Positions 1 through 64,000 of a stretch of 64,000 nucleotides of DNA are shown one piece after another. The notes under the pieces are model-generated. The model had not been told where the DNA came from. It ran no database searches and saw only the letters and a program-made list of their open reading frames with translations. The stretch is taken from positions 96,001 to 160,000 of IMG/VR virus record IMGVR_UViG_3300032753_000003, one strand, 5' to 3'. How positions within the stretch are numbered: position 1 is the first letter of the stretch; every line of letters starts with the position of its first letter. The DNA is from a virus. The position numbers were made by a program, and so were the translations under genes.

Positions 1-738
1 TTTACTCCTCTCAAAAGTAAGCTGCGAACTGCTTTTGAAGAGCAGGGGTTTATTGACAACAATAACCTCGAGCGGATCAAGACAGGAAAGTCATATGAGA
101 CTCGCAATCTAAAAGTTATGCCGTTTGACCTTCAAGAAAAACTTCGCCAGAAAGGTTGGCGATTGTGAGACAACAAGACGTATGCCAATTGGCAGCCTGC
201 ACGGGCATTTGATGCTGCTAGTGATCCTGCATTTGATCTAAACACTCTAGTTGAGATCAAGGATGACTGCCACATGCTGGCTAACTATGCCGGACAAGTG
301 TTGCCTGTTGGAATTGAATTTGATTATATCTCACACGGTGGTATCACGGACGGACGGTACGATCTCGAAAAGCTAGCCAAACACCTATTGGCTCGTAACG
401 ATTGCAAGATTTACAAAGTTAATTATCGCGGCGATCTTTATGACACTACAAAGTATGCAACTACGGTAAAAGAAGCCATTGTTGACATTCCCTATTACAA
501 TGCCAACCATTATTGCCAAAAGACCATTTACTTCATTTGGCAACCAAATGCTGCTGACTACGCTCGTATGTGGGATTGGTGTATAGCCAACAACAAGAAG
601 TATCCTAGCACCAGTATGCATCAAGCGATCTTTGAATTGGATCTAATTGGTGCTCGTGCCGCTGGCGCTGCGCTGTTTGATAGCTATCACAAGAGCAAAG
701 AATACCATAATAGCAAATATACAGAAGATGATGATTAA
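1..738 (+). CDS. Hypothetical protein, 5' end outside window, with in-frame TGA at 166-168
   Basis: Frame 1 is open 1-165 and 169-735 (...KGWRL*DNKTYANW...) and continues into the 274..738 ORF. Confidence 0.6.
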
Positions 739-804
739 GAGGTTGACTGTTTCAAAATAGATGCTATTATCAATCATAGGCGATACAAACAAAAGGAGCA
801 CACA

Positions 805-858
805 ATGGGTGATACTGAGTTTGAAGACGACGAAGGCATCGTGTTTGACGAATATTGA
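805..858 (+). CDS. Tiny acidic ORF (17 aa)
   Basis: AGGAG RBS before ATG; MGDTEFEDDEGIVFDEY. Confidence 0.3.
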   Translation: MGDTEFEDDEGIVFDEY

Positions 859-884
859 TGCAGAAATAAAATTTTTATCGGGTA

Positions 885-915
885 TTGACACGATCTTTAA
901 CCGAGTGTATAAATA
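885..915 (+). promoter_or_regulatory. Composite sigma70/T4-late promoter for tRNA-array leader 1
   Basis: TTGACA 885-890, 17-nt spacer, TATAAATA 908-915. Confidence 0.8.
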
Positions 916-944
916 GAGATACGTTTAAAAGGGTTTAGTAAACT

Positions 945-1037
945 ATGCAACACCAGGTCAAACACCAGTTTAATATGGATTTGGAACGCGCCGCATGGTC
1001 GTATCTTACGATCTTGTACGGGGGTGTTGCAGTATGA
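945..1037 (+). CDS. Putative attenuator leader peptide 1 (30 aa)
   Basis: MQHQVKHQFNMDLERAAWSYLTILYGGVAV; lies between the promoter and the terminator. Confidence 0.7.
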   Translation: MQHQVKHQFNMDLERAAWSYLTILYGGVAV

Positions 1038-1064
1038 TGTGAATCGCACATCATATGTTACGCT

Positions 1065-1093
1065 AAACCCCCGGAGCAATCCGAGGGTTTTTT
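1065..1093 (+). terminator. Intrinsic terminator (attenuator 1)
   Basis: AAACCCCCGGA-GCAA-TCCGAGGGTTT followed by a T run. Confidence 0.8.
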
Positions 1094-1351
1094 ATTGAAG
1101 AATTTTGTAGGATAATAACCTTATCCTACAAATTATAGGAACGGGTTGCTAGAATCAACTGGTGGTAGTCTTCCCCCGTAACATAAGGAAGGCCCCTGAT
1201 TAGTGCGTCTCTGGTGTCAGAAGCCAGGCGATGAGGGTCAATAGCTTGGCCACGCGGACTCAACAGGAGAGATGTAACGAAGAATAAACACCAAAGTGTG
1301 TATATCTTCACGAGCATATATAGATGCTATATGTTCATGAAGATATATTAA

Positions 1352-1428
1352 CCGCCCATAGTTAACGTTGGCTATAATGCTGGTCCTTCAAACCGGAGTA
1401 GGGAGATCGACACTCCCTGGGCGGACCA
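1352..1428 (+). tRNA. tRNA-Glu(UUC), atypical C33 and T-loop AUCGACA
   Basis: Acceptor CCGCCCA/TGGGCGG, loop CCTTCAA, U11:A24, 4-nt variable region, CCA. Confidence 0.7.
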
Positions 1429-1437
1429 ATTCAAATT

Positions 1438-1515
1438 GCAAGGTGAGCTAGTTTGGTAATTCAGCGTCCCGCTGAAGACGGGAAGAACTCAGTTCGATTC
1501 TGAGACCTTGCACCA
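1438..1515 (+). tRNA. tRNA-Phe(GAA)
   Basis: Cloverleaf, loop CTGAAGA, CCA. Confidence 0.9.
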
Positions 1516-1516
1516 T

Positions 1517-1801
1517 TTATATAGTAGTATCATCCAACCAACGCATGATAGCAAACTGTAACATCCTAACTGCATCCTGAGGTGATATGTCAAACCATTC
1601 ACCTTTTAAGCGTATATGGTTAAGTTCTTTGTGCAGTTTGCGTTCCAATATACGAACACGGTCTTGGGGTACAGCTTCAAAGTGATGTATTTTGAGCTTG
1701 GTTGGGTTGCCTGTTTGTAAGGTGGCTAGACGCTTATTAACGTCTTTGGTGAATCCAATTTTTTGATAATTGTCGTCTGTACCTATTACATAAATGAACA
1801 T
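1517..1801 (-). CDS. GIY-YIG family (T5orf172/MUG113-like) endonuclease
   Basis: IYVIG...KIGFT...RLATLQTGNP...LE..LH...GEWF motifs; start set at MFIYV. Confidence 0.8.
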   Translation of the reverse strand: MFIYVIGTDDNYQKIGFTKDVNKRLATLQTGNPTKLKIHHFEAVPQDRVRILERKLHKELNHIRLKGEWFDISPQDAVRMLQFAIMRWLDDTTI

Positions 1802-1842
1802 AATATGTAATAGTACAACACAATAATGTATAATCCAAATAT

Positions 1843-1927
1843 GGGCAAGCGGTGCAGTTAGAGAGGCACGGCGGTCTGTAAAACCGTTCCGTACGGTGAG
1901 TAGGTGCAAATCCTACCTTGCCTACCA
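1843..1927 (+). tRNA. tRNA-Tyr(GUA)
   Basis: Loop CTGTAAA, long V-arm, T-loop TGCAAAT, CCA. Confidence 0.88.
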
Positions 1928-1929
1928 AT

Positions 1930-2015
1930 TTGAGTGGCAACGTCTAGGATGACGGCCCCGGCAGGGGGTAGCTTGGTTCGAACCCAAGGTTGACAGGGAC
2001 GCCTGGTCTACTCAA
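1930..2015 (+). ncRNA. tRNA-like structured RNA lacking an anticodon loop
   Basis: 8-bp closing stem TTGAGTGG/CTACTCAA; D-like hairpin, CCCC-GGCA-GGGG, T-like TTGG-TTCGAAC-CCAA, and CAGG-GACG-CCTG. Confidence 0.45.
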
Positions 2016-2061
2016 TACAAAAACAAGGGCAGGATGACGAATCCGTAAGACCCATGAATTT

Positions 2062-2152
2062 GGGGAGTACAATAAGGTCAGGCTGGTGCCGACGCTGCGC
2101 TGTAAACGCAGTCCTTAGAGGCAAGAGGTTCGATTCCATCTGCTCCCCACCA
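2062..2152 (+). tRNA. tRNA-Tyr(GUA), second copy
   Basis: Loop CTGTAAA, long V-arm, CCA. Confidence 0.88.
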
Positions 2153-2157
2153 ATTAT

Positions 2158-2246
2158 GGAGTGCGTATCTAGCCGGGGATGCTAGCACGGTCTCGAACAC
2201 CGTAGGAGCCGCAAGGCCAGGGGATCAATACCTCACCACTCCGCCA
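2158..2246 (+). tRNA. tRNA-Ser(CGA)
   Basis: Loop CTCGAAC, long V-arm, G73, CCA; T-loop ATCAATA. Confidence 0.82.
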
Positions 2247-2249
2247 TTT

Positions 2250-2325
2250 GCTCTCATCATCTAGCGGCCAAGGATACTGCCCTCTCAAGGCAGGCACGCG
2301 GGTTCAAATCCCGCTGGGAGCGCCA
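2250..2325 (+). tRNA. tRNA-Glu(CUC)
   Basis: Loop CTCTCAA, canonical T-arm, CCA. Confidence 0.9.
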
Positions 2326-2348
2326 ATTGCAACCAAAGGAGAACCACA

Positions 2349-2522
2349 ATGAAACAAAAACCTAACAAAATACCAAAAGCTAGAAACATAATGGTATCAG
2401 CTGCAATGTTTCGCAAAGCAGGCGCACATGTCAAGACCAACAAAGCCAAACGTAAATCACTCAAGCAGGAGTTTCAGCGTAACCTACGCAACAACAACGA
2501 TTTGTATTTGATTGCATATTGA
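2349..2522 (+). CDS. Small basic hypothetical protein (57 aa)
   Basis: AAGGAG RBS; MKQKPNKIPKARNIMVSAAMFRKAGAH... Confidence 0.6.
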   Translation: MKQKPNKIPKARNIMVSAAMFRKAGAHVKTNKAKRKSLKQEFQRNLRNNNDLYLIAY

Positions 2523-2586
2523 GTTAGTATGCAATCAAATACAAATTAAATAGTTACAAATATTATTCAAAGTTGGATGTATTCAA

Positions 2587-3171
2587 ATGAAAATATCGGA
2601 AATAACTTATGCCGATACTATTCCGGAACTCAATATAACAGATACTAGTTTTGCACAACACCTAGGTCAAATTGACAACCGCGACGTTTGGCTAATATCA
2701 GATCATAACTATTTTATACCATTTTTTAAAGACGGCTATGATAAAATTGCGGCCTATATAGCATTTACAATTGCAGAACACGACGGATTTGTAGATCTTG
2801 CTAGAATACATAATAAATCAAATACAGCAGGATTAATAACAGCGTTATTGCAATTTGCTAGGAGTAAAGGATTTAAGTTTTGCATTCCAAACACCGAACC
2901 CTTAACTACAGATGGGTTTAATTGGTTGGCAAAATTAATAGCCGCAGGCGGACGAGGATTTAATATAACTGATCAAAATCATAAACAAGTTGATATCAAC
3001 AGTCTCAAACAGGAACGGGAGACTGCAAGAAAAACAGGATCCCCGGGTAAAACTTCAATTTTTATTGAAGGACGTATTGATACCGATATAGGACAATCAC
3101 TACTAGAAAAATATCCCAGTGCATTGCTGAAACCAACTATTAGATTTATTGGCGACACAACATTAGATTAA
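2587..3171 (+). CDS. Hypothetical protein with MKISE N-terminus
   Basis: 194-aa ORF; TAAATA upstream. Confidence 0.7.
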   Translation: MKISEITYADTIPELNITDTSFAQHLGQIDNRDVWLISDHNYFIPFFKDGYDKIAAYIAFTIAEHDGFVDLARIHNKSNTAGLITALLQFARSKGFKFCIPNTEPLTTDGFNWLAKLIAAGGRGFNITDQNHKQVDINSLKQERETARKTGSPGKTSIFIEGRIDTDIGQSLLEKYPSALLKPTIRFIGDTTLD

Positions 3172-3179
3172 TAATTTTT

Positions 3180-3253
3180 GGGCTGTTAGTTAAGTGGGAT
3201 AACTTCGCCTCGGCATGGCGACATCGGGAGTTCAAATCTCCCACGGTCCACCA
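3180..3253 (+). tRNA. tRNA-Ala(GGC), atypical C33
   Basis: G3:U70 and A73; loop TCGGCAT; CCA. Confidence 0.82.
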
Positions 3254-3254
3254 C

Positions 3255-3329
3255 AGACACATAGCTTAGTGGTAAAGCGCCGTCCTGACTCGACGGAGAT
3301 TGATGGTTCGATCCCATCTGTGTCTACCA
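3255..3329 (+). tRNA. tRNA-Val(GAC)
   Basis: Loop CTGACTC, CCA. Confidence 0.9.
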
Positions 3330-3343
3330 CAATAGAAGTTTAT

Positions 3344-3427
3344 TCCTGGGTGGCGGAATGGTAAACGCACCTGACTGTTAATCAGACGCCGAAAGGCTTG
3401 CAGGTTCGAGTCCTGCTCCAGGAGCCA
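3344..3427 (+). tRNA. tRNA-Asn(GUU) with long variable arm
   Basis: Loop CTGTTAA, GCC-GAAA-GGC V-arm, G73, CCA. Confidence 0.82.
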
Positions 3428-3478
3428 AACAAACTATCGATCTTTGTGATAAATATTTTTATCACAGAGGTTTATACT

Positions 3479-4117
3479 ATGAAGATAAGCGAACTTGAAC
3501 GTAACTACATATCACAAAACGTACCTGATCCGCCTAGAGCTAAAGGTACATATAAGAACATAGTGCCTATGGTTATAGGGGATTATGAAGTTAGATACAA
3601 GAAGCAGCACGGATATACAGACATCAGTGTATGGGACAAGAATAACGGTGTTGCAGAACTTAGATTACAGCCTGCACAGTTCCAGGGTATTCAAGGTTAT
3701 CATGTAGCATGGGCATGATTGAATCCAAAATATAAAGGTCAGGGTATAGGATACGAGTTGTATAAAGGTTTAATTACACTGTGGAACATTACATTCATGC
3801 AAGCCGAAAGTCACAGTGCAGGCGCATCAAAGACCTGGGCACGACTAAGTCAAGAACCAAAAATATCGGCGTATGGGTTTGATATAAATGATCAGATTGT
3901 GTTTCCTGTGAAACCAAATGCAAGCAAGACAGAATTGGTATCCGCTAAAAAAGGTATAACCTTATATAATACATATTCTACCGCTCTAATGTTGTGCAAG
4001 CGAGGTAGCGCTAACGACAAGAGAATGGCAGATCTAATGGATAGAAGCATAAATCCTGCTAAGGTAAAGCCAGACTTGTTTGGTAACAAAACTTTCCATC
4101 CTTTGGAAAAATATTAA
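3479..4117 (+). CDS. GNAT-fold acetyltransferase-like protein split by in-frame TGA at 3716-3718
   Basis: Motif A NPKYKGQGIGYELY; colinear paralogue at 15937..16530 is uninterrupted. Confidence 0.7.
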
Positions 4118-4141
4118 TATAACTTGTATAACACATCTTAT

Positions 4142-4239
4142 TGCTGTGTAAGCTTTGGGCGTTTCGCGATCCCGAAGATATAGGATACTGACGTCAGTTT
4201 CGCAACAAAATGCATGTGAAACTCATGCCACAGCAGCCA
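4142..4239 (+). ncRNA. tRNA-like RNA with expanded anticodon region
   Basis: Acceptor TGCTGTG/CACAGCA plus GCCA end; T-arm GCATG-TGAAACT-CATGC; 30-nt loop in place of the anticodon loop. Confidence 0.5.
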
Positions 4240-4341
4240 AATTTACCGTTGACACTATCTGCAGAGATGCTATTATCTTATTGTTGGTATTGCAAATTAC
4301 TTTGCATTTGGAGATAACTGTGATGCACCAGTAACAGATTT

Positions 4342-4419
4342 GGACCGTTAGCTGAGTTGGTTCTAGCGGGAGGCTCTTAACCTCCGTCTACGTAGGTTCA
4401 AATCCTACACGGTCTACCA
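4342..4419 (+). tRNA. tRNA-Lys(CUU)
   Basis: Loop CTCTTAA, CCA. Confidence 0.92.
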
Positions 4420-4427
4420 AAGTTAAT

Positions 4428-4503
4428 GGACCCTTAGCTCAATAGGTAGAGCAGTGGACTTTTAATCCAAAGGCTGCCGGTTCAAGTCCGGCAGGGTCTA
4501 CCA
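4428..4503 (+). tRNA. tRNA-Lys(UUU)
   Basis: Loop CTTTTAA, CCA. Confidence 0.92.
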
Positions 4504-4831
4504 AACGATCCCCATGTGCAAACATAGAGGGTCTTGCAGATAGCTTAGAGCTATAACTGGACAATAGTAACTGTTGCAGTTGCAAGCGTATGCTGAAGTA
4601 CGAAACCGTTCAGTATGCTCGATGATGTGAAGCGAGCAGTCACTAGCTTGGCTAAAGGGTATGTTACCCATGCTAATAACAGTTGACAGTGTCGTTAAAG
4701 ACGTTATTATATAGATGTTGAGATTGAAACGGTAAGATCCATATTAGAGGCTAGGACGCAACGGCGACTCAAGCGCTGAGATTGGAAAACTGTGCAGGCG
4801 GGGAAGGGGGCCAAGCACGGAAACGAGATTT

Positions 4832-4906
4832 GGACTGGTAGCTCAAAGGAGGAGCAGCCCGCTCATAACGGGAAGGTTGAGATATCATAATTCTCCCGGT
4901 CCACCA
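4832..4906 (+). tRNA. tRNA-CAU (Met or Ile2)
   Basis: Loop CTCATAA, T-loop ATCATAA, CCA. Confidence 0.75.
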
Positions 4907-4915
4907 TTATACAAC

Positions 4916-4993
4916 GCCCTGTTAGCCCAACTGGCTAGAGGCGCCTGCCTCAGGAGCAGGATGTTGCTGGTTCGAATCCAGTGCAGGGCACCA
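4916..4993 (+). tRNA. tRNA-Leu(CAG) with short variable region
   Basis: Loop CTCAGGA, 5-nt V region, A73, CCA. Confidence 0.8.
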
Positions 4994-4998
4994 ATATT

Positions 4999-5086
4999 GC
5001 GCTTGTGGAGAAATGTTTGGTATACTCGCTGTCTTGAGGAGGCAGTGCCGCAAGGATTGTGGGTTCAAATCCCACCAAGCGCACCA
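4999..5086 (+). tRNA. tRNA-Leu(GAG)
   Basis: Loop TTGAGGA, long V-arm, CCA. Confidence 0.88.
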
Positions 5087-5093
5087 AGAATAG

Positions 5094-5175
5094 GCCCGGG
5101 TAGAGAAATGGTAAACTCAGGAGTCTCAAAAACTCCCGCGCAAGCTTGTCGGTTCGAGTCCGACCCCGGGCACCA
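5094..5175 (+). tRNA. tRNA-Leu(CAA)
   Basis: Loop CTCAAAA, V-arm, CCA. Confidence 0.9.
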
Positions 5176-5291
5176 AAGTTTAGAGCCAGCCATAGGCTCA
5201 GGGTATGTCCTATACCCAGCATCAACGGCATGATGCTTAATGTGCGCAGTGCGAGCATGACTGCAATCATATGGACGACTATGAGTAATGA

Positions 5292-5379
5292 TCAGGGATA
5301 GTTTAATTGGTAAAACTCCAGACTCTGACTCTGGCAACAGATAATGCTAGTCCACGTTCGAATCGTGGTCCCTGAACCA
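5292..5379 (+). tRNA. tRNA-Gln(CUG) with long unpaired variable region
   Basis: Acceptor TCAGGGA/TCCCTGA, loop CTCTGAC, insert CAACAGATAATGCTAGT. Confidence 0.8.
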
Positions 5380-5406
5380 ATCAATAAATATTGTAGGAGG
5401 TGTATC

Positions 5407-5619
5407 ATGAAAACTGTTATTGTAGTTAGGCCGCGCGGCGGATGGCGATATGGATTTCCCAAGACATTGCCACCTGAAGACGATGTAGTCTGGACCAACA
5501 AGCAACACCTAAACTTCAAAGAGAAATTGGTTTGGTGGTTGCGTTATCAAAATTATCCAGATTGGTTGATCAAGAGTATTGGAGATTTAAACAACATACT
5601 TGAATTTAATCAAGTATAA
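5407..5619 (+). CDS. Hypothetical phage protein (GWRYGFPK motif)
   Basis: AGGAGG RBS before ATG 5407. Confidence 0.7.
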   Translation: MKTVIVVRPRGGWRYGFPKTLPPEDDVVWTNKQHLNFKEKLVWWLRYQNYPDWLIKSIGDLNNILEFNQV

Positions 5620-5621
5620 TT

Positions 5622-5704
5622 TGAGGATGTAGTTCAATTAGTAGAACTGCTAACTTTGACTCTGGCAACAGATAATGCTAGTCCATGTTTGAATCGTTGT
5701 CCAT
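5622..5704 (+). pseudogene. Chimeric, degenerate tRNA-Gln(UUG)
   Basis: 5' half with loop CTTTGAC joined to a copy of the 3' half of tRNA-Gln(CUG); stems broken; no CCA. Confidence 0.65.
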
Positions 5705-5717
5705 AAAACAATTATAT

Positions 5718-5907
5718 TTGCTGTAGACAATGCAGTGATCTAGTGGAATTCCTGTGACTACGGCTGCGACGGCGGCGGGCAGGAGTTGCGATATCCGTTC
5801 TGTGTCAGCTTAGGTGCGCACCCAAGCTGTTACTAGATTGGAGAATGCTTAAGATACGATCCGCGGAGGCTCGAAACACCCAGGTAGATCTGCATTGTCT
5901 ACAGCAA
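5718..5907 (+). ncRNA. Unknown ~190-nt structured RNA
   Basis: Perfect 18-bp terminal stem 5718-5735/5890-5907 enclosing GC-rich hairpins. Confidence 0.6.
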
Positions 5908-5915
5908 TATGTATG

Positions 5916-6067
5916 TTCGGGATGGGGAAATGGTATACCCGCCGGCGTGAAGGCTGGAGGTTGTAACAGGTACGGTGAGTTTTACCAGTAGTAAGCTGCA
6001 GACGAGGCTGGTAGCAAGAGACGTATGTCTGACAACGTTGTAGGTTCGAGTCCTACTCCCGACACCA
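5916..6067 (+). ncRNA. tRNA-like RNA (152 nt) with very large variable-arm insertion
   Basis: Acceptor TTCGGGA/TCCCGAC plus ACCA, Leu-type D-arm, canonical T-arm, 6-nt loop GTGAAG, ~80-nt branched insert. Confidence 0.65.
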
Positions 6068-6068
6068 C

Positions 6069-6142
6069 AGGGGTGTAGTTCAAAGGAAGAATAATAGTCT
6101 CCAAAACTATCGATGCAGTGTCAGGATCTGCCACCCCTGCCA
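6069..6142 (+). tRNA. tRNA-Trp(CCA) with U11:A24 and T-loop GUCAGGA
   Basis: Loop CTCCAAA, G73, CCA. Confidence 0.82.
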
Positions 6143-6154
6143 ATAAATATCAAC

Positions 6155-6325
6155 ATGAAAATGTCAGAGATATCAAAACCCATGACTATCAGAAGCGCTA
6201 CTGACAGCCACGGCAATGTAAGTAGAGCCAAAGCTGAACGCATATATGATCCCAAGGGTTGGTTCAAAAAGAACAAGAGCAGGATAAGCAAGAGATTTAA
6301 GCCTGCAGGCGGCTCTGTTAGTTAA
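6155..6325 (+). CDS. Small basic protein with MKMSE N-terminus; stop lies inside tRNA-Thr
   Basis: TAAATA immediately upstream; 56 aa. Confidence 0.55.
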   Translation: MKMSEISKPMTIRSATDSHGNVSRAKAERIYDPKGWFKKNKSRISKRFKPAGGSVS

Positions 6326-6385
6326 GTGATATAACAGCTGATTCGTAACCAGCAATCGACAGTTTGATTCTGTCACGGAGCACCA
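6312..6385 (+). tRNA. tRNA-Thr(CGU)
   Basis: Loop TTCGTAA, CCA. Confidence 0.82.
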
Positions 6386-6391
6386 ATCAAT

Positions 6392-6468
6392 GCCAGTGGG
6401 GAGGTAGTGGATATCTCACCATCCTCATAAGGTGGCTAAACAGATTTCGAGTATCTGCACCGGCACCA
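6392..6468 (+). tRNA. tRNA-CAU (probably Met)
   Basis: Loop CTCATAA, canonical T-arm, CCA. Confidence 0.75.
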
Positions 6469-6508
6469 TATTTCAATATAACTGCATTTACACCCGGTAA
6501 ATAACGAT

Positions 6509-6655
6509 ATGAAGCAACTTTTTATCAAATTAAGCTATTGTTGGCACATACCAATCAATATGGTTTCAAAATTCTTTAAGAGAATAAAACAAAAACATGA
6601 GTTCCACAAAAGTATGAAGAAGATGCGCAAACGAAATCCATTTATCTATAGATGA
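6509..6655 (+). CDS. Small basic ORF (48 aa, ends RKRNPFIYR)
   Basis: ATGA overlap with the next gene; resembles 7434..7544. Confidence 0.6.
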   Translation: MKQLFIKLSYCWHIPINMVSKFFKRIKQKHEFHKSMKKMRKRNPFIYR

Positions 6656-7437
6656 GAATTATCGTGTCTGATCATAAACCAACGATTGCATTTTGTGGAG
6701 ATAGTTTTTGCGAATATGTAGACGATTGGAATCCGCAAGGTAGAACTTGGTTGAGATCAATAGTTGATCATTATGGATACAATGTTGTGCATAGTGGATT
6801 TGGTGGTAGCAGCATCTGGGATCTAGCAGTTATACAACTGCCCAAACTTTTGAAAGTAAAAAGTCTAATAGATGTTAACCAAGATACAGTATGTCCAGAT
6901 ACATTAATTATTACTATCACAAGTTCTTATAGAGTGTTTGATCGAACGCATAGAAATATAGGAAAATGGGTAATTGATAGCCAAAATTCAAAAACAGATC
7001 CAGTGTTATCAGCAGCCAGAGAATATTATCTGTGGTTATGGGACCAAGACAAAAGCTACCTAGAGGACAAAATGCTGATGCATTACCTCGACACAGTGGT
7101 ATTTGATCAATTAAAAAATAGATGCAAGATAATCTGCATGTGGTCATTTGGTACTATCAAATGGGATAATTTTGAACAACAGCACCCATTAGTAACGCAA
7201 TATGCACATATATGGGAAAATGCAGCCGAGATAAGGCCTAGCTTGCATAGTGTAAGCGTTATAGATAACAAATGGGGATTTTGGGATAATCTAGATCCTA
7301 GACCAAATCATCTAGAAGATCACAAGAATCCAATTGTGTTTGAAATGGTAAAAGATGCTATAGATCATTACGAGCCTGGCAAGATTTTTGATAACAGCAA
7401 TAAAATTGCAAAGCTCTGGGAAGGTTGGAAAAGATGA
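6652..7437 (+). CDS. SGNH/GDSL hydrolase-like protein
   Basis: FCGDSF block I, GGSS, and C-terminal DPRPNHL. Confidence 0.55.
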   Translation: MRIIVSDHKPTIAFCGDSFCEYVDDWNPQGRTWLRSIVDHYGYNVVHSGFGGSSIWDLAVIQLPKLLKVKSLIDVNQDTVCPDTLIITITSSYRVFDRTHRNIGKWVIDSQNSKTDPVLSAAREYYLWLWDQDKSYLEDKMLMHYLDTVVFDQLKNRCKIICMWSFGTIKWDNFEQQHPLVTQYAHIWENAAEIRPSLHSVSVIDNKWGFWDNLDPRPNHLEDHKNPIVFEMVKDAIDHYEPGKIFDNSNKIAKLWEGWKR

Positions 7438-7544
7438 GTTTGATCAAATGGTTCAAAAACAAATGGCACATGATATCATTGCATATGCATAAACGCAAAC
7501 GTTTGGCAGAATTGCGTAAATCTAAAGATTACATATATAAATGA
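7434..7544 (+). CDS. Small basic ORF (36 aa, ends RKSKDYIYK)
   Basis: ATGA overlaps at both ends. Confidence 0.6.
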   Translation: MSLIKWFKNKWHMISLHMHKRKRLAELRKSKDYIYK

Positions 7545-8998
7545 TAACTTGGGGTATAAGTGCAGGCGGTCACGATGCTGCTATAGCAGTTATCAAAGAT
7601 CAAGAGATAACGTGGGCTGCTCATAGCGAACGCTACAGCAAGGTTAAAGATTGTGATTGGCTAGATGTCAAGTTGATAGATGCTGCATTAGAATATGGTC
7701 GACCAGATAACATAGTTTGGCATGAACGCAATTGGCTAAAACGCACTAGAGAAATATTCATTGGAGATTGGGAAAGTGTATGGTCTTCGACACCCAAACA
7801 ACAGCTTAATGCGCTGGGATTAGGCAACATACCCATAAAATCTGTAAGTCATCATCACAGTCATGCAGCAGGTGGCTACTTCACAAGCGGTTTTACAAGT
7901 GCAGCTATATTGGTAGTAGATGCAGTGGGAGAATGGGAAACCATAACAGCATGGCATGCAACAGGAAACAACATCAGGAAGATAGCTAGTCTAAAATATC
8001 CGCAAAGTATGGGTATGTTCTACAGTGCTATGACACAGAGATGTGGATTTAAACCAAACGGCGAAGAATACATCATGATGGGTCTCAGCGCATTTGGAAA
8101 TTCTAACAATGTAGATTTGAGCGACATTATAACTGAAAATAAACATTGGCCTTTCTTTAGATTACAGCACAACTTGCATTGGGGTATTGGCGATTGGCAC
8201 ACAGAATATAACATAGCTGATATTGCCGCAGCAGCACAAGAAGCTTACACTTGTGTACTACTAAAAATCAGCAGTTGGTTAAAATCTTTAACTAACGAAC
8301 CCAATTTGGTACTAAGCGGTGGCTGTGCATTAAATTGCGTCGCTAATACAGCATTAGCCAAGCAAGGTCACTGGGATAATATCTGGATCATGCCAAATTC
8401 GGGAGACGCAGGTAATAGTTTAGGTGCGGCGGTGGCTTATTGTACGCAACATGTGCAATGGTCGGGACCTTACCTGGGGCACAACATAATAGGAGAATAT
8501 CCCGTAGACCTATTACTACAAGAATTGCTAGCAGGACGCCCTGTTGGAGTAGCAAATGGTAGAGCTGAGTTTGGTCCAAGAGCATTGGGTAATAGGAGCT
8601 TGTTAGTTGATCCTAGATTACCTGATATAAAATCAACATTAAACAAGCTAAAACATCGAGAAGAATTTAGACCTTTTGCACCAGTTATACTAGCAGAACA
8701 TGCTGCTAGCTGGTTTGAAGATATAGGTCAAGACCTAAGCTATATGCAATATGCCGTTAAGTGTTTGCGTCCAACTGAAATACCAGGGGTTGTACACGTA
8801 GACGGTACTAGCAGAGTGCAAACTGTAAAAATGAGTCAAAATTTTGGTTTGCATAGACTATTGTCAAAATGGTATGCAAAAACTGGATGTCCGGTATTAG
8901 TAAATACCAGTCTAAATTGCAAAGGCGAGCCGATAGTAAATGACTTGTACGATGCAAACAAATTTGAACAGACAACTGGTATTAGAGTATTAACCTAA
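7541..8998 (+). CDS. Carbamoyltransferase (NodU/CmcH/TobZ family)
   Basis: HDAA, HHHSHAAG, DAVGE, SGGCALNCVAN, EFGPRALGNRS, REEFRPFAP, NTSLN. Confidence 0.95.
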   Translation: MITWGISAGGHDAAIAVIKDQEITWAAHSERYSKVKDCDWLDVKLIDAALEYGRPDNIVWHERNWLKRTREIFIGDWESVWSSTPKQQLNALGLGNIPIKSVSHHHSHAAGGYFTSGFTSAAILVVDAVGEWETITAWHATGNNIRKIASLKYPQSMGMFYSAMTQRCGFKPNGEEYIMMGLSAFGNSNNVDLSDIITENKHWPFFRLQHNLHWGIGDWHTEYNIADIAAAAQEAYTCVLLKISSWLKSLTNEPNLVLSGGCALNCVANTALAKQGHWDNIWIMPNSGDAGNSLGAAVAYCTQHVQWSGPYLGHNIIGEYPVDLLLQELLAGRPVGVANGRAEFGPRALGNRSLLVDPRLPDIKSTLNKLKHREEFRPFAPVILAEHAASWFEDIGQDLSYMQYAVKCLRPTEIPGVVHVDGTSRVQTVKMSQNFGLHRLLSKWYAKTGCPVLVNTSLNCKGEPIVNDLYDANKFEQTTGIRVLT

Positions 8999-9008
8999 AG
9001 GTCATAGA

Positions 9009-9803
9009 ATGATATGCATGATTGGCAGTAGTTTCAGCAGAGGCGCACAAGGTGCAGACTATTATAATATAGACGCTTATATACACAACTTATTAGCAAA
9101 AGAACTAGATTGTGAAGTGGTCAACTTGGCAGTTCCGGGACACGGATGCGAACTATATCTAGAAAATTACATGATGGCTAGCAAGGAATACAAACCAAAA
9201 TTATTTTTAGCTGAGATATGGCTAGACAGAACATTTTGCAATTTATGGTTATCCACTCATGCTGCTAAAAAACATGCAGAATTATCTCCGCATGAATTAT
9301 ACTCAAATAGTTTTCCTATCGGTACCAATAATGGTCAACACTACGATCATAAAGATCTATGGGATTATAAATTGTTTAGGTATGATGACATAGATGATAG
9401 ATATCGGATGTTGTTTAATCAATTACCTATCTTGGCACACGATCCAAAAGAAATTTTAAACATGTATGAAAACCTAGGTGTATATCTCGAACACGATTGG
9501 GTTTTGACTCTGCGTACCATTAGATATCTCATGAGTGTTGAAAATGCAGCACAGCTAGTAGGTATTCCCGTGTTATGGTGGACTTATTTTGATATGCCAA
9601 TGTTCACAAAATTTTCAGATAGCTTGCCACCAGATAGACATCTTAATACATGGAGTGGTATTAATGTTGGTACTTGTCAATGGGCCAAACAAAAACTAAA
9701 CAGCAAGCATTTAGCAGACAAATGTCATTTGACTGCTCAAGCAGATACTATGGTAGTGAAGGAACTTATGGCACCATTCATACAACATCATTTGAAACAA
9801 TAG
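9009..9803 (+). CDS. SGNH hydrolase-like protein
   Basis: IGSSFS, NLAVPGHG, C-terminal DKCHL. Confidence 0.5.
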   Translation: MICMIGSSFSRGAQGADYYNIDAYIHNLLAKELDCEVVNLAVPGHGCELYLENYMMASKEYKPKLFLAEIWLDRTFCNLWLSTHAAKKHAELSPHELYSNSFPIGTNNGQHYDHKDLWDYKLFRYDDIDDRYRMLFNQLPILAHDPKEILNMYENLGVYLEHDWVLTLRTIRYLMSVENAAQLVGIPVLWWTYFDMPMFTKFSDSLPPDRHLNTWSGINVGTCQWAKQKLNSKHLADKCHLTAQADTMVVKELMAPFIQHHLKQ

Positions 9804-9942
9804 GTTGACAGCAATCTAAAAGATGCTATTGTATATGAGTAAATGCTGTTTGACAAATTAGAAAGCTTATGCTTTGCTAGAGTAAAGCACGCACTGTGTC
9901 GCGAAAGATCCAGTGAGCTAAGATAGACAGGTCTTGCTCACA

Positions 9943-10122
9943 AACTGTTTACGCCAGCAGCTGATAGACCCGGCCAGGTTGAATTGATGTTGGTAGTTTA
10001 AGTAGGCTGAAAACCGGAGAACGAGGTTAGGTGCAAGCTCCACAGCAAGGCTCTAACTAGGGATCCAATTGCAGAGATTCGAGACACTCTGCCCAATGTT
10101 TCAGCTGCCGGCGTAAACAGTT
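9943..10122 (+). ncRNA. Unknown ~180-nt structured RNA
   Basis: 22-bp terminal stem 9943-9964/10101-10122 (one mismatch); internal T-arm-like hairpin GCAGAG-ATTCGAGACA-CTCTGC. Confidence 0.6.
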
Positions 10123-10187
10123 ATGTAAAAAATTATAGTCCAAAAAAGATTAATGTATTATAATATAAATATCGTAACTTGAGTTTT

Positions 10188-10265
10188 CAGGGTATCGCCT
10201 AGCCTGGTATGGCACCAGTTTTGGGTACTGGAATAACGGTGGTTCGAATCCGCCTACCCTGACCA
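10188..10265 (+). tRNA. tRNA-Pro(UGG)
   Basis: C1:G72, A73, loop TTTGGGT, CCA; TATAAATA at 10164. Confidence 0.92.
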
Positions 10266-10273
10266 ATAATAAT

Positions 10274-10349
10274 GGGGCCTTAGCTCATTCAGGAGAGCGC
10301 CTGCTTTGCAAGCAGGGGGTGGTCGGGGCAGAGCCGACAGGCTCCACCA
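10274..10349 (+). tRNA. tRNA-Ala(UGC), T-loop GGCAGAG
   Basis: G3:U70, loop TTTGCAA, CCA. Confidence 0.85.
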
Positions 10350-10396
10350 TTATTTTATTATTCAAAACCATTTACTCATCAAAAAATTTAACAAAC

Positions 10397-10471
10397 GGTT
10401 CCATAGTGTACTGGTGCGCACAACGGTCTGTCTAATCGTTAGAGGGGGTTCAAATCCCTCTGGGATCGCCA
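10397..10471 (+). tRNA. tRNA-Asp(GUC)
   Basis: Loop CTGTCTA, G73, CCA. Confidence 0.9.
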
Positions 10472-10541
10472 ACGAATATATTGACATATAGACGTTTTTA
10501 AGTAACTATATATTATAATTTAATTTTAGGAAAGGTGCATT

Positions 10542-10804
10542 ATGTCAGAAAACGATAACAAGATCAAGGTCATATTTGCACCAGGTGCATTTGATAATTT
10601 CGAAGGCACTCAATAGAAGAACTCGAAGAGATAATTCAAGAGATTACAGCTATGGCCAAAATCGGCGAGCTAATAGATCACGCAAGGTTGATAAATGAAG
10701 ACGATTTCAATGATATTCCTGATGATGTTATAATGCAGTTGGCAAGCGGATTTGGCCTTATCGAAGACGAAGAAGTTGAAACTCGCAAGAGACCATTAAA
10801 TTAA
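10542..10804 (+). pseudogene. Acidic hypothetical protein, frameshifted at 10614
   Basis: ...FAPGAFDNFEGTQ* then EELEEIIQEI... resumes two nucleotides later. Confidence 0.6.
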
Positions 10805-10808
10805 GAAT

Positions 10809-11549
10809 ATGTACGGCGGTGTGAAGAAACAACTTTGTGGTAAATGCTACAAAGAAATATCAGTTAATAACTTCAACCGGCATTACATATCATGCCTGGC
10901 ATCTGTACCTAAAAAAATACGCGGTATCGACTTTGATCCAAATATAGGATTTAAAAATGGTACAAGGCATGCATGGAACAAAGGATTATCTAAAAATACA
11001 GATAATAGAGTTTTAAAGAACGGGCTGGCTTTAAAGGGGCATCCAAACATTGGTAAATGTGCCGATCCAGAAAAAGAAAAACAACGTATATGTAAATTAT
11101 CTGTTAATGCTAAAAAGCAAGGTTTTGGAGGATACAATAAAAATGCAGGCCATTCTAAAAAATTTAAATATCAAGATAGCTTTGGTAATATTGTAACACT
11201 ACAATCAACCTACGAATTAGATACTGCTAAACTATTAGATAGTTTAAATATTAAATGGATAAGACCATCTTATTTGACATATTATAATAAAAAGTATTAT
11301 CCAGATTTTTTATTAGTTGATTATAACATATATTTAGATCCAAAAAACTCATATCTGGCAATAAAGGATAAAGATAAAATACGACTTGCATCTGAACAGA
11401 ACAATGTTAAAATATTCATACTAGAACAGACGCAAATAAACAAAGAATATATAAACACTATATTGGCGCGTAACTCAGCGGTAGAGTGCAATCCTGATAA
11501 GATTGAAGTCGGTGGTTCAACTCCATCCGCGCCAACCAACTACATGTGA
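10809..11549 (+). CDS. Putative homing endonuclease (PD-(D/E)XK type); 3' end runs through tRNA-Ile
   Basis: N-terminal CxxC; QSTYE...IKWIRP...YYPDF...YLDPKN. Confidence 0.7.
   Translation: MYGGVKKQLCGKCYKEISVNNFNRHYISCLASVPKKIRGIDFDPNIGFKNGTRHAWNKGLSKNTDNRVLKNGLALKGHPNIGKCADPEKEKQRICKLSVNAKKQGFGGYNKNAGHSKKFKYQDSFGNIVTLQSTYELDTAKLLDSLNIKWIRPSYLTYYNKKYYPDFLLVDYNIYLDPKNSYLAIKDKDKIRLASEQNNVKIFILEQTQINKEYINTILARNSAVECNPDKIEVGGSTPSAPTNYM
11464..11538 (+). tRNA. tRNA-Ile(GAU)
   Basis: Loop CTGATAA, A73, CCA. Confidence 0.9.
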
Positions 11550-11664
11550 GAAACGCATTTGGTAATGCAGCACAGGCATGTGCGTCCTGAGGTTCAATTC
11601 CTTTTGTGTCTCTGCAAGAGATGCTAGTTTGGAACAGTGCAAGTTCGATTCTTGCTGCTCACAT
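11544..11664 (+). ncRNA. tRNA-like RNA with multibranched insert in the anticodon arm
   Basis: Acceptor ATGTGAG/CTCACAT, D-arm GCAT-TTGGTA-ATGC, two T-like loops (TTCAATT, TTCGATT); no CCA. Confidence 0.5.
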
Positions 11665-11743
11665 TTTATTTAGACAACATTGTTATATGAATTTATAATA
11701 ATGATATTGGGAGAGTACTTAAAATACAAAAGTAGAGTATAGA

Positions 11744-11828
11744 TCGGGGATAGTTTAATTGGTAAAACTTCGGACTTTGACTCCGATAACAGATAATGCT
11801 AGTGCAGGTTCGAATCCTGCTCCCCGAT
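11744..11828 (+). tRNA. tRNA-Gln(UUG), no encoded CCA, acceptor stem extended
   Basis: Loop CTTTGAC, same long V insert as the other Gln genes, flanking 11-bp inverted repeat. Confidence 0.75.
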
Positions 11829-11907
11829 CTATACTCTATTATGATTCATTGATATAATCGAACCTTCAATTATATTGTGTATAAATACATTATATTGAGG
11901 TTCAATT

Positions 11908-12543
11908 ATGACAAAAATATGTCCCAAATGTTTTACTGAGTTTGATCCGGGTAAATAGAACAAATTATTTTGTTCTAGAAAATGCGCAAATAGTAGAGTA
12001 TTTTCATCAGAAACTAATAGCAGGCGTTCCGTTAGCGTTAAACTTGCAAGGTCTAAATTTAGTAATGACGAGTTACAAGAAATTGCACAAAAACGATTAA
12101 GATCTTATAGGAAAACAAAGCCAGAAATACATTGTAAATGCGGCAAAAAAATTTCAAGATCTAATAAACATAAAATGTGTATAGATTGTTATCGACAAAG
12201 CGATGTATTTTTAGAAGTGTGCGGGCATTATCATAAAAATTATAAACGTATGAAAGTAATTGATTCATTTGGTAACAACGTATTATTGTTGTCATCTTTA
12301 GAAATAAAATATTTTCAATATCTTTCTAACAACCATATAAAATGGATGAAACCTCCTGCTATCAAATACACAGATAATATAGGAAAGACACATATATATT
12401 TTGCAGATTTTTACTTAGTTGATACTAACGAAACAATTGAAGTAAAGGGATATTGGTGGAATAACGATAAACAGAAGATGAAATGGGTTATTGAACAACA
12501 TCCAGAATTAAATATAAAAATTTTAACAAGAAAAGATATTTAA
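11908..12543 (+). pseudogene. PD-(D/E)XK homing endonuclease with in-frame TAG at 11956-11958
   Basis: MTKICPKC...GK*NKLFCSRKCANSR in frame with YFADFYL...IEVKG; TATAAATA at 11880 and an RBS precede ATG 11908. Confidence 0.7.
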
Positions 12544-12601
12544 TATATTTGCCAAAAATTCAGTTGCACTAATAGATGCAACGTGTATAATAAACGTATA
12601 G

Positions 12602-12686
12602 GCCCGCTTGGTGGAATTGGTAGACATAAGGGACTTAAAATCCCTCGCTTAATAGCATGCCGGTTCGAGTCCGGCAGCGGGCACCA
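12602..12686 (+). tRNA. tRNA-Leu(UAA)
   Basis: Loop CTTAAAA, V-arm, CCA. Confidence 0.92.
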
Positions 12687-12705
12687 AACTTAACAGGAAC
12701 AGCAG

Positions 12706-13158
12706 ATGACTGCCACAGAGAATCTCAACAAATGGGACAAGCGATTCATTGAACTAGCCAACCATGTGTCAACATGGAGCAAGGATCCGCGTACCAAAGT
12801 TGGTGCAGTGGTTGTGTCGCCTGACCGCAGAGTCATCAGTCTTGGTTACAATGGGTTCCCCCGTGGTGTTGAGGATACTGATGAGCGATTGACAGATAGA
12901 GCCACCAAATTGAGATTTGTAGCCCATGCTGAGCGCAATGCTCTGGACAACTGTGATCAGAACATGCGAGATTGCACCATGTATGTCACGCTGCAACCCT
13001 GTGCCGAATGCACCAAGAGCATTATACAAAGGGGTATCAAGCGAGTGATCTGCATACTGGATCATTCACGACCTGAGTATGTAGCTGATTTTGTAGATTA
13101 CAGTGCAGCAATGATGCAGGAAGCTGGCGTTGAAGTAGTGAGTATTGATATAACCTGA
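12706..13158 (+). CDS. comEB: dCMP deaminase
   Basis: WSKDP..KVGAV, GYNGFPRG, HAERNA, PCAEC. Confidence 0.93.
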   Translation: MTATENLNKWDKRFIELANHVSTWSKDPRTKVGAVVVSPDRRVISLGYNGFPRGVEDTDERLTDRATKLRFVAHAERNALDNCDQNMRDCTMYVTLQPCAECTKSIIQRGIKRVICILDHSRPEYVADFVDYSAAMMQEAGVEVVSIDIT

Positions 13159-13193
13159 GTAAGTGTTGTTAGAGGCACGCTGGTCTGTGGAAA
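13154..13193 (+). pseudogene. 5' half of tRNA-His(GUG)
   Basis: D-arm and loop CTGTGGA present; 3' half replaced by a TTGACA promoter segment. Confidence 0.5.
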
Positions 13194-13236
13194 CAAACTG
13201 GTTGACAGCATGTGTAAACGTGCTATTGTAAGACAT

Positions 13237-13312
13237 GGACTGGTAGTATAACGGTTAATGCGCCCGCCTCATAAGCGGTCCTATGTAGGTTCGAATCCTA
13301 CCCGGTCCACCA
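13237..13312 (+). tRNA. tRNA-CAU (Met or Ile2)
   Basis: Loop CTCATAA; same acceptor stem as 4832; CCA. Confidence 0.85.
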
Positions 13313-13319
13313 AAGTTTA

Positions 13320-13400
13320 GCCCCGTCAACGTGGGATGCGTCGGTCCAGAGGTAACGTTACTGGACTGGGAGTGCGGTTCAAATCCGACGCGGGGCGCCA
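13320..13400 (+). ncRNA. tRNA-like RNA with 11-nt anticodon-position loop
   Basis: Acceptor GCCCCG/CGGGGC plus GCCA, T-arm CGG-TTCAAAT-CCG, GTCCAG/CTGGAC stem. Confidence 0.5.
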
Positions 13401-13458
13401 AAGTTTTAACTGTTAATCCGTTTATGGTATAAATACTATATTAAATGGATTAACAGTT

Positions 13459-14136
13459 ATGGATTATCAAAGTCATTATAATCGCCTAATAGGACGAGCT
13501 AGAGTGCGATCATTGTCCGGTTATGGCGAAAAGCACCACATACTTCCGCGATGCATGGGAGGAGATGATAGCGACGGTAATCTGGTTACTCTTACAGCCA
13601 GAGAGCACTTTATCGCACATCTGCTTTTAGTTAAGATATATGGTAACGATTTTAGATTGATCAAAGCAGCGGCAATGATGTGTATGGGTCAAGACCAACG
13701 CAAGATGAATAACAAGCTCTACAGCAAATTTAGAGAGTTATGGCGAGCAGCTATGTCTGATAGCCAAACAGGTCAAGGTAACTCGCAATGGGGCACTAAA
13801 TGGATTTACAGCGATACTCTCAAATTATCTCGGAAAATTCCTAAAGAACAAGATATACCGAATGGATGGAATTTAGGTAGGATAGTGAACTTTGATAAGA
13901 AACCTCGGCCGTTACCAACTAAAGATAAACGACGAGATATAATAAGAGAGAAAAATACTGCGCTGGCAAGAAACCTGTACAATAGTTATGTAAATGGTAA
14001 TTTTGTATCGATAAGAGACTTTTGTAGGTTAGGAAATTATACAAAATCGCATGTATCTTTAACAAAGATGTGGAAAAAGTTTATTCCTGAATTCGCTGAT
14101 AATGTTAAACCAGGAAAAAGGTTTATTCCTAAGTAG
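13459..14136 (+). CDS. HNH homing endonuclease; overlaps 5' end of tRNA-Asn
   Basis: EKHHILPRCMGG...NLVTLTAREHFIAHLLL; TATAAATA at 13428. Confidence 0.88.
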   Translation: MDYQSHYNRLIGRARVRSLSGYGEKHHILPRCMGGDDSDGNLVTLTAREHFIAHLLLVKIYGNDFRLIKAAAMMCMGQDQRKMNNKLYSKFRELWRAAMSDSQTGQGNSQWGTKWIYSDTLKLSRKIPKEQDIPNGWNLGRIVNFDKKPRPLPTKDKRRDIIREKNTALARNLYNSYVNGNFVSIRDFCRLGNYTKSHVSLTKMWKKFIPEFADNVKPGKRFIPK

Positions 14137-14202
14137 CACAACTGGTAGTGCGCCGCACTGTTAATGCGGAGGTTGCTGGATCGTACCCAGCCTTAGGAGC
14201 CA
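14127..14202 (+). tRNA. tRNA-Asn(GUU)
   Basis: Loop CTGTTAA, T-loop ATCGTAC, CCA. Confidence 0.85.
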
Positions 14203-14337
14203 ATTGGCAAGGGGAACAACCGGGCAGTCCGGCGTGAAGAACGCATGGCAACGCGGCCCCTTGCTGCTGAGGTTAGAGGGTTGTAGGTGACCTGTACGGA
14301 CTGGGAACCTTCAAACACATTATAAATATGTGTATAC

Positions 14338-14426
14338 GGAGGGTTATCAAGCCTGGGATGCTTGCACGGTCTTGAAAACCGTCGGAACCTTTGGGTCAGG
14401 AGTTCGATTCTGCCAGCCCTCCGCCA
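14338..14426 (+). tRNA. tRNA-Ser(UGA)
   Basis: Loop CTTGAAA, V-arm, G73, CCA; TATAAATA at 14321. Confidence 0.88.
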
Positions 14427-14444
14427 TTAATTCAAATGTTATGT

Positions 14445-14537
14445 GGAAGAGAAACTAGCTGGGAGCTAGTACTGATTGGAAATCAGTGGGGACCGTATCT
14501 GTTACGGTCTGCGGATCGAGACCGCTCTCTTCCTCCA
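14445..14537 (+). tRNA. tRNA-Ser(GGA)
   Basis: Loop TTGGAAA, long V-arm, T-loop ATCGAGA, U73. Confidence 0.75.
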
Positions 14538-14543
14538 CTATGC

Positions 14544-14635
14544 GGAAAAGTATCTCAGGTGGCCCTAGGTACGGCGTCGAATACCGTCAGTACCTTTGGT
14601 TTGGTATGGAGATCGACACTACCACTTTTCCACCA
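14544..14635 (+). tRNA. Degenerate tRNA-Ser(CGA)-like gene
   Basis: Acceptor GGAAAAG/CTTTTCC plus ACCA, loop GTCGAAT, imperfect stems. Confidence 0.5.
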
Positions 14636-14646
14636 TAAATATCAAC

Positions 14647-15792
14647 ATGTCAGATAAACCATTTTGTATATGGCCTTGGTTCCATCAAACTGTCAAAACT
14701 AACGGAAATGTTACACCGTGCGTGGTATGGAATGAAGATATTGATTCAGTTAACTATGAAAATTTTATCACCAGTCAGTTTATGCAATCTCTAAGAGATT
14801 CATTTAGACAGGGTATTCCGCATGAAAAATGCAAAAGATGTGTATATCTAGATAAATTTTCAGATTTAAGTGTTAGACGGTGGGGGTTTAATGTAGCCGA
14901 TTCTATTGGTATTGGCGAGTTTGAAGCATTAGATGCTACGTCAAATTTAATAGTACAAAGCCAAGATGTCAACTTGAGTAATGTATGCAATTTAAAGTGC
15001 AGAACTTGTAACCAAACCCGTAGTACTAAATGGATGTCTGATGCAGTAGCAATGGGAGAAAAACCAGTTGGTCTATTACGATCAAATTGGTCATTGACTA
15101 CAGAACAAGCAATTAAAATCAAACGACTTAGATTTCCGGGCGGTGAGCCGCTGTTGCACCAGGACATAATATGCAATGAATTAAATAAGATTAAAAAATT
15201 TGGTACTATATCCGAGTTTGTATTGCATTTAACAACTAATATGACAATACCATTCTCAAATGAACTTGTAGAATTAATGAAAGACACAAAGCAAACATTT
15301 ATAAGCTGTAGTGTAGATGGCGTTGGTAAGATAAACAATTATATAAGGTCAGACAGCAAATGGGAAACAATTGAAAGTAATATATTCGCGCTTGAAAAAA
15401 TATGTGTTGAAAACAACAACATAATTTTTGATATCAGTACGGTATACAGTGTATTCAATTCTAACTCGTTAGATGAATTGATAAATTGGACACATAGAAA
15501 TAATTTCAAGCACGGATTAATAATATTAGATCGCCCAACTATACATGATGCGAGAAATTTACCTGTTGATTACAAGAATCTTTTAATTGACAGATACAAA
15601 GATACATTAAAAAAATTCCCAAATCATATCCAATTAATTGAATCAGTTATAACACATCTCAGTAACTCCCCGATAATAGATATTAGCAGTTGGAAAGAAC
15701 AATTTAAGAAACATAATGACTTTTTAGATTATAGACGAAATTCTAAATTAGAAGATGTAAATTTAGAATTATCTTTTATTGTAAATAATTGA
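14647..15792 (+). CDS. Radical SAM protein with N-terminal SPASM/twitch-like region
   Basis: FCIWPW; CNLKCRTC (CxxxCxxC); PGGEPLL; SVDG. Confidence 0.88.
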   Translation: MSDKPFCIWPWFHQTVKTNGNVTPCVVWNEDIDSVNYENFITSQFMQSLRDSFRQGIPHEKCKRCVYLDKFSDLSVRRWGFNVADSIGIGEFEALDATSNLIVQSQDVNLSNVCNLKCRTCNQTRSTKWMSDAVAMGEKPVGLLRSNWSLTTEQAIKIKRLRFPGGEPLLHQDIICNELNKIKKFGTISEFVLHLTTNMTIPFSNELVELMKDTKQTFISCSVDGVGKINNYIRSDSKWETIESNIFALEKICVENNNIIFDISTVYSVFNSNSLDELINWTHRNNFKHGLIILDRPTIHDARNLPVDYKNLLIDRYKDTLKKFPNHIQLIESVITHLSNSPIIDISSWKEQFKKHNDFLDYRRNSKLEDVNLELSFIVNN

Positions 15793-15815
15793 CATAATAT
15801 AATAATATTTTATAT

Positions 15816-15918
15816 GCGGGTGTAGCTCAGCGGTAGAGCGCAACCTTGCCTAAGCACATTCTGAGCAGTGTGCTTAACAAGGTTGATGTCGAGAGTTCGA
15901 TCCTCTTCGCCCGCTCCA
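15816..15918 (+). tRNA. tRNA-Gly(GCC) with 28-nt hairpin insert in the anticodon loop
   Basis: U73 and CCA; CAACC-TTGCC[15851-15878]AA-GGTTG. Confidence 0.85.
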
Positions 15919-15936
15919 TTCTTTAGTAAATAGTTG

Positions 15937-16530
15937 ATGAAAATAAACGAACTAGAACGCAACACCCTAAGCAAGACTGGCTTGCATCTTCCGCGCAAGC
16001 GTTCTCAATTTCCTAAAGAACTGCCATTCAAAATAGAAGGTTTTGAATTGCGTTATATTAAGAACAATTGGGGAGAAACTACAGTATCTGCCTGGGATGG
16101 CGATACAGAAGTTATGGAGATAACACTAGAACCAATTGCCTATCAAAGCATACGATGCCATAGTATTATAAAAGCTGTGGTAAATCCGCAATACCAAGGC
16201 AAAGGGTTGGGCCTATCTCTATACAAGGGTTTGATAATAAATTTGGATATGCCTATCATCAGCAACGACAGTCACAGTCCCGGTGCTAGAAAGATGTGGG
16301 TCAGGTTAAATCAAGATCCAGCCGTAGATGTATATGGATTTGATTTAAGTTCAAACCGAGTGTTTGCCGTTGGTCCAGATGAATCGGGCACAGAATTATC
16401 TGCATCATCAAAGGACGTTGAACTATACGGACAGCCAAGCACTGGCGTAATAGCTACACGTAAAAACGGACAAGCAGATACCATTATGAAATCCCTACTT
16501 AGACAAAGCCAAATAAAACATAGCGGTTGA
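15937..16530 (+). CDS. GNAT-fold acetyltransferase-like protein (MKINE N-terminus)
   Basis: VNPQYQGKGLGLSLY motif A; paralogue of 3479..4117. Confidence 0.72.
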   Translation: MKINELERNTLSKTGLHLPRKRSQFPKELPFKIEGFELRYIKNNWGETTVSAWDGDTEVMEITLEPIAYQSIRCHSIIKAVVNPQYQGKGLGLSLYKGLIINLDMPIISNDSHSPGARKMWVRLNQDPAVDVYGFDLSSNRVFAVGPDESGTELSASSKDVELYGQPSTGVIATRKNGQADTIMKSLLRQSQIKHSG

Positions 16531-16578
16531 CAAACTAGATATACATGTTATAGTATTCCCATCCTCAGGAGAATCAAC

Positions 16579-16887
16579 ATGGATGTAAATTTCATTTGGA
16601 TTGGATATTGCAACCGAGACAATCACGACAAAGTTTGGGGCATCCTTTGCATGAACAACTTTAGTGGAGGTGTTCCTCATGGAACTCCTGTACATATTTT
16701 TTGGGGAGGCAGAGGCAAATCACTATCGTTTAAATCTGACAAAATGAATTTCCCTCTACATAAGTTAATTGACACAAAGGAGGGCAAGGGTTATAGGAGG
16801 ATCAGCGCTACGGATCTACGTAGCATGTGTACTGATTTTGACGATACTCTAAAACAGCGATTGACCCTACATATATTGAGTCAATAA
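16579..16887 (+). CDS. WGR-like domain protein
   Basis: HDKVWG...WGGRG...KEGKGY. Confidence 0.5.
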   Translation: MDVNFIWIGYCNRDNHDKVWGILCMNNFSGGVPHGTPVHIFWGGRGKSLSFKSDKMNFPLHKLIDTKEGKGYRRISATDLRSMCTDFDDTLKQRLTLHILSQ

Positions 16888-16962
16888 TTTGTTATAAATC
16901 TTGCATCTATTTGTTTTGTATAATACAATAGATCATAAGGGTTAGACATTAGAGAGAGAAAA

Positions 16963-17511
16963 ATGGCAGAGCAAAAAGATCAACTGGACGAAAATAACAT
17001 CTACCTCTTCATGGAGGATTTCACTAACAAGACTGTGAAGCCGGTGATCGATTGGATACTGCAAAAGAATCTCGCACCAACCAAGAGCCGGCCAAAGCAT
17101 CTAACTCTTATGATCAATAGTCCCGGCGGCGAAGTACATTCTGCGTTTGCCTTGATTGATATCATGAAGGGTAGCACTATTCCTGTCCGTACTGTAGGAC
17201 TTGGTATGATCGCTAGCTGTGGACTATTGACATTTATGAGTGGTGAGAAGGGTCACCGGGTAATTACTCCAAATACCAGTATATTGAGCCATCAGTATAG
17301 TTGGGGATCGTATGGCAAGGAGCACGAGCTATTTGCTAGGGTCAAGGAGTTTGAGCTAAGCACTGAACGCATGTTAGAACATTACAAGAAGTGTACTGGT
17401 CTAAATGAAAAAGATGTGCGCAAGTATCTACTACCTGAAAAGGATGTTTGGTTGAGTGCCGAAGAAGCAGTCAAGCATGGTATTGCAGATGAGATCAAAG
17501 AGACGTATTAA
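16963..17511 (+). CDS. clpP: ClpP-like protease
   Basis: INSPGG, IASCG, ILSHQ, WLSAEEAVKHGIAD. Confidence 0.9.
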   Translation: MAEQKDQLDENNIYLFMEDFTNKTVKPVIDWILQKNLAPTKSRPKHLTLMINSPGGEVHSAFALIDIMKGSTIPVRTVGLGMIASCGLLTFMSGEKGHRVITPNTSILSHQYSWGSYGKEHELFARVKEFELSTERMLEHYKKCTGLNEKDVRKYLLPEKDVWLSAEEAVKHGIADEIKETY

Positions 17512-17555
17512 GTGATACTTATTTCTACTAAAAACTAAATTGGTAAATTTATAAT

Positions 17556-18229
17556 ATGAAGCCAGTTATAATCTATAGTATGCAAAGGACTCGTAGTAGT
17601 GCAGTGCTTTATTCTTGTATACGAACACAACGTTTATACGAGCCCTTTGGCATAGATACAATTTTTGACGGACATTGGCGAGCACATTCGTTGTTTCCAA
17701 CATTTAACAAATACGTTTCAGATTTAGATTGGACATCATTAATAGAAAAAATGAATGATCCTAATTCAGTAACTAAAATTTTTGGATACCATATATGGAA
17801 ATCTAAAAATGGCAGAAAATGGTTTGAAAGTGCTATTAAAGACAATACACATGATATATTTGTATTAGAAAGAGATTGGATGGAAATAGGATTGTCTAGC
17901 TGTTTGGCTAGGATCACAGGATATGATATTGATCATGAGAAAAAAGATTTCCAATTTCAGTAGACGACGAAACATTTAATAATTTAACTATGCAACTAGA
18001 TTCTTTCATAAGATTTTATCCATCTAGAGGTCAATTAATCACATATGAGAATCTACCAAATAGTCACTTTAATAAAGAATTAAATCATATAATAAATCAG
18101 ACGTCTAATCTTAAGTTGCAACTTATTCAAAATCTTGAATGGACTAAAAAGGTTATAGAAGATATATATGATTTCTATAAAGACGAATGGGATGCAAAAA
18201 GAAATGCGTTGCTAACTTCGAACAGTTGA
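17556..18229 (+). pseudogene. Sulfotransferase-like protein, frameshifted near 17961
   Basis: YSMQRTRSS N-terminus; second frame VDDETFNNLTMQLD...ITYE continues. Confidence 0.45.
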
Positions 18230-18276
18230 CAACATCTTAAAAGATGTTATTATATTTGAAGTAAATACAGTCACAA

Positions 18277-18350
18277 GCGGGTGTAGCTCAATGGTAGAGC
18301 CACTGCCTTCCAAGCAGAAGACGAGGGTTCGATTCCCTTCACCCGCTCCA
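18277..18350 (+). tRNA. tRNA-Gly(UCC)
   Basis: Loop CTTCCAA, U73, CCA. Confidence 0.95.
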
Positions 18351-18360
18351 ATTATACAAA

Positions 18361-18436
18361 GGGTCCTTAGCTCAGTGGTAGTAGCGCTATCTTTACACGG
18401 TAGATGTCGTAGGTTCGACCCCTACAGGACCCACCA
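18361..18436 (+). tRNA. tRNA-Val(UAC)
   Basis: Loop TTTACAC, CCA. Confidence 0.93.
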
Positions 18437-18442
18437 TAAATT

Positions 18443-18526
18443 GCACTAGTGGCGGAATGGTAGACGTGATGGTCTTAGGAACCATTGCTGAAAGGCGTGG
18501 GGGTTCGAGTCCCTCCTGGTGCACCA
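18443..18526 (+). tRNA. tRNA-Leu(UAG)
   Basis: Loop CTTAGGA, V-arm, CCA. Confidence 0.93.
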
Positions 18527-18550
18527 ACCAATATAACAGAGGATGAAAGC

Positions 18551-18898
18551 ATGTATTATCGAGTGAACATTAACCTACCATCTACTCGTAAACAAAACAG
18601 CAAGCTGGTAAATTACATCGAGCCTCTTCGAGCCAAAGGTCTAGTTGAAGTTGGCAAGACCTACAAGCTTAATCTAAATAATCACTCGCTCTATCAAGAA
18701 CCCACTTGGGCTGGTGCCAATTACGATAATCCATTCTGGTTCACAGATAGAACTCTAGCAGAGAAGTTCATTGAAGATTGGGACGAACTAGCTGTCAAGC
18801 GAGAAGTGTATAGCAAGTTGGCATACAATCGAATGGCGAAGTTCTTTACAGAAATTAGCCAAGTAGAAGAAGTCAAAGAGTTCAAAGATTTTATCTAA
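18551..18898 (+). CDS. Hypothetical protein
   Basis: GAGGA RBS, ATG 18551. Confidence 0.65.
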   Translation: MYYRVNINLPSTRKQNSKLVNYIEPLRAKGLVEVGKTYKLNLNNHSLYQEPTWAGANYDNPFWFTDRTLAEKFIEDWDELAVKREVYSKLAYNRMAKFFTEISQVEEVKEFKDFI

Positions 18899-19108
18899 TA
18901 TTAGATTGCGCTGCTGTTAGCAGAGTGAACAAGGTACCAATTCGTGGCTAGATCGAGCTCGACGCTTCGAGTCAAATTGGACAATACCAAGTAGCTTCAG
19001 AGTAACGATCTGACAGCGCAAGCTATCTTTTATCTTTTACACCAAACATCTAGTGATGTGCTATTAACCCATGGTATCTGTTTGTGTTTGAGATAGGCAT
19101 ATTGCCAT

Positions 19109-19222
19109 TCATGCAGCTACGAATACGTCTGCAGAATAAGGTACAACTAAGTTGTTGAAAATACTTTGCCAAACTGTCTCAAACGACCAAAAATGTCCAG
19201 ATAGGCAAACTGCTACTTTCAC
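19109..19222 (-). pseudogene. 5' remnant of a glycosyltransferase-like phage gene
   Basis: MKVAVCLSGHF...ADVFVAA* resembles the common MKIAVCLSG...DVFIHTW N-terminus. Confidence 0.4.
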
Positions 19223-19341
19223 ATTAACTATCCTTTGTGATTATAACTTTATAATAGTGTAATATATCAGTCTCTGTATACCAAATTGGCATTAGATTTT
19301 CTTCAAACTAAATATTATTGGTATTTGAAGGAGAGACTGTC

Positions 19342-20151
19342 GTGACCAAAAGATCTTACGGATGGAAACAATCTAAACCTGATCCACGTGATCACAAACT
19401 TAAAACTATAAATCCTGCAGTATATAATAGTTTACCTGCCTCCGTTGATTTGAGGCAATATGTACCAGAAGTTTTAGATCAAGGCGATTTGCAATCATGT
19501 ACAGCTAACAGTATCAGTATGGCAATAAGAGTTGCTAGAGCAATACAAAAATTACCCGATTTGCAACCATCAAGATTGTTCATCTATTACAATGAACGAC
19601 TATTAGAAGGCACAGTTGATCAAGACGCAGGTGCCGAACTTAGAGATGGTGCAAAGGTAGTAGCTACATACGGTGCACCTGCTGAATCAGTTTGGGCATA
19701 TGTAGATAACAACTTATATGTTGAACCAAGCAAAGAGGCCTATGAATCTGCGGTACAGGATGAAGTCAACAAATATCTAGCTGTAGACCAAACCCTAAAT
19801 GAACTCAAGTTGTGTTTGCACGAAGGTTTTCCATTTGTGTTTGGTGCTATGCTGTATTCTGCATTTGAATCAGACGATGTAGCAAAAACTGGTATTGTAC
19901 CGATGCCAGATCCCAATGATCAGCTGATTGGCGGTCATGCATTATGCTGCGTTGGTTATGATGATAGCCGCAAGGTATTCATAGTTCTTAACAGTTGGAG
20001 CGACACTTGGGGTGATCACGGATATTGTTATTTCCCATATGATTATATGACCAATCCAAATCTGTGTTTAGACTTCTGGACTATTAGGAATATTGCTCCC
20101 ACTGATCCTAATAGACAATGGGTTATTCCAAATGTTAATGCACAAGCATAG
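19342..20151 (+). CDS. Papain-like cysteine peptidase (C1A)
   Basis: QGDLQSCTAN, GGHALCCVGY, NSWSDTWG. Confidence 0.92.
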   Translation: MTKRSYGWKQSKPDPRDHKLKTINPAVYNSLPASVDLRQYVPEVLDQGDLQSCTANSISMAIRVARAIQKLPDLQPSRLFIYYNERLLEGTVDQDAGAELRDGAKVVATYGAPAESVWAYVDNNLYVEPSKEAYESAVQDEVNKYLAVDQTLNELKLCLHEGFPFVFGAMLYSAFESDDVAKTGIVPMPDPNDQLIGGHALCCVGYDDSRKVFIVLNSWSDTWGDHGYCYFPYDYMTNPNLCLDFWTIRNIAPTDPNRQWVIPNVNAQA

Positions 20152-20187
20152 TTGATATATTATAGATAATGTGTTAATATAAATTGT

Positions 20188-20262
20188 GGAACGGTGGCAG
20201 AGTAGTTATGCAACAGCCTGCAAAGCTGTATTAGGTAGGTTCAATTCCTACCCGTTCCTCCA
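20188..20262 (+). tRNA. tRNA-Cys(GCA)
   Basis: Loop CTGCAAA, U73, CCA. Confidence 0.92.
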
Positions 20263-20284
20263 ATTCCTACCCGTTCCTCCAATT
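20242..20284 (+). repeat. 19-bp tandem duplication of the tRNA-Cys 3' end
   Basis: CAATTCCTACCCGTTCCTC twice, then CAATT. Confidence 0.9.
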
Positions 20285-20295
20285 TGGTTAACATA

Positions 20296-20502
20296 ATGCA
20301 AGACGATGGTTTCAAAGTATTAATTTGTGACCCAATTGATATAGTAAACATTTACGAATGGTTTCTAGATCAAGGTATATCTGTAAAAGATATTAGCCTT
20401 GTTGACGTAAGTGATGTTAGCGCATTTGATACCATACTGGAAGTGGTATTTGATAACAAAGAAGATGCTATGTTTTTTAATATCACATGGGGCGGTAAAT
20501 GA
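20296..20502 (+). CDS. Hypothetical protein
   Basis: Acidic ORF coupled to the next gene (ATGA). Confidence 0.55.
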   Translation: MQDDGFKVLICDPIDIVNIYEWFLDQGISVKDISLVDVSDVSAFDTILEVVFDNKEDAMFFNITWGGK

Positions 20503-20720
20503 AGGTAGATAAGTTTCTCAAATGGTTTGCTACTTTTACACTGATTGTTGGTGCTATCCTCACCAGCATGGACATCCGTCCTTGGAACATATGGGCGTTT
20601 AATACAGCCAATTTGTCTTGGTTAATAGTTGGTATTATCTGGAAGGAGTGGAGCCTGGTGGTTATGAACGGTGTGTTGATAGCTATCTATGCCTACGGAT
20701 TATTGTTTACTTTTGGATAA
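20499..20720 (+). CDS. Small multi-pass membrane protein
   Basis: Three hydrophobic segments, W-rich. Confidence 0.7.
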   Translation: MKVDKFLKWFATFTLIVGAILTSMDIRPWNIWAFNTANLSWLIVGIIWKEWSLVVMNGVLIAIYAYGLLFTFG

Positions 20721-20770
20721 TGACTATTGAGTTTTTGCTATTTAGACGCTATAGTTAAGATTATAAATGA

Positions 20771-20846
20771 TGCGGATTAGAGAAGTGGTCATCTCGCTTG
20801 GTTCATACCCAGGAAATCGAAAGTTCGAATCTTTCATCCGCAACCA
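20771..20846 (+). tRNA. tRNA-Met(CAU), initiator-like
   Basis: TGCGGAT acceptor, AGAGAAGTGGTCATCTC D-arm, loop TTCATAC, CCA. Confidence 0.8.
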
Positions 20847-20858
20847 CCTCTCATAGAG

Positions 20859-21065
20859 ATGCCAATGACCATAGACGAATTTGCTAAAAATCTAGCGCTT
20901 GACCTGCGCAACAAATCTTTAGAAATATCCAAGAAGGTACAGAACGGAAAGTCTGACGGGTTCCATGCGTTAGTGGATGCTACTATTGCGTCCACTCTCA
21001 TGCATGTAGCAGATTCAGTCTTAGAGGCGTCAATTGAAAAGATCAGTAATCATACAATACGTTGA
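20859..21065 (+). CDS. Hypothetical protein
   Basis: 68-aa ORF. Confidence 0.5.
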   Translation: MPMTIDEFAKNLALDLRNKSLEISKKVQNGKSDGFHALVDATIASTLMHVADSVLEASIEKISNHTIR

Positions 21066-21124
21066 TATCTATTTTTAACACCTGGTAAATAATATGCTAT
21101 CTAATTAGCAAGTACCGGGGGTAA

Positions 21125-21364
21125 TTGGCTGTGAAAGATCTAGAATCAAGATTCATCAGCGAATTTGAATTGATATATAGACATCGACGCAATTGGAATA
21201 GAACTATCAAAAGCTCGATTAGGATAATAACTAGCAGTGTTGTGGCTATCTATATCTTGGTCAAATGGTTAAATTCTACAGCCCCGCAAACTGATCTTAT
21301 GGTTTATATCTTAGCTATAGGTTACGGATTAGCAGAATTTATAGGTGTTGTTGAAAATTGGTAG
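21125..21364 (+). CDS. Small membrane protein
   Basis: Two hydrophobic segments; GGGG RBS. Confidence 0.5.
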   Translation: MAVKDLESRFISEFELIYRHRRNWNRTIKSSIRIITSSVVAIYILVKWLNSTAPQTDLMVYILAIGYGLAEFIGVVENW

Positions 21365-21403
21365 GTATTTAACTTTAGCAATTTATCTAAATAAACACAG
21401 CAT

Positions 21404-21479
21404 GCATCTGTAGCTCAATGGACAGAGCATTGCCCTCCGAAGGCAAGGGTCAAAGGTTCAAATCCTTTCGGGTGCTCCA
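21404..21479 (+). tRNA. tRNA-Arg(CCG)
   Basis: Loop CTCCGAA, CCA. Confidence 0.9.
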
Positions 21480-21555
21480 TTAATATACTTAAAATTACTA
21501 TCTTCTAATATTACAGATTCAATTAAATAAAGCTGTTGATCAACTAAGGATATGC

Positions 21556-22605
21556 ATGTCAAGGATATTGTTAATACTCAAGAGACGAGAAGATTTTAAT
21601 AGCACTATAAATAACAAGATAGGGTTGAGCACCGGTCTATACAATTCAGCAAACTTTGTCAATGAAATGTTAATACAACAGGGAATTGAATCTAAGCTGG
21701 TAGTTGTTATAGACAATAACGACATCGATAGAGAAGTCGCTGCCTATCGACCAACACACGTTGTAATAGAAGCGTTATGGGTAGTACCTAGCAAGTTTGC
21801 AATACTACAGAAGTTGCACCCAAATGTAACATGGATCATAAGGTTACACTCTGAAATGCCTTTCATGGCCGGGGAAGGTGTAGCTATGGATTGGCTAGGC
21901 GATTACAGCAGTTTCAAAAACATCATTATTGCGTGCAATGCACCACGCATGTTAAGAGAAGTTAAGACCTATTTAAGAATAAGAAACTCTTGGTCTAGCG
22001 AAACAGCAGATTCAAAGATCATTTATCTTCCCAATCACTATCCACAGAATTACAAGACTAAATCAATAGATAAAAACAAAGATTACGTTGACATCAGTTG
22101 CTTTGGTGCAATTAGACCGTTGAAAAATCATTTGTTACAAGCCATAGCAGCAGTTGAGTTTGCAGATAGTATAGGCAAGAAGTTGAGATTTCATGTCAAC
22201 GCAGGTCGCATTGAGATGAAGGGCGAACCAATGATCAACAACCTAAAAGGTCTATTCATGCAATTGGCTGAACGAGGTCATTCATTAGTTAATAATCAAT
22301 GGATGCCGCACGAAGAATTTATAACATTGTGTGAAACAATGGATATTGGCATGCAGGTTAGCTTCTCCGAGACGTTTAATATAGTTGGTGCCAACCTTAT
22401 CAGTCAAGGTGTACCTGTGGTAGGCAGCAAGGAAATACCTTGGATGCCAGCTGATAACTGTGCCGATCCCACTGACAGTGCAGATATGATAAGTAAGCTT
22501 CTTGCTACATGGAATGATCCATTAGCTAATGTAACATCTAATCAGGCAGCACTAACGACATATACAAATAATACACAAACGATGTGGAATAACTATTTCA
22601 AATAA
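21556..22605 (+). CDS. Glycosyltransferase (GT-B, GT4-like)
   Basis: FGAIRPLKN and SFSETFNIVGANLISQGVPVV motifs. Confidence 0.65.
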   Translation: MSRILLILKRREDFNSTINNKIGLSTGLYNSANFVNEMLIQQGIESKLVVVIDNNDIDREVAAYRPTHVVIEALWVVPSKFAILQKLHPNVTWIIRLHSEMPFMAGEGVAMDWLGDYSSFKNIIIACNAPRMLREVKTYLRIRNSWSSETADSKIIYLPNHYPQNYKTKSIDKNKDYVDISCFGAIRPLKNHLLQAIAAVEFADSIGKKLRFHVNAGRIEMKGEPMINNLKGLFMQLAERGHSLVNNQWMPHEEFITLCETMDIGMQVSFSETFNIVGANLISQGVPVVGSKEIPWMPADNCADPTDSADMISKLLATWNDPLANVTSNQAALTTYTNNTQTMWNNYFK

Positions 22606-22617
22606 AGGAGAAACAAC

Positions 22618-22821
22618 ATGAGCAAGAGACACGGATGGCATAAGGTTAAGGTACATCGTTGGAAGGACGGATTACTTAACGTAGAAGAAATATTTTTCGA
22701 TACCTATGAGCACGCAGTTGAGTGGTGCAAGACTATTGTAGCTGATAGCATTAAAATATTTGATAGTCTCGATGTATTGGTATATAGTGGAAATTGCACT
22801 GATATTGATTTTTATGCCTAA
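22618..22821 (+). CDS. Hypothetical protein
   Basis: AAGGAG RBS. Confidence 0.6.
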   Translation: MSKRHGWHKVKVHRWKDGLLNVEEIFFDTYEHAVEWCKTIVADSIKIFDSLDVLVYSGNCTDIDFYA

Positions 22822-22846
22822 TTTTTTAAAAATATCGTTTTAATGG

Positions 22847-22875
22847 TTGACCTAATTTACTAAAGGTCTTATATT
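22847..22875 (+). promoter_or_regulatory. sigma70-like promoter of the large ncRNA
   Basis: TTGACC-N17-TATATT. Confidence 0.65.
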
Positions 22876-22884
22876 AACAATATA

Positions 22885-23700
22885 GACGCTGAGGACAACG
22901 CAAGTTGAACTTGGTGCAGAAATTGGTTGCATGAACCAATAAGCTGGGTGACCAGTAAATTGCGGTGAAGCCTACATAACCGCGCCGTAACTTGTTACGG
23001 AAATCATGCAAGCTTGGGTTAGACTTGACTCGGTAATACCGAAAGCAAGTCCCGTCAGTAGAATGGCGGTATGCGGTAAGTTACCGCAATGGGTCCGAAA
23101 GGATAGTGTCAGAGCCAATCGGTGAGACACAATGTGGTTGGCGCCACAGCCTATTGCACGCCAGGGTAACGAGCGCAGAAGACCAACAGGTGGATGTGAG
23201 TCTGACTGTTCGCGCAGAAAGGCAAAGCATCAGTTCAAAAGTCAAAGGGATAACCGGAGACTTGAAGAACAGCTAAGTAGCCCGCAAGGTGAAAAGTATG
23301 CGGCGTGGTGTATTGGGTATGCCAAAAGCATATTCAGCAACTGAGGTAGCACGTCGTTGTTAGGTTGATAAAAAGCAAAGACTACCTCGGTTACATAGGT
23401 AAGGTATCAAATACTTGACTCGCAAGAGAATCAAGTCTAATAGACCTCGCAAGGGAATATTAGTTAGTCATGGATGTTTCATAGACGGTTAGCGCTGTCG
23501 AACTGCTCGCAAGGTAGGTGGGAAGAAAGTGGCTGAGAACTATGTAATGACACCGCGGAACGTGAGCGGTATATAAGAACGTGATACTAGTGAATACAAA
23601 TGTACCGCAAGGACATTTGTGGTCAAGAAATTAACAGATCCCGCAAGGATGCTGGTACGGTTTCTAAGGTCACTGTATAAAGCTGTAGGCTCAAGCTTTT
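22885..23700 (+). ncRNA. Large ornate ncRNA, probably GOLLD-like
   Basis: ~820 nt without a credible ORF, GC above background, at least six CGCAAG tetraloop hairpins, own promoter and terminator, tRNA-rich phage context. Confidence 0.65.
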
Positions 23701-23701
23701 C

Positions 23702-23730
23702 AAAACACCAAACATAATGTTTGGTGTTTT
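23702..23730 (+). terminator. Hairpin closing the large ncRNA
   Basis: AAAACACCAAAC-ATAAT-GTTTGGTGTTTT. Confidence 0.7.
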
Positions 23731-23749
23731 CTATTAAAGAATAGGCATC

Positions 23750-24370
23750 ATGCAAAAGCGTAAATTTCAAGAAAAGTTTATAGATTCTATTCTTGATCAC
23801 GCTAACAGTTTACAATCATTAATGGTAGTCAAATCAAACGTAGATCGTGAGATATCAGAACTCTCATTAAAACGTAAACAATTACATTCTACTCTTAAGA
23901 AAGAAACTACATTAAGGTTACAAAGTTTTTATCTTCTTAGAAAACGCATTGAAATTATGTTACCGTCTTTTATAGACGATGCAACAAAACTACAATTAGA
24001 ATTGCTCGTTCCTGAACACGAACGGACTGACATTTATCGATATAGATGTATGTGTGCATTTAAATTAACTGCAAATGAGTTGCAGCACGTCAAGGGATAT
24101 GATCTATTAGTCAAATATGGATATTACAACTCTATTAATACAATTGGAGTTGTTAAAGATCATCGACTTTCAATCAAAGCTGGATTTATATCCAAAATTA
24201 ATCCAGAACTTCTATCTCATCCTGCAAACTGCGAATTTTTATTGCACAAAGATAATTTAAACAAATCATCTAATTCGTCAATTACATTAGACGATTTGCA
24301 AAAAGAAATTGTTGATTGGAATAATAGAGCTAATCAAAAAACAAAAAGATGGAAAACATTCTCTAATTAA
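23750..24370 (+). CDS. HNH-like endonuclease
   Basis: KDHRLSIKAGF...LSHPANCEFLLHKDN. Confidence 0.6.
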   Translation: MQKRKFQEKFIDSILDHANSLQSLMVVKSNVDREISELSLKRKQLHSTLKKETTLRLQSFYLLRKRIEIMLPSFIDDATKLQLELLVPEHERTDIYRYRCMCAFKLTANELQHVKGYDLLVKYGYYNSINTIGVVKDHRLSIKAGFISKINPELLSHPANCEFLLHKDNLNKSSNSSITLDDLQKEIVDWNNRANQKTKRWKTFSN

Positions 24371-24429
24371 TAATCAAATTATTGAAAATGTTATTATAAA
24401 ATTTATCGAATGAATCAAATTAAAAATTT

Positions 24430-24453
24430 GAAATGGCCCTACGGGGCCATTTC
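24430..24453. terminator. Intrinsic terminator-like hairpin
   Basis: GAAATGGCCC-TACG-GGGCCATTTC. Confidence 0.6.
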
Positions 24454-24562
24454 TCATGATCTGTGCATATTCAAAAGATTTTAGTTGACCCTTAAAGACA
24501 AAAACTATAGTGTAATAAACATCTTAGTAAGGTTGGTATATCTAAACTTTTGGAGTCAAAAT

Positions 24563-25717
24563 ATGTCTGCAACCAATTCAGTGAATAATCCTGTACCTAG
24601 CACATATGCTACTAAAAGAAACCGTCGTTTTTCCGATAAAACATTCCACGCAGTTTCTTTGAAAGAACGATTCGGCACCGTTTTGAACAGTTTACCTGTA
24701 CATGAGCAGAGAGTGGTACGTGCTAGACTGGTATCAGCAGAATCTGAATTTCGACGTAACTATCCTAATCTTACCAAATGGTCTGATATAGAATTGTGCG
24801 ATGCAAAGGAAGCTAAGTTAAGTGATGTTTATATTGATATCACCATGCAACGTAGGTTAAATCTACATTGGGTTAGCCAACTACTCGGTAAGTTTAGAAT
24901 GATCAGTGTAATGCCAATTTCAGTTTATCTAGATGCTACAACTGGAAAATTTATGGCGTGGGACGGGCAGCATACCGTTATGTTGCTATGGTATATTGCA
25001 ACACAGATCTTTGGAGAAGATCCAGAGAATGTTACTATTCCCGTTGTAATTTATAAAAATGCTCATAAGAGCGATATGCGGTTTAATTTTGTGGTTTTGA
25101 ACGGCGGCGAAGCCAAAATGGCATTGGACGATATTGACAAAATTGAACAGGAAATTTTTGGTGTTCGAGTTGACGGTAATACCAATCCAAAATGGAAAGA
25201 AACTGAACAAAAGCAATGCAGTTTAGAGAAGTATGACCTTTTCATTACACACGAAAAGTTTGGTGATGAAAAAGAAGTTAACGCTATATCTCGAGCAGAA
25301 GAGTTCAAGAAGATGAGGGTAACAAGCTTCGATTGGTTATGCAACTATCTTAGCTTTGCCACAAAGGGAAGCCAACCAGTTGAACCAAAAGAATTAGTAA
25401 TGATGGAACACTATTTCACACGATGTTTGATAGACAACATAAAAGTTGACGATGTGTATATTGCCGACCTTGCTACTACAATTGACAACTTGTGGGATTG
25501 TGATTTTGAACCAGAAGGCAAGTTTTGGACTAAAGCTAAGACTGCATATTATGAATGGCATTACAAAATGAATATAGATAAGGATGCTCGTTTTACTAAA
25601 CATACGTTGCACGGATTTCCATTTTTAATTGCACAACTTAAGAAAAGTTTCAAGCATCCTACGCCATTTAATGACAGCAGTAGCGAATTTTATCCTCTAA
25701 CAACGAGTCTAGACTGA
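24563..25717 (+). CDS. ParB/Srx-like N-terminal domain protein
   Basis: IDITMQRRLN...PISVY...WDGQHT. Confidence 0.55.
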   Translation: MSATNSVNNPVPSTYATKRNRRFSDKTFHAVSLKERFGTVLNSLPVHEQRVVRARLVSAESEFRRNYPNLTKWSDIELCDAKEAKLSDVYIDITMQRRLNLHWVSQLLGKFRMISVMPISVYLDATTGKFMAWDGQHTVMLLWYIATQIFGEDPENVTIPVVIYKNAHKSDMRFNFVVLNGGEAKMALDDIDKIEQEIFGVRVDGNTNPKWKETEQKQCSLEKYDLFITHEKFGDEKEVNAISRAEEFKKMRVTSFDWLCNYLSFATKGSQPVEPKELVMMEHYFTRCLIDNIKVDDVYIADLATTIDNLWDCDFEPEGKFWTKAKTAYYEWHYKMNIDKDARFTKHTLHGFPFLIAQLKKSFKHPTPFNDSSSEFYPLTTSLD

Positions 25718-26175
25718 TGCTGGAAAGTAAGTGGGACAGATTTAAGAGCTATAGTCAAATTCGAAAAGAGATCGATATGTGTTGTACTGTAGAAGGATGT
25801 AACAATCCACTGACTCATTTCAAAGGTCTAGGGGAAAGTGTTCTCTGCCGCGAGCATCAACTCAATCAACGAGAATACGGTAGTACAGGTCGACTTGATC
25901 GCCTTCACACCTTCCATCGAACATTCACATGTGACGAATGCGGAAAAAATTCTGTAGAAGAAGTTGATAAGAAGTATCCAGATCTCAAAAACAGTGATCC
26001 TGATACATTTTATAGACTGTGCCGAAATAGAGTAATTGGAGATCACCAGAAGCGTAAAGCTGATGGTGGCGACGATTCTGCAGAGAACATTAGAACGTTA
26101 TGCCTTGATTGTAATAGTGATAAGACTATATTGTTTAAAGATTATCGACGTAGAAATGAGGATTTGTCAGCATGA
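25717..26175 (+). CDS. HNH endonuclease-like protein
   Basis: CDECG...GDHQKRKADGGDDSAENIRTLCLDCN. Confidence 0.75.
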   Translation: MLESKWDRFKSYSQIRKEIDMCCTVEGCNNPLTHFKGLGESVLCREHQLNQREYGSTGRLDRLHTFHRTFTCDECGKNSVEEVDKKYPDLKNSDPDTFYRLCRNRVIGDHQKRKADGGDDSAENIRTLCLDCNSDKTILFKDYRRRNEDLSA

Positions 26176-26235
26176 AGAAAAATATCAAAATACTGCCCAC
26201 CGATATCAACATCGGATCAAGCTGATCATGATCGC

Positions 26236-28188
26236 ATGTTTGCATACCTTTGGTGGGAGAAGGTTAAGCCCCATGAAAGCAAGTTTGGTGACCATTTTGT
26301 GCCTGCTGGAGAAAATGCTGACTTGGGAGTCAAAAATCGAATCAGAAAATCGCTTGGTGTTAACAAGCACCAATATGATAGCGGCGAAATTGTAATTGAA
26401 CACTATTGGGACGTTACTGACTATGCCAAGTCAGTTGGCTGTTTTTATAAGCACGGCAAGGTAGATGACAAGATTAGACCTTGTATTGGTCATCGCAAAG
26501 GAACTACAGGAGACTTTCACAACTTGCCCGCAAGCGAAGTTAAACTCAAAGTTGATAAGTGGCTGTCCAAGTTGGGACAACCGCTGCCGGTAGTTGGCTT
26601 ATCGGCGTGGCAGGCTAGGACTGCACGCAACGTCTTAGATGCCATACAGAATAACAAGCGCACTATCGTAGCAGAACTTTGCGCTAGATTTGGTAAGACC
26701 ATATGGAGTGGCGCAATGGTGCGCGAACTCAATTCGCCACTGACTATCATTGCCAGTTATGTATTGACTAGTTTTACCAGTTTTGAAAATGATTTCAGTG
26801 GTTTTGAGCAGTTCAAAGACCTAGTGTTGGTTGATACAGCTGATGTGGAATATCAAGAAATCATTGATGCTGCACTAGCACAAAACAAGCAGGTGGTAGC
26901 GTTCCTTAGCCTTTGCAACGGTACCAAGCGAGCTAGCAAGATCAAATATCTTTTTGGTCTCCCATGCAATCGGTCAGTGATACTAGATGAGGCTGATTTT
27001 GGTGCATGGAACGACAATCAAGCTACAGCGCTGATAAAAGCTAGACATGCAGACGATACAGTAATATTGATGACTGGTACCAATGCAGACAAAGCTGCTA
27101 GCTATTGGGCAGTTGATCATTATGTATCGGTAGTTTATCCAGAACTTCTGATGGAAAAACGCAGCGGTATTGTACAGTATCCAAAATATCTAACAAATTT
27201 TGATATAGATGCGACTCGCCACAAGCTTGTAGTTGATGTAGAATTTTACCAAATGGATCTCAAGCGTCTTGTAAATTGGGTGCGCAAAGTTGATCAGGAT
27301 TCATTTACTGAAGATGGTAAATTCCTGCCCAGCTGGAGCAAGTTTGCAGCTAATCCTGTCAAGGCCAAAGGTTTTTGGACTCGTATGCTACAGTCTGTGT
27401 TCCTCGCTGAAAATGGATTTGACGAGTTAAATGTAGATTATCAGACCAATCGAAAGCCAACTGAAGGTCCGCGAGTTGCTATGATGTTCCTAAGTGGCAG
27501 TATGACCAACGATAATCTCACTGCAGCGGCAGAGTTGGCTCGTCAAGCTTTGCCAGCATATAAAATCGTTCCAATTTACGGTGAGACTGCAACCAATCGT
27601 ACTGCTGAATCATATGTCAAGGAAGAAATTGAAAAGTCAACTAAGATTGGTCAGAGCGTGTTGTTGCTCAGCGTCAATATGGCTCAGCGTAGCTTTGGAG
27701 TTGGCGACATCACAGAGTTGTATCTAGCCTATGATAAAGGCGATAACGGAACTACCATTCAAAAGATCAGCCGCGCGCTAACGCCAAAGGATCACGGTAA
27801 GATTGGTCGTATTATCAGTCTAAGCTTTGATAGCAATCGTGACGACAAGTTCGATGCGCTAATTTTAGAAACTGCTCTTAACTATAAGAAAACACATCAG
27901 TTAGATTCTGCAAAGGATGCACTACGACAGGTATTACGTACAGTTGATATCTTTCGATGCAGTGAGGACGGTGCAGTCAAATTTGAAATTGATGACTATC
28001 TCAAAGATGCCATCGAACGCAACAGTCTAAGCCGAGTTATTGGTAAGACTTGCGATTTAACTGTTCTTAGCAGAGAACAGCTAATTGCATTAGCCCAGGG
28101 TAAAATTGATGTATTTAGAGCCAGTCATAGAGAAGTAACAGATCACGGCAAGACTCGAGACAGCAAACTGACCTTACGGTTAGACTAA
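26236..28188 (+). CDS. SF2 (restriction-type) helicase, probably 3'-truncated
   Basis: CARFGKT (I), ILDEAD (II), MTGT (III); true start may be ATG 26172 via a 1-nt frameshift. Confidence 0.75.
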   Translation: MFAYLWWEKVKPHESKFGDHFVPAGENADLGVKNRIRKSLGVNKHQYDSGEIVIEHYWDVTDYAKSVGCFYKHGKVDDKIRPCIGHRKGTTGDFHNLPASEVKLKVDKWLSKLGQPLPVVGLSAWQARTARNVLDAIQNNKRTIVAELCARFGKTIWSGAMVRELNSPLTIIASYVLTSFTSFENDFSGFEQFKDLVLVDTADVEYQEIIDAALAQNKQVVAFLSLCNGTKRASKIKYLFGLPCNRSVILDEADFGAWNDNQATALIKARHADDTVILMTGTNADKAASYWAVDHYVSVVYPELLMEKRSGIVQYPKYLTNFDIDATRHKLVVDVEFYQMDLKRLVNWVRKVDQDSFTEDGKFLPSWSKFAANPVKAKGFWTRMLQSVFLAENGFDELNVDYQTNRKPTEGPRVAMMFLSGSMTNDNLTAAAELARQALPAYKIVPIYGETATNRTAESYVKEEIEKSTKIGQSVLLLSVNMAQRSFGVGDITELYLAYDKGDNGTTIQKISRALTPKDHGKIGRIISLSFDSNRDDKFDALILETALNYKKTHQLDSAKDALRQVLRTVDIFRCSEDGAVKFEIDDYLKDAIERNSLSRVIGKTCDLTVLSREQLIALAQGKIDVFRASHREVTDHGKTRDSKLTLRLD

Positions 28189-28634
28189 GTGACAAATACA
28201 AGGCGCGCAAGATTGTAGGTATTGCGTATGTGCCTGCAATTATTGCAAGTATTTTAGTGGTTTGGTATACTGGTGCTCCAACAAGTGTTGCTGTCCGTAT
28301 CGGTATTGCTAGCGGAACTGCATATTTGCTCAGCAATCTTCTAGACGTCTATGTATTCCAAAAGGTTCGCGAGAGGTTGTCTCAGTGGTGGGCTGCACCT
28401 GCACTAAGCTCTGTTGCTGCTAACATTATTGACACGTTTACGTTCTTTGGTGTTGCGTTCTATGCCAGCGAGAACGTGTTCATGCGCGAACATTGGGTTA
28501 GTGTAGCAGAAGGACAGACACTAACTAAGATTGTTGTCAGTGCATTAGTAATTCTTCCAACTTATGGTGTATTGCTGAGTTATTTGACTAGTAAGCTAGG
28601 AAAGTCTCTCACTGGTACTGTAAGTTCAAATTGA
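28167..28634 (+). pseudogene. yhhQ: Queuosine-precursor transporter YhhQ (VUT family) missing ~55 N-terminal residues
   Basis: TDLTVRL..ARKIV..LLDVYVFQKVR..WWAAPALS..DTFTFFGVAF; no start codon after the upstream TAG at 28128. Confidence 0.85.
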
Positions 28635-28656
28635 CATAATAACAATTACAAATGCA

Positions 28657-28681
28657 AACAGGAGCGCATTGCGCTCCTGTT
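28657..28681. terminator. Bidirectional terminator between convergent genes
   Basis: AACAGGAGCGC-ATT-GCGCTCCTGTT. Confidence 0.75.
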
Positions 28682-28705
28682 CTAATTTCTAAATCTCTTG
28701 TGAGA

Positions 28706-29407
28706 TCATGGAACCATAGTTACTTCCATGTGCTGCTTCTTAAATGAACCAAACACAATGTTATGATCCATATGATGAATCTTACGGTTCATATTCTTGT
28801 TCCTAAATCCAACACCCATTAGCAAGGACGGAGGATTCTTCATACCTAGGATAGCTTGAATTTCGTCACCTTCCATGCACTGACAACAACCTGTTGCATA
28901 TCCTAGCATATTTGAAATAAAATTAACATATCCAGCCGATATACCAAGTGCCAATGTAGCATCGCGTTCGATGCTCCATGCATGAATCTCGTCCAATTGT
29001 CCAATGCTCTTATTATATGTCTCAGCATTTCTTGGTGGACCTTCCTCGCCGTTGTCAATCTCGTCAATAGTTTTACGCTCATACACCAGCAGCAAATTTG
29101 CTAGAGTTTGAGGGTTGGTATATGAACGTCCGCGCGGAGGATAGCCTCCCTTGGGACCGCTATTATTTTCCTTGTCCATAATAGCACCTTGTGTGAGATT
29201 ATAAACTTTCTCTATGACTTCTCGATTGGTAATCATCTGCAGACGGAAATATGATATATTCTGTTTGCTCGGGCACTGTGTGGCTGCTTCTTTTATCAGC
29301 TCAATGTCTTCTTGCGGAATACTCTTTGATAGGTCCCAGTTGCGTTGGCAATGCTGGCTCCTATGTATTGCTTTTACTACTTCAGCATGTGTAAATTCGA
29401 TGCTCAT
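28706..29407 (-). CDS. Nitroreductase-fold protein
   Basis: AIHRSQHCQRNW...EAATQCPSKQN...GYATGCC. Confidence 0.7.
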   Translation of the reverse strand: MSIEFTHAEVVKAIHRSQHCQRNWDLSKSIPQEDIELIKEAATQCPSKQNISYFRLQMITNREVIEKVYNLTQGAIMDKENNSGPKGGYPPRGRSYTNPQTLANLLLVYERKTIDEIDNGEEGPPRNAETYNKSIGQLDEIHAWSIERDATLALGISAGYVNFISNMLGYATGCCQCMEGDEIQAILGMKNPPSLLMGVGFRNKNMNRKIHHMDHNIVFGSFKKQHMEVTMVP

Positions 29408-29555
29408 GTATAACTCCTATATTAAACAAGCACAAGTCATGTTCATGTGCTCGCAAATATTTAGTTTAATGTTAACGAATAACATGGTATTATGATAGTT
29501 GCTAAATTAGATCATATATAATATAATTCAGTTATAAACAACTGAGGAAAATATT

Positions 29556-30161
29556 ATGGAATTCAATAAGCTAATAGAATCACGTCGAACCCGTAGAGAT
29601 TTTGATCCCGATCACAGCATGAGCGACAGTGATCTCAACTATATCATCAATGCCGCACGCAGCACTCCGACCAGTTTCAATATTCAAAATTGGAGGTTTG
29701 TTGCTATCCGTGATAGGGGTCTGAAGGAAAAGATCAAGCGATCAGCTTGGGATCAAGCCCAGGTAGCTACTAATTCTGTACTGATTGCAGTGTGTGCAGA
29801 TCTAAATGCATGGGACAAGGATGTTGGCCGTTATTGGGTCGCTAATGGTCCCGAAGTTGCTGAACGTATGGTTGGTATGACCCATAGTTTCTATAATGGT
29901 CGAGATCAGGTTCAGCGAGATGAGGCCATGCGTAGTGTAGGTATGGCAGCCACAGCTATCATGCTTGCAGCGACTGATCTAGGATATTCTTCAAGTCCGA
30001 TGATTGGATTTGATCCTGCAGCAGTAGGCGAAGTTATCAATCTTCCAGATGATCATGCAATTGGCATGTTGATTGCTATAGGTAAGAGCAACTCTGAACC
30101 ATTCCCTAAGACTCAATTGCCACTTTCAGAAGTTTTGATTTACGACTTCTTTCCTGCTTGA
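29556..30161 (+). CDS. Nitroreductase family protein
   Basis: IESRRTRRDF, PTSFNIQNWRF, SPMIGFD. Confidence 0.92.
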   Translation: MEFNKLIESRRTRRDFDPDHSMSDSDLNYIINAARSTPTSFNIQNWRFVAIRDRGLKEKIKRSAWDQAQVATNSVLIAVCADLNAWDKDVGRYWVANGPEVAERMVGMTHSFYNGRDQVQRDEAMRSVGMAATAIMLAATDLGYSSSPMIGFDPAAVGEVINLPDDHAIGMLIAIGKSNSEPFPKTQLPLSEVLIYDFFPA

Positions 30162-30176
30162 TAGGAGAATATCAAA

Positions 30177-30629
30177 ATGTTGAAATCCATACTAGCTGCG
30201 GCCTTTTTGGCCGCAGCTACAAATACTGCTGTATCTGCAACTATTGATGTTGATACTACTGAACATGTACTGACTTTGACACAAGACGACGGAACAACTA
30301 TTAGCTATCCAGTTGGAACAGCTAGACCAGGATTTGGTTGGCAGGGAACTCTAATAGTGACTCGAAAAGCTGAATGGCCATCTTGGACACCTCCTGCTGA
30401 CATGCGACGTCGCAGGCCAGATATACCTGCTCATATGCTAGGTGGGTTAGATAACCCGTTGGGAGCTAGAGCACTGTATCTAGGCAACACGTTGTATAGG
30501 ATACACGGGAGCAACGATCCGGATACAATTGGCGAAGATGTTAGTTCTGGTTGTATCCGTATGACAAATGATGATGTGATAGACCTCTATGACAGAGTCC
30601 CAGTTGGCACTGTAGTAGTAGTACATTAA
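30177..30629 (+). CDS. L,D-transpeptidase (YkuD/ErfK family) with signal peptide
   Basis: NPLGARALYL, YRIHGSN...SSGCIRM. Confidence 0.93.
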   Translation: MLKSILAAAFLAAATNTAVSATIDVDTTEHVLTLTQDDGTTISYPVGTARPGFGWQGTLIVTRKAEWPSWTPPADMRRRRPDIPAHMLGGLDNPLGARALYLGNTLYRIHGSNDPDTIGEDVSSGCIRMTNDDVIDLYDRVPVGTVVVVH

Positions 30630-30897
30630 TTGGATCGATCATATATGTGTTTGAGCTGTTAAAAACAAAGCCTTGACAAACGATCTACAGGCAGTATTAT
30701 ATACAGAAGTATTTAGACGGTTATAAATCTGTCCAAATACACTTACCACATTAAAAATAGGAACCTCACTATGTCAAATAACCTAGAGACAGAAGTAAAG
30801 AACAGTTTGATTTCTAGCATTAGCCGCCATTGGTATTGTTATCTTGGAACCGTAGCTATCTTTGCAGTTGGCGTTTGGATTGGAAATTCCATCTAAA

Positions 30898-31623
30898 ATG
30901 AATGACAAGTCAGCAAAGCTAGTGATATTCAGCGGTGCTGGCTTGTCAGCAGATAGCGGAATTCCAACTTTTAGAGACAAAGGTGGCCTTTGGGAAGGCT
31001 ATGATGTTGATGTTGTTGCCAACGGATATACTTGGCGAAATAATTGGGATATAGTTAGACGGTTCTACAATGATCGTAGAACGCATCTAGCAAATGTACA
31101 ACCCAATGCCATGCATCTACAAATAGCCAATTGGCAACAGCGGTTTAATACAGTAGTGATGACCCAAAACATAGACGACCTGCTGGAAAGAGCAGGTTGC
31201 TGCGATGTTATACATTTGCACGGCGAGTTAACCAAAATGCAATGTGTAGCTTGCGGAAATGTCTGGGATGTTGGTTACAATGCTGTAGGTGAAGATGATA
31301 GATGCCGTTGTAATAGCCTCAAAGGTGTAAGACCTTATGTAGTATTCTTCAATGAGATTGCACCCAACTATCGCAAGATGCATGCTAGCTTTAGGGGTTT
31401 AACTGACCGCGACTGTGTTGTGGTGATTGGTACCAGCGGACAGGTTGTCAGTTTGGATCCGTTCTTGTTTGACTGCAAAGCTCTAAAAATTTTGAACAAC
31501 CTCGAACCTAACGCATTCATGAACGAATTGTATTTTGATCATGTGCTGTATGGTAAGGCATCTGATATGTCTTCAAAAATAAATGATTTGGTTACTTTAC
31601 ACATGACAAAGGTTGTTGTATAA
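30898..31623 (+). CDS. cobB: Sir2/CobB-type NAD-dependent deacylase
   Basis: SGAGLSADSGIPTFR, TQNIDDL, HLHGEL, Zn-finger cysteines. Confidence 0.9.
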   Translation: MNDKSAKLVIFSGAGLSADSGIPTFRDKGGLWEGYDVDVVANGYTWRNNWDIVRRFYNDRRTHLANVQPNAMHLQIANWQQRFNTVVMTQNIDDLLERAGCCDVIHLHGELTKMQCVACGNVWDVGYNAVGEDDRCRCNSLKGVRPYVVFFNEIAPNYRKMHASFRGLTDRDCVVVIGTSGQVVSLDPFLFDCKALKILNNLEPNAFMNELYFDHVLYGKASDMSSKINDLVTLHMTKVVV

Positions 31624-31639
31624 GTATTATTAAAAATAA

Positions 31640-31713
31640 GCCTCTATAGTTAAGTGGTATAACACAGTCTTGGTAAGACTGCATCGATCGTTCGATTCGA
31701 TCTAGAGGCACCA
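31640..31713 (+). tRNA. tRNA-Thr(GGU)
   Basis: Loop TTGGTAA, CCA. Confidence 0.9.
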
Positions 31714-31750
31714 TCCGCTAAATAAATTCCAAATGACTCGAAAGTTTCAA

Positions 31751-32098
31751 ATGAAAGTGTCAGAGATAATTCGCTCTGTCATGGGCGATCGTATTGCACA
31801 AGGCGATCACCATGGTAAGTTATGCAAGCGAACAGAACACCATAAAAAACAGAAAATTGAAAAGTATCAATTACTAGGGTTCAATCTCAACGGTGTAGAC
31901 GGTCAAGTTCATACTTGCGACCACGAATATTACAAAAATTATTCAAATGACATCAAAGACTTACAACGGCAATTATGTGACGCTTTGAGATCAGCGGGCT
32001 ATGACGTAGAACGGTTGATATTAGTACCAACTGAAAATGACAACCATTGGAGCCTAAGTTTTACTGTAATTACATGTGATCAAGATCAAGACAAGTAA
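31751..32098 (+). CDS. Hypothetical protein (MKVSE N-terminus)
   Basis: TAAATA upstream. Confidence 0.55.
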   Translation: MKVSEIIRSVMGDRIAQGDHHGKLCKRTEHHKKQKIEKYQLLGFNLNGVDGQVHTCDHEYYKNYSNDIKDLQRQLCDALRSAGYDVERLILVPTENDNHWSLSFTVITCDQDQDK

Positions 32099-32161
32099 AT
32101 TTTGGTTGACAGACCAAAGTAAACGTGTTAAGTTACCAAAACTTACAACAGAGGACGACCA

Positions 32162-32689
32162 ATGTCAGACACAAATAACAGTATATCCAGTGCAATTGGT
32201 CGAGCTAGCGTTATCTTGATTATTGTAGGCACTCTTAGCTTGCCTGCAGTATATCCAGAACTAGCGGTGGTTTGCAGTTTAATTGGATGGCCTATAGTTT
32301 ACATTTATTTTCATTTTAACCCCATTGAGGTTGGACCTCACCTTCAGGGTGCATTACCTATGATATTGGTACTTGGAGTCATGGGATTATTTCTAGGCAA
32401 AGCAAATGGTAAACCGTTTATGAATGCGCTAGCTATGATATGTGTTTGGATACCATCATTTTTTGCCGACAATTGGATACCTTCTGTGCGGCATATCAGC
32501 CAAACTCAAACAGATGATACAGACGAAACCGTCAACAATCAAAACCAATCTTCAGCTGATTTACCAAACGAGCACGATTCCTCTCCTGATAAGAGAGACG
32601 AAATAACTTTTAAAAGCCAAGGTCGCACATGTCATGCGTATGTTGATATGGCTGCTAAACCGCCAGAATATGTCACACATTGTCGCTAA
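32162..32689 (+). CDS. Membrane protein
   Basis: Several TM segments; paralogue of the next gene. Confidence 0.65.
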   Translation: MSDTNNSISSAIGRASVILIIVGTLSLPAVYPELAVVCSLIGWPIVYIYFHFNPIEVGPHLQGALPMILVLGVMGLFLGKANGKPFMNALAMICVWIPSFFADNWIPSVRHISQTQTDDTDETVNNQNQSSADLPNEHDSSPDKRDEITFKSQGRTCHAYVDMAAKPPEYVTHCR

Positions 32690-32716
32690 CTAAAACTAAG
32701 AAATTGGAGATCCAAA

Positions 32717-33103
32717 GTGGAAGACCTAGGACGTAAAATTAGAACTGGAATAGCAATCTTGTTCATACTTGTGATATTTGTGTTGCCAGCTATCTTTCCA
32801 GAAGGATTCTTATTGATAAGTTTATTCTTACATCCATTGATGTATGGTATAGCTATATTCTCTCCGCCAACATATCTAGAACACGTACCGGACTTTAATC
32901 CTATAGGTTGCGCACTGTTTTGTGGAGTAGTTGGATTTGTTATCGGCAAAATTAATGACGCAAACGCAAAGATGAGTGCTATAGCTATGATTGTCTTTTG
33001 GGTTCCAATCATGGAGTGGTCCAGTTTTGTTTATATGATTCACCCCAATATAAGGATTGACCAACCAGAAACTGTTACGGAACAGTCAAACAACTCCAAC
33101 TAA
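32717..33103 (+). CDS. Membrane protein, tandem paralogue
   Basis: Shares LPA.(Y/F)PE and GK.N...M.A.AMI..W.P patterns. Confidence 0.6.
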   Translation: MEDLGRKIRTGIAILFILVIFVLPAIFPEGFLLISLFLHPLMYGIAIFSPPTYLEHVPDFNPIGCALFCGVVGFVIGKINDANAKMSAIAMIVFWVPIMEWSSFVYMIHPNIRIDQPETVTEQSNNSN

Positions 33104-33190
33104 AAATTTATCGAATTAACAAATCAAAGATATTGGCCAAATTGACATCTCCGAGTTAAATAACTGATAAGTTATCAGGCGGAGAAATCA

Positions 33191-35128
33191 ATGACCAATA
33201 TCTTTGACGATATCTTGCAAGAACAGAAAACCAAAAAGCGAGAAACATTTGGCTTTATAGATTGGTTGAAGCTATGCAAGAAGGATCCAAATACATATGC
33301 ATCTGCAGCAGAACGTATGTTAGCTGCAATAGGCGAACCAGAAACAGTAGATACCAGTAAGGATCCTCGACTAAGTAGGATATTCTTAAATCGCACATTG
33401 CGAGTATATCCCGCGTTCAGCGATTTCTATGGCATGGAAGAAACTATAGAAAGAATAGTTGGATACTTCAGGCATGCTGCACAGGGTCTAGAAGAAAAGA
33501 AGCAGATCCTATATCTACTTGGTCCAGTTGGCGGCGGTAAGAGCAGCTTAGCCGAACGCCTCAAGGAACTAATCACCAAACTTCCATTCTACGTTTTAAC
33601 AGCCGAAGACGGAACTCTTAGCCCCGTGTTTGAGAGCCCGCTAGGTGTTTTTGATCCCAACAAGCATGCTGCTAGATTGCAAAAAGATTATGGTATAGAT
33701 TCTAGATATCTAACAGGTATCATGAGTCCCTGGGCAGTCAAGAGGCTTGCAGAATATGACGGCGATGTAAGTCGCTTCAAAGTCACAAAGGTTTGGCCCA
33801 GCAAGCTAGAACAAATTGGTGTTGTTAAAACTGAACCAGGCGACGATAACAACCAAGACATCAGCAGCCTAGTTGGCAAGACCAACATACGCATGCTAGA
33901 GCATTTTAGCCAAAATGATCCAGACAGTTATTCATTCTCTGGAGCACTATGCCGTGGTAATCAGGGCATTATGGAATTTGTTGAAATGTTCAAAGCACCA
34001 ATCAAAATGCTGCATCCTCTGCTAACTGCTACGCAGGAAGGCAATTATATAGGTACTGAAGCTATTTCAGCTATACCTTTTACAGGTATTGTGCTAGCAC
34101 ATAGCAACGAAGCAGAATGGCAGAGTTTCAAAAACAACAAGAACAACGAAGCATTCATTGATCGTATCTATGTTGTCAAAGTACCATACTGCCTACGCAT
34201 CACTGATGAGACCAAGATCTATGAGAAGATGCTGGAACACAGCAGCTTAGGCAATGCCAATTGCGCGCCTCAGACACTTGATATGCTCAGCAAGTTCTGC
34301 GTATTGACTAGGTTAACACCCCATGAGAACAGCAGTGCATACAGCAAGATGCGAGTCTATGACGGAGAGACCATAAAGGATGTTGATCCAAAAGCTCGTA
34401 GCATGCAGGAATATCGTGATGCTGCAGGTGTTGATGAAGGCATGAGTGGTATCAGCACTCGCTTTGCATTCAAAGTGCTCAGCAAGACATTTAACTTTGA
34501 TCCAAATGAGATAGCAGCAGATCCTGTTCATCTCATGTATGTATTAGAAGACAGCATCCGCAGAGAGCAATTCAGTACCGATACAGAAGAGAAGTACATA
34601 AACTTCATCAAAGACTATCTGTCTCCCAAGTATGCTGAATTCATCGGCAATGAAATACAAAAAGCCTATCTTGCAAGTTATTCTGAATTTGGACAATCAA
34701 CTTTTGATAGGTATATTGAATATGCTGACGCATGGATACAAGAAATAGACTATAAGGACCCAGATACAGGTAATCTCTATGATAGAGATATACTTAACAA
34801 AGAATTAGAGAAAATTGAAAAACCAGCAGGCATAGCTAATCCAAAAGATTTTAGGCACGAAGTCGTTAACTTTGTATTAAGGGCTAGAGCAAGGAACGGC
34901 GGAATTGTAGTATGGACTAGCTATGAGAAACTTCGAGATGTTATCGAGAAGAAGATGTTTGCAAGTGTAGAAGATCTACTTCCGGTAATTAGTTTTGAAA
35001 GTAAAAAAGATAGAGATGTTGAAGTAAAACATGTTGATTTTGTTAATAGAATGATTGAGCGTGGATATACAGAAAAACAGGTGCGACGATTAGTTGAATG
35101 GCACATGAGAGTACAAAAATCAAGCTAA
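33191..35128 (+). CDS. prkA: PrkA/YeaG AAA+ serine kinase
   Basis: LLGPVGGGKSS, KTEPGDDNNQDIS, FVEMFKAPIK. Confidence 0.96.
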   Translation: MTNIFDDILQEQKTKKRETFGFIDWLKLCKKDPNTYASAAERMLAAIGEPETVDTSKDPRLSRIFLNRTLRVYPAFSDFYGMEETIERIVGYFRHAAQGLEEKKQILYLLGPVGGGKSSLAERLKELITKLPFYVLTAEDGTLSPVFESPLGVFDPNKHAARLQKDYGIDSRYLTGIMSPWAVKRLAEYDGDVSRFKVTKVWPSKLEQIGVVKTEPGDDNNQDISSLVGKTNIRMLEHFSQNDPDSYSFSGALCRGNQGIMEFVEMFKAPIKMLHPLLTATQEGNYIGTEAISAIPFTGIVLAHSNEAEWQSFKNNKNNEAFIDRIYVVKVPYCLRITDETKIYEKMLEHSSLGNANCAPQTLDMLSKFCVLTRLTPHENSSAYSKMRVYDGETIKDVDPKARSMQEYRDAAGVDEGMSGISTRFAFKVLSKTFNFDPNEIAADPVHLMYVLEDSIRREQFSTDTEEKYINFIKDYLSPKYAEFIGNEIQKAYLASYSEFGQSTFDRYIEYADAWIQEIDYKDPDTGNLYDRDILNKELEKIEKPAGIANPKDFRHEVVNFVLRARARNGGIVVWTSYEKLRDVIEKKMFASVEDLLPVISFESKKDRDVEVKHVDFVNRMIERGYTEKQVRRLVEWHMRVQKSS

Positions 35129-35862
35129 TGGTGCGTACAGGTCATCTATATAAGATTACTAGGTTGTCAACCGGTGAATACTATTACGGTATTCACCGGG
35201 GTGACAAATTTGACGGATACTGAGGCAGCGGGCGTATTATTAGAAATTATATTAAAACACACGGAACAGATGATTTAATCTATGAGATCATAGCAATAGG
35301 ATCATACGATGAAATGATTAAGCTTGAGGAACAGATAGTTAATGTTGATGAAATATCAAAAGAACTATGTTGGAATTTAAAAACAGGCGGATATAGAGGT
35401 TTACCTTCCAATGAATCGAGGATGCTTATATCTAAGGCCGGATTGGGTCGTAGATATTCAAAAGATAGGACTGATAAGATACAAAAATCTAGAGCGTTGC
35501 GAATAAAAGAAATTGGTCAAAAGATATCAGAATCCAATCGAGGTCAAATTAGATCTAATGAAGCTAGAAAAAAGATATCTGATCGAAAAAAAGAGAAGAT
35601 GACTCCCGAAATAAGAAAAAGAATATCTGCAGCAAAATTAGGAACATCTAATCCAGCTTGGCTGGGATATGTGAAGACGCCAGATGGTATATTTGAGAGC
35701 TCTATGGTTGCAGCATTGTATTACGGCAAGACAGATAAGACCATACGAGATAGGATCAAAAGTATAAATCCAAAATTTAACGGTTGGATGTTTATAAAAA
35801 CACTTGATATGGTATCTAAGATAATATCTAGGTCTGATATAAGAGGAGACGTAGGTGAGTGA
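35128..35862 (+). pseudogene. Seg-like GIY-YIG/NUMOD homing endonuclease with in-frame TGA at 35221-35223
   Basis: HLYKITRL..EYYYGIH...DGY*GSG in frame with the 35314 ORF; overlaps prkA stop and yeaH start. Confidence 0.75.
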
Positions 35863-37126
35863 TTATCATATAATCGATAGACGAGAAAATCCCAAAGGCA
35901 AGAACCTTCCAAACAGGCAAAAATTCCTCAGGAAGGTTCGCGATCATCTCAAAACGCAAGTAAGAGATGCTATGGGCAAAAAGAAGATAACAGACACGGG
36001 CGGAACTGACATATCAGTACCGTCTGATGGTATCAACGAGCCTAGCTTTGATTACGACCGCAGCACTGGCGAATGGGACAGAATACTACCCGGCAACAGA
36101 GACTTTGTTGCCGGCGATCGAGTAAAAAAGCCGGATCAAAGTGGCGGCGGCGGCGGCGGAAGCAAAGCAGGCAAAGGTGGAGAAGGTGAGGATGATTTTA
36201 AATTCACTCTCACCCGCGACGAATACCTAGATATGGTGTTTGAAGATCTAGAACTACCCGATTTGGTCAAGACCAGCGAAAAGGCTGCAGTGGCTTGGCA
36301 TCGCATGCGTTCTGGATTCAAAACAGATGGCAGTCCCAGCCAACTTGATCTAGTACGCAGCCTGAAGAACAGTTTGGGTAGGAGACTGGCTCTTCGCAAA
36401 CCGATAGAAAATAAAATAGAAAATCTAGAGAAGATGTTAGAGGATGCCGATGAAGATCTATCTAACAAATTACAAGAAGAGATAGAAGGCCTCAAACGTA
36501 AAAAATCTGCGGTTCCTTGGGTAGATCCAATAGATTTACGCTATCGTAGATGGGATCAAAGACCAATACCAAACAGCCAAGCAGTGATGTTCTGCCTTAT
36601 GGACGTTAGCGGCAGTATGGGCGATAGAGAAAAAGAAATAGCCAAGAGATTTTATCTGTTGCTGTATTTGTTCCTTGAACGCCAATATGAAAAAGTACAA
36701 ATTGTGTTTGTAAGACATACAGATGTTGCTAAGGAAGTAGATGAGCAAGAATTCTTCTATGGAACAGAAAGCGGCGGAACAATTGTCAGTAGCGGATTAC
36801 AATTAGTGCATGACATTATAAATGAGAGATATCCAACTGACGCATGGAACATATATGTTGTGCAGGCATCAGACGGAGATAATTTCCCCAGTGACAACGA
36901 CGATTGTACTGAGTTAATGGGCAAGATTCTGCCTCTTGTGCAATATTATGTCTATGCAGAAGTAAAATCATATAATCCAATGTTTCAGAATTCTACCAAC
37001 CTTTGGGATATGATGGAAAGATTGGTGCGCAACTACGAGCAATTGGCGGTGGTATCAATACCATCTGTTGATAGAGTAGTGTCTATATTCAGGCAAGTGT
37101 TTGCCAAGGAGAGAACTAATGGTTGA
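35855..37126 (+). CDS. yeaH: YeaH/YhbH (DUF444, vWA) protein
   Basis: IDRR.N...NRQKF, AVMFCLMDVSGSM, QASDGDN. Confidence 0.95.
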   Translation: MSDYHIIDRRENPKGKNLPNRQKFLRKVRDHLKTQVRDAMGKKKITDTGGTDISVPSDGINEPSFDYDRSTGEWDRILPGNRDFVAGDRVKKPDQSGGGGGGSKAGKGGEGEDDFKFTLTRDEYLDMVFEDLELPDLVKTSEKAAVAWHRMRSGFKTDGSPSQLDLVRSLKNSLGRRLALRKPIENKIENLEKMLEDADEDLSNKLQEEIEGLKRKKSAVPWVDPIDLRYRRWDQRPIPNSQAVMFCLMDVSGSMGDREKEIAKRFYLLLYLFLERQYEKVQIVFVRHTDVAKEVDEQEFFYGTESGGTIVSSGLQLVHDIINERYPTDAWNIYVVQASDGDNFPSDNDDCTELMGKILPLVQYYVYAEVKSYNPMFQNSTNLWDMMERLVRNYEQLAVVSIPSVDRVVSIFRQVFAKERTNG

Positions 37127-38594
37127 ACCTTTGTTCACTAGTAACGAATGGGACTTTGATTTAATACGTCGTGCTATGGACGAATGCGGCATAATAGCTA
37201 GAGAAGAGCTGCGGCTCAACACCTATGAAAATCAAATTGAAATAGTAACTAGCGAACAAATGCTCGATGCATATGCAAGTTCAGGTTTACCTGTTATGTA
37301 TAAGCATTGGAGCTTTGGTAAGAAATTTAGCCATGAACGAGATCTATATCAAAAAGGCAAGCGAGGGTTGGCTTACGAACTGGTGTTGAATACTCAACCC
37401 ACAATCAATTACCTCATGGAAGAAAATACAGCTTGCATGCAAGTATTGGTTATAGCGCATGCTGCATACGGCCACAATCATGTATTCAAAAATAACTACA
37501 TGTTCAAACAATGGACTGATGCAGAAAGCATCGTTGACTATCTAATATTTGCAAAAAACTACATACAAAAATGCGAAGAACGTTATGGTGAAGATGTTGT
37601 GGAAGCCACACTCAATGCTGCGCATTCTCTAATGATGAACGGTATAGATCGTTACAAGAGGCCTAGAAAGCTCAGTATGGTTGAGGAACAGCTAAAACAA
37701 AAAGAACGCACAGAATATCTAGAACGCACAGTCAACGATCTGTGGAGGACTATTCCAAAAACTGAGCAAGATAAGGAAGAATATCCAAAGGGTAGATTTC
37801 CTGCAAACCCAGAAGAAAATATATTGTATTTCTTAGAGAAGAATAGCCCTGTACTAGAGACTTGGCAGCGAGAAATATTGCGTATAGTAAGAAAGTTAGC
37901 TCAATATTTCTATCCACAGTATCAGACCAAAGTACTAAACGAAGGTTGGGCTAGTTTTACGCACTATTACATAATGAATCGTTTGCATGACAAAGGGTTA
38001 CTAACAGACGGTGCTATGCTGGAGTTTTTACAGTCACATACCAGTGTGCTATTTCAACCCACATATGATAAACCCTACTACAACGGGCTAAACCCTTACT
38101 ATCTAGGATTTGAGATATTTGCAGACATACGCAGAATGTGTGAGAATCCAGACGATGAGGATAGAGAACTATTCCCACTTATTGTGGGTACAGATTGGGT
38201 AGATACTTGCCTAGATGCTGTTGCTAACTATCGCGACGAAAGTTTCATACGTCAATTCTTAGGACCAAAAGTAGTTCGCAAGATGAAATTGTTTAGATTG
38301 GTTGACGACAAACGAGAAGAAACCTATCTTATCAGTGCTATTCAAAATCGAGAAGGTTTCCGTGAAATAAGGAACAGTCTTGCCAACAGCTATGAACTTG
38401 ATGAATGGTGTCCAAAGATTGAAGTTACCGATGCTGACATAAAAGGCGATAGAACTTTGACTCTAACCTATCATAGAGAACACGGAAGGTCTATGGCAGA
38501 TAGCTGGAAGCCTGTAATGAAGCATGTTAGACACCTCTGGGGTCATAACGTCAAGCTGGTTACCAAAAGAGGTAATGTTATAGGAGAGATTTGA
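37119..38594 (+). CDS. spoVR: SpoVR/YcgB family protein
   Basis: HWSFGK, LAYELV, AHAAYGHNHVFKNN, TKVLNEGWAS. Confidence 0.95.
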   Translation: MVEPLFTSNEWDFDLIRRAMDECGIIAREELRLNTYENQIEIVTSEQMLDAYASSGLPVMYKHWSFGKKFSHERDLYQKGKRGLAYELVLNTQPTINYLMEENTACMQVLVIAHAAYGHNHVFKNNYMFKQWTDAESIVDYLIFAKNYIQKCEERYGEDVVEATLNAAHSLMMNGIDRYKRPRKLSMVEEQLKQKERTEYLERTVNDLWRTIPKTEQDKEEYPKGRFPANPEENILYFLEKNSPVLETWQREILRIVRKLAQYFYPQYQTKVLNEGWASFTHYYIMNRLHDKGLLTDGAMLEFLQSHTSVLFQPTYDKPYYNGLNPYYLGFEIFADIRRMCENPDDEDRELFPLIVGTDWVDTCLDAVANYRDESFIRQFLGPKVVRKMKLFRLVDDKREETYLISAIQNREGFREIRNSLANSYELDEWCPKIEVTDADIKGDRTLTLTYHREHGRSMADSWKPVMKHVRHLWGHNVKLVTKRGNVIGEI

Positions 38595-38639
38595 TATTTG
38601 CTAAGTTGATTAAGTCTAGTAGTTGCCATAAATATTGGC

Positions 38640-41600
38640 ATGACTTATTCAAGTGGAAATATCATAGCATCTAGCGACTTCAATAGTTTCAGAGGTCCTT
38701 ATAATATAAATCAAGCTTATACAACTCCTTCAAGCGCAATTGATGTTGCAACATCTTTGATAGGAATTGGTATTGGCGACAGAGGATATGGTCAACCAAC
38801 TCCTTTGATATCATCTGCTGTATCATGGAATGAAATTACTCACACAGAATGGAATGCTCTGCAAAGTGCAATGAGCAATATCAATATACACACAGGTAGT
38901 AATTTAAATTTACAGCCTGTGGTGTTTTCTGGCAACGTCATAATACCCGAGAATGGAATAGATGTTTCTGCTACAAGCAACATATCAATTAACTTAGAAT
39001 CTCTAGATCATAACAGGTTGTTATTTGATAATAGCCAGATGATAACCAATGCTGCTATAAGCAGCACTATGACACAATCATGGTCCGGTAATATAGTACA
39101 CGAATTTACAGTTGATTTTGGTACAGAAGATTCTGCTAGATTCTTTTTCAATAGCGGTGGTGCAATTATATTAAGTGCTAATTTATATGGTAGCAGCAAT
39201 AATGTTTCAGATGCTTATATAGGAGGATTGTTATCATCTAGCGGTAATGTTTATGTAAATGCATACGATGTGTCAACTGACGGCGACGGATTTGTAATTG
39301 GAGGAGGATATTATACTCTAACCAAATTATATAGCACTGTGTTTGCAAATTATGTATATTCTCCAGATCAAAATCTACCTCCTGATCAAATTGTATCATC
39401 TACTGTATATCAAACGCTTAATTCTATACCATACTGGAGCGATTTTATGAATCAGTATGCAGTTTGGATAGATCAAGGCGACACGCCCATTCAACCTGGA
39501 ATTTGGCATACATCACATAGAACCTTCACACCAGATAATACAGGTTATTATACGTTTACATATCAAGGCGGCCAGTCTATGAAGGTTTGGTGTGATAATT
39601 CACTAGTTGACATAGTTAACTCTACTAATGCGGCACCATCTTCATCTACACTATATCTATCTGCTCAAGAACATGTTATTAGATTTGATTGCTGCACTGA
39701 TCCTTCTAAACCAATAACGTCATGGTCAGATAATCCAGTAGGATGGGCATGTACGGTAACCGATAGTAATAGCAACATTGTATGGGACACTAGAACCTAT
39801 TCATTAGAAGAAACTATAACATATGATCCTAGCACATTTGTTGGCGAAGAACCAGTATCAACACAATCATTTAGCTACAGCTCAGCAAACACATTGCAAA
39901 CTTTTGTTGTACCGCCAAATGTAACCAAGATAACTGCAAAGTTATGGGGACCGGGCGGCGCTGGTGGTCCAAATTTTAATGGTATAACCAAAGTATACGA
40001 CGGCGGTGCAGGTGTTTTTGTACAGGCTACTATACCAGTAACACCTGGAGAAACTCTAATTATTTCTATAGGTGGGGGAGGATTAGCAGGCCAGATTGGT
40101 ACAAGTCCTCTAGGAGAGGATTGCATAGGCGGTGGTGGTGGAGGTTTCACTGCCATATACAGAGGTACAGAACCGTTGGTCATAGCCGGCGGCGGCGGCG
40201 GATCGCCTGCTAACAATCATAGAACTGATTTAGATGCAGGGTGGGGCGGAAATGCAGGTATTATAGAAGGATTTCACGGTGTTTCTTGTACGGGTAATGT
40301 AGTTGCAACTGGAGGTTCACAAACACAAGGAGGATTGGGCCAAAACGGAATATTTGGATCTTGGCTCAAGGGTGCATCGGGCGGATATACAAATCCTTAT
40401 GACAACGGAGGAATCAATAGCGGCGGACCAGGGGGCGGAACTTGGGGAGCAGCCGGCGGTGGTGCAGGTTATTGGGGAGGTGGTGCAGGCGATGCTCAAG
40501 ATCCAAACGTGTCAACCAGTAGATCTAGTTGCGGCGGCGGAGGTGGCAGCTCATATATAAGTCAAAGTTCTACAAATAGCATTGGATGCATTAGCCGAGA
40601 TCGTATCACAGCGCCAATGAATTTAGATCCAGATTGCAATGAAAATGTCGGATGCGGCGGTCAATGCGGTAAGAAAAAAGGGGATAATGGCTACGATGGC
40701 GGCGGAGGTGCCGTTGTGATTTATTGTATAAATGAGACTGCACCGGATACTCCTTATAGCTGGACCATACAGGCTAAAACAGATAATTATGTTGGGTTAA
40801 ACGAGGCCAACGGTAGCTTGTTACATTTCAAATCTATTATCTCTACAGGTTCAAGTAGTGTTATGGTAGATGGTACTACTGCTAGCAATGTTAGTCGTAG
40901 AAAAGCCTCAGGTGTATTAACCATAGCAGAACCAATATTCTCAACAATTAATGCATTATCAAATATACCAATACCTGTACCAGTTCAGTCACCGTTATTG
41001 GGTCCAGCAACAACACCTGTTCCAACACCAAATCCGCTACCGGCACCTGTTCCTGTACCAACACCTACTGCGATACCTATTCCAACAGTGCTTTCGATCA
41101 CTCCAACTAGTGGGCCAACTACGGGCGGTGCGCAAACTACTATCAGTGGCAATAACTTCATTGGTGCTACAACTGTAAATTTTGGGTCTACCGCTGCAAC
41201 AAGTTTCTCTGTTACTAACTCTACCACTATCACATCTGTAACACCTGCCGGCACTGTTGGTACTGTTAATGTTTCAGTGACAACATCTAGCGGTACTGGA
41301 ACCGGAATAAACTTGTTCACATATGTAGCACCGCCGCTACCTTCGCCGGCGTGTGTGCCTTCAAATATATATACTGCTGTATATTCTTATCCTCAACCAG
41401 GATGGACCGGAACTCCTGTACTGACATTTGATAACTTATTACCAATAAACATAACTTTAAATAATAGACAAGAGATGCTCAATTATTTTGGAATACCAAA
41501 CGATTCTAGTACGATCACAAACAGTTGGTGTACACGATGGTTAGGTTATATAGAAGTACCGGCAAGCGGCACATGGACTTTCACTTTAAATCATTCTCAT

Positions 41601-41876
41601 GGGCTTTGGTTATGGTTAAATGGAAATATTATCATAAACAATGACGATGTTGGTAACGATAGCTACGATGTTGCATTAACAGCAGGTAAGAAATATAGTT
41701 GGCAATTGGATATGGAACACGAGGAAAACGAAGGGTTCGAGTATCCTTTTTATGTAACTGCTTATTGGAAAGGTCCTACTGTTCCAAAACTAACAGTAAT
41801 ACCATCTAGTGCGTTCTGCTTTGATCCAAATAATCCACCTCCTGCAAAATTACCGGTTGACAAAGTTAACGATTGA
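38640..41876 (+). CDS. Modular virion/fibre protein (structural N-terminus, PA14-like, Gly-rich, Pro linker, IPT/TIG, PA14)
   Basis: ARFFFNSGG; GGGGG-rich block; PVP repeats; ITPTSGPTTGG..TISGNNF; CTRWLGYIEVP..GTWTF. Confidence 0.7.
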   Translation: MTYSSGNIIASSDFNSFRGPYNINQAYTTPSSAIDVATSLIGIGIGDRGYGQPTPLISSAVSWNEITHTEWNALQSAMSNINIHTGSNLNLQPVVFSGNVIIPENGIDVSATSNISINLESLDHNRLLFDNSQMITNAAISSTMTQSWSGNIVHEFTVDFGTEDSARFFFNSGGAIILSANLYGSSNNVSDAYIGGLLSSSGNVYVNAYDVSTDGDGFVIGGGYYTLTKLYSTVFANYVYSPDQNLPPDQIVSSTVYQTLNSIPYWSDFMNQYAVWIDQGDTPIQPGIWHTSHRTFTPDNTGYYTFTYQGGQSMKVWCDNSLVDIVNSTNAAPSSSTLYLSAQEHVIRFDCCTDPSKPITSWSDNPVGWACTVTDSNSNIVWDTRTYSLEETITYDPSTFVGEEPVSTQSFSYSSANTLQTFVVPPNVTKITAKLWGPGGAGGPNFNGITKVYDGGAGVFVQATIPVTPGETLIISIGGGGLAGQIGTSPLGEDCIGGGGGGFTAIYRGTEPLVIAGGGGGSPANNHRTDLDAGWGGNAGIIEGFHGVSCTGNVVATGGSQTQGGLGQNGIFGSWLKGASGGYTNPYDNGGINSGGPGGGTWGAAGGGAGYWGGGAGDAQDPNVSTSRSSCGGGGGSSYISQSSTNSIGCISRDRITAPMNLDPDCNENVGCGGQCGKKKGDNGYDGGGGAVVIYCINETAPDTPYSWTIQAKTDNYVGLNEANGSLLHFKSIISTGSSSVMVDGTTASNVSRRKASGVLTIAEPIFSTINALSNIPIPVPVQSPLLGPATTPVPTPNPLPAPVPVPTPTAIPIPTVLSITPTSGPTTGGAQTTISGNNFIGATTVNFGSTAATSFSVTNSTTITSVTPAGTVGTVNVSVTTSSGTGTGINLFTYVAPPLPSPACVPSNIYTAVYSYPQPGWTGTPVLTFDNLLPINITLNNRQEMLNYFGIPNDSSTITNSWCTRWLGYIEVPASGTWTFTLNHSHGLWLWLNGNIIINNDDVGNDSYDVALTAGKKYSWQLDMEHEENEGFEYPFYVTAYWKGPTVPKLTVIPSSAFCFDPNNPPPAKLPVDKVND

Positions 41877-41887
41877 TTGTATAAATA
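41857..41887 (+). promoter_or_regulatory. Composite sigma70/T4-late promoter for leader 2
   Basis: TTGACA 41857-41862, 17-nt spacer, TATAAATA 41880-41887. Confidence 0.8.
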
Positions 41888-41910
41888 CATTTAACATAGG
41901 AACTGTAAAA

Positions 41911-41979
41911 ATGATGACTCGACCAATGACACAACCTACTACATGCCCACGCTGTGGGAACGGGGGTTCTGTGACTTGA
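41911..41979 (+). CDS. Putative attenuator leader peptide 2 (22 aa)
   Basis: TAGGA RBS; MMTRPMTQPTTCPRCGNGGSVT. Confidence 0.75.
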   Translation: MMTRPMTQPTTCPRCGNGGSVT

Positions 41980-42007
41980 GCTAGTTATCTAATAGCTAAA
42001 GTTTAAC

Positions 42008-42043
42008 AAACCCTCGAAACGAAAGTTTCGAGGGTTTTCTTTT
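42008..42043 (+). terminator. Intrinsic terminator (attenuator 2)
   Basis: AAACCCTCGAAAC-GAAA-GTTTCGAGGGTTT followed by a T-rich tail. Confidence 0.88.
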
Positions 42044-42068
42044 ATGAAAGGAATGTAACGAAACAAAA

Positions 42069-42141
42069 CAGGGTAAAGCTCGTGCTAGAAGAGCACCGCT
42101 CTCGGAAAGCGGAGGTTGGTGGGCAGAACACCATACCCTGA
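42069..42141 (+). tRNA. tRNA-Pro(CGG), T-loop GGCAGAA, A37, no encoded CCA
   Basis: C1:G72, A73; loop CTCGGAA. Confidence 0.72.
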
Positions 42142-42211
42142 CATCAAGTGTGTTATTTGTATAAATAACTGAGACGTTATACAAATAACACACTTTATAT
42201 AATGAGGCCAG

Positions 42212-42799
42212 ATGTTTTATACAGTATACAAAATAACAAATATAGTAAATGAGAAATATTATATAGGTAAGCATCAAACTAAAGAGTTAGATGACAATTA
42301 TATGGGATCAGGTAAAGCATTAAAGGTTGCTATAAACAAATACGGTATTGAAAGTTTCAAAAAGGAAGTACTTTACATATTTGATAATGAATCAGACATG
42401 AACGCTAAGGAAAAAGAATTAGTTGTTATAAATGACCAAACATACAATTTATGCGACGGCGGAAAAGGTGGGTTCTCTTATATCAATAGAAATAAATTGA
42501 ATGTAGCACATATAACAACTGAAAATGCAAAAGAATTAAGTAGGAAAGCAAACGAAGCTAAGTTACATAAGGCTAAAACTGACCCAGCATGGAAGGAAGA
42601 ATATAATAAGAAATTAAGTGACTCACGACGTGGAAATAAAAATCACAGGTATGGTAAACCTGCGTCGAACAAAGGTAAAAAATTAAGTAATGAGGTGCGA
42701 GAGCGAATGCGATTGGCATCTATTAAGCGCGAAGCTGAACGAAGAGAGTCAGGGTATTATTTAGAAAAATATCCAAAAAAAGATAGGAATGTACACTAA
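42212..42799 (+). CDS. Seg-like GIY-YIG homing endonuclease with NUMOD3-like motifs
   Basis: TVYKITN..KYYIGKH...YMGSG; TATAAATA at 42160. Confidence 0.9.
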   Translation: MFYTVYKITNIVNEKYYIGKHQTKELDDNYMGSGKALKVAINKYGIESFKKEVLYIFDNESDMNAKEKELVVINDQTYNLCDGGKGGFSYINRNKLNVAHITTENAKELSRKANEAKLHKAKTDPAWKEEYNKKLSDSRRGNKNHRYGKPASNKGKKLSNEVRERMRLASIKREAERRESGYYLEKYPKKDRNVH

Positions 42800-42827
42800 G
42801 AAGTATTATATATAGATTGAAAATTTA

Positions 42828-42901
42828 GCTCTTATAGTTAAATGGTATAACAGTTGCCTTGTAAGCATCAATTCCTAGTTCGATTCTAGGTGGGAGCACC
42901 A
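42828..42901 (+). tRNA. tRNA-Thr(UGU)
   Basis: Loop CTTGTAA, CCA. Confidence 0.9.
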
Positions 42902-42906
42902 AATTT

Positions 42907-42985
42907 GCCGTCGTAGCTCAACTGGAATTAGAGCGCTGGTCTACGAAACCGGAGGTTGGGGGTTCGAGTCCCTCCGACGGCACCA
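42907..42985 (+). tRNA. tRNA-Arg(ACG)
   Basis: Loop CTACGAA, CCA. Confidence 0.93.
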
Positions 42986-42990
42986 TTAAT

Positions 42991-43064
42991 GTTCCGGTGG
43001 CAGAGTAGTAATGTGCCAAGCTGCAACCTTGGTTATGAGTGTGCGATTCACTCCCGGAACTCCA
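42991..43064 (+). tRNA. tRNA-Cys(GCA), T-loop TGCGATT
   Basis: Loop CTGCAAC, U73, CCA. Confidence 0.85.
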
Positions 43065-44063
43065 TCAACCATCTTCCTTCCTTAGAAAGAAATATTTGCG
43101 AAGATCACTGGCTAGTGTACCCTGTGGATCACTCCATTCCCATGTTCGATTGCTTGCCAATCGTATATCTCGATTGGGATCAAATCCGTATTCTGCTAAT
43201 ATCTTATGCCTGCCTCTATAATTCCTATCAGACATTTGACCATGCCACAAATGATAGATAGCACCGTCTAGATCATCCAGTTTAGATAATAGGCCAGCAT
43301 CAGTTGCTCGTTGTGCCCAATCTTCTATAGTTTGTTTGTGTGCTGCACTAACTGCTCTTAATTCAAAGAACTTGTTTAAATTTCCCAGCAGCGAGAACAC
43401 TTGTGCAGAATCACCTCCGCCTATGATATTAACGTCATGTAACCCACACAGTTCTAATTGTGACCTGAGAGCTACCCATGCCATACCGTATGCATTGTAT
43501 TGATACAAACCATTGTGGTAATTGGTGAAATTACCAGTAGATCTAGCCTGAACTATTTTTATTTCATTGTCATAAAACTCGTCGTTGCGTATTGCCTTAG
43601 CTATCGATGCTGAAGAAAACATCGGTTTTACTGTTCTACATTTTATTGCATCAACATCGCTGGTTATTAATTCGTTTGGTAGATAATAGTTTATTCTAAA
43701 TGGCTGCAACAAGCCTCCGCCATTAGCATCTAGCTTGGCCATAGCCTTATTAGCCCAATTGACATCTTCCCAGATTATGTCGCAGTCTGCCCATGCTACA
43801 TATCTAACATGTTTTGGTAACTTAGATATGCCTATGTTGATTAGTCGTTCCTTTTGCCATATGGCATCTTCACCTACCAGTTGGATCACAATATCAGCAT
43901 CTGTTGAGCTTAATTGGAATTCGCCTGATTTTGATAATTCAACTACCATGAGAGGAACACCAAGGTTCCTTCTAAACGCACAGAAGTTCTCAAATCTTTT
44001 CTTGTAACCTGCAGGATTATAATATGAGGTTATGACCCACAGTGGATAATTTAAGTCGCGCAT
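43065..44063 (-). CDS. Glycosyltransferase-like (GT-A) protein
   Basis: WQKERLIN, WADCD, IGGGD, IYHLWHG. Confidence 0.6.
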   Translation of the reverse strand: MRDLNYPLWVITSYYNPAGYKKRFENFCAFRRNLGVPLMVVELSKSGEFQLSSTDADIVIQLVGEDAIWQKERLINIGISKLPKHVRYVAWADCDIIWEDVNWANKAMAKLDANGGGLLQPFRINYYLPNELITSDVDAIKCRTVKPMFSSASIAKAIRNDEFYDNEIKIVQARSTGNFTNYHNGLYQYNAYGMAWVALRSQLELCGLHDVNIIGGGDSAQVFSLLGNLNKFFELRAVSAAHKQTIEDWAQRATDAGLLSKLDDLDGAIYHLWHGQMSDRNYRGRHKILAEYGFDPNRDIRLASNRTWEWSDPQGTLASDLRKYFFLRKEDG

Positions 44064-44068
44064 GTGTA

Positions 44069-45448
44069 TTATATCTTTGATATGAATGGACGCAGTTTGC
44101 CTGCTGCTGTTCTAGGTAATTCATTGTGATAGGTGACAGATATATCAAACTCATTTCGAGCCAATAATTCTGCACATCTTTTTATCTTGGCATCTTCTTG
44201 GATGGTCAATGGTCTAGATACTGCTACTTTTAATTCCAATTGATCATAAGATTCTTGCACGATTTGATATTCCTTAACGGCTGTGATCGAAGACATAGAA
44301 TAATGATTGATATCAACTCGACGTTTATGCCCAGATCTAGATATTAAGTAATCACCTGTTCTACCTATTATAGATTTTAATGTAGGTAATCCTCTTCTGC
44401 AAGAACAGGGTTCGCCAAACATAGATTCATCGCCAAGTTCATATCGCAACAGCGGCATTGCAAAATTATGCAATGGTGTTACCACAACTTTGCCAGTTTG
44501 TCCAATAGCACAAGGGTTGTTGTGTTCATCTAGTATTTCTAACAGCACAGCTTCTGATTGTACATGATAGTGATAGTGTTGCGGACATTGTAATGCAAGA
44601 TATCCAGTTTCTGCAGATGAATAATTATCTATTATTTTGCAATTCAATATTTCCATACAACGCATTCTCAATGATTCATTTACCAATTCGCTAGCTGTCC
44701 AAACTGATCTAACTGAAGGTAGTTTGATTTTATTTTCCGCGCAATAAGACAGCAATAATTGTAGATGGCTGGGAAATGTGAATATGTAACTGGCATTCAA
44801 TCGCTGTATGAATTCAATTTGATATTCTATTGGTTGTTTTGGATTCATCAATCCCATCTTACCTGTATGCCACACTAGGTTAGCAGGTCTTCCCCAATCT
44901 GGCAATACTACTCCTTGTCGAGAATTTATAGCATTTACTACGTCCCTAGGGATACCATCTGGTACACCTCTCAATCTAACAATTGTACCATCAAATGTGG
45001 GCCTATGCCAAAGTTCTTCTCTGATGTTTAAACTTTCCCAAACGAGGCTATCTAATCCTGATTTTTTAATGCGAACAGGAATACCGCTGGATCCTCCAGA
45101 CGCTATGATATTGGTGTCACCAAATGCTGAAGACAAATTAACAGCATGCAAGCTATCGCCTAAGGTTTGCACATCTTTTCTTGTTAGCGTTGGTAAGCGT
45201 AACCATGCAGCAGGATCTATTGGCAAATTGGGCACAATGCCAACTGATTTCAATCTATCTGCATAAAATGGTATTTTGGCAGCGTGTTCTACTAAAACTG
45301 ATAACTGTTTCCATTGAGCATCTTTGATCTCATCAGATGACCAATATTGAGTACTGTCGTATTGCCGTTGCAAACTCATCAATTCGGCAGCACGGCCGCC
45401 TTGAAATGCTGGCCATTTGATAGCATCAAGTGCCGATTTAAGCGTCAT
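44069..45448 (-). CDS. Phenylacetate-CoA ligase-like (PaaK/CapK) adenylate-forming enzyme
   Basis: SGGSSG, YSSAETG, AMPLLRYELGD, GRTGD, RTAAGKLR. Confidence 0.85.
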   Translation of the reverse strand: MTLKSALDAIKWPAFQGGRAAELMSLQRQYDSTQYWSSDEIKDAQWKQLSVLVEHAAKIPFYADRLKSVGIVPNLPIDPAAWLRLPTLTRKDVQTLGDSLHAVNLSSAFGDTNIIASGGSSGIPVRIKKSGLDSLVWESLNIREELWHRPTFDGTIVRLRGVPDGIPRDVVNAINSRQGVVLPDWGRPANLVWHTGKMGLMNPKQPIEYQIEFIQRLNASYIFTFPSHLQLLLSYCAENKIKLPSVRSVWTASELVNESLRMRCMEILNCKIIDNYSSAETGYLALQCPQHYHYHVQSEAVLLEILDEHNNPCAIGQTGKVVVTPLHNFAMPLLRYELGDESMFGEPCSCRRGLPTLKSIIGRTGDYLISRSGHKRRVDINHYSMSSITAVKEYQIVQESYDQLELKVAVSRPLTIQEDAKIKRCAELLARNEFDISVTYHNELPRTAAGKLRPFISKI

Positions 45449-45801
45449 TAAACGGTGAATACATTACTTAGATCACTCTGCACAATCACGTTGTTCTGAG
45501 ATAATACAGATTGAACTGCAGTTGTGTCAGGTGAGTTGAGATTTATTACCATTCCAAATTTGGTATTGCGTACCCATGTAGCTAGAGTCTTAGAACCGGC
45601 TGCCCACTGTTTAGCAGCTTCTGCTTGTATAGCAGCTTGTTGATCAGATGTAAATCGAGACCAAATTGTAGTACCCAGCACCAGAGGTTGAACAGGAGGT
45701 GTCGGAACCGCATTTATTTGATTGGTAGCATCGGTTATCTGTTGAGCAGTGGGTTCAGCAGTTGGTGATATAGTTGTTCCATTAAGTAAATTCCAAGTCA
45801 T
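45448..45801 (-). CDS. Hypothetical protein (possible fibre-assembly partner)
   Basis: 117-aa ORF directly after the LRR fibre gene. Confidence 0.55.
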   Translation of the reverse strand: MTWNLLNGTTISPTAEPTAQQITDATNQINAVPTPPVQPLVLGTTIWSRFTSDQQAAIQAEAAKQWAAGSKTLATWVRNTKFGMVINLNSPDTTAVQSVLSQNNVIVQSDLSNVFTV

Positions 45802-45812
45802 ATCAAATTCCT

Positions 45813-47969
45813 TTAATTATAATATACCGACCAATTTTTTGCGATAAGGTTAGCCAAAGCTGATGCACTAGCTCCTGTTGGTGATCCGTTTGAACCGCCG
45901 CTTAGATCCACATAACCAAAAGATTGACCATATGTATCTAACAATATTATTATGTTATCAACTGCAGTTGAAGTCAAAGAGTTGCTGCCAAAATATAAAG
46001 TTTTTAAAGAATAACATCCTGTAATATCAACTGTAGTCAGTAAATTCTCAATACAACTTAATGTTGAAAGTGATTGATTATTGTTAAGAGACAACGTTGT
46101 TAATGAATTGTTAAAACAAGATACTATGTTCCAACCAACAGGTATAGAAAGTGTAGAAAGAGCGCAACTATAGCAGTAGAGTTCAGTTGATGTATTGGAA
46201 GTCTTTGCAGCACCCAATGTCAAAGTACCCAAACTTGAGTTATTTGATACGTCTAGATATGTCAACGACAATATGCTAACATCAAGAGTTGTAAAAGAAT
46301 TGTTATTTAAGGTTAAACTTGTTAATGCTGTATCTCCGTAAAAATCAATAGAAGATAATGAGTTGTGGCTTGCATCTACTGTGGTAAGCAGTGGTTTACC
46401 GCTAATGCTCAGAGACGTTAAACTATTATTATTACAAAACAGTGAAGTTAACGGTGTATTAGCCAAATTTAACGAAGTGATAGAATTATAATTGCAATAT
46501 ACAGTTGCTAGATAATGCAGCGAAGATAAGTCTAAGCTGGTTATTGAGTTAGATTCGCAACTGAGATAATTCAAATAGGTAGTACTTGAAAAGTCTAATG
46601 CAGTTAGAGAATTACTACCACAATATAATGTATATAATCCGGAACATCCTGCTAATGTTAAACTGGTTAAACTGTTTGACATACAACGGAGTGAACAATT
46701 GAACGAAGTAAAACAGTTGGTTGCATCTAAACTTGTGAGCAAATTATTGGAACATTCTAAATAGACTAGAGATCCATTTATATTATCAAGTGTTAAGGTT
46801 GTTAGTTGGTTTGTTTGGCAATACAATAACTGTAACGAGGAACATGTGGAAACATCTAGTGTTGAAATTGTGTTATACGAACAATTAATGTATACTAATG
46901 AAGTATCATTGGCGACATTTAATGATGTCATAGACGGATAATTATCGAAACATTTTAGATTGTATAAATTAGTAAATCCAGATAGATCAATAGTTGATAT
47001 TCCGGTGTAAGAAATATTTAATGTTTCTAAACTTGAATCGCCAGTCAAAGTAAGTGATGTTAACGAAGTGTTAAATGATAAATCAAGATATGTAAGATTT
47101 GATAATCCCGTAGCATCAACTGCGGTCAAATTGTTATCATTGCAATCTAAATAAGTTAAGCTAGTGCATCCGGCAACATTCAAATTGGTCAAATCGTTAT
47201 AATAGGCTTTTACAGTTGTTAAATTAGTCATGCTACCTAGATCTAATGACTGCAAATTGTTATTATTACATATCAACGTTCGTAAAATTGGAGCAGCATT
47301 TGCAGTCAAAGATGTTAGTCGATTTTCATAGCATGTCAATGTAGTTAGTGCCGTTAACCCTGTTAGATCGATCGTTGTTAGCAGGTTTGAAGCTACATTT
47401 ACATTTGATAAAACAATGTCGCCGGTTAGATTTATTGTGCTGAGTTGATTTCCTTCGGCACCTATGTAATTCAATGATGTGCAATTTGAAACATCTAGAG
47501 ATGTAAAATTGTTATTAACAACATACCTGCTATTAGGATCGTGGAATGCTCCCATAACTAGTTGTTCTAGTTGTCGATCATTAGCAAAGCTTACAGCACC
47601 AGAGAAACCGCCGCCTTCTAGATAAACATACTGATAATTAGGGCCCGTAGGTCCAGTTGGTCCGGTTGGACCGGTTGCACCTGCACCCATACTTGAACCG
47701 GGAGGTCCAGGAGGTCCTGGAGGTCTTTCTGCACCTGCAGGACCAGTTGGGCCATAATTACCGGTTGCTACAGTACAATTTATAACAACGTCAGCAGAAC
47801 CGCTATCGATAATAGCATTGCCAGTTACATCACCGGTTAATGTGATATGTTTACCTTGGAGAGCTTCGATCTCAGTCTTAATAGTACTGAAATTGTCCCT
47901 GAACCCTCGGCTGCTTTGATCAATGCCTGGTATTGGAAAGTTTGGATTTACTCTGCTGATTGCTACCAT
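45813..47969 (-). CDS. Leucine-rich-repeat fibre-like protein with short collagen stretch
   Basis: NPNFPIPGIDQSSRGFRDNF N-terminus, GPPGPPG, roughly 25 internalin-like LxCxxNxLxxL repeats. Confidence 0.8.
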   Translation of the reverse strand: MVAISRVNPNFPIPGIDQSSRGFRDNFSTIKTEIEALQGKHITLTGDVTGNAIIDSGSADVVINCTVATGNYGPTGPAGAERPPGPPGPPGSSMGAGATGPTGPTGPTGPNYQYVYLEGGGFSGAVSFANDRQLEQLVMGAFHDPNSRYVVNNNFTSLDVSNCTSLNYIGAEGNQLSTINLTGDIVLSNVNVASNLLTTIDLTGLTALTTLTCYENRLTSLTANAAPILRTLICNNNNLQSLDLGSMTNLTTVKAYYNDLTNLNVAGCTSLTYLDCNDNNLTAVDATGLSNLTYLDLSFNTSLTSLTLTGDSSLETLNISYTGISTIDLSGFTNLYNLKCFDNYPSMTSLNVANDTSLVYINCSYNTISTLDVSTCSSLQLLYCQTNQLTTLTLDNINGSLVYLECSNNLLTSLDATNCFTSFNCSLRCMSNSLTSLTLAGCSGLYTLYCGSNSLTALDFSSTTYLNYLSCESNSITSLDLSSLHYLATVYCNYNSITSLNLANTPLTSLFCNNNSLTSLSISGKPLLTTVDASHNSLSSIDFYGDTALTSLTLNNNSFTTLDVSILSLTYLDVSNNSSLGTLTLGAAKTSNTSTELYCYSCALSTLSIPVGWNIVSCFNNSLTTLSLNNNQSLSTLSCIENLLTTVDITGCYSLKTLYFGSNSLTSTAVDNIIILLDTYGQSFGYVDLSGGSNGSPTGASASALANLIAKNWSVYYN

Positions 47970-48021
47970 TTCATCATATTCCTATCTGGATGCGCAATAT
48001 TTAGCCATGTTAATGGCACTA

Positions 48022-51000
48022 TCAAGCCCATGTTCCAACACTGGTATTACCGCCGCCTATAGAAACTGGTGAGATGTACATCCTGCTCAGCGCACCAACT
48101 GTAACTGTTCCTGGATTTCCACTCCATCCTAGTTCTGGTATAAAAGTACCACCACTTGCGCCAACATCAACCATTCCAAATAGCGTAAAAGATAAAGGAG
48201 TACCTGCGGCGGGTTGTCCTGCACCACCAGCTGCTGTTATATTAACCCCAGTTGAAAAGTTAGATGTTATGGTATTGTCTAAGTTCTCCCCGTTAATGGT
48301 TGCAGTTCCCAATGCTGCAATAAACGTTGTGATCTGATAATTGACTTGTGTTAGTGTAGCATTGCCACCCCATGCTATATTTGGAGAAACGCCGCCGGCT
48401 GAGTTAGATGCATTAGCAATGATTGTAAACTGGTAACGTGTGTTAGCAGTAAGTGTCACACCTACTCCAAATATACTACTTACTGCGCCACTACCAGGTG
48501 TATATGTTCTATTGGAGTTGAGCACGTAATATTGATTTACAGGTATAACACCTCTCTGTAATCCACTTGGTGTAGCATAGAATACTGTGCCGTCATAGTT
48601 AACTACACCAGCTTGTGTTGGGTTTAGCAGTGCTGATGCTGAGGTAAATTTGAGAGGATATTGAGATGCAGTTCCTGCACTCAATGTTACGGATTGAGCA
48701 TAAACATTACCCTGTATTCCAACACCTCCTGCTACAGTCAATGCACCAGTTGATGTGCTGATAGATGTGTTGGTAGATGATACACTTACATTTTGACCAA
48801 ATGCACCATAAACATTGCTAACAAGTGTGTTAACGGTTGCTGTACCTATACCTTGTATAGTGGTGTTACTGATCAAACTGTTGACTTGTGCAGCACCTGT
48901 ACTATTCAACGTAGCAGTGGTAGTGTTAGCATTACTGACCAATGATGCAACAGTAGTTTGTCCTGTACTCTGCAGGTTTGTAGCAACTACATTGGTATTG
49001 CTGTTCAAACTTTGTACTAGCGTAGTACCGCTGCTCTGTAATGAAGTAAATGTACCAGCTGTACCGGTTACTGAAGTTCCGCTAATTGCACCATTACTGA
49101 CCAATGATGCAACAGTAGTTTGTCCGGTGCTGTTTAGATTAGTAGTGGTAATGTTTGTGTTGTTAACAATACTATTGATCGTAGCTTGACCGCTCGAAAT
49201 TAAAGTTGCAGTTTGTACAACACCGTTGCTGATTAATGAATTAGTTAATGTCTGTCCGCTGCTCTGAACACTTGTTACTGTGAGTGCAGTTCCAGATATA
49301 GACCCATTGCTGGTCAATGTTCCAGATATTGATGCACCTGCTATATTCAGCGACTGTGCAAATATGCTAGAATTGCTGAATAGCGTTTGAGCAACAACTC
49401 CAGATGCAGCTTGTATTGTGCTATTGCTTGTGATAGCACCGGCTAGTACTGAACTACTACCAACAACAGCAGGCGCACTTACTACAACATTACCAAACAC
49501 AGAATTAGCTATTACGCTAGTTGCTGCCTGCACAATACTATTGCTATAAAGAGCACTAACAATACCACTACCGCTAGCTACTAGAGTGACGCTAGATACA
49601 GAGGTGTTTGATACTATGCTGTTTATTAACGCAGTTGATCCTTGGAAACTACCACTGTAAATGGTTGTTGCCTGTATTGAGCTGTTGCTTACCAAACTTG
49701 CTACAGATGCAAGGCCTGTGCTGTTTAGATTGGATGCCACTACATCTGTATTACTGACTAACCTATTGACCTGAGCATAGTTGGTAACATTTAAGAACTG
49801 AGATGTAGTCATAACGTTGCTGATCAAACTGGCTACAGTTACAGCACCTTCGCTTTGTATGGTACCGTTGCTAATGATGCTGGCAAATTGTGCTGCACCA
49901 GTTCCGTTAATAGTTGATGCAGTTATGCTGGCATTGCTGACTAGATTCTGAGTTATTATAGTATCTATGCTCTGTATACCGGCGTTGGCAATCAAACTGT
50001 TTACAGTAGCAGCGCCTGCTGTCTGCAATGTGTTTGTATTGACATTGAGATTGCTAGTCAGTTGATTGACTGTTACTGCCCCTGCTACATTAAGCGATTG
50101 TGTAAATGCGCCAGCATTTACAACTAGGCTATTAACTCTAGCATAGTTAGCGACGCTTATGTTGGTGGCAAATCCTGCATCGCTGCCAACACTCAAACCG
50201 TTTAGCACACCAAGACTTGTGATATTAGGTTGGCTAGCTTGTGAGATAGTGCCATTCAAGTTGGTTACAGTTACACTGGTACCATTGAAGTTGCTTGCTG
50301 TAACATTACCTGTAGCAGACACAGCACCATTTACTTGTACTTTGGTAATACCATCATCAGCGCCGCCAAATATCCAGCGACCACCTGTAACGAATCCAGC
50401 TATATTTGAACTGGTTGTACCATCAGTATGGAACACTAACTTTTTGCCAGTAGTCTGTGTTCCAACAGTTAAATTACCACCGTTTATATAGAGGTAGCCG
50501 TCGAGAGCATGACCAATGCTGTATGCAACTTGATTGTAATTGCTGCTGTTAATACCAAAGTCAATGTAATAGTTACTATCATCACCAATATCTGCCGTAG
50601 CTATATAATCAGTACTTGCATTGGTACCATTATTTAGGTTTTGATTGTTGAGCTGTTGACTGGTATTGTCACTACTAGCAACCTGAATTGGCGCGTTAGT
50701 AAAATAATTAGGTGGCTGTATGCCAACCAATAGATTACCAGTTACATATGCAAATTGCGTTGTGCTAGTATATGCCGCAGTGACATTGTTAACATTTAGG
50801 TCTTTGTTGAGATTCCAGCTATCATTCAATTGAGTGTATATAAGACTTGCGGCAAACCCATCGCTACCCAACACAAATCCGCCGCCATCCATTGCGCTTG
50901 TTGATACTGCACCGTTGGCTGCATAAATGGTCTTGTCAGCAACATTTAAAGTGGTAGCCTCTGACGATGTTACATTGCCAGTGACTGTTAAATTGCCAAC

Positions 51001-52159
51001 GGTGAGATTTTTAAACTGTGGACTGCTGGTGGTTGCTATGCTTTGTGGCAAGCTAAGAGTAACTGCACCACTTAGGTTAGTAACTGATACTTGATTGGTT
51101 GTACCAGTTATGCTGATAATACCTGTGTTGTCTATGGATACACTATATCCTGCTCCCGGTACAACTGAGATGCCTGTGCCAGCTGTTATGGTGCTTACAC
51201 CTGCGGTTTGTATGTTGCTACCATCAGGCAATACTATTCCTTTGGTTGCGATCGTGTCTCCTAAAAATTGAGAAGTGCCACTTATTTGAGTGTGGCCGTA
51301 AGTGATCAAACTGCCGTGTGTTATGGTATTACCGTATGCAAGAAGATTACCGTATGCAATAGCATCGCCGCGACTGACGATAGCACCTGTGCTAATAATA
51401 GCGCCGGTTACATTTAGGTTACTGTTGATTGTAACATTGCTCGAAATGTTAAACGTAACACCTTCGGCACTCATGCTCACGATGTTGGCAACCACGTTGC
51501 TGCCAATTGGAGTCGTCCAAAATTCTATCCTAGACCCTCTAGTAGTACCAGTTTGATTTTCACTGCTTACCATATCTATTCTAGCGGTGCTGTATGCAGC
51601 ATAACCCGGTCCATTGTTTGGTCCACCGCTGGTAGCATAGGGATTGGCACCAAATCTAGCTATGATATCTCCCGGTCCGTATGCAAGAGGAACCTCAGCA
51701 GTACCGTTAGCACTGCGACCTATGAACGCAGAATAAGTTCTCGAACCATAACTGTCTGTATATACCCTAGCGTTGCTAGCATCATTACCAACTAGTTGTA
51801 GCATTACACCTGTATTATACGGAGCAACATAACTACCTGTTTGATTTCCTATTATACTCACAGCCGATTGTAGAGGACTTAATGATACATTGCTTCTAAC
51901 AAACAATGTTCCTATTGGATCAAGTTGGAACGTATCAAACGTACCACTGTTACCTCGAACTGCAAATCCGCCTCTGGTAATTGTTATTAGATTGCCAGAA
52001 CTAACATTTATTTCAGTTGCTCATTACTATTGAGCCAGATCCTACATATAGATTGCCAAAAGTATTTGTTGGAGATCCTAGAGATAAAATATTGCTCGAT
52101 GGGACGATATCACCCGTGGTGGTCGTCTCGCCAATAAGTTTATTAGTGATATAGCTCAT
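48022..52159 (-). CDS. Long tail-fibre-like protein, frameshifted near 52021
   Basis: ATG 52159 follows the upstream stop; second frame is open 52020 to 48022; Ser/Thr/Asn-rich (V/L)xSLxSN repeats. Confidence 0.7.
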
Positions 52160-52160
52160 G

Positions 52161-54920
52161 TTATATGATGCTCCAATTGCTGTTACCGGTGTATACCAAA
52201 GTGTAACTGTTATAATTAGCGGTGAGGCTTATTGAACTATCACCATCGATGGTATCTAAGCCTGCCGGTGTAATGTTGATGTTGTATGTACCCGCTTGTC
52301 CTGCAGTGTCTTTTATGATAAGTTGCGCACCCAGCGTAACACTAGATGATGTAGCAAGCGTTATGCTGCATGGTCCAGGACCACTGTAATTTACAGCTAG
52401 GAATCTATCAGTTGACACACAGGAATAACTGGATCCAGTTACAGGTGTTATGTTGGATGTGCCATTGGCTGTGATTTGTTTAGTTCCGTCTGGGAATATT
52501 ATACCAGTACCTGCTGACGGTAAGGTTATACCCGAAGTATCAACATTGGCTACAATATTTGGATAAAGACTGCCAACAGGTGTTGCTGCAAATACTATCC
52601 TAGTAGGTATACTAGTATCAGTTGCGTTTGCTAATAAGTTAAACTCTATATATGCCGGCGCAACAGTCGTTGGTGCAAACCCATAGGTTGGAGTATAAAC
52701 TCCTGAACTGACTCGCACTATTGCTCCTGCAGGTGTAGCACTTGGTGATAATGCAGTGCCGCCTGCATGTCGACCTGTAAATGCCGAGATCACACCGCTA
52801 GAACCATAGCTATCGTTAATCACTCTGCTAGAAATGCCATCATGACCAGTTATTTGTAGCATACCTCCCAAGTTAGTTGGAGGTTGATAATACGGACCAT
52901 TGTTTCCTACTATGTTAACAACACTTGAATGATCGGGATTTTGATATGAAGTAGATATGTAAACTTGACCTAATCTGTTGGTACTGAATACTACATTGCC
53001 AGAGTTGTTAGTAACTTGAAGGCTGCGATTGATCACAACATTAGCTGTACTATTAACACGTCCTATGCTGATATCAACATTACCACTTGCGCTTTGGATA
53101 ACACTGTCTGACATCTGTATGTCGCCAACTATCAAACTGTTATCTCTGAACGTGGCATTAACTACAGCAGTATTACCACCTGTGGGAACTGTTAGTATTT
53201 GTACCATCGATCCCATGTTGGTAGTTGAAAAATTCTCAGTAGCTATTACTTGTATTGCGCTGCTATTGTTTGTACCAAACCCAACTCCATTGTAACCTTG
53301 AGCAACAAACGTACCGAGAGTTTGTCCGGACAATATTGCAGTTGGTGCAGAACTAAATCCACCAAAACGTCTCATGGCTATGGTACCAGATTCGTCAGTG
53401 GGCGCATCACCGTATGCATCTATCAACATGGTTGTGGGATATTGGTCTTGACTTTGTATGCGGAATGCTACACCTGGTATATTTGGTGGATAAAGAGTGC
53501 TCACAGCCGGAGCTTGCACAAAGGTGTTGCCTTGCATGATTATAGCACCAGTACCATTTGGAGCTATAACAATGTTGCCATTTGGATCAGTTCCCGAGAT
53601 AGTCTGATCAGTTATAACTATATTTCCGGTGGTTGCAGCAGCACCAGTTGGACCAATTATCTTACCAACGTCTACCCATGTTGACCCGTTCCAAACCCAG
53701 AGGTCTCCTGTATCTTCTACTATTTCACCGTCGCCAATGTCACCGCCATATCCAGCTGGTAGATCTGCAGATGTTGGAACACTGCCAACTATTCTAACTG
53801 ATTGACCTGCAGCACCTGTTGAACCAGTGGCACCAGCAGTGCCTGCAGCACCAGTTGGACCAGTTACTGTGCTTGCAGCACCAGTTGATCCTGTTGGACC
53901 TGTAGAACCTCTTGATCCTGTTGGACCTATAACACCAGTTGGTCCAATTGAACCAGTTGGTCCAACCGGACCTGTAGAACCAGGCGCACCTGTAACACCA
54001 GTTGATCCTGTTGCACCTGCAGTACCTGCAGCACCAGTTGGACCGGTTATTGTACTAGCAGCACCTGGGAAACCTTGTGGTCCGGTTGCGCCTGTATAAC
54101 CAGTTGGTCCCGTTGGTCCAGTTGGACCTGTAGCACCTGTATTAGTAGCAAATCCGGGCGCACCAGTTGGACCAGTTATTGTGCTAGCTGCACCTGTTGG
54201 ACCTATAATAGGTCCAACATTTGTCCATGTTGAACCTGTCCAAACCCAGAGATTGCCGGTACTAGAATCTATTTCGCCATCGCCAGTTGGACCTGTGTAA
54301 CCAGTTGGATATCCAGGTAAATTGGTATATCCATTAACACTACCAACTACATTAACGCTGGTACCGGCAGGACCTGTTGATCCAGTAAATCCAGTTGGAC
54401 CCGTTGGTCCGGTTGCACCAGTTAATCCAGTTGCACCCGTGGCACCTGTTGAACCTGTAGCGCCTGTATTGGTAGCATAACCTGGTATACCTGTTGGACC
54501 AATTGAACCAGTTGGGCCTGTTAGTCCTGTAGCACCGATACTACCTGTTGGACCAACTATTGGGCCTACATTTGTCCATACAGATCCTGTCCAAACCCAG
54601 AGATTTCCAGTATCTGCTGTGATTTCACCATCACCTATATTACCACCATAACCTGTTGGTAAATTACTAGAACTTGGTACGCTTCCCACTATGACAACGG
54701 ATTGTCCTGGTGCACCAGTTGGTCCAGTAAATCCGGTAGGACCTGTTGATCCAGTAGCACCAGTATTGGTTGATGATCCTGCTGGCCCTGTAGGACCTTG
54801 CGGACCAATAACCGCAGTGTATATGCTGATCTGATCGTTGTTGATATAAAGGTTACCGCTTATATAAACATTGCTGTTTATAAAAAGCTGTTCGTCGCTG
54901 CTGTTTTGGAATGTAGACAT
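52161..54920 (-). CDS. Collagen-like (GPT/GAT) tail-fibre protein
   Basis: Long G-X-T runs with three [16 protein letters not shown] units; C-terminal IIKDTAG..TIDG domain. Confidence 0.8.
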
Positions 54921-55016
54921 GCTGTTATTTATTATGTGGAGCTGCCAGAAAGACGCATATGATAACTTGAGTTAATGTTGACACATATAAACAAATATGA
55001 TAAATTAATTAACTAG

Positions 55017-55094
55017 CCCCACATAGCTCAGCTGGACAGAGCGCAGGTTTCCTAAACCTGAGGTCGGCGTGTTCGAATCACCCTGTGGGGACCA
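55017..55094 (+). tRNA. tRNA-Arg(CCU)
   Basis: Loop TTCCTAA, CCA. Confidence 0.9.
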
Positions 55095-55246
55095 AAGTTT
55101 CTTAAAGTATTCTTTGGTATTTGAATAAAAATTCATTAAATTTAAAAATTTCACTTGCATTAATAATTGGACGGTTATATAGTTTGCATACAAGGAAATG
55201 ACTCCTTGAGTGTATTTTTACTGACTCAAACAACGGAAACAGACAT

Positions 55247-55804
55247 ATGAAGAACACGTTTTTGTCACTTATCGCCGTCTTTGGAATGACTTCTGCGGCT
55301 GTTGCTGCTGATCTTCCAACCAATAAGGGCCTTCCTCCGGCTCCAACTGTTAATAACAGTACATCCGGCTGGTATGTTGGCGGCAATGCTGATCTCAACG
55401 CTGTAAACAACCCAGCATTTGGCGATAGCCAGACTGGTTTTGGTGCAGTAGCAGGTTATGAGTTTAACCCTTGGCTACGCGGCGAAGCTGACTTCAACTA
55501 TTGGTTCAAGTCCCCAAACAGCAACGTTGGATCTGGTCAGGCTCTAACTGCTAACGCAATTGTCCAGTCTCCCGTGCAGTTCTATCGCATTACACCATAC
55601 GCTCTAGTAGGTGTTGGTTCTGGATGGAACGGTATGGGTAATGCTAGCGGAAATGCGCAGGCCATTTACAACCTTGGACTTGGTGCTCGTTATGCACTAA
55701 CCAACCGAGTTGATCTTGATGCTCGTTATACTCAAGTTAATGCCTGGCAGAATAGCAATACTCAGGCTGATCAGTTTACGATTGGAGCAGAGTTCAAGTT
55801 CTAA
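55247..55804 (+). CDS. Outer-membrane beta-barrel protein (Omp25/RopB-like)
   Basis: Signal peptide AAVAADLP, WYVGG, AGYEF, terminal GAEFKF. Confidence 0.85.
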   Translation: MKNTFLSLIAVFGMTSAAVAADLPTNKGLPPAPTVNNSTSGWYVGGNADLNAVNNPAFGDSQTGFGAVAGYEFNPWLRGEADFNYWFKSPNSNVGSGQALTANAIVQSPVQFYRITPYALVGVGSGWNGMGNASGNAQAIYNLGLGARYALTNRVDLDARYTQVNAWQNSNTQADQFTIGAEFKF

Positions 55805-55832
55805 TACTAGAACTTACTGCTAGGTCAAATAC

Positions 55833-55862
55833 AAGAGAGATAGCTGAGCTATCTCTCTTTTT
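55833..55862 (+). terminator. Intrinsic terminator
   Basis: AAGAGAGATAGC-TGA-GCTATCTCTCTT plus T run. Confidence 0.8.
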
Positions 55863-55915
55863 CTATTGTTTATAGCTCAAATATCTATTACAATAATCAG
55901 AAAGAAGATAATTCA

Positions 55916-56455
55916 ATGGACATATTCATATCAAATATAAAAGACGTCCCTAGCATGATAGATCAGCATGGCATTACGCATGTACTCACAGTAATCACAA
56001 TTTATGAAATAGATTATGTCAAGCCCAAGCTACCAGCTAGCTTCGATAAAAACAACTGGTTGTTCCTAAACATGGATGATGTCATCGATGCCGACGTACC
56101 ATTGGCACCACAAAAAGAACAAGTAGCACAGATATTAGAATGGGGGCGATCATTGCCCGCAGATGCCAAAGTACTTGTGCATTGTTTCGCTGGGGTCAGT
56201 AGGTCTACAGCCAGTGCATTGGCTTTGAAGGTTCAGGAACTTGGAGTAGACAAGCTTGACGAGTGCATCGAATGGCTAGTTAATCATCGCCCTATTGCTT
56301 GCCCAAATCCAGTAATAACTAAACATGCAGACGAACTGTTATGTGCTAACGGATTGCTGCATCAAAAAGCCGAAGCGGTTGCATCGGCTAAGCTTATTAA
56401 AGGATTTGGTACAGACTGGAAGAATCATATTGAAAGAACTCACTTAAAGGAATGA
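55916..56455 (+). CDS. Protein tyrosine/dual-specificity phosphatase-like protein
   Basis: VHCFAGVSRS (HCX5R). Confidence 0.88.
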   Translation: MDIFISNIKDVPSMIDQHGITHVLTVITIYEIDYVKPKLPASFDKNNWLFLNMDDVIDADVPLAPQKEQVAQILEWGRSLPADAKVLVHCFAGVSRSTASALALKVQELGVDKLDECIEWLVNHRPIACPNPVITKHADELLCANGLLHQKAEAVASAKLIKGFGTDWKNHIERTHLKE

Positions 56456-56468
56456 TGAAAGGACGTTC

Positions 56469-57113
56469 ATGTCAGACCCTTTTGAAGATTTAGCAGCTAC
56501 CATTAAACCAAAAACAACAGATATATGGGGATTGAAATTCTTCCCGGATCTAGAACCAGATACTCCCAACACCCAAGACCATCCAAACTGCGGTTGGATA
56601 TCTAGACAAGAAGTTACTGATTGCAATATCGAAGTAGTTAGAAATATAGTCAAAGATCTTGGAGATAGATTGAAGACTGTTGTTGAGATAGGCGTCAACA
56701 GAAATGGAGAACGCAGCATGAGTAGGATACTCATGGATGAGCGCCCTAAAGGTAGCTATTATCTCGGAATAGATATAGAAGATAAGAGCTATCTAGATGA
56801 TCCAGAATCTAATACTTGGACCATTAAGTGCAATAGCATGGAACAAGATTTGATTAGGAATTTTATGAGTGGTATTGGAATCAAAGAGATAGATTTGCTT
56901 TTTATTGATGGAGATCATTCTGTCAATGCATGTGTCAACGATTGGCGCTATTCAGATATGTTAAGCGCACACGGCATAGTTATTCTTCACGATACCAACA
57001 GTCATCCCGGATGTGTTGCACTGTTTCAAGCTGTAGATGAGAATTTGTTTGATAAGGAAAGATCATGCTTAGAGGATGACTTTGGTATAGCAGTATTTAG
57101 GAGGAAGTCATGA
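56469..57113 (+). CDS. Class I SAM methyltransferase (Methyltransf_24-like)
   Basis: VVEIGV, DLLFIDGDHS, LHDT. Confidence 0.8.
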   Translation: MSDPFEDLAATIKPKTTDIWGLKFFPDLEPDTPNTQDHPNCGWISRQEVTDCNIEVVRNIVKDLGDRLKTVVEIGVNRNGERSMSRILMDERPKGSYYLGIDIEDKSYLDDPESNTWTIKCNSMEQDLIRNFMSGIGIKEIDLLFIDGDHSVNACVNDWRYSDMLSAHGIVILHDTNSHPGCVALFQAVDENLFDKERSCLEDDFGIAVFRRKS

Positions 57114-57853
57114 ATACAAATCACATGGACCTGTTGATCAATCCAACCGGACATAATATGAATGTAATGGCCGAGAGGTTCATGCACGTAATCAATAAGA
57201 TTAATCCAGCTGAGATCAAAGTATTATTAGAAATAGGCAGCATGGACGCTTGGGAAAGCGCGAATATGGCAAGAGTGTTTACTGATGCACATATTCATTG
57301 TTTTGAACCAGTAGCTTATAACTTTGGTCAGTGTAGAGCTAGAATAGCTGAACAGCCGTCTGATATATCCAACCGCATACACTTGCACAATATCGCAATG
57401 AACGATGCTACAGGTCCTATGGAATTTTGGGAATTGGATATAGAAGCTGCTAGTATAAAGAAACTTAATCATGGTATTGCTAGTAAGTTTAAGTTAATTG
57501 ATCCAGATATGTGGCCATGGGAACATAACCAACAGAGAATGGTTACTGTAGAGGGTTGGCGATTAGACGACTGGTGCAACGCTAATAACATAGCTCGCGT
57601 TGACGGAATATGGATGGATGCACAGGGCGCTGAGTTAGATATATTAAAGGGTGCAGGCACAGTCTTGAACGGTATACAGTTTGTAATGACTGAAGCAGGA
57701 CTCAAACCTTACTATCACGGACATACTATGAAGTCTGATATGGATGCCTATATGGCAGGATTTGGATTTACTGAGTGGAAACCAGCAACTGTAAAGGCTC
57801 ATGAATTTGAAGTAGATCTAATATATCTCAATACCAATCTAGTAAATTTTTAA
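57110..57853 (+). CDS. FkbM-family methyltransferase
   Basis: EIGS, CFEPV, WMDAQGAELDILKGA. Confidence 0.85.
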   Translation: MNTNHMDLLINPTGHNMNVMAERFMHVINKINPAEIKVLLEIGSMDAWESANMARVFTDAHIHCFEPVAYNFGQCRARIAEQPSDISNRIHLHNIAMNDATGPMEFWELDIEAASIKKLNHGIASKFKLIDPDMWPWEHNQQRMVTVEGWRLDDWCNANNIARVDGIWMDAQGAELDILKGAGTVLNGIQFVMTEAGLKPYYHGHTMKSDMDAYMAGFGFTEWKPATVKAHEFEVDLIYLNTNLVNF

Positions 57854-57930
57854 TTCAATTGACTTTTTACGATTAAATATCTTATAAACTAGTTAGAGCG
57901 CATACAACTCGATACATATAAGGAGAAGAC

Positions 57931-58296
57931 ATGTTCAACGCAATCAAGAGGCTGTTTGGATTCAATACATCAACGCCTGCCTCATCAACAAACACTTCGT
58001 CAGAATTATCTACATCAACTGCCGAATCAGTAACCAATTCAACACCTGCTGTTACTACTTCTGCATCAATAGAGTCCTATACACCGGTAGCGGAAGTAAA
58101 GGCAGAATCAGATACTGCTGTTAATAACACTGCTAAAACCAAGACAGCAAAGGCCCTGCGTAAGCCAAAGACTATTAAGTCTAATACTTCGGCTGTTATT
58201 ACAAAGGAAATTGCAACATCTAGCAGTGGTACTGGATCTACAGCAACTAAGACCAAGCGTGCTGCTAAGTCAACAGCAAAGTCAACTGCAAGTTGA
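57931..58296 (+). CDS. Low-complexity Ser/Thr/Ala/Lys-rich protein
   Basis: AAGGAG RBS; basic C-terminus. Confidence 0.6.
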   Translation: MFNAIKRLFGFNTSTPASSTNTSSELSTSTAESVTNSTPAVTTSASIESYTPVAEVKAESDTAVNNTAKTKTAKALRKPKTIKSNTSAVITKEIATSSSGTGSTATKTKRAAKSTAKSTAS

Positions 58297-58376
58297 TTAT
58301 TAAATTAATAATTTGATATTCAAGGGGCATGATTGATCAATCATGCCTCTTTTTATGAACGCCGGGAGACCTTACA

Positions 58377-58595
58377 ATGAAATACCTTTTGCCATTATTA
58401 ACACCGTTTGTAATATTGATCTCTTTGATTATTTTAGATCTAATAGGATATATAGCTATTTCGCATATTCTGTTTGTAACTATATCTATAGTAATCGTTG
58501 TGTTAAGTTATTGCATATATAAAGAACTTACCAAACCTAAAACTCTAGATCCCTATCAAGAATACCTAGACGATCTTGCCAAAGGTAACGATTGA
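58377..58595 (+). CDS. Small membrane protein
   Basis: Two TM segments. Confidence 0.55.
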   Translation: MKYLLPLLTPFVILISLIILDLIGYIAISHILFVTISIVIVVLSYCIYKELTKPKTLDPYQEYLDDLAKGND

Positions 58596-58642
58596 TATTT
58601 TTGCAAATTCTGCTATTATATAGCAGCAAAGGAGAATTTTAG

Positions 58643-58945
58643 ATGCAGAAGATCACAGCTGATCTAAGTGAATTGCCAAGACAATTTGGTCCAGATATTG
58701 TTGCTGGACGAGTGGAAACTGGACCATTGGTAATCAACGATGATTGGCCGGGTGTATTCATTAGAGGCGACAATGCTGCATGGTATGCTATGCAATTGAA
58801 CATACTGATGAGCAATTTGCCAGACACAATTGATGTGTTTACTAGATCTAGCATCAATGGGCTAATTTCTACATTAGAAAGCTGTTTGGTTAAATCCAAT
58901 ATAAATCAAGATACTGACAATTTTGACGACTCAGTTGGATGTTAA
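58643..58945 (+). CDS. Hypothetical phage protein
   Basis: AGGAG RBS; ETGP...DDWPGVFIRGDNA. Confidence 0.65.
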   Translation: MQKITADLSELPRQFGPDIVAGRVETGPLVINDDWPGVFIRGDNAAWYAMQLNILMSNLPDTIDVFTRSSINGLISTLESCLVKSNINQDTDNFDDSVGC

Positions 58946-58965
58946 ATTCCAAAGGATCATTTGAA

Positions 58966-59364
58966 ATGAAAAAATGGTACTTGAATCCTCCATTAGGTTT
59001 ACCATATAGAGGCGACTATAGAGTTTCACTACGTTGGCATTTATATGGGTTATTATGGTTCTTGATGCCGCAATGGTTTAGGCGGTGGCTAACCAACGGT
59101 GTATATGTGTACTTGAAGGATTACCAAGGTGAAATTACAATTACTATGGCATGGCCTCGAGACGATAATACGCCCATTCGCAGTATAATATACAATCGTG
59201 TTATGGTTGGACCGTTACTGTTACACGACGATGGTACAGTAACCAATGACGACGGTAGTGATAGTTATGTACACAATTGGATGCCCGTTGATCGAAACTG
59301 GCGTACAGAAATGATCCTTAAAGGATTACAGGGATTTGATACGAAAGGATCAAAATACAGTTGA
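58966..59364 (+). CDS. Hypothetical protein
   Basis: ORF, start set at MKKWY. Confidence 0.55.
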   Translation: MKKWYLNPPLGLPYRGDYRVSLRWHLYGLLWFLMPQWFRRWLTNGVYVYLKDYQGEITITMAWPRDDNTPIRSIIYNRVMVGPLLLHDDGTVTNDDGSDSYVHNWMPVDRNWRTEMILKGLQGFDTKGSKYS

Positions 59365-59410
59365 CAAGTTTAGCATCTATGCTATAATGATCCTAACGAT
59401 GGAGAATATC

Positions 59411-59839
59411 ATGTTGATGCAAACACTACAAGCTGATCAACTCAAAGCACGTAAAGCCAAAGATACTGTAGCTATTGGCCTGCTCACAGCTCTAGTTGGA
59501 GAAGCTGCTATGGTTGGCAAGAATGCAGGCAATCGAACTAGCACTGATGAAGAAGTCCTAGCAACCGTCCGTAAGTTTCTAAAGAATGCTGAAGAGACTC
59601 ATGCACGACTGATCGCAGCCAACAAGGATGCTGCTGCAATTACAGAAGAGATCAAAATCCTTAAGAGTTATATGCCGCAGCAGATGACTGACGATCAGCT
59701 GCGTGCTGCTATCAGTGCTATCAAAGATACCAATGCCAATGCCAATATGGGATTAGTTATGAAGGTACTCAAGGAGCAGCATGCCGGATTGTATGACGGC
59801 AAGCGAGCTAATGAGATTGCCAAAGAAGTGCTAGCATAA
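59411..59839 (+). CDS. yqeY: GatB/YqeY-domain protein
   Basis: LKARKAKD...SYMPQQMT...MGLVMKVLK...YDGK. Confidence 0.85.
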   Translation: MLMQTLQADQLKARKAKDTVAIGLLTALVGEAAMVGKNAGNRTSTDEEVLATVRKFLKNAEETHARLIAANKDAAAITEEIKILKSYMPQQMTDDQLRAAISAIKDTNANANMGLVMKVLKEQHAGLYDGKRANEIAKEVLA

Positions 59840-59877
59840 GCTAACACTAATTAATCTAGCACAAACGGAGACAGCAA

Positions 59878-60459
59878 ATGAAAATTGAAGTTTGGGGCCG
59901 CGGTGGCGAAATCGTATTGGGCGGTATCACCCGTGAGCAGTATATCTATTGGGCATTGCGAAATTCTGAAGATGACGAAGAATTCTCAAACATGATCCAG
60001 GGGGATCCCCTAGAAGAGGATCATCCACCAGAACTTTTGCTGGGCGCTTGGTATGATATTGATAACATTGCACATGAAGCCGGACCAGGATTTGAGGATA
60101 GTGGTATCACTGTAACTGACAGCAAAGGCAATGTGATCTTTGACCATAGCTTCACTGCTATCCAAAAGATGGACGGTTGTGAAAATATTGCTCAAGAAAC
60201 CAACGAATATTATTTTATTGAGACTGAGTACGAATATGGGTTTTTGGCAGTTGATACACAAAAGGGTGTATTTGAACAGTATGAAGTACCCGGTGACGAG
60301 TTTGATCCCACGTTATTCAAAGTCTCAACTACTGATGTTGAAGGTCTGTCACTTATAACCAGCATCAGTTATAACGGCAAGGAATTGGAAGGTCTCGGCA
60401 TGCTGGATACCGAGAGCAAGAATTTTGACTGGAATTTTATTTCCAGCGTGGAGGATTGA
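59878..60459 (+). CDS. Acidic hypothetical protein
   Basis: 193-aa ORF with GGAG RBS. Confidence 0.65.
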   Translation: MKIEVWGRGGEIVLGGITREQYIYWALRNSEDDEEFSNMIQGDPLEEDHPPELLLGAWYDIDNIAHEAGPGFEDSGITVTDSKGNVIFDHSFTAIQKMDGCENIAQETNEYYFIETEYEYGFLAVDTQKGVFEQYEVPGDEFDPTLFKVSTTDVEGLSLITSISYNGKELEGLGMLDTESKNFDWNFISSVED

Positions 60460-60677
60460 AAATGCTGTTGTGGGATGATACTTCAAATCTATGGCTACTA
60501 ACTCCTGCAGAGCTTGAGCGAATACCCAATGGCACTGTACTGACTTGCATTGATGGCACTACCGCAGTAAAAGGTCGAGATTACATTGACGACGATACTC
60601 GCGCTGGTCATATTGCATACGGTATCCTTAGGTACGAGCAGGACAAGCTGTTTACAGAGTTTTATCTCAAGCGCTAA
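60456..60677 (+). CDS. Hypothetical phage protein
   Basis: Coupled ORF; DDDTRAGHIAYG. Confidence 0.55.
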   Translation: MKMLLWDDTSNLWLLTPAELERIPNGTVLTCIDGTTAVKGRDYIDDDTRAGHIAYGILRYEQDKLFTEFYLKR

Positions 60678-60686
60678 GGAACAATC

Positions 60687-61361
60687 GTGACTATTCCTGC
60701 AATCAACGTGAATATTGTTGAAATTGAGCCGGGTGTGTTCTATGCTCAGTTTGACAACCAAAAGGATCTCGGGCACTGTCTCATGCGATTGCAGGAATAT
60801 TACGAGGGTGTTAGCGATGATATCCGCGGCAAATATTTCACCTTAGAAGAGTTTTTGCATCATTTTACCGCAGACGATGGGGTATTTGATTATACACATA
60901 CATGGCGAGGATTTAATGTTCCCGGCCATGTAGTGGAGGAGTGGTTTGATCTATTTGCTAATAGTGATCAAGGTCTTACGGATAAAGAACGTCAGTTTAC
61001 CAACCGTTTATTGGATGCCAAGAAAGGCAGCGACAAATGGTACCTGATTGCAACTCGCAAAGGTTCAGATGAACTGGCTGTTGTGAATCACGAAATTGCT
61101 CACGCTCGCTATTATCTCGACGACTTATATTTTACCAACTGCAATCGTCTAATAACTGAAATACCCAGAGCTGAGTTTGATCATATGTGTGAGAGCTTGA
61201 CAAAAATGGGTTATACAGATAAAGTACTGCTAGACGAAGTTCAGGCTTATTTGAGCACCAGTAAGAAGCCAGAACTCAAACATTGGTTTGGCAAGCTTAG
61301 TCCTGAGACATATAACGTAGTTAATAAATTTCGCAATCTATTCAAAGGTAAGAAAGTTTAG
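60687..61361 (+). CDS. Hypothetical protein with HEXXH (possible metallopeptidase)
   Basis: RLQEYYE, GFNVPG, NHEIAH. Confidence 0.55.
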   Translation: MTIPAINVNIVEIEPGVFYAQFDNQKDLGHCLMRLQEYYEGVSDDIRGKYFTLEEFLHHFTADDGVFDYTHTWRGFNVPGHVVEEWFDLFANSDQGLTDKERQFTNRLLDAKKGSDKWYLIATRKGSDELAVVNHEIAHARYYLDDLYFTNCNRLITEIPRAEFDHMCESLTKMGYTDKVLLDEVQAYLSTSKKPELKHWFGKLSPETYNVVNKFRNLFKGKKV

Positions 61362-61369
61362 GAGTTGAT

Positions 61370-62170
61370 ATGACTAGCAAAGATGATCTGGGAGACAGAA
61401 TGAAACTGCTAGAAGCTGTGGAAACTTCTAGAAAGTTTGATTCCAAACTACCAGTATATGCTAGAATTGATGGTAGAGGTTTCAGCAAGTTTACAAAATA
61501 TATGCAAAGACCTTTTGATCCTCTTATGACTCGTGCTATGATTGAGACCACTCGCTATTTGGTTGACAAAACACATGCTGCTGCAGGATATGTTCAGTCA
61601 GACGAAATATCGTTGGTTTGGGATGGCAGCAAAACCAATAGCAATCACTTCTTTGATGGCAAGGTACAGAAGTCGTGTTCTGTGCTAGCCAGCATGGCGG
61701 CTGCTAGATTTGCGATTGAGTATTTTACTAGCTTTGGTCAATGGTCATTTGACTGTCCGCACTTTGATTGCAGAGTTATTCAGATGCCTAGCAGAATCGA
61801 AGCTGCCAACATGATGCTGTGGAGGTGGTTAGATTGCAGGAAGAATGCAATCAGTATGGCTGCACGCCATTGGTTCAGCCATAAAGAGTTGCAAAATCAA
61901 AACAGCCGAGAAATGGTACAGATGCTCGCTGAACGAGGTATCAACATGCAGGATTTCCCTGTGGCATTTACAGCTGGTACTTGGTTGCAACGTGTCACCG
62001 AGGACAGAACTATGACCCAGGATGAGCTAGCAGCTATTCCGCCGCGCCATCGACCTGCAGCCGATACTGTAATCACTCGCAGCTCAATCAAAGAAGTTGA
62101 GATGCCGGACTTCCTAGAGGTTAAAAATCGTGAAGCAGTGATATTTGAAAATGCTGCTCCTATAACATAA
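61370..62170 (+). CDS. thg1: tRNA-His guanylyltransferase Thg1-like protein
   Basis: RIDGRGFSKFT, YVQSDEISL, FDGKVQK, FDCRV. Confidence 0.92.
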   Translation: MTSKDDLGDRMKLLEAVETSRKFDSKLPVYARIDGRGFSKFTKYMQRPFDPLMTRAMIETTRYLVDKTHAAAGYVQSDEISLVWDGSKTNSNHFFDGKVQKSCSVLASMAAARFAIEYFTSFGQWSFDCPHFDCRVIQMPSRIEAANMMLWRWLDCRKNAISMAARHWFSHKELQNQNSREMVQMLAERGINMQDFPVAFTAGTWLQRVTEDRTMTQDELAAIPPRHRPAADTVITRSSIKEVEMPDFLEVKNREAVIFENAAPIT

Positions 62171-62185
62171 GAAGGAAATTACAAC

Positions 62186-62455
62186 ATGTTAAAGTATAAA
62201 GTTCCTAGGATCGTATTTTACACAGCATTACGACTGTCAATTATTATCGCAGCGGTATTTGGTATGCTTGCGTTTGTTGCATTCCTTGTTGGAATTGTGA
62301 TGCTATCAGTTGAGTTTACTGACACACCTCTGCCTGCGTTAGGTCTTATTATGTTTGGCCTTGCTGTATTTTTAGCATATAACTTTGCTAAAGACGATGT
62401 AAAAGATGAAGAACGCAGAAATGGTAAAACTTTTGATCAATTGAGTAAGGATTAA
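62186..62455 (+). CDS. Small membrane protein
   Basis: Hydrophobic segments. Confidence 0.55.
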   Translation: MLKYKVPRIVFYTALRLSIIIAAVFGMLAFVAFLVGIVMLSVEFTDTPLPALGLIMFGLAVFLAYNFAKDDVKDEERRNGKTFDQLSKD

Positions 62456-62459
62456 TTAC

Positions 62460-62750
62460 ATGATGAAGATAGATTTAGAACCCTATACAGTACGTATTAT
62501 CAAGATGTCGGCGCTGGTATTCGCTTGTATAACGGCGGTAGGTGCTGCCACTATCAGTGGGATCCGGTTTATGGTACTCGAGTACGGACCAGAATCTCTG
62601 GTAATACTATGTGGTATTGCTGCCCTAGGATGGGTTAGTTTTTGGATAGGTAAACAAATAGTTAGTAAGCAAATCGCTCGAGAAGAATTTATGACTGATG
62701 TGCTAACCCAAGGGTATGTAAAAGAATATAACAGGAAATACCGGCGCTAA
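62460..62750 (+). CDS. Small membrane protein
   Basis: Two TM segments. Confidence 0.55.
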   Translation: MMKIDLEPYTVRIIKMSALVFACITAVGAATISGIRFMVLEYGPESLVILCGIAALGWVSFWIGKQIVSKQIAREEFMTDVLTQGYVKEYNRKYRR

Positions 62751-62824
62751 ACGTTCTCGGATATAATCCACTTGACTTTGATATTGGTGCATGCTAAGCT
62801 TACTGAAATTGGAGAGCTATTCGA

Positions 62825-63235
62825 ATGCATATGGAACGTCCATTCTTGACCACTACGAAGTATAACAGCAAAGGCAAGAAGCCTGCTAATACTGCTGCTG
62901 CTCGAGAAGCCAAAGCCAAACATGAAGCTTGGCTTCGCAAACAGGGCTTACTTCCAGAGCAGGTCGAGATGAAGCGCATGCGAACAAAAAGTTCTAGTAT
63001 TTCTCTGCCAAATCTCAAAGTTGATAATCCAATTCCGCTAAGTAATAACGTAGCAGTTAAGGGTGGGTTCCGTAATGGTATTATGGATAACCTACACAAG
63101 GAGTCTGAGGCTGTGAAGCAAGAGATTCTAGATAAAGCATCTAGGTGTATGCCACTCTTCAATAAAGGCGGAATACAATATGCTACCCCTGCAACTGACA
63201 TGACTACCGTAGGCAGCAAGAGTAGGAGGGGATAG
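62825..63235 (+). CDS. Basic hypothetical phage protein
   Basis: FNKGGIQY...GSKSRR. Confidence 0.65.
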   Translation: MHMERPFLTTTKYNSKGKKPANTAAAREAKAKHEAWLRKQGLLPEQVEMKRMRTKSSSISLPNLKVDNPIPLSNNVAVKGGFRNGIMDNLHKESEAVKQEILDKASRCMPLFNKGGIQYATPATDMTTVGSKSRRG

Positions 63236-63474
63236 TGCCCAATCTATCGTACAATTGGGATTCAATATTTTTGATATTCCTAGGGACGTTTTTAATCATT
63301 GGTGCTATAGTTTTAAACCTGCCCGAATTTCATCGCGATGACGCTGATCCGCCTCTAGGTCAAAGCGGATTGATGCTGTTGACTGATTATGGTACTGGAT
63401 GCCAATATCTCTATTATAGAGGTAATCTTATTCCCCGCGCAGATGCAAGCGGAAAACAAATTTGTAAAAAGTGA
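63235..63474 (+). CDS. Small membrane-anchored protein
   Basis: TM segment then TDYGTGCQYL. Confidence 0.55.
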   Translation: MPNLSYNWDSIFLIFLGTFLIIGAIVLNLPEFHRDDADPPLGQSGLMLLTDYGTGCQYLYYRGNLIPRADASGKQICKK

Positions 63475-63668
63475 GCGCATACTTGAAACCACAATATGCT
63501 AGAACCAATTATTATTACAGTAAGAACGGATCTAGAACTAGAACCACTTGGACACTCAGTGTCAATCAGCATCTACAGGGAGCCACAACCGAAAATGCTG
63601 TACTGAATTTCTTGCGCAGACATCACTCTGGATATGAAATTGAACTCATGAACATAGAATGGATGTAA
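63471..63668 (+). CDS. Hypothetical protein
   Basis: Coupled ORF. Confidence 0.5.
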   Translation: MSAYLKPQYARTNYYYSKNGSRTRTTWTLSVNQHLQGATTENAVLNFLRRHHSGYEIELMNIEWM

Positions 63669-63671
63669 ACA

Positions 63672-63965
63672 ATGGCATGGAGTATGTTGAACCTGCATTA
63701 TGCAGAAACAATCAAAAATCTACTAGATGACATTGAGAAAAGTAACGAAGGTCGTCCAGAGTTTACTCCATCTATACCAAGAGAACAAGTAGAGAGCATT
63801 ATACATGCACTAATTTGGGCTATGAGTTCTAGGTCAAGTGACTTTGCAAGCGCATATGCGTTTGATGCACTTGCAAATGCAATTGGTATTGATCTAGCCA
63901 ATTGGATTATTAAAAAACACGAGTTTGATCAAAAATGCAAGGAAAGCACTAATGAGCAAAAGTGA
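63672..63965 (+). CDS. Hypothetical protein
   Basis: 97-aa ORF. Confidence 0.55.
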   Translation: MAWSMLNLHYAETIKNLLDDIEKSNEGRPEFTPSIPREQVESIIHALIWAMSSRSSDFASAYAFDALANAIGIDLANWIIKKHEFDQKCKESTNEQK

Positions 63966-64000
63966 TAGGTCAATAAATCTCGTTTGGTATAATCAATTGC

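Follow-up and report, generated by a model that had tools for sequence, protein, structure and literature searches.

Why phages carry tRNA genes has remained an open question for more than 50 years (PMC10264068). The locus studied here raises that question in a specific form: does a short leader reading frame, located between a promoter and a phage tRNA array, control the transcription of that array, and do its codons list the tRNAs that follow? The window (i.e. the whole stretch of DNA that was analysed, 64,000 nucleotides) comprises positions 96001-160000 of a 199,865-bp IMG/VR virus record (40% GC; ~39% complete). The record belongs to an uncultured phage and contains a match to a Gp23-type capsid; the source virus is a jumbo phage.

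The anatomy described in an earlier note on this DNA was recovered in full. The unit consists of a promoter (885-915, + strand; -35 TTGACA at 885, 17-nt spacer, TATAAATA at 908), a leader ORF of 30 codons (945-1037, +) that uses 18 amino acids and lacks only Cys and Pro, a hairpin over the stop codon (1033-1055, +; -9.5 kcal/mol) and an intrinsic terminator that is predicted, not mapped (1065-1093, +; regions 3:4 plus U-run; -13.6 kcal/mol). The two pairings proposed earlier, 1020-1025 with 1067-1072 and 931-938 with 1063-1070, involve segments as described and their duplexes are supported by folding. The former constitutes the core of an antiterminator in which region 2 (1019-1031, +) pairs with 1062-1073 (duplex -19.1) around the nested hairpin. 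With respect to the latter, folding alone predicts that, in the absence of a ribosome, a 5' segment (931-939, +) is able to form a duplex with the 5' arm of the terminator at 1063-1070 (-13.7 kcal/mol). In addition, region 1, the start-codon segment (945-954, +), can pair with 1023-1031 in untranslated RNA (duplex -15.9). The RNA from 915 to 1100 is more stably folded than its shuffles (z -3.2), and the ribosome-binding site of the leader is weak (-4.5 kcal/mol).

The signals of the unit are rare in the record. The promoter form of 885 occurs at just two sites in the 200 kb, 885 and 41857, each heading a leader. Its element TATAAATA, which is identical to the T4 late promoter, is itself not enriched in the record (17 occurrences versus 12-26 for permuted words). 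A scan of the record for strong hairpins followed by a T-run yielded 7 sites, among which 1065-1093 is the only one found in the tRNA region; the scan missed the terminator of the second unit described below, which has an interrupted T-run.

Close relatives of the unit were hardly found. Three other assemblies of the source phage are identical for 700 nt from 885, so that they offer no leader variation to test. A blastn search with 880-1520 found no relative among cultured phages, the exact terminator is absent elsewhere in IMG/VR, and neighbouring proteins led to no related loci, the sole homologue (P0002) having a different context. Promoter-anchored scans returned just L024/L026 or chance matches, and blastn matches in T5-like, Vibrio and Xanthomonas phages were discarded as plain terminators or promoters. 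No close orthologue with a leader that is both alignable and varying was found in these scans. The 5' region of the unit does have a homologous counterpart in L024, and hairpins like 1033-1055 occur at the equivalent place in L024, L305, L322 and L323.

The two folds proposed for the leader RNA behave as mutually exclusive states when computed. The nascent RNA was folded to 1076 while ~12 nt, counted from the A-site of a ribosome, were masked. Under these conditions the antiterminator, in which 1019-1031 is paired to the 5' arm of the terminator around the 1033-1055 hairpin, has a probability of ~1.0 for a ribosome at codons 1-22 and of 0 from codon 23. According to this folding model only codons 1-22 would be capable of sensing, which narrows the earlier view of the leader as a sensor. 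When the full terminator is included, the terminator is favoured at equilibrium in all ribosome states, so that any switch has to operate kinetically. In RNA free of ribosomes, 1023-1031 is bound by 945-954, where trp-type attenuators have a protector hairpin that leads to termination of untranslated leaders, but 931-939 then takes up the 5' arm of the terminator and read-through is predicted (at equilibrium and for one length only); failed initiation may thus also induce the array.

What lies downstream had to be established by more than one method. In the window ARAGORN reports 34 tRNAs, each of them on the + strand, and misses Ser(CGA), Trp and several others that are present. Rfam together with folding added Tyr (2063), Ser(CGA) (2157), a CAU tRNA (4832), Trp (6069), Ala(UGC) (10274), Ser(UGA) (14338) and Pro(CGG) (42069). 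The first tRNA (1352) is separated from the terminator by ~260 nt of structured RNA (1103-1349, +; z -3.9, two long hairpins) of no known kind and without a match in Rfam. Block 1a follows (1352-3427, +) and encodes Glu(UUC), Phe, two Tyr, Ser(CGA), Glu(CUC), Ala(GGC), Val(GAC) and Asn, and then block 1b (4342-6468, +) with two Lys, two CAU tRNAs, three Leu, Gln(CUG), Trp and Thr(CGU). Two sigma70-like sites, at 4249 and 4683, lie upstream of block 1b and inside what had been called the first block, the part that is matched best. Consequently, the set of tRNAs gated by the leader is not fixed, and block 1b could be transcribed from these internal sites independently of the switch.

Several elements of the array deviate from ordinary tRNA genes. 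At 1932-2010 a tRNA-like RNA has a T-arm, an extra hairpin and a closing stem without a normal anticodon loop. The tRNA-like gene at 5915-6067 carries a CCA end, a 6-nt anticodon loop and a variable arm of ~90 nt, and may derive from either a His or a Ser tRNA. The Gln(CUG) tRNA (5292-5379) has a hairpin in its variable region and is followed by a second, degenerate copy, the loop of which reads UUG (5622-5705). In a tRNA-Gly(GCC)-like gene (15816-15918) a 28-nt hairpin is inserted directly 3' of the anticodon; the Gly codons of the leader fall outside its sensor part. Among the protein-coding genes, a member of the MKISE paralogous family (start 3479; 3508-4117) appears to be split by an in-frame TGA at ~3716-3718, the ORFs 3398-3718 and 3719-4117 abutting in frame. 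A three-gene cluster at 33191-38594 (genome 129191-134594), the middle gene of which matches YeaH/YhbH, is common to Ralstonia phage RsoM2USA and huge phages and is probably PrkA-YeaH-SpoVR. Outside the window, at genome positions 46529-46604, lies a tRNA with a CUA anticodon (amber suppressor-like) that is also found in RsoM2USA, XacN1 and Xoo-sp13.

A comparison of the leader with the blocks revealed a correspondence. The 21 codons of the sensor part (2-22) stand for 16 different amino acids, versus 12.05 in gene windows (p 0.015), and cover 7/8 anticodons of 1352-3427 and, with the 5915 element counted as His, 15/18 of those of 1352-6468, where gene windows reach 6.7; block 1b is thus matched despite its own upstream sigma70-like sites. 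No codon is present for Glu(CUC), Lys(CUU) and Leu(CAG). The longest amino-acid run in the sensor consists of two Ala, and without tandem control codons a mild shortage of a single tRNA may give little signal.

The choice of synonymous codons in this leader supports a stricter reading, a refinement of attenuation in which each codon monitors one specific anticodon of the array. The 15/18 matches exceed what is expected for the same peptide with the codon usage of the genome (11.1, p<5e-5) or with uniform synonymous choice (11.7, p 0.004). When the 5915 element is dropped and codons are drawn from the other leaders of the family, 14/17 remain versus 9.96 (p 3.5e-4), so that a match no better than controls, which would have refuted the proposal, is not what is seen for leader 1. 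Moreover, the leader uses TCG, ACG and GTC, which the genome seldom employs (5-10% within the respective codon families). The GC-ending codons that had drawn attention to the leader amount to a GC3 of 16/29 (p 0.02 to 0.07), in a genome that is only mildly AT-rich (40% GC, GC3 34%). Against these figures stands the fact that six block limits were tried and the boundary was picked after looking; with the whole tRNA set as target the synonymous signal fades (p 0.06).

The same record contains a second attenuator (41857-42043, +), which has the promoter form of unit 1, a leader of 22 codons (41911-41979) and a terminator of -20.7 kcal/mol. Its antiterminator, 41962-41968 with 42009-42015, folds with a probability of 1.0 when the ribosome is at codons 1-14 and of ~0 from codon 15. 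Downstream lies tRNA block 2 (42069-43064, +), in which Pro(CGG) is separated by a gene of 195 codons from Thr(UGU), Arg(ACG) and Cys. Residues 3-15 of leader 2 are Thr, Pro, Arg or Cys in 11/13 cases (background 0.167, P 1.6e-7), whereas the sensor of leader 1 has only 2/21 of these; the Cys and Pro that are missing there are supplied by leader 2. The adjacent Pro(CGG) does not decode the Pro codons of leader 2 (CCA and CCT), and therefore the match of this leader is one of amino acids, which speaks against a strict monitoring of isoacceptors.

To what extent the arrangement is general can be judged from its relatives. A search pattern made of the antiterminator core and the terminator, in which no tRNA information was used, was applied to IMG/VR. 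Among the matches listed, a tRNA is found within 600 nt downstream in 33/67 non-redundant loci, versus 0/101 for a control with the terminator only, and with a second tail variant of the motif 40/57 loci head tRNAs, again among the matches listed. In bacterial genomes the motif precedes tRNAs in only 2/78 of the matches listed, which include leaders with the Trp, Val or Leu runs that are typical of trp/ilv/leu attenuators. A contig of 7 kb in a Campylobacterota genome bin (L432) carries at 3164-3230 a leader-attenuator before 12 tRNAs, the leader being rich in Leu, Thr, Tyr, Trp and Phe; the contig may be phage or chromosomal. Among the matches listed, a short ATG ORF that stops 3-24 nt past the antiterminator core accompanies 58/68 of the tRNA-heading elements versus 4/49 of the others. 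Covariation of the antiterminator helix continues outside the cores used for searching, where own pairs reach -14.6 kcal/mol and permuted pairs -10.7 kcal/mol (sd 0.24), an effect that is absent in the non-tRNA loci. The proposed attenuator architecture is thus supported by exclusive folds, helix covariation and controls.

The relatives also allow the correspondence between leader and array to be evaluated. In 48 de-duplicated units the fraction of array anticodons with their amino acid in the leader is 0.88 for the own leader versus 0.79 for swapped leaders (sd 0.014, p<5e-5); for blocks of up to 12 anticodons the values are 0.88 and 0.71, and for larger arrays the difference is slight. Loci were de-duplicated without correction for a tree, and locus ends truncate many of the blocks. 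No such signal exists in frames +1/+2 or in gene windows, and judged from sequence alone this frame specificity is the best indirect evidence for translation of the leader. Near-exact matches occur in small blocks (L058, L273, L328, L353, L020 and L119). For instance, L058 has seven Ser codons ahead of four Ser tRNAs, so that runs of control codons are present in some relatives, and the H/S/F/K/W leader of L273 matches repeated His, Phe, Lys, Trp and Ser tRNAs. The peptide sequence is not conserved, and a Shine-Dalgarno sequence is present in just 13/48 members.

At the level of isoacceptors, in contrast, two family-wide tests gave no support (z 0.63 in one); tRNAs with C34 do not raise the use of G-ending codons (7/35 versus 106/293). 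The checklist of tRNAs that was originally envisaged thus stands as a list of amino acids throughout the family, whereas a list of isoacceptors is supported statistically for leader 1 and neither for leader 2 nor for the family as a whole. Given this, we regard strict codon-by-codon monitoring as possible but rather unlikely.

An independent case is provided by a cultured phage. A motif-free scan of the heads of tRNA blocks in Ralstonia phage RsoM2USA (MG752970, minus strand) uncovered two unannotated leader attenuators. One, at 87361-87248, lies before Met, Ile, Asn, Gln, Lys, Arg, Phe, Ala, Val, Pro, Asp and Thr tRNAs (L524), and the other, at 112124-112047, before Pro, Cys, Glu, Tyr, Leu, Trp, Ser, His and Val tRNAs (L523). 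The sensor residues are represented in the own block in 28/28 and 17/18 cases, respectively (P 4e-6 and 2e-6), versus 1/28 and 3/18 in the swapped block. The amino-acid sets of the two leaders complement each other. For both units folding gives an antiterminator/terminator switch, the stems of which bear no relation to the search motif. The paper on this genome does not mention a leader, attenuation or a terminator (PMC8504454). No leader unit was detected before the arrays of XacN1 or Xoo-sp13 in the stretches examined, and hence leader attenuation is not universal.

Would a leader that merely reports the speed of translation, or its coupling to transcription, explain these data as well? A diverse leader could open the array upon any slowdown (antibiotic, shut-off, ribosome damage), its individual codons being irrelevant. 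Indeed, leaders exceed gene windows in diversity (15.3 versus 12.7 amino acids), large arrays show little own-versus-swapped signal, and read-through without a ribosome is predicted both here, through the 931-939 pairing, and in 42/48 relatives (equilibrium folding of one length only). Nevertheless, where two leaders are paired in one genome, the amino acids are divided between them exactly as between the corresponding blocks, and leaders with a single theme exist (L058 and L328). We consider this explanation improbable as a replacement for attenuation; general slowdown sensing is compatible with an attenuator as a second input. Less probable still is an ordinary small gene or small RNA followed by a constitutive terminator, in which the tRNAs are made from other promoters or through protein antitermination and the matches are due to chance. 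The terminator that wins at equilibrium, the further promoter-like sites within the array and the lack of peptide conservation would all fit, yet the association with tRNAs that is absent from the terminator-only control, the covariation, the fixed position of the stop and the frame-specific matching are left unexplained, and the promoter scan listed no + strand site between 1093 and 1352. T-box-like sensing, in which uncharged tRNA binds the leader RNA via codon-like specifier triplets, can point to such triplets and to a terminator/antiterminator ahead of translation genes, but hardly merits consideration, as Rfam reports no T-box match, the signal is confined to one reading frame with a start and a stop, and many specificities in one short RNA misfit a single specifier loop.

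We conclude that unit 1 is, with high probability, a ribosome-mediated transcription attenuator that exerts negative feedback on phage tRNA genes. This reading is based on the anatomy, the computed exclusive folds, the association with tRNA arrays, the helix covariation and the in-frame matching; translation, coupling and termination in vivo are inferred, as there are no expression data. In the proposed mechanism, RNA polymerase would start at ~920 and a ribosome would translate the leader behind it. With fast decoding the ribosome would move beyond codon 22 and cover 1020-1031, upon which the terminator would fold and transcription would stop at ~1093. A ribosome lagging at any of the codons 1-22 would leave 1019-1031 free to capture the terminator 5' arm, and the polymerase would read into the tRNA genes. 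As the sensor names each amino acid of the block once or twice, a shortage of any functional charged tRNA would switch the block on, and the newly made tRNAs would switch it off again. The natural signal is inferred to be the loss of host tRNA during infection, since extra tRNA cures tRNA loss but not a shortage of amino acids, since single, non-tandem control codons suit a severe loss, and since phage tRNAs have been linked to escape from tRNA-cleaving defences (PMC10264068, PMC11555353). Starvation would trip the switch as well, and the distinction between cleavage and starvation as the trigger remains an inference.

The unit shares its logic with the attenuators of the trp/his/thr/ilv type, of which hisL is a ribosome-mediated example and the thrL and ilvGMEDA leaders are multivalent. 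In all of these a short leader ORF has a 3' part that pairs with the terminator 5' arm, the position of the ribosome picks the fold, and the control codons correspond to what is provided by the genes that follow. The phage unit has a short leader ORF between the promoter and the regulated genes, an intrinsic terminator (predicted, not mapped) soon after the leader stop, an antiterminator that according to folding and covariation excludes the terminator and has its 5' strand covered by the ribosome near the stop, and control codons that match the function of the downstream genes. Leader 1 does without tandem stretches of control codons devoted to between one and three amino acids, and the targets of the unit are not genes for amino-acid biosynthesis or synthetases. 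In contrast to amino-acid operons, tRNA genes are controlled, and up to 16 amino acids are listed with one or two codons each. E. coli pheM-pheST comes close in that its leader responds to charged tRNA and governs a gene product by which the charged form is replenished; it differs in being cellular, in targeting a synthetase and in sensing a single amino acid. T-box riboswitches likewise let the status of a tRNA control a terminator/antiterminator, through direct binding of the tRNA to the RNA, with one specificity and without a translated ORF; neither a Stem I specifier loop nor the T-box antiterminator motif was detected here (Rfam, E<=1), and the attenuator region matches no Rfam family. 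Ribosome-mediated attenuation is documented for trpL (PMC4615214) and pheL (PMC3082878). The trp operon terminates when its leader is untranslated (PMC4615214), whereas equilibrium folding predicts read-through for the phage unit.

The nearest functional precedent is the trn operon (L-array) of Anabaena PCC 7120, a silent long tRNA array that is induced 100- to 1000-fold by translational stress (PMC8421152, PMC10272220). Its control is exerted by the ribbon-helix-helix repressor TrcR, not by a leader peptide, and is not codon-specific (PMC8421152, PMC10272220); the paper on the L-array does not mention attenuation or a leader. In phages, tRNAs counter tRNA-cleaving immunity, with an expression that is ascribed to a strong promoter and without mention of attenuation (PMC10264068; PMC11555353). 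Such counter-defence supplies the likely purpose of the unit, i.e. the replacement of destroyed host tRNA. Attenuation of phage or bacterial tRNA genes, and with it the application of trp-operon logic to tRNA genes, was not found in the literature, in line with the earlier note, with the proviso that coverage was incomplete (subscription papers).

By naming the amino acids of its block, a leader marks the tRNA genes as a response to a shortage in decoding and not as a constitutive codon supplement, and it allows one to measure which shortage each phage expects. The two units of RsoM2USA constitute a ready test system in a cultured phage, and leader units in general offer compact multi-tRNA biosensors. 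Attenuation is hereby extended to stable-RNA genes and to a logic of many inputs, and it appears widespread in large phages. More tentatively, and short of what we would call probable, large phages of many lineages may use one leader per tRNA block to audit the decoding capacity of the host. The block would open once any of the listed tRNAs is lost, or if the leader remains entirely untranslated, and would thus provide an inducible and self-limiting countermeasure to tRNA-destroying immunity, which in the phage studied here may even resolve isoacceptors.

Follow-up and report, generated by a model that had tools for sequence, protein, structure and literature searches.

A 28-nt hairpin insert in the sole tRNA-Gly(GCC) gene of a huge-phage contig, a probable protein-spliced mini-intron

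Described tRNA introns and excised RNA hairpins

According to the textbook view, introns in bacterial tRNA genes are self-splicing ribozymes, whereas enzyme-spliced tRNA introns are found in archaea and eukaryotes. A sequence-only reading of the locus described below had likewise assigned short protein-spliced introns to archaea and eukaryotes alone, and thereby overlooked the conserved tRNA introns of Lak megaphages (PMC6784885). In these phages of about 540 kb the introns were termed 'enigmatic' and left without a proposed mechanism (Devoto et al. 2019, Nat Microbiol, PMC6784885). The intron in Lak tRNA-Tyr is 93 nt long, A+T-rich and composed of several helices, while that in Lak tRNA-Thr is itself tRNA-shaped (PMC6784885, Table S6). 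A jumbo-phage survey published in 2026 repeats the observation (PMC13037316). These two reports are the only ones that were found in the literature, and neither describes hairpin introns or a mechanism; likewise, no study of hairpin introns or of a role for RNase III with tRNA introns came up.

The insert analysed here interrupts a tRNA-Gly(GCC) gene within a window of 64,000 nucleotides, which represents bases 96001-160000 of a 199,865-bp IMG/VR virus contig (labelled G000). According to CheckV the contig is 39% complete, which implies a phage genome of roughly 500 kb. The phage carries at least 37 tRNA genes; within the window, default ARAGORN predicts 34 tRNA genes and Rfam yields 35 tRNA matches. 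The locus resembles those of the Lak phages in that a huge phage with a large tRNA set harbors an anticodon-loop insert without a ribozyme match, and in that related phages have retained one and the same intron in a given tRNA, here in six assemblies. However, in contrast to the Lak introns, the inserts described here are only 24-44 nt long and form a single plain hairpin continuing the anticodon stem, and thus differ from them in both size and shape. They also reside in different tRNAs, tRNA-Gly(GCC) and tRNA-Thr(GGU), of unrelated phages with about 40% G+C. Lak tRNA-Tyr provides a lead, since a normal CUGUAAA loop would be restored if its intron were also positioned between nucleotides 36 and 37 (36/37). 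The insert is a variant of a rarely noted, unexplained kind of tRNA intron.

Group I self-splicing introns occur in the anticodon loops of bacterial and phage tRNAs (PMC3984707), and the present phage tRNA gene likewise has its interruption in that loop. However, a hairpin of 24-28 nt leaves no room for the ribozyme core P3-P9 of group I introns, which usually exceed 200 nt. Archaeal and eukaryal tRNA introns carry a bulge-helix-bulge motif and are processed by EndA/TSEN together with RtcB or Trl1 (PMC4090602). Like these, the insert is short, non-catalytic, situated in the anticodon loop and paired with the anticodon region; the logic of an endonuclease followed by a ligase, as proposed here, is the same, and the resemblance of intron copies within one genome parallels archaeal intron transposition. 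Unlike these, it is found at 36/37 instead of 37/38, in phages of a bacterial host and without an EndA homologue. Moreover, the bulge-helix-bulge with its two 3-nt bulges, each of which bears a splice site, and the intervening 4-bp helix is missing, and the folds display an 8-bp helix, a 2x1 internal loop and a hairpin in its place.

Excision of stem-loops by RNase III is known from the intervening sequences of bacterial 23S rRNA, for example in Salmonella. In both cases an extended stem-loop is located in a loop of a structural RNA, with boundaries that are staggered and leave 3' overhangs. However, the rRNA pieces stay unjoined and the ribosome works in fragments, whereas a cut tRNA must be religated. 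In the tRNA repair system of phage T4, tRNA-Lys cut by PrrC is healed by Pnkp and sealed by Rnl1. RNA-repair ligases of the types Rnl1, Rnl2 and RtcB are encoded by jumbo phages (PMC7824862). Such ligases reseal an anticodon-loop break in a tRNA that is held together by its body, and the same ligase families are encoded in the phages described here. In contrast to T4 repair, which restores a damaged host tRNA, the break proposed here would be a programmed one, removing 28 nt from the phage's own precursor.

The interrupted tRNA-Gly(GCC) gene and its homologues

The Rfam tRNA model spans positions 15816-15915 end to end with 52.3 bits, and the extra bases constitute a single insertion in the anticodon loop (Table 1). 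The 5' exon comprises the acceptor strand, the D arm, the 5' strand of the anticodon stem and U32 U33 G34 C35 C36, while the 3' exon continues with A37 A38, the 3' strand of the anticodon stem, the variable loop, the T arm, the 3' strand of the acceptor stem, U73 and CCA. The tRNA body is of the Gly type, carrying U73, G1-C72, C2-G71 and G3-C70, which we take to be tRNA-Gly identity elements; the variable loop measures 5 nt, and the D and T loops are normal. Default ARAGORN did not find the gene, and the intron mode of the program parses it as Leu(UAA), a call that is rejected since the variable loop is short and the identity elements are those of Gly. A promoter-like site ends 10 nt 5' of the tRNA; such sites are common in this A+T-rich stretch, and it is weak evidence for a promoter.

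Table 1. Positions of the features discussed. Coordinates without prefix refer to the window.
Feature	Position	Strand	Size	Basis or description
tRNA-Gly(GCC) with insert	15816-15918	+	103 nt	Rfam tRNA model RF00005
Promoter-like site TTGTAA, 16-nt spacer, AATAAT	15779-15806	+		consensus scan, 9/12 matches
5' exon, tRNA positions 1-36	15816-15850	+		Rfam; identity to insert-free genes up to C36
Anticodon G34 C35 C36	15848-15850	+	
Putative mini-intron	15851-15878	+	28 nt	sequence, fold, insert-free genes, homologous inserts, covariation
Insert stem	15851-15860 with 15867-15876	+	10 bp	
Insert hexaloop	15861-15866	+		
Insert 3' tail	15877-15878	+	2 nt	
3' exon	15879-15918	+		Rfam; insert-free genes
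A37 A38	15879-15880	+		
Encoded CCA	15916-15918	+		
Extended anticodon/intron rod	15841-15885	+		MFE and centroid folds; same architecture in all relatives
Helix at base of rod	15841-15848 with 15878-15885	+	8 bp	positions 27-31 with 39-43, U32-A38, U33-A37, G34-last intron base
tRNA-Gly insert, L049			27 nt	
tRNA-Gly insert, L058			24 nt	
tRNA-Gly insert, G001 (= L025, L052)			39 nt	complete 543-kb phage
tRNA-Gly insert, G015 and L214			44 nt	
tRNA-Glu(UUC)-like gene of G011	L094 about 176-306 (G011:C1:40478-40599)			intron of about 46 nt
Rnl5-type RNA ligase	G000:C1:167621-168670			
RtcB ORF of G001	L065 2482-4881 (G001:C1:14481-16880)	-	799 aa	
tRNA-array ORF	13459-14136	+		homologue in G001 array
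tRNA-array ORF	10809-11549	+		homologue in G001 array
tRNA-array ORF	G000:C1:46608-47357	-		homologue in G001 array
GOLLD RNA, full-length	23300-23697	+		Rfam RF02032, 169 bits
tRNA-like gene with large extra domain	5916-6067	+	152 nt	
tRNAs with class-II-like extra arm, window	3344-3427, 5292-5379, 11744-11829			
tRNAs with class-II-like extra arm, G001 (examples)	C1:81155-81248, 98917-99008, 99623-99712, 103623-103711			
tRNA with anticodon CUA	G000:C1:46529-46604			outside the window
PrkA, DUF444 and SpoVR-like trio	33191-38594	+		

The limits of the insert are defined by insert-free genes. A 26-nt stretch ending at C36 is common to seven other viral contigs, six of which are identical to the 5' part from its first base, and in all seven GCC runs directly into AAGG. 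Since these genes match up to C36 and resume at AAGG, the insert is 28 nt long and situated at either 35/36 or 36/37. Its removal leaves a perfect UUGCCAA loop. The sequence-only reading, which had described a tRNA-Gly(GCC) with a 28-nt hairpin and the return of a TTGCCAA loop upon its deletion, is hence borne out in every detail by the sequence, by Rfam and by the insert-free genes. Its further statement that no other Gly(GCC) gene exists in the window also holds, and extends to the whole 199,865-bp contig. Neither the insert, at up to 5 mismatches, nor its arms recur in the contig, which rules out a MITE-like repeat.

Pattern scans located tRNA-Gly genes with a homologous insert at the same site in six independent assemblies, this contig included. 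Insert-free as well as covarying orthologues, which had been named beforehand as a means of checking the interpretation, were thus both found (seven viral contigs and six copies, respectively), and the homologous inserts in five other assemblies contradict the notion that the insert might be unique to this one. The complete phage genome G001 contains a second insert of 40 nt in its tRNA-Thr(GGU), about 850 bp from its tRNA-Gly, and the hairpin of this insert closely resembles the Gly intron of the same genome. While the copy in G015 can be placed at 36/37 or 37/38, placement of the Thr copy is restricted to 36/37. The single position that fits all copies, including the one described here, is therefore 36/37, one position before the canonical archaeal/eukaryal site. 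In the two tRNA species and all six tRNA-Gly copies, exons and anticodon nucleotides are intact and removal of the insert restores a perfect loop. In G001, too, the interrupted gene is the sole Gly(GCC) gene, among 67 tRNA matches in the complete genome.

Although the flanking DNA is unalignable between the copies, exons and intron stem align. The radical-SAM protein encoded next to the tRNA shows about 44-52% identity when this contig is compared with L049, and the 36 ORFs shared by this contig and G001 are 25-68% identical. In a six-sequence alignment the nine pairs of the intron stem are formed in every copy (54 of 54 cells), and compensatory changes on both sides are found in five of them. 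Sliding the register reduces pairing to 39-48%, and the pairing and covariation of the whole structure (tRNA stems and intron stem) are matched by none of 500 shuffles. The stem includes several G·U pairs; since these work solely in the sense RNA, it is the transcript that is constrained, rather than a palindrome in the DNA. Length and sequence of the loop, on the other hand, vary freely. As judged from the alignment, the insert is maintained, with covariation, as a hairpin in the sense-strand RNA.

A wider survey covered 14 records, 13 of them obtained via the ligase and one via the radical-SAM gene, and revealed two long tRNAs, in G015 and G011. With the upstream radical-SAM gene as query, one viral relative was retrieved (L066), in which the gene has no adjacent tRNA; this record is the source of the G015 copy, which is located elsewhere in it. 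G011 encodes a tRNA-Glu(UUC)-like gene whose intron of about 46 nt forms two hairpins and pairs at its 3' end with the whole anticodon in an 11-bp helix. By its modeled fold, this intron is of a different class of phage tRNA intron. Among six further large phages, five carry about 120 tRNAs, and one ambiguous tRNA-like gene of 99 nt was noted (G020). An interrupted tRNA-Gly was not found among the 120 matches listed for bacterial and archaeal genomes, which is weak evidence; the four tRNA-flagged matches listed are normal tRNA-Gly genes of Verrucomicrobiota, with an upstream match due to chance.

Glycine codons of the contig's long ORFs are predominantly GGT and GGC, which together account for 67%. 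The tRNA set of the contig is of the bacterial type. From U73 in the tRNA-Gly, the long variable arm of the tRNA-Tyr and the encoded CCA, the host is judged not to be archaeal. The Verrucomicrobiota genomes L231, L250, L271 and L331, among the matches listed, encode a tRNA-Gly(GCC) that has no insert and agrees with the phage gene in its anticodon arm and variable loop. This similarity is at most a weak hint that Verrucomicrobiota may serve as hosts.

Other tRNAs of these genomes also deviate from the norm. Class-II-like extra arms, mostly capped by a GNRA-type tetraloop, are present on tRNAs that are normally short, namely Asn and Gln in the window and Lys, Asn, Cys and Gln in G001, while Gly(UCC) and Thr tRNAs of G001 exhibit enlarged variable regions without a called stem. 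By their sequences, these genes look like the outcome of a lineage-wide remodelling of phage tRNAs. The window also contains a tRNA-like gene of 152 nt that has CCA and the acceptor, D and T arms, but combines a 6-nt 'anticodon' loop with a domain of about 75 nt at the place of the variable loop; ARAGORN interprets it as Thr(GGU) interrupted by a 73-nt intron, and it is not of the hairpin-intron type. A tRNA with the anticodon CUA, an amber suppressor, raises possible readthrough or recoding of TAG. The GOLLD RNA within the tRNA-rich region belongs to a known family of unknown function that often occurs beside phage tRNAs. Outside the tRNA genes, the window encodes a PrkA kinase, a DUF444 (YeaH-like) protein and a SpoVR-like protein, which share 44-68% identity with G001 and represent a bacterial module linked to stress and sporulation that is unusual in phages.

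Precursor fold and a possible route of excision

The tRNA precursor is predicted to fold with -43.5 kcal/mol (z = -3.6), a stability that none of 200 shuffled sequences attains. In the extended rod, the 8-bp helix is followed by a CC/A internal loop, in which C35 and C36 oppose a single A, and by the 10-bp hairpin. According to the folds, the rod is continuous with the anticodon arm and extends over about 19-20 helical steps (8 bp, internal loop, 9-10 bp), and the helix spanning both splice sites measures about two turns, as is characteristic of RNase III substrates. In all copies the anticodon triplet faces exactly two bases at the 3' end of the intron, and in all six tRNA-Gly copies the first intron base lies opposite the third-from-last (-3). 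G34 pairs with the last C of the intron in most copies, while in the G015 copy C35 and C36 pair with the terminal GG and G34 bulges; despite this change in local pairing, the three-opposite-two spacing is retained. The intron tails read AC/AA, GC/AA or GG/AA, where the slash denotes the 3' boundary. In every copy the excised piece would thus be a hairpin with a 2-nt 3' overhang. Given the boundaries that follow from the Thr copy and from the insert-free genes, two helical steps separate the splice sites and cuts there would leave 3' overhangs, which by geometry alone is a stagger of the RNase III type. However, since the six hairpins are homologous, their geometry does not amount to six independent observations and could be partly inherited rather than selected.

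The best explanation of the comparative data seems to be that the insert belongs to a family of 24-44-nt hairpin mini-introns located at 36/37 in huge bacterial phages. It is difficult to account for a conserved and covarying hairpin of this kind within the only Gly(GCC) gene of each of two huge phages unless splicing by proteins takes place in a bacterial cell. Since the gene is the only one for Gly(GCC), would serve the commonest Gly codons and yields a perfect UUGCCAA loop after removal of the insert, it is likely functional, with proteins splicing its transcript. Three options had been put forward by the sequence-only reading: a mini-intron requiring an endonuclease and a ligase, a shield against anticodon nucleases, or a decoy. 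The mini-intron is favored by the same insertion site in diverged phages, the covarying hairpin, the intact exons, the interruption of the sole gene and the presence of ligases, while the EndA-like enzyme envisaged for its removal is unsupported. On balance, and with some reserve, we lean towards the 28 nt being a protein-spliced intron of a working tRNA-Gly(GCC) that is excised by the RNase III of the host and rejoined by a ligase of the phage.

The intron is too small to self-splice, and proteins must therefore remove it from the precursor. In the route considered here, the hairpin at 36/37 would turn the anticodon arm into a substrate of RNase III, an enzyme present in nearly all bacteria. 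Host RNase III would release the hairpin, leaving a 3'-OH at C36 and a 5'-phosphate at A37, the exon halves would be held together by the tRNA body, and an ATP-dependent RNA ligase of the phage would close the anticodon loop. RNase III is favored because the two-step stagger, the 3' overhangs and the two-turn helix correspond to the geometry of its products, and an ATP-dependent ligase because the ends produced by RNase III (3'-OH and 5'-phosphate) are those that such ligases need. Derived from a modeled fold, this particular combination of enzymes is put forward tentatively, as a possibility about which considerable doubt is in order. A likely consequence would be that the phage could use the tRNA for its commonest Gly codons only if both activities are available. 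Being harmless after splicing, the intron may need no further reason to persist.

With respect to the enzymes, the search for RtcB, Rnl and EndA-like genes suggested by the earlier reading was successful for the ligases: an Rnl5-type ligase is encoded in both phages, and G001 encodes RtcB and, near G001:C1:365955-366545, Rnl1 in addition. The Rnl5-type protein of the contig, a nick-sealing RNA ligase, has the Naegleria RNA ligase 5cot as its best solved match (E 3.6e-85) and is 46% identical to the G001 copy. RtcB of G001 scores 247.6 bits, and 279.6 bits on the whole ORF; in the 200-kb contig, which covers 39% of the genome, RtcB is absent. The G001 protein carries an unannotated insert of about 360 aa between positions 50 and 49 of the RtcB model, which may be an intein; no intein or endonuclease domain scored.

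On the side of the nucleases, the EndA/Sen domain PF01974 has no match in the contig or in the complete 543-kb G001, while four archaeal controls scored, and RNase III (PF14622, PF00636) is absent from G000, G001, G011 and G015. No Rfam intron or ribozyme family matches the gene in the window, which is recognized as tRNA alone. A nuclease domain is missing from the ORFs around the RtcB gene of G001, and no candidate nuclease is situated beside the interrupted tRNAs, the neighbourhoods of which have only tRNAs in common. A Pfam scan of 20 of the 36 ORFs common to the contig and G001 revealed replication proteins, PrkA/YeaH/SpoVR, Sir2, a glycosyltransferase, DNA-ligase proteins and unknowns, and no RNA nuclease. 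The tRNA arrays contain ORFs with homologues in the G001 array, two with an HNH-like motif 'HHILP...EHF..HLLL' and one with a PD-(D/E)xK-like C-terminus, for which Pfam gave no match; from these motifs they are probably free-standing DNA homing endonucleases.

Several points argue against excision by RNase III. Without a phage-encoded RNase III, the cut would depend on the host enzyme. At internal loops RNase III often cuts only one strand, which could also apply here, and with 8-10 bp the upper stem is short. Rnl5 and Rnl2 prefer nicks in duplex RNA over open anticodon loops, and the Rnl1-type ligase was found only in G001. Moreover, the two-hairpin intron of G011 does not fit the two-step stagger, and RNase III cannot explain all phage tRNA introns.

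Alternative explanations and implications

The RtcB of G001 would fit equally well with a route via cyclic-phosphate ends, in which a spliced intron is cut by another nuclease of phage or host, either anticodon-nuclease-like or a metal-independent enzyme measuring from the tRNA body, and RtcB joins the resulting 2',3'-cyclic phosphate and 5'-OH ends. An enzyme of this kind would account for all phage tRNA introns, including those of other shapes in G011 and, with about 90 nt, in Lak phages (PMC6784885). However, the contig lacks RtcB, no candidate nuclease emerged near RtcB, near the interrupted tRNAs or among the scanned shared proteins, and a body-measuring enzyme needs neither a covarying hairpin nor the three-opposite-two spacing, which makes this route rather unlikely. 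Alternatively, the RNA might never be spliced and remain a non-decoding tRNA look-alike that might serve as a decoy for anticodon nucleases, bind glycyl-tRNA synthetase or some other protein with affinity for tRNA, or act as a regulator. The anticodon is partly buried in a helix and other unusual tRNA-like genes exist in the same genomes, both of which agree with such a role. Yet a decoy would have no need to keep U32 U33 G34 C35 C36 and A37 A38, as is the case in two tRNAs and six copies, the freely drifting loops are better suited to a spacer than to a ligand site, and the insert sits in the sole GCC gene, among 67 tRNA matches in G001, whose tRNA reads the commonest Gly codons of the phage. 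A look-alike is accordingly regarded as improbable.

The close similarity of the two G001 introns in different tRNAs suggests mobility, and with HNH-type homing-endonuclease-like ORFs in the tRNA arrays one might envisage a decaying pseudogene into which a small palindromic mobile element has inserted, or else an artefact of assembly. This reading is largely refuted and retains very little probability: the insert is present in six independent assemblies and as a single copy in the contig, the exons are fully intact, the stem shows compensatory changes despite deep divergence, and the G·U pairs of the sense strand oppose a palindrome at the DNA level. Even less probable is an intron of the archaeal/eukaryal type cut by an EndA/Sen-family endonuclease. 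Such introns are short, protein-dependent and located in the anticodon loop, and as in archaeal precursors loop bases pair with the 3' end of the intron; however, both phage genomes are devoid of PF01974, the 3-nt bulges and the 4-bp helix between them are missing, the position is 36/37 and the tRNA set is bacterial. The EndA-like endonuclease of the sequence-only reading is unsupported on the same grounds. Joint excision by RNase P and RNase Z was also considered. It would call for a mimic of the acceptor/T-arm minihelix with about 12 bp, a T loop, a discriminator and CCA, and is ruled out by a stem of 8-10 bp without T-loop motif; a cut after the discriminator would in addition leave one extra base in the loop.

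Excision by host RNase III followed by sealing through a phage ligase would represent a third, purely protein-driven route of tRNA splicing in bacteria and their phages, in which a ligase of the 'repair' type takes part; as a general route this is possible but, at present, doubtful. The 103-nt precursor with its exact boundaries offers a minimal and unambiguous substrate, and the hypothesis of two enzymes is a concrete one. If it is true, changes would be called for in tRNA gene finders that pass over such genes, as default ARAGORN did with the present one, and an explanation would be at hand for the 'enigmatic' phage tRNA introns of the 2019 report. Phage RNA ligases, which so far have been read only as repair enzymes of counter-defence, would acquire a routine job. 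Part of the ligase repertoire of large phages would then serve the regular maturation of tRNAs, and introns could spread between tRNA genes.
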